The translations under genes were made by a program, and so were the position numbers. From Myxococcota bacterium (GTDB lineage: Bacteria > Myxococcota_A > Polyangia > Polyangiales > Sandaracinaceae): DNA of 13,103 nucleotides. Below the pieces are notes generated by a model. The model was not told the DNA's origin and did not search any database. It saw only the letters and a list, made by a program, of their open reading frames with translations. This document shows, piece after piece, positions 1 to 13,103 of this stretch. The stretch lies in NCBI GenBank assembly GCA_036149055.1, contig JAYZQJ010000271.1:1-13103 (forward strand). Reading direction: 5' to 3'. Position 1 is the first letter of the stretch, and every line of letters begins with the position of its first letter.

Positions 1-54
1 GCCCTCCCGCTCGAAGACATGACGCCCGCGGCCTTCAAGGCGACCTTCAGCTAA
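1..54 (+). CDS. 3' end of a CDS running in from the left edge (...ALPLEDMTPAAFKATFS*), product unknown
   Basis: Frame 1 is open from base 1 to TAA at 52-54, and 16 of 17 sense codons end in G/C, as in the host-like genes of this window. Confidence 0.65.
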   Translation, partial: ALPLEDMTPAAFKATFS

Positions 55-128
55 TCAGCGCGAGCTCCGCGTCGACGGCGTCCCTCGCGCTCGCGCGCCC
101 TGCACCCCGCCTTCGCTGATCGGTCACG

Positions 129-416
129 ATGCGACAGCTACGAAGAGCGCTCGTATCTGGGTGTCTGGGTTTGGTGATCAGCTCTTCGCTGTTCTTGATA
201 TGCAGCGTCGTCGTGTTTGGGTTGCTGTCACTGCGGACCACCGGTCCCGACGACGAGTACGTCGTGTCAGTCGACGGCTTCTTCGTTATCGTGTCCCTCA
301 TTGCGCTTCTGTCGTTGTTCGTGGGTCTCCCTGCCAGTGCCGCAATCGTGCGACGACGGTGCGGGAAGGCGGGGCGTCCACTCGACGCGGCACGCGACGG
401 TGAGCTAGACGAGTAG
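129..416 (+). CDS. Small hypothetical membrane protein (95 aa, two predicted TM helices)
   Basis: Two long hydrophobic runs (LVSGCLGLVISSSLFLICSVVVFGLLSL; FFVIVSLIALLSLFVGLPASAAIV) flanked by basic residues. GC is lower than in the host-like genes (33/60 GC at 181-240). Confidence 0.65.
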   Translation: MRQLRRALVSGCLGLVISSSLFLICSVVVFGLLSLRTTGPDDEYVVSVDGFFVIVSLIALLSLFVGLPASAAIVRRRCGKAGRPLDAARDGELDE

Positions 417-555
417 TCTCGCGTCTCATCGAGTCCACCGCCCTCGACCCGCGGCGACCCGTGCGATCTCCAGCAGCGGCGCCGTTACGCCTGAACGGAG
501 AAGCGCGGCCAAGGCACTTCTTGGCGGATAACGCGTGGGTTTCGCCCATAGAGCC

Positions 556-1557
556 TCAGAATGTCTTTCGGCGGAAATGCGGCCAAACCGGCATGATGGC
601 GTCGAGGAGGTTGCAATGGAGCCTGCATCCTGGGCACCGTACGCCGCCCGACAGTCTGAGAAGTCGGCTCGAGCTCTCGACCTCTCCTCGGACTGCCAGC
701 AGGCCCCCAGCGACGCAGGCGACGCATCGATCGTCGGCGTTCGCGAGTCCCATCCGGCACTGCTGTAGACCTGCGTCGAGCTCCCGCTGCCACTCGGCGA
801 GGAACTCCTCGGGAACCTGTTGTCGGAGGTCGTCAGACGCAAGATGCTCGGCGACACGGCGCCACGGTGTTTCCCGAGGGCTTCCCGTGCACTGGAGGGC
901 AGACAGGCGCCGCGGCTGAGTTTCGTCAGAATGGACGGGCGGGTCAGTCGACTCCAGGCCGTAGGTAGCGATGCCGTCGTCACGGAACAGGATCACAAAG
1001 TATTCCTTGCACGACGGGCACACGCCCTCCAACTCACCCTCGCCGAGCATGATGTTCGTGGTGATCAGAAACCCCATACGATGGCCCGACAAGGCGAGCG
1101 CAGCGAGTGCGAGGTACGAGCTCTCGTCACGGTTCCATGGCTCCGACAATAGAGCGTCCAAGCACCGGACCTCGCCAATGGACAGTGCGGCGTGAAAGGC
1201 CGCCGCTAGATGCTCGGGAATCGGTTCGCCCAATACACGGTAGGTGGCAGCCATGAATCCGAGCGAAATCCAGAGGTCCGCCGAACGATCGGGCGGCAGC
1301 TCCATGCCGATTTCAACTAGATGCGGAACGGCTGCATAGGTGCTTTCGTAGCAACTGTGCTGGTGGTAAATCAGCTCGATGAGGTGCGCCCAAGTCGAGC
1401 TCTTCGAGAGCTCGAGCTCCGGCTGCTTGGCGAGCTCCCGAACTCGTCCCGGAAGGGTCTCTGAGAGCTCTGGCCACGGACCGCTGAGCTCGTTCCAGCG
1501 TGGATCCTCCAGCGGGAGCTTGCCGGGGATGGGCGATGAGGGGGTTCCGCGTGCCAT
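556..1557 (-). CDS. Hypothetical alpha-helical protein (~333 aa) with an LxLEDPRW / HQxxxYxxxYAAVPHLV N-terminal domain and two CPxC motifs
   Basis: The ORF track starts at GTG 1647, but the in-frame ATG at 1557 lies just before the conserved-looking LPLEDPRW motif. WAHLIELIYHQHSCYESTYAAVPHLVEIG resembles a widespread family of uncharacterised helical proteins. CPSC and CPGC suggest a Zn site. The start is uncertain. Confidence 0.8.
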   Translation of the reverse strand: MARGTPSSPIPGKLPLEDPRWNELSGPWPELSETLPGRVRELAKQPELELSKSSTWAHLIELIYHQHSCYESTYAAVPHLVEIGMELPPDRSADLWISLGFMAATYRVLGEPIPEHLAAAFHAALSIGEVRCLDALLSEPWNRDESSYLALAALALSGHRMGFLITTNIMLGEGELEGVCPSCKEYFVILFRDDGIATYGLESTDPPVHSDETQPRRLSALQCTGSPRETPWRRVAEHLASDDLRQQVPEEFLAEWQRELDAGLQQCRMGLANADDRCVACVAGGLLAVRGEVESSSRLLRLSGGVRCPGCRLHCNLLDAIMPVWPHFRRKTF

Positions 1558-1734
1558 GGTCACGCACGGGATGGCCCGCGCCTCGTGCGGGCGCAATAGA
1601 CGCGAGCTCCGGTCCCCCTCGGCCGCCCGTTGCTCATGACCCGACACTTCGCCGGGTGAGCGAGCGCGGAGCGAACGCGCCGTCGACGTTCACCCCGGCG
1701 AGGGGAAGGGGAACTTCTCTCTCCTCTGGAGGTC

Positions 1735-1738
1735 GGAG
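1735..1738 (+). promoter_or_regulatory. Shine-Dalgarno-like GGAG upstream of ATG 1747
   Basis: GGAG ends 8 nt before ATG 1747, and a second GGAGG lies at 1728-1732. Confidence 0.5.
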
Positions 1739-1746
1739 TCGCCGCG

Positions 1747-3567
1747 ATGTCGAGGAGCGTGCGACGTGGCGGATGGATCGGTGGGGGCGCGATGCTGGCG
1801 ACCGGGCTCGCGCTTTTCAGCTGGCTGGCGCCGGAGCCCGAGGCGAACGACTCCCCCGAGGGGCAGACCCCGCGCCGCGCTCTGGGTCTGCGCGCAGGGG
1901 TCGCGGGGGCTCTCGAGCTCCCGGCCGACGCTGCGCGCGCCATGGCTCACGACGGTGGTGTGGCCTCCGCTCCCGAGGCGTGTGCGCAGGTGCGCGTGCG
2001 GGAGCGCGGCGGGCGAGGGGTATCCGCGAGGATCCGAGTCGCGGTGAGGCCGAGCGACGGAACCTGGGCGCGGCGGCCGGCGCGTCGGGCCGACGCCGAG
2101 GGCCACGTCGAGATCTGCGCGGTCGAGGGGGCGAGCCTTCTGCTGAGGGCCCGCACCGACGAGGGTCAGCGCGGAGCGCTCATCCTGTATCCCAGCGAGT
2201 GGCAGGGTCGTGTGCTGACGCTGCCGGTCGCGGGGCTCGCGCGCGTCCGCGGGCGGGTGCTCGATCCCGATGGCCGCGCCCTCGAAGGCGCGCGCATCAC
2301 GGTGGCATCGTTCTTCCGCGGCAGGGACGGCGGACCGAGCTACCTCCCGAGGGACGCCTCCCCGGTCTGGGCGGCAGAGCCGACCTGGTCCGACGCGGAG
2401 GGACGATTCGAGGTACGGATCCTGGGGCAGCAGACCTTTCAGGTCGGCGCCGAGCACGACGGCTACGCGCGCACCTGGAGCGGGCCATTCGCCGGGCGCC
2501 CGGGCGCGACGTACGAGACCGAGGTTCGCATGGAGCCGGCGCGGGCCTTCGACGTCACCATCACTCATGGCGGCGTCCCGCTGGAGAATGCGCAGATCGT
2601 CGTGCACCCGACGAACGTGCACGGGCGCTTTCCGCCCATCCCTCTTCCCGACGGCCACTACCGGCTGGAGGGGCAACACCCGGACGCGCGGTTCGACCTC
2701 AGCGCGTCCGCAGAGGGCTATGTCTGGAGCGGGCGCCGGACACTCGGCGTCGGTACGCACGAGATCGAGCTGGCGCGAGGCGCCACCGTACGCGTCGACG
2801 TGAGCGTCGATCCCGCGCTCGCGCCCTGTCTAGGCGCTCCAATCCTACCGAGGTGGGAGGGGTTCTTCGTTCCCAGGACTCGTGTCTTCGGGCGCCTGGA
2901 AGGCGCGTCGGCCGGCTCGGGCGCGACTCTGGACGCGGCGAGCGGCACCCTCGTCTTCCGCGGAGTCCCACCCGGGCCCGCGCGCCTCACGGTCAGCGTC
3001 CTCGGCTCGTCCGAGGAGCGCGAGGTCGAAGTGCGTCTCCCGGAGACCTGGCTCCCGCCGGTCCGCCTCGTCCCCGACGGCGACACCGGCGTGATCCGAA
3101 TCATCGCCGACGATGACGACAGCTACTTCGCGATCACCGAGGAGGATGGCTCGCCTCGCCGCGAAGGAATGCCCCAAACGAGGTGGTCCTGCGAACCCCT
3201 CCCACCGGGGACGTATCGAGTCCGGGCGCGCGAGGAGCATGTCGTGCACCTCACCGCTGGCCGCGTGGTCGACGTCCGGATCGCACACCATGAGCGCCCG
3301 ACCCGGACCTACCCCTCGACGTGTGCACCCCCGTTCGATGTGCGCGCTCTCGAGGACGGCACCCTGCTGGTCACCGCGCTGAAGGCCTACGCCGACGACC
3401 GGGTGTTGCCCGGCGACCGCATCCTCGCGGTGGAGGGCGAGGAGGAGCTCGGCCTCGGCACCCTCACCGGTCCGGCGTGGTCCCGCCTCCGGGCCTTCGT
3501 CGAGCAGCCGGACGGGGCGCGCCGGTGGGTGGAGCTGGAGCGTGTTCCCCGTCAGGACGCCCGCTGA
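1747..3567 (+). CDS. Membrane-anchored carboxypeptidase-regulatory-like (beta-sandwich repeat) protein with a C-terminal PDZ-like domain, 606 aa
   Basis: N-terminal basic plus hydrophobic anchor (MSRSVRRGGWIGGGAMLATGLALFSWLA). Repeats typical of CarboxypepD_reg domains (VRGRVLDPDGRALEGARITV, SDAEGRFEV, ADAEGHVEI, LPPGTYRVRA). The C-terminal LPGDRILAVEG...LTGPAWSRLRAFVEQPDG..WVELER is PDZ-like. Strong GC3 bias. Confidence 0.88.
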   Translation: MSRSVRRGGWIGGGAMLATGLALFSWLAPEPEANDSPEGQTPRRALGLRAGVAGALELPADAARAMAHDGGVASAPEACAQVRVRERGGRGVSARIRVAVRPSDGTWARRPARRADAEGHVEICAVEGASLLLRARTDEGQRGALILYPSEWQGRVLTLPVAGLARVRGRVLDPDGRALEGARITVASFFRGRDGGPSYLPRDASPVWAAEPTWSDAEGRFEVRILGQQTFQVGAEHDGYARTWSGPFAGRPGATYETEVRMEPARAFDVTITHGGVPLENAQIVVHPTNVHGRFPPIPLPDGHYRLEGQHPDARFDLSASAEGYVWSGRRTLGVGTHEIELARGATVRVDVSVDPALAPCLGAPILPRWEGFFVPRTRVFGRLEGASAGSGATLDAASGTLVFRGVPPGPARLTVSVLGSSEEREVEVRLPETWLPPVRLVPDGDTGVIRIIADDDDSYFAITEEDGSPRREGMPQTRWSCEPLPPGTYRVRAREEHVVHLTAGRVVDVRIAHHERPTRTYPSTCAPPFDVRALEDGTLLVTALKAYADDRVLPGDRILAVEGEEELGLGTLTGPAWSRLRAFVEQPDGARRWVELERVPRQDAR

Positions 3568-3595
3568 ACCGTCGTCCCGGTCTCCCCGGAGCCCA
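3552..3595 (+). repeat. 44-bp direct repeat, copy 1 (last 16 nt of the 606-aa CDS including TGA, plus 28 nt downstream)
   Basis: tcaggacgcccgctgaaccgtcgtcccgGtctccccggagccca, 43/44 identical to 4467-4510. Confidence 0.97.
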
Positions 3596-3988
3596 TCCCT
3601 CGTACACTGCTCGCACGGCGCTGCCTGACCGGACGGATCTGGCGCAGATTCTGGCGTTCGATGGACTGACGCACGCGGCGGGTGACCATGGTCTTCCTGC
3701 GGAGCTCATGGAGCCTCAGTGGGCAGGAATCGGGGACGGAATGAGCAGGTTCGGCGTAGCATGGCAAGTGGAAGTCGTCTCGACTCGGCACTGTCGAGTG
3801 GGATCGTCGCCGGCCATGTTCCATCGGACGGGGGTGTGCTCGGTGGGTTTGTTGTCATGGCCGAGAGCAGTCTACGAGTCCGAGCTGCGGGCGCTGTTCT
3901 TGACGTAGCAGGGCGCCGCCAGCGACGAGAAACCCGAACCGAGGTCCGAGCGCGGTTCGTGGCAGAACACTTACCCTGGAGGGTCCCG

Positions 3989-4423
3989 ATGGAAGAAGCA
4001 GGTTCCGACACACCAGGTAACAGTGGCAGCGCTGAGACCTATGAGACCTGGATTCCGTTGCCCGGTATTGCCGCCAGGATGAACCTCGCTGGCCTCAGCC
4101 ATACTGACGAAGGAGTGCGGGTTCTCCTCCAGCATCAGGTCGGCGAAGGCCGGGTTCTCACGCTTCTCTTCGAGTCACCGGTCGCAAATCGCAACATCAA
4201 CGAGAGCTACCGGCTTCGAACGTGGAACCGTCTCGGAGAACACGAGCGGTCGTCTCTTCTGCGCGTCCACCACTCCGACTGGGTCGAGTGGCTCCGTCGA
4301 GAGGCTGGAGGAGTACTCGATGCGGTCACACTCCATCACTACGCGATATTCACGGACGAGGACTGCGTCGAGCTCGTCACGGAGTTCCCGCCGCGGGTGG
4401 CCGTGTCGGACCGCAGCGAGTGA
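3989..4423 (+). CDS. Hypothetical protein (144 aa), possibly immunity-protein-like
   Basis: GGAGG at 3978-3982 precedes ATG 3989, so the ORF-track extension to 3719 is probably non-coding. The motifs F.SPVA.RN.NES.RL.T, V.HSDW.EWL..E..G and HHYAI.T.EDC.E.V...PP.V look like a conserved small hypothetical family. Lower GC (36/60 at 4021-4080). Confidence 0.85.
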   Translation: MEEAGSDTPGNSGSAETYETWIPLPGIAARMNLAGLSHTDEGVRVLLQHQVGEGRVLTLLFESPVANRNINESYRLRTWNRLGEHERSSLLRVHHSDWVEWLRREAGGVLDAVTLHHYAIFTDEDCVELVTEFPPRVAVSDRSE

Positions 4424-4466
4424 GCGCGCCTCAGGCACAATGAGAGACCCGTTCTGAGGCTGAGAC

Positions 4467-4510
4467 TCAGGACGCCCGCTGAACCGTCGTCCCGTTCTCC
4501 CCGGAGCCCA
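4467..4510 (+). repeat. 44-bp direct repeat, copy 2
   Basis: tcaggacgcccgctgaaccgtcgtcccgTtctccccggagccca, 915 bp from copy 1, with a single mismatch (G3580 vs T4495). Confidence 0.97.
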
Positions 4511-4801
4511 AGGGCGCAGACGAAGTTCGGAGCGCCAGGGCTTCGCGAGTATCGAGACGGAGACGTCGTCGAATGGTTCCGCGGGAAGGCCATGCACAAC
4601 GGGAGGCGACCCGAGGGAGGCAACATGCGCGGCGCTGCCTGGGCCTCTTGCCACGGCTGCGATCTGACCGTCTTCCTCCTGATCCGCGTGCGTGAGGACG
4701 TGATCGCCGGCGTCGAAGCGGGATCGGTCCGTCGCGCTCGACCCACGGACTATGGTGCGAAGTTCGTTGGCTTCGCGGGGCTCGACGACCAGGAGGCGTA
4801 G
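4511..4801 (+). pseudogene. Probable 5'-truncated gene for a small CxxC (Zn-binding-like) hypothetical protein
   Basis: The frame reads RAQTKFGAPGLREYRDGDVVEWFRGKAMHNGRRPEGGNMRGAAWASCHGCDLTVFLLIRVREDVIAGVE... from the first base after repeat copy 2. It is protein-like well upstream of ATG 4592, but there is no in-frame ATG/GTG/TTG between stop 4423 and 4592, and only one CxxC remains. Confidence 0.6.
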
Positions 4802-4921
4802 CGGAGCTGCGCACGAGCTGGCGCCGCTCGCGCCACGGCACGCCGGAGCGGGACTCGGGCGCGAGCCAGCGTGCTCACTCGGAATGGCGTCTCGGCGCGT
4901 TCGGGGGCAAGCTCGGTGGCG

Positions 4922-6322
4922 ATGCACGATGTCGACGGATTCGAGGTGAGTGGCGCGCGCCGACGGCCTCCTCCCCGCCGCCGACGTCGCGACGCCTCCG
5001 CGCTGGGCTGGGCGAGCGCGTTGTTGGTGGCGCTCTCGGGCTGCGACGCGCCTGCGCGGTACGTGTGCCGGACGGTGGGTGGGCCGGTGCGAGTGGGGTC
5101 GGATCTCGGCACGCATCAGATCGCGAAGGCCGACGGGGCGCTGTTCTGGACGCAGGCGGGCTCGGAGTCCTGGACTGGCCAATGGGCCGATCCGTCCAGC
5201 GGGGAAGCGCTGAGCGCGCCGCTCGACATGGGCAGCGGAGATGGCTCGAGACCCTTCTGGTTGCCGGACGGCGCTGGTGGGTTGGTCGGCGTGCTCGACT
5301 CCACGGTCGGCCCCGGACCGCTCGACGCGCAGGACTACTACGGAGTCTGGCGGGTCGGGATCGGTGAGAGCAGTCGCGTGCCGGTCCCGCTGGACGTCCC
5401 TTCGGATTGCGACCGCTGCGTGCGTGAGGGCGGCGGGGGCGCGCACGGCGGGCACTCGGCGGTGAGCGTCGGGGGGCGGCGGTTGGCGGTGATCGCCACG
5501 GCCGACCCGAGGTGTGTGGCCATCGGGGCTACCGCGCTCAGCCGCGTCCTGCGGATCGTGGACCTCGAGGACGGCACGTCCGTTCCGGTCCACCTCGCCG
5601 ATGAGTGCGCGACCCTCACCACGCCGAACCTGGTGGAGATCCTCGTCGATTCACCCTGGGCGGTGGCGCTCTCGGACGGAAACCTCGGCATCCTCTACAG
5701 CAACCCCAACGGAGTCACGCCGCGGCGCTACGTCGTGGTCTCTCCGGAGGGTCGCGTGATTCATCCGCCTCGCGTGGTGGGCTCCGACATCTTTCGCGAC
5801 TCCCGCCGGCGGTACCCGCAAGGACGCGCGGCCCGGGTGGGAGATCACGTGATCTTCGTCGAGGGGGATGTGATGGACTCCATCTGCTCGCGCATCCGCG
5901 TGATGAACGAGGACGGCACGGGCGCCAGAGACGCGAGCTGGCAGCCGACCTGCGGCTCCGCAACTTGGTTCCACGTGCAGGCCATGGGCGACCACGTGGG
6001 CATCCTGTACTCGATCGTCTACGTGACCGACGACAGCACGACCCTCGAGGACGCGCGGTACGACTCGGCGGCCGCGTTCGTGCTGCTGGACGAGCACGGC
6101 CGGCTGGTGAGCGAGCAGATCTTCGCGAGCCCCCTGGAGGCCGCGTCGACGGTGGCGCCGTCACGGTCGTTCCTGTTGCCGCTCCTGACGAGCCTGTGGG
6201 TCGGACCCCAGGAGGCCGACGCGGAGGAGTTGACCGCGACCGTGTCCTACCTGGATCGACGGAGTGAGCCGCCCGGTCTCTTCATCCAGGAGATCGCGTG
6301 TCAGGCCGAGGCGCAGCGGTGA
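4922..6322 (+). CDS. Putative lipoprotein (~466 aa), beta-rich and Cys-containing, function unknown
   Basis: Arg-rich n-region, then h-region ALGWASALLVA and lipobox LSGC (Cys codon 5042-5044). The mature part has repeated beta-strand patterns (NLGILYSN, HVIFVEG, HVGILYS, AFVLLDEHGRLV). The start is uncertain (GTG 4871, ATG 4922 or GTG 4946). Confidence 0.82.
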   Translation: MHDVDGFEVSGARRRPPPRRRRRDASALGWASALLVALSGCDAPARYVCRTVGGPVRVGSDLGTHQIAKADGALFWTQAGSESWTGQWADPSSGEALSAPLDMGSGDGSRPFWLPDGAGGLVGVLDSTVGPGPLDAQDYYGVWRVGIGESSRVPVPLDVPSDCDRCVREGGGGAHGGHSAVSVGGRRLAVIATADPRCVAIGATALSRVLRIVDLEDGTSVPVHLADECATLTTPNLVEILVDSPWAVALSDGNLGILYSNPNGVTPRRYVVVSPEGRVIHPPRVVGSDIFRDSRRRYPQGRAARVGDHVIFVEGDVMDSICSRIRVMNEDGTGARDASWQPTCGSATWFHVQAMGDHVGILYSIVYVTDDSTTLEDARYDSAAAFVLLDEHGRLVSEQIFASPLEAASTVAPSRSFLLPLLTSLWVGPQEADAEELTATVSYLDRRSEPPGLFIQEIACQAEAQR

Positions 6323-6349
6323 GCTGCACATTCTGCCCGACGCCGTAGC

Positions 6350-8920
6350 TCAGCGCCTCGGCTGAAGCCCGATGGCGTCGAAGGGGATCTCCTCGAACCC
6401 CGGGATGGCCCTCGCGGGGGACTCCGGCGCGAGGCTCAGGTCGAGGTTGGGCTCGTCGACGAAGAGCGGGTCGGCGTCCTCGACGTTGTTCGCTACCGAC
6501 GCGTAGTGCGAGAGCGGCTCGCCCGACTCGCGCACCCAGGTCCGGTTGTTGAAACCGAGGTTGCGCTCGAGCCGGCTTCCCTCGGGGTAGAGCCAGGTGG
6601 AGCCCTCCGCGATGTACTCGCTCCACTCGGTCGGCATGGCGGCGGCGGCGGGGTAGGTCGAGGCCCACGGCTCCTCGCGCGGAGAGAAGCGCTGAAGGTC
6701 CTCGAGCAGGTTCCAGCTGTCTCCCGGCGTCGTGTTCGGGCGACCGTGGGGCACCCGCCAGCTGAAGCAGCGGTCGTCCGCCCCGACGCCGGCCGCGGTC
6801 CCGACCATGAGGTTGTTCACCATCACGACGTCCCGGCCGCCCCCGTGCAGGATGCCGTAGTTGGTGGCCGCGTAGAGCACGTTGCCCACCGCCAGGTTTC
6901 CGGAGAGGCAGTCGTCCATGTAGATGGCGTGCACGCCGTGGCCCTCGACCCGGGTCGTGAGGTGGTGGATGAAGTTGTGCTCGATGAGGGTGCCGCGCTT
7001 GCTCCAGCTGCGGCCCGAGTACACCGCACCCGCGTCGCTCGAGTACTCGCAGACGTCGTGGATCTCGTTGCGCGCGATGAGGTGATCGTTGCCGTCGAAC
7101 AGGATGGCCGAGTGCGGCGCGCTGTGAATCAGGTTGTTCTCGACCCGATTGCCCACGCCCCCCAGCGCGACGCCGGCGCGGTAGGTCCACTCCGTGCGGC
7201 CGAAGTGGTGGATGTGACAGTTCTCGACGAAGTTCCCGGACGGGGTGAGGCTCGCTCGCTCTCCGCCCGAGATCCGAACGCCGATGGTCGCGGTGTCGTG
7301 CACGGTGCAGTCGCGGATCCCGTTGCGGGTGCCGGAGAGGGCGACCCCGATGCCCCCGCCGTTGCGCAGGGTGACTCCGACGAGGAGGTTGTCGCTGCCG
7401 CCGTGGACCCGGACCAGCTGCGTCCGCCCCGACTCGAGCGTCACGTCGTGGAGCTCCACGTGGCTTGCGCCGTCGAGGTCCAGCAGGTAGTCGTCGAGCT
7501 CCGAGACCACCACCTCGGCGCCGGCGAGCGGCCGGGGCGGGTAGAGGTAGAGGACGCCGCTGCTGCGGTCGAGGTAGTACTCGCCGGGGACCGTGATCTC
7601 CTCGAGCAGGTTGAAGGCGTAGTAGGGCTGACCCGCGCGGAACTCTCCGTAGCTGGGCTCGCCGGTCAGCGTCACGGTGCGGGTCGCCGTGTCGATGCTC
7701 GCGGCGCCGAGCCGGCAGTCGGCCCAGGAGCGGCTCCACCAGCCGTGGAACCACGGGTCGGTCGCCTCGGTCCAGCGGCTCGGTCGATCGCCCTCGTAGG
7801 TGAAGGCCGTGGAGGAGACCCCGCTCGCGACGTAGGCGAGCTCGGGAGGGCGGGTTCCGCTGGGCACGAAGTCGGGGAGGCCGCGCGCCCCGTTGCCCGG
7901 GCTCATCACGCCGAGGTCGGCGTGGTAGCGCGCCCACCAGGGGGCGTCCGCGGTAGGGAGCCCACTCTCGGCGGTGCTGAGGAACCACGCCGAGGGGTCG
8001 TCGCCCACGCGGTCGAAGGCGACGCGGCGCAGGTAGTATTGCTGGCCGTCGACGAGCCCATCGCGCCGGTATGCGGAGACACCGTCGCTCTCGCCGACGC
8101 GGATGTAGGTCCCGGTCACGTCCGGGGTCAGCGCTCCGAAGACCTCGATGGACTCGCCCGTCGCGTCGACGGCGGCGGCGTCCGCGTCCGGCCAGCGAGC
8201 GAGGGTCATCATCTCGCCGTCGACCGACACCTCGAGCGGCGAGCTCGCCTCGCTGCGGCAGAAACCGCGGCGGGCGAGGGCGCCGAAGTCGGCGATCCCC
8301 GCGGCGCCCAGATCGATCTGGACGATGCGGCCGCGCGCGCTCTCGTCGAGGCGGTCCCACACCGGCGAGTCGCTGTCGACGGGACGGAAGTCCCCGCCCG
8401 AGAGGTTGGTGCCTCCGGTGATCCGCACCGTCTCGCCCGGGAAGGCGCGCCAGGCGATCGGCGCGCCGGCCTCGCCAGCGTCCTCCTCCGTGAGGCGCAG
8501 CGTCTCGCGGCGCTCGTAGACGCCGCCGCGCAGCCAGATGGCCACCCCGCCGGCGGGCAGCCCCTCGAGCGCCCGGACGAGGTCTCGCGCCTCCTCGAGG
8601 GTGCCGAGCGGCGCGTCGAGGGTGCCGTCACCTCCGGACGCGCCAGGCGACACGAAGACGTGACGGCCGTAGTCGGGGCACGCGCACGCCCCCCACTCGC
8701 CTGCGCTGCAGGTTGCGGTCCCCGGCACTCCGCTCTCGCAGTCGCAGGCCTGCGTCGCATCGGGCTCGCAGCGAAGCGCCGCGTCGAGGGGCGCGTGCGC
8801 GTCGGCGCCGACGCCTCCGTCTGCGTCGACCGTGGCGTCGGGGTCGAGGGCGCCGTCGCCGCAGGCAGCGAGAGGGAGGCCGACGAGGCCGGCGACGACG
8901 AGGACGTGGAGGGGCTTCAT
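6350..8920 (-). CDS. Lipoprotein with right-handed parallel beta-helix repeats (pectin-lyase fold, GH141-like architecture), 856 aa
   Basis: Lipobox LAAC (Cys20), Asp/Ala/Gly linker, six-Cys motif, then VFVSPG..GDGT..AP.GTLEEARD, IWLRGGVY, LARWP, NLLEEITVPGEYYLDRSSGVLYLYPP, repeated N.IEN..IH coils, DAGAVY.GRSW, AIYMDD and a C-terminal DPLFVD..NLDLSL.PESPA..IPGFEEIPFDAIGL. Confidence 0.93.
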   Translation of the reverse strand: MKPLHVLVVAGLVGLPLAACGDGALDPDATVDADGGVGADAHAPLDAALRCEPDATQACDCESGVPGTATCSAGEWGACACPDYGRHVFVSPGASGGDGTLDAPLGTLEEARDLVRALEGLPAGGVAIWLRGGVYERRETLRLTEEDAGEAGAPIAWRAFPGETVRITGGTNLSGGDFRPVDSDSPVWDRLDESARGRIVQIDLGAAGIADFGALARRGFCRSEASSPLEVSVDGEMMTLARWPDADAAAVDATGESIEVFGALTPDVTGTYIRVGESDGVSAYRRDGLVDGQQYYLRRVAFDRVGDDPSAWFLSTAESGLPTADAPWWARYHADLGVMSPGNGARGLPDFVPSGTRPPELAYVASGVSSTAFTYEGDRPSRWTEATDPWFHGWWSRSWADCRLGAASIDTATRTVTLTGEPSYGEFRAGQPYYAFNLLEEITVPGEYYLDRSSGVLYLYPPRPLAGAEVVVSELDDYLLDLDGASHVELHDVTLESGRTQLVRVHGGSDNLLVGVTLRNGGGIGVALSGTRNGIRDCTVHDTATIGVRISGGERASLTPSGNFVENCHIHHFGRTEWTYRAGVALGGVGNRVENNLIHSAPHSAILFDGNDHLIARNEIHDVCEYSSDAGAVYSGRSWSKRGTLIEHNFIHHLTTRVEGHGVHAIYMDDCLSGNLAVGNVLYAATNYGILHGGGRDVVMVNNLMVGTAAGVGADDRCFSWRVPHGRPNTTPGDSWNLLEDLQRFSPREEPWASTYPAAAAMPTEWSEYIAEGSTWLYPEGSRLERNLGFNNRTWVRESGEPLSHYASVANNVEDADPLFVDEPNLDLSLAPESPARAIPGFEEIPFDAIGLQPRR

Positions 8921-8926
8921 GCCTCG

Positions 8927-8932
8927 AGGCTA
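8927..8932 (-). promoter_or_regulatory. Possible -10 element (TAGCCT) for a leaderless transcript of the 856-aa gene
   Basis: The minus strand reads TAGCCT-cgaggc-ATG: a TANNNT hexamer 6 nt before the start codon, with no properly spaced SD. Confidence 0.4.
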
Positions 8933-8988
8933 CGCCGCTGGATCTCGATGGGGACGCCTCGAATCGTACGACGTACGACCTCCGAGGG

Positions 8989-9522
8989 TCAGCTGAAGGG
9001 CCAGGGCGCGGGGGCGCCGCTCGCGACCAGGTCTCGCCACGCGGTGTCTCGGTCGCCGACGTAGAGGCACATGTGGACGGGGTGGCCGTTGTTGTGGCCG
9101 GGGCCTTCGTAGAGCCACTCGGGGAGCGCGCGGAGCTGCTGGCGCACGACCTCGTCGCGCACGCCGGCGCCGAGGAGCCAGCGGCGACCCAGCGCGAGGT
9201 GGTCCACCCAGATCCAGCTGTAGAGGAGGCGCCGCGCGTCCGCCGTCACCTCGTCGAGGAGCCAGAGCGCGCCGCAGTCGGCGCAGTCTTCGGGGGCGCG
9301 GTCGCCGAGCAGGTTCTCGTCGGTGGCCGCGGCCGCCAGCGAGGGGAGGTTCGGCCCGAGCGTGATCCGATAGCCGCCGACCATGCGATCCGCGTCGTCG
9401 AAGAGGCCGCGCGCGTGGCTGGCCGCGAGCGTCGCCGCGTCGATGCCCCAGGGGGTGAGCGCGCGGTAGCGGGTGGCGAACTCGTCGAAGTCGCGCGCGG
9501 AGCTCAGCTTGCGTGTGCGCAT
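8989..9522 (-). CDS. Hypothetical protein (177 aa), possibly GNAT/acyl-ACP N-acyltransferase-like fold, overlapping the PKS 3' end
   Basis: ATG at 9522 is preceded by a purine-rich GGAAGAAGGGA and overlaps the PKS end by 19 nt. Strong GC3 from this ATG. The pattern RGLFDDADRMVGGYRI...DCADCGALWL...RRLLY...GRRWLLGA fits the GNAT strand/helix order. The product call is tentative. Confidence 0.8.
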   Translation of the reverse strand: MRTRKLSSARDFDEFATRYRALTPWGIDAATLAASHARGLFDDADRMVGGYRITLGPNLPSLAAAATDENLLGDRAPEDCADCGALWLLDEVTADARRLLYSWIWVDHLALGRRWLLGAGVRDEVVRQQLRALPEWLYEGPGHNNGHPVHMCLYVGDRDTAWRDLVASGAPAPWPFS

Positions 9523-12500
9523 GGGGGCGTCCCTTCTTCCTTCTCTCGGCTCGGGCGGAGGGCGGCGTGGAGCGCGTCGGCCGCCGCCCGCAGGTCGGCG
9601 TCCTCGTGCCGCACGGAGACGACGAGGCGCAGGCCCGCGTCGCGCTCGGCCACCCTGGGCCAGCCGATGGGCGCGGTCTCGACGCCGCGGTCGAGGAGCG
9701 CTCGCCACACGCGCAGGGTCTCCGGCGTGTCGCCGACGCGCAGGAAGACGGTGGCGCTCGCGGGAGACGCGGTGGCGCGCGCTCCGGCGCTCGTCGCCAG
9801 GGCGCGCAGGGCCTCGACGCGCTCGCCGACGCGCGCGGTCCTCGCCCCGTCGAGCCCGTCGAGCGCCGCGTCGAGCGCGGCGATCACCCACTCCGCCGGG
9901 GGCGCGTGGCGCGTCTGGTGGCGGAGGAGCCGGAGGGCCCGCTCGCGCCCGGCGACGACCACGCCCGACGCGCCGAGGTGAGTGAGCCGGGCGACGTCGA
10001 AGGCGGCGCCGGGGCTCGGGTCGGCGAGGCCGAGCGAGCGGGTGTGGTCGACGACGAGGACCACGCCTCGCCGCTCGGCGAGCTCACGCAGCGCGTCGAC
10101 GGGCAGCGCGGTCCCGTCGACGTCGCAGGTCCGGGCGACGCAGAGCAGCGCGCGCTCGTGGGCATCGCGGTGCGCGTCGAGCCATGCGTCGAGGCCGGGG
10201 AGGTCGTCGGGGGAGGCGCGGTGCACGCGCGCGGCGGTGTGGAGGGGCTCGGGAGCGGCGAGCCGGGTGACGTGCACGACGAGGTCGTCCGCCCGCGCGA
10301 AGGTCGAGGTGATCGGCGCGAAGGGGCAGCCGCCGGCGCCGATCGACAGGGCGGCCTCGGCCTCGAAGACCGCGGCGAGGCGTCGCTCGAGGCGGCGCTG
10401 CGCCTCGGTCTCTCGCGCGGTGGCCGGGGCGAACGACGAGACGGTGCCGGCGCCCATCGCCTCTCGCGCGGCCGCGATGACCCGCGGGTCGCGGGCGAAG
10501 CCGAGCGGGTCGTGGGCGGCGAAGGTGAGGCCCGGCTGGCGCGCGCGGGCAGGGTGCGCCTCGAGCTGCAAGGCGCGCATCATCGCCAGCTGCTCCTCGA
10601 GCCGATCGACCTCGGGCCAGCGCTCCGGGTCGGCGTGCTGACGGGCGGAGGCGGCGGGCGCCTCGCAGGCCGCGACGTGCGCGATGACCTCGGCCACGGT
10701 GGCCTCGGCGCCGAAGAGCGACTCGGCCACCGCGGGGTCGAGCGCGAGCTCCTCGCCGAGCTCGATGAGCAGGATGGAGTCCATGCCCAGGTCGGCGATG
10801 AGCCTCCGCTCCTCGCTCACCTGCGAGACGTCCATCGCGCAGACGAGCGCCACCGCCTCGAGCACCCGCGCGCGGACGTCGGCCGGCGGGGCAGGCGCGG
10901 GCGTGGGCTCGGCGGGGCGAGCGCGAGGGCGGAGCGCCGGGTAGGGCTCGCGGGTGACCGGCGTCTCGGGCAGGGTCGTCACCCTTCGCTCGAAGGGGTC
11001 CTCGCGCAGCGTCGTGGCCAGGTCGAAGGGGACGCCGCGCGCCACGAGCGCGCCCACCACCCGGAGGACCGCCTCCGCCGCCTCGTCCTCTGGCCGGTCG
11101 TGGAACGCGAGGCCGGGCGCCCGCGGCCCGCCGAGCCCCACGACCACGTCCGCCTCGACGACGAAGTCCGCGTCCGGCGCCGGCGCGTCGCCCGACAGCG
11201 CGCGGCGCAGCGCCTCCTCGTCGGTCAGCTCCCCCGTCCACGCCGAGAGCGCGAGCTCCGCGCCGAAGGTCGCGTCGGGGCGCACGCCGCGGTCGCCGAG
11301 CCAGCGCGCGAGCGCGAGCGACAGGGCCAGCGAGGCGGCGGCCCGCGCCGGGACCGGAGACGCGGCGCTCGTGTCGTCGAGGCGGCTGGAGCCGGCGCGC
11401 GCGAGGGCCGCGTCCAGCTCGTCGACCCGCGCGGCGAGGGCGGGGAAGCGGCGCAGCGCGCTCGGCAGCCAGCGCGGCGGCGCCTCTTCGTCGAGCGCGA
11501 AGCAGAACGCGACCGACGGCGGCGCCGCGCCGGGCGCGACGAGCTCGAGGGAGCCGGCGGCGGCGGCGAGCGCGGCCCGCGACCCGGTCAGCGCGGCGCG
11601 GTAGGGGGCCAGGGTCCGCGTGACGCCGAGCGTCCAGGCGGCGTCGGCGAGCGAGCCCGCGCCGTCGCGCGCGAGCGCCTCCGAGACCTCCCGCGCCATT
11701 CGCCGCGCGCCGTCGGCCGTGTCCGCGGAGACGACCAGGGTCTCGGCCACCGGCTCGGCGCGGCGGCGCGGCGGCGGCGGCGCGGCGAGCACGAGGTGCG
11801 AGTTGGTGCCGCCGAAGCCGAACGCGCTCACGCCCACGCGGAGCGGCCGGCCGGGAAGGGCGTCGAGCGCGACGTTGTCGGTCGGCACCGCGAGGCGCCC
11901 GTCGCCGAGGGGGAGCTCCGGGTGGAGCCGCTCCAGCCCGGCCTGCCGCGGGACCACGCCTCGCCGCAGCACGCCGATGGCGCGCACCAGGCCCGCGGCC
12001 CCGGCGGCCGACATGGCGTGCCCGATGTTGCCCTTCACCGAGCCGATCCAGAGCGGCCTCTCCCGGTCGCCGAAGACCTCGGCCAGGGCGCGCGTCTCGG
12101 TGCGGTCGCCGCCCGCGGTCGCGGTCCCGTGCGCCTCCACGTAGTCGAGCTCGCGCGGGTCGAGGCCCGCGTCCTCGCAGGCGGCGCGGAGCACGGCGAC
12201 CTGCCCCTCGACGCGCGGGGTCATCGGGCCCTCGCCGCGCCCGTCGTTGTTGCAGCCGCTGCCGAGGATGAGCGCGTGCACCCGCTCGCGCGTCGGGTCG
12301 ACGTCGCGCTCGCGCTTGAGCACGAAGGTCGCCACGCCCTCGCCCTGGACGAAGCCGTCGGCGTCGGCGTCGAAGGGCCGGCAGCGCCCCGAGGGGCTGA
12401 TCGCGCCGATGCGCGTGAAGGCCACGAGGTTGTCGGGCGAGAGGTTGAGGTACACGCCGCCCGCGAGCGCGACGTCGAGCGCGCCCGCCCGGAGGTGAGT

Positions 12501-13103
12501 GACGGCGTCGTGGATCGCGACGTTGGCGGAGGCGCAGGCCGCGTCGATCGTGAACGCGGGGCCGCCGAGGTCGAAGGTCTGCGCGACGCTCGCCGCGGCC
12601 AGCGCCTGGAGAGACCCGCTGAGCGAGAAGCTCTGGGTGCGGGCCACGCGGTCCACCGCGCCGAGCAGCCGCGCCGCGTCCGGGCCGTCGAGGGCCGCGC
12701 CGAAGTCGCCCGCGATGGCCTGGGTCAGACGGATCCGCGCCATCATCGCGTTCTTGAACTCGCTCACCGACAGGCCGACGAACACGCCGGTCCGCGCGCG
12801 CTCGAGCCCCCCGCGCTCGAGCCCCGCGTCCTGCAGCGCCCAGCGCGTCGCCTCGATCAGCAAGCGATGCTGCGGATCCATCACCTCGGCGCGGCGGGGC
12901 GCGATGCCGAAGCACGCCGACGCGAAGCGCTCGAAGTCGTCGAGGAACGCGCCGGCCGGCGCCCAGCTGGTGTCGAGCCCGCGCGGGCTCGCGTCGGGGA
13001 AGGCGGCATGACGCCACCGCGACTCCGGGCTGGGGCGCAAGGAGGTGCGCCCCTCCCGGCTGAGCTCGAAGAGCGCCTCCGGGCGCGACGCCCCCGGGAA
13101 GAC
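9504..13103 (-). CDS. Type I polyketide synthase, 5'-partial (>=1199 aa): KS - degenerate AT - ACP - degenerate alpha-oxoamine synthase (AONS/SPT-like PLP fold)
   Basis: The frame is open to the window edge (VFPGASRPEALFEL...). KS motifs: MDPQHRLLIE, DAACASA (Cys codon 12534-12536), EAHGTAT, SVKGNIGH, GVSAFGFGGTNSHLVL. ACP: DLGMDSI (Ser codon 10776-10778). The C-terminal ~370 aa align with class I/II aminotransferase/AONS motifs. Confidence 0.95.
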   Translation of the reverse strand, partial: VFPGASRPEALFELSREGRTSLRPSPESRWRHAAFPDASPRGLDTSWAPAGAFLDDFERFASACFGIAPRRAEVMDPQHRLLIEATRWALQDAGLERGGLERARTGVFVGLSVSEFKNAMMARIRLTQAIAGDFGAALDGPDAARLLGAVDRVARTQSFSLSGSLQALAAASVAQTFDLGGPAFTIDAACASANVAIHDAVTHLRAGALDVALAGGVYLNLSPDNLVAFTRIGAISPSGRCRPFDADADGFVQGEGVATFVLKRERDVDPTRERVHALILGSGCNNDGRGEGPMTPRVEGQVAVLRAACEDAGLDPRELDYVEAHGTATAGGDRTETRALAEVFGDRERPLWIGSVKGNIGHAMSAAGAAGLVRAIGVLRRGVVPRQAGLERLHPELPLGDGRLAVPTDNVALDALPGRPLRVGVSAFGFGGTNSHLVLAAPPPPRRRAEPVAETLVVSADTADGARRMAREVSEALARDGAGSLADAAWTLGVTRTLAPYRAALTGSRAALAAAAGSLELVAPGAAPPSVAFCFALDEEAPPRWLPSALRRFPALAARVDELDAALARAGSSRLDDTSAASPVPARAAASLALSLALARWLGDRGVRPDATFGAELALSAWTGELTDEEALRRALSGDAPAPDADFVVEADVVVGLGGPRAPGLAFHDRPEDEAAEAVLRVVGALVARGVPFDLATTLREDPFERRVTTLPETPVTREPYPALRPRARPAEPTPAPAPPADVRARVLEAVALVCAMDVSQVSEERRLIADLGMDSILLIELGEELALDPAVAESLFGAEATVAEVIAHVAACEAPAASARQHADPERWPEVDRLEEQLAMMRALQLEAHPARARQPGLTFAAHDPLGFARDPRVIAAAREAMGAGTVSSFAPATARETEAQRRLERRLAAVFEAEAALSIGAGGCPFAPITSTFARADDLVVHVTRLAAPEPLHTAARVHRASPDDLPGLDAWLDAHRDAHERALLCVARTCDVDGTALPVDALRELAERRGVVLVVDHTRSLGLADPSPGAAFDVARLTHLGASGVVVAGRERALRLLRHQTRHAPPAEWVIAALDAALDGLDGARTARVGERVEALRALATSAGARATASPASATVFLRVGDTPETLRVWRALLDRGVETAPIGWPRVAERDAGLRLVVSVRHEDADLRAAADALHAALRPSREKEEGTPPCAHAS
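9540..10650 (-). other. Alpha-oxoamine synthase (BioF/SPT-like) domain lacking catalytic residues
   Basis: FAAHDPLGFARDPRVIAAAREA, LERRLAAVFEAEAA, DVDGT, LVVDHTRSLG and LLDRGVETAPIGWPRV....AGLRL.VS..H are colinear with AONS motifs, but the domain contains no Lys at all. Confidence 0.82.
10670..10880 (-). other. Acyl carrier protein (ACP) domain
   Basis: VRARVLEAVA...RRLIADLGMDSILLIEL...ATVAEVIAHV, with the phosphopantetheinylation Ser intact. Confidence 0.9.
11020..11515 (-). other. Acyltransferase (AT) remnant, inactive and internally deleted
   Basis: VAFCFALDE replaces VAFLFPGQG. GVRPDATFGAELA lacks GHSxG. The domain is only about 165 aa. Confidence 0.8.
11785..13103 (-). other. Ketosynthase (KS) domain with an intact Cys-His-His triad
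   Basis: TIDAACASA, YVEAHGTAT and KGNIGHAMSAAG are all present. Confidence 0.93.

Follow-up and report, generated by a model that had tools for sequence, protein, structure and literature searches.

The window analysed here, 13,103 nucleotides in all, is contig C271 in full and belongs to a genome of 9.9 Mb with 73% GC. Its reverse strand carries a type I PKS gene (Table 1), the frame of which runs for 1199 codons in the window with its 5′ end open, the first 12 codons lying past the contig end. The encoded protein consists of a ketosynthase (KS), a dead AT, an ACP and a dead α-oxoamine synthase (AOS) domain. In the AT remnant the GHSLG motif has become TFG--A, so that the Ser is gone, and approximately 130 amino acids, including the small subdomain and the HAFH/HGFH motif, have been deleted; the post-AT linker is retained. 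The KR-DH region, which comes next after the ACP in related proteins, has been deleted altogether. The PKS gene is followed by, and probably translationally coupled to, a gene for a protein with the predicted fold of FeeM and LuxI (GNAT). The end of contig C226 holds a fatty acyl-AMP ligase (FAAL) gene, a free ACP gene and the start of the PKS gene, and both this end and C271 are covered, at 98.5–98.7% identity, by an independent metagenome contig of 80 kb (L059), which fixes the gene order as FAAL, free ACP, PKS and GNAT-fold gene. The dead AT, the KR-DH deletion, the upstream FAAL and ACP genes and the downstream gene had all been missed in a first-pass annotation of this DNA.

Table 1. Positions of the features in the window

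Feature	Position	Strand	Remarks
Type I PKS gene, KS–dead AT–ACP–dead AOS	9504..13103	-	1211 amino acids in full
Ketosynthase (KS), triad motifs intact	11775..13103	-	DAACAS 12528–12545, HGTAT 12117–12131, KGNIGH 12018–12035
KS-AT linker and dead AT remnant	10905..11774	-	GHSLG changed to TFG--A
ACP, attachment Ser intact	10674..10868	-	DLGMDS 10776–10793
Dead AOS domain	9555..10628	-	No Lys; equivalents of His138 and His213 gone; in-frame gaps at 44 family columns
Purine-rich Shine–Dalgarno-like stretch for the downstream gene	9523..9546	-	Within the last PKS codons
Gene for predicted FeeM/LuxI-fold (GNAT) protein	8989..9522	-	177 amino acids; overlaps the PKS gene by 19 nt; GC3 0.95

Intact relatives of the cluster

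The search of genome contigs gave 18 loci, of which 15 (L041–L055) are true relatives and the other three, distant PKS loci, were not used; where stated, the 15 come from Myxococcota or Deltaproteobacteria. In these loci the FAAL gene is followed by an ACP gene, in some of them by a cyclopropane-synthase-like and a desaturase gene, and then by a PKS of approximately 2300–2500 amino acids, with the domains KS-AT-ACP-KR-DH-AOS in the six that were scanned. GHSLG and GTxSK are kept in all 15, one PKS being split by a frameshift. The C271 cluster shares the order FAAL, ACP and PKS with these Myxococcota PKS-AOS relatives, at identities of 52–59% (KS), 39–50% (FAAL) and 33–40% (ACP), but its PKS lacks the active AT, KR, DH and AOS of the family. 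Some members are also without the AT or KR-DH and have kept the AOS. Since AT-less KS-ACP-AOS proteins with an intact Lys exist (P0010 and P0012), a line of this kind can survive the loss of its AT. The AOS of one relative has a Sphingobacterium SPT as its best PDB match (226 bits), and this match together with the domain content suggests that sphingoid-type amino-lipids are the most likely products of this widespread family. In one genome family (f52), 47 of the 49 genomes hold the KS, as expected of a housekeeping lipid route.

RedL, PigH/RedN and SxtA carry PKS-fused AOS release domains and share with the C271 cluster the domain order FAAL-ACP-KS-AT-ACP-AOS, which is here split over three genes; unlike in these proteins, the AT and the AOS of C271 are catalytically dead, and no prodigiosin genes were seen nearby. 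Among characterised systems the closest is SgaAB of Pseudomonas fluorescens MYb115, which comprises an iterative PKS and a serine-specific AOS/SPT that make very-long-chain sphinganines, SgaB acting in trans with the PKS SgaA (PMC12134224). The likeness is one of description, a monomodular PKS coupled to an AOS; the AOS of SgaAB is a separate active gene, whereas that of the present family is fused and fed by FAAL and ACP, and in the C271 copy the AOS is dead and KR-DH is gone.

The AOS domain and its resemblance to LCB1

The first-pass annotation had described the C-terminus of the PKS as a full-length AOS fold without the PLP Lys, and this description holds. The domain contains no Lys at all; after residue 800 the sole Lys of the PKS is Lys1200, in the tail and outside the AOS domain, while 150 of 151 aligned AOS matches possess the Lys. 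The Schiff-base motif GT(L/F)SK is absent, and the Lys loop is shortened so that either a Thr or a His can be aligned to the Lys position. The other motif changes are likewise as claimed: HDPLG (10500–10514), HVTRLAAP (10251–10274), ARTCDVDG (10113–10136), VDHTR (10038–10052) and ARLTH (9978–9992). The stacking His (His138 in Sphingobacterium multivorum SPT) is lost in the change from DSLAHDS to VTRLAAP, and the His of DEAH is lost in DHTR, where the Asp is retained. The frame is intact and its GC3 is close to that of the host, as the annotation also stated (0.945 in the relic and 0.98 in the KS). Compensated frameshifts were discarded as a cause of the divergence, the whole match lying in one frame with a GC3 of 0.93–1.0 throughout, as was sequencing error, the same relic being present in five cluster members and one independent contig.

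A search of the PDB with phmmer matches the relic to KBL (E = 3e-10), and the BioF model TIGR00858 matches it with E = 3e-23 and 82 bits, the cut-off of that model being 426. The PF00155 search that the annotation had proposed gives no match; the structure comparison that it had also proposed places the AlphaFold model of the domain at TM scores of 0.77–0.87 (Foldseek) to BioF, KBL and SPT, a fold-type I PLP fold from end to end. This model, built on a 60-row alignment (pLDDT 90.8), depends on that family alignment, a single-sequence model being poor (pLDDT 46.6), and it therefore shows ancestry more than present stability. The relic probably descends from the family's own fused AOS, as its position and the shared FPEV-type linker suggest. 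In an AOS tree it sits on a long branch of unsettled placement (4.8–5.5, against 0.11–1.0 for other PKS-fused AOS domains); the diagnostic columns divide 4 versus 5, and a stand-alone profile scored higher, its set having been chosen for likeness to the query. No orthologue of the relic was found in 300 other genomes of the order, and nothing above 88 bits among 1.84 billion representatives; the only other copies found are strain variants at 99%.

A full-length AOS fold without Lys, in a genome that also holds intact AOS genes, is what would be seen if the relic were a bacterial counterpart of LCB1/SPTLC1, joining an active AOS and supplying the missing part of its active site, as the annotation had proposed. 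LCB1/SPTLC1 of eukaryotic SPT indeed shares with the relic an AOS fold minus the PLP Lys; it works in a heterodimer (PMC10196870). A Lys-less subunit is useful, however, only if its partner-site loops are kept. In S. multivorum SPT the site includes Ala79–Ser81 and Met271–Ala274, Ala79 corresponding to Cys133 of SPTLC1, and these two segments probably come from the opposite subunit (PMC10196870). Their counterparts in the relatives are SASR and FVYSV; in the relic the first reads SFAP (SAS-R to SFA-P; region GTVSSFAPA, 10422–10448) and the second is deleted with the PGFVYSVG loop (region RHQTRHAPP, 9897–9923). The relic is predicted to be unable to bind PLP as an aldimine or to complete a partner's active site. 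There is no AOS gene that could serve as a partner within 6 kb on either side of the cluster, and the genome-wide look for intact AOS genes suggested by the annotation returned four, each with its own Lys and loops. Conserved Lys-less orthologues are likewise lacking among the 300 order genomes, the 1.84 billion representatives and the 151 aligned AOS matches. The relic thus differs from LCB1/SPTLC1 in having lost the trans-acting loops, in having no conserved partner and in being under relaxed selection (see below). With the loops changed or deleted, the subunit reading is not supported, and we consider it very improbable. Nor was the expected conservation of the Lys loss in orthologues under purifying selection found: no orthologue was found, the closest relatives by KS keep GTxSK (15/15) and selection on the relic is relaxed, which is in large part the pattern that the annotation had set against its own proposal. 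The mechanism that it gave for the AOS domain is mostly wrong.

Selection and decay within the cluster

The source genome (G000) was compared with the L059 strain, excluding 48 codons at the start of the PKS, where the contig end is frayed. The counts of nonsynonymous and synonymous differences are 3/12 for the FAAL, 0/6 for the KS, 7/6 for the AT relic, 7/5 for the AOS relic, 0/1 for the GNAT gene and 5/9 for a beta-helix gene; with contig variants added (40 of 96 counted) they become 1/5 for the GNAT gene and 7/6 for the AOS relic. These counts are low, and most of the polymorphisms were seen in a single pair of strains. (The low cover of the beta-helix gene in sequencing run X19 was given no weight.) The KS, the FAAL and the GNAT gene are under purifying selection. 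Selection on the AT and AOS relics is relaxed but not absent: the AOS relic (7N/5S) differs from the KS and FAAL together (3N/18S; Fisher p = 0.016), is indistinguishable from neutrality (p = 0.23) and has a pN/pS of approximately 0.5. The divergence has run further in the AOS than in the KS. The KS of the C271 PKS is 56% identical to those of the 15 relatives, which are 67% identical among themselves; for the AOS the corresponding values are 27% and 73%. Every indel of the AOS relic preserves the frame, among them a polymorphic deletion of one residue beside the lost Lys loop, and residues with AT-rich codons have fallen from about 20% to 4%.

Neutral simulations were run from four relatives, rather than from the true ancestor, to the same identity, with a GC model that reproduces GC1 and GC3. 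The relic has retained 65% of its hydrophobic core columns, compared with 40 ± 5% in these GC-matched simulations, and has a GC2 of 0.57, compared with 0.75. Its invariant polar residues have been retained at the neutral rate (27% versus 28%), which also speaks against an LCB1-like subunit. A lower-GC simulation kept 52 ± 5% of the core (maximum 67%), nearer to the 65% seen, but missed GC3 (0.81 versus 0.96). With the core kept above the neutral level and the polar residues at it, the chemistry appears to have been free to drift while the fold is weakly held. The earlier statement that the domain is under selection for its fold rather than decaying is thus right as to residual selection on the fold, but not as to the absence of decay, selection being relaxed (7N/5S) and indistinguishable from neutral.

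The retained core, the low GC2 and the in-frame indels, the polymorphic one included, would also be seen if the relic had a job of its own unrelated to the GNAT protein, bracing the shortened PKS as a dimer or acting as a ligand-binding or regulatory domain. We consider this distinctly unlikely: the interface loops are deleted, KS domains dimerise by themselves, pN/pS of about 0.5 is indistinguishable from neutral, and the need to stay folded enough to avoid aggregation explains the signal equally well. It is more improbable still that the whole cluster is turning into a pseudogene, with the AT and AOS relics merely ahead of the rest. Two dead domains and a deleted KR-DH would fit such a course, as would a Glu-to-Asp change in the GNAT protein (see below) and the distribution of the cluster, the KS of this PKS being found in none of 31 other genomes of the source genome's family. 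The differences in the KS (0N/6S), FAAL (3N/12S) and GNAT gene (1N/5S) argue otherwise, and the relic has fallen to 27% identity beside a KS with its triad intact; to reach that identity, the simulations had to reject 3–13 stop codons on average. Near-identical DNA is present in sequencing runs of 12 studies, mostly of seawater. One RNA run yields contigs over FAAL-ACP-KS, part of the AOS relic and the GNAT gene, which is a weak sign of transcription, as DNA carry-over may account for them.

The downstream gene and a proposed change of release enzyme

The Atlas model of the downstream protein (pTM 0.82) has TM scores of 0.79–0.83 to predicted models of FeeM and AHL-synthase clusters, and it is on this predicted structure that the FeeM/LuxI assignment rests; no sequence match was found in Pfam, NCBIfam or the PDB, PF21926 and PF00765 included. 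In FeeM, a Glu on the central strand is catalytic. A near-invariant Glu is present in 12 of the 13 members of the GNAT family and is an Asp in the C271 copy, which may mean a lower activity. Unlike LuxI, the protein shows neither the SAM-binding acidic motif nor the second Arg. It has no CoA P-loop motif (Q/RxxGxG/A), and PMC11685415 describes carrier-protein-dependent GNATs, FeeM among them, as having no CoA loop. With FeeM and the LuxI AHL synthases it thus shares the predicted fold, the missing CoA P-loop and ACPs as neighbours, and it differs from them in belonging to a small unnamed family of which 13 members were found.

Searches of 400 genomes of the phylum, 400 of the class and 154 of another order recovered twelve homologues, in one, five and six genomes respectively. 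None of them adjoins a PKS, and just one lies in a FAAL-ACP-TE cluster; an apparent linkage to an AOS in genome G1040 was discarded, the neighbour being HisC-like. A GNAT gene is absent after the PKS in all 15 intact loci, and the family was not found in the genomes of these loci, which may be incomplete and were searched without a positive control. In f52 it occurs in only 6 of the 49 genomes, compared with 47 for the PKS, so that the intact pathway does not need it. Taken together, these distributions make the GNAT gene an addition at one locus where the AOS died. The four genomes with its closest homologues also carry the family PKS, with the AOS intact in both complete copies, but this co-occurrence was dropped as a functional sign since the PKS belongs to the core of f52.

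Docking of the AOS relic to the GNAT protein gave a score of 0.39, compared with 0.00 for the best control, and a verdict of weak: the docking mark is attained by 116 of the 157 solved complexes tried and by 2 of the 215 mismatches, and scores of 0.60 or lower account for only 18 of the 157 and for both mismatches. At least 50% of the contacts agree between runs, with a partner pLDDT of at least 77. The relic may serve as a scaffold, in which case its partner would be the GNAT-fold protein encoded downstream and not an AOS.

Since the FAAL, the KS, both ACPs and the GNAT gene are maintained, the line appears to be alive and to need an off-loading route. The reading we favour, which could equally prove right or wrong, is that a sphingoid-base line has been rewired here and that an ACP-dependent GNAT-fold acyltransferase releases its 3-oxoacyl chain as an amide. 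The FAAL would load a fatty acid onto the free ACP, an AT acting in trans (a FabD-like gene lies on contig C14) would malonylate the ACP of the PKS, and the KS would extend the chain to a 3-oxoacyl-ACP, unreduced because there is no KR or DH. The GNAT-fold enzyme would then transfer the chain to an amine, giving an N-(3-oxoacyl) amide and not a 3-keto sphingoid base. The AOS relic would remain as an appendage that is folded, erodes slowly and contains the ribosome-binding site for the GNAT gene; it may also dock the GNAT enzyme beside the ACP. The fullest form of the proposal is tentative and on balance doubtful: a swap of release enzymes in one lineage, in which the AOS was lost, an amide synthase with the FeeM/LuxI fold was recruited from an unnamed family, the relic was kept as a docking platform beside the ACP and the product became a long-chain N-(3-oxoacyl) amide that is new as a lipid or signal.

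Bacterial ceramide synthase N-acylates a sphingoid base, and the GNAT protein could act likewise if an intact AOS in trans, the SPT-like one on C55 or that on C192, condensed the chain with an amino acid and the relic were idle. Four intact AOS genes in the genome would allow such a ceramide-like route, SgaB sets a precedent for action in trans with SgaA (PMC12134224), and the family PKS is present in all four genomes that have the closest GNAT homologues. That co-occurrence is, however, expected by chance (47/49 and 6/49), and the AOS genes on C55 and C192 each sit within a fatty-acid cluster of their own, so that we regard this route as unlikely.

The rewired cluster was found in one species only in the genomes and representatives searched, and the proposed release swap is thus not replicated. 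Open-access text yielded neither a report of a PKS-fused AOS that lacks the Lys nor one of a swap of this kind. If the favoured reading is right, an assembly line changes its product class by an off-loading swap, from a C–C bond to an amide bond, with the old enzyme kept as a shell, and the unnamed GNAT family would gain its first function. The four genes would form a directly testable system, and an uncultured marine bacterium might prove to be the source of a new lipid or signal. The fused PKS-AOS of the parent family, which is core to one genome family (47 of the 49 genomes), is itself a candidate route to sphingolipids.

Surroundings of the GNAT-fold gene and the contig end

The GNAT-fold gene is followed immediately downstream, on the same strand, by the gene of a beta-helix protein (see the table). 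Elsewhere, a member of the small GNAT family stands first in a cluster at locus L090 (839-8642), where it precedes a family-28 glycosyltransferase, FAAL-ACP-thioesterase, a flavin oxidoreductase and a halogenase-like gene; family members also lie upstream of the same glycosyltransferase at loci L091 and L092.

Further along the window, a stretch of approximately 870 nt is enclosed by two copies of a 44-nt direct repeat, the first of which contains the stop codon of the gene for the carboxypeptidase regulatory-like protein. An unrelated gene occupies this place in the strain variant L059. The site is a cassette slot whose content varies between strains and which resembles an integron cassette. 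The final ~140 bases of the window (12960-13103) differ at many sites from L059 and from P0002, and the matching end of contig C226 is likewise frayed. These mismatches at the two contig ends are probably assembly noise.

Features of the window and lipid clusters with an intact AOS elsewhere in the genome
Feature	Location	Strand	Remarks
606-aa protein with carboxypeptidase regulatory-like domain	window 1747-3567	+	
44-nt direct repeat, two copies	window 3552-3595 and 4467-4510		copies 98% identical
856-aa secreted right-handed beta-helix protein (PF13229)	window 6350-8920	-	
FAAL, two ACPs, thioesterase-like gene, KAS, SPT-like gene (the intact AOS)	C55 16137-23090		names by motifs
FabD-like, FabZ-like, KAS, two reductases, ACP, AOS (intact)	C192 12464-21650		names by motifs

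Other AOS genes

In addition to the AOS-containing lipid clusters listed in the table, a separate FAAL-ACP-AOS protein (P0047; 1225 aa) carries an AOS domain in which the PLP Schiff-base lysine is replaced by histidine and the stacking histidine is absent. Judged by its sequence, this domain is another pseudo-AOS that follows an ACP, and it is independent of the first.

The parent PKS

At locus L045 (7977-14868), belonging to one of the relatives, the family PKS falls into two frames ahead of the KR, either through a genuine break or through an error of assembly. The KS of the parent FAAL-ACP-PKS (KS-AT-ACP-KR-DH-AOS) is present in 47 of the 49 genomes of family f52 (for example at loci L103 and L104). 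In this family the parent system is probably core and would constitute a PKS-based sphingolipid route.
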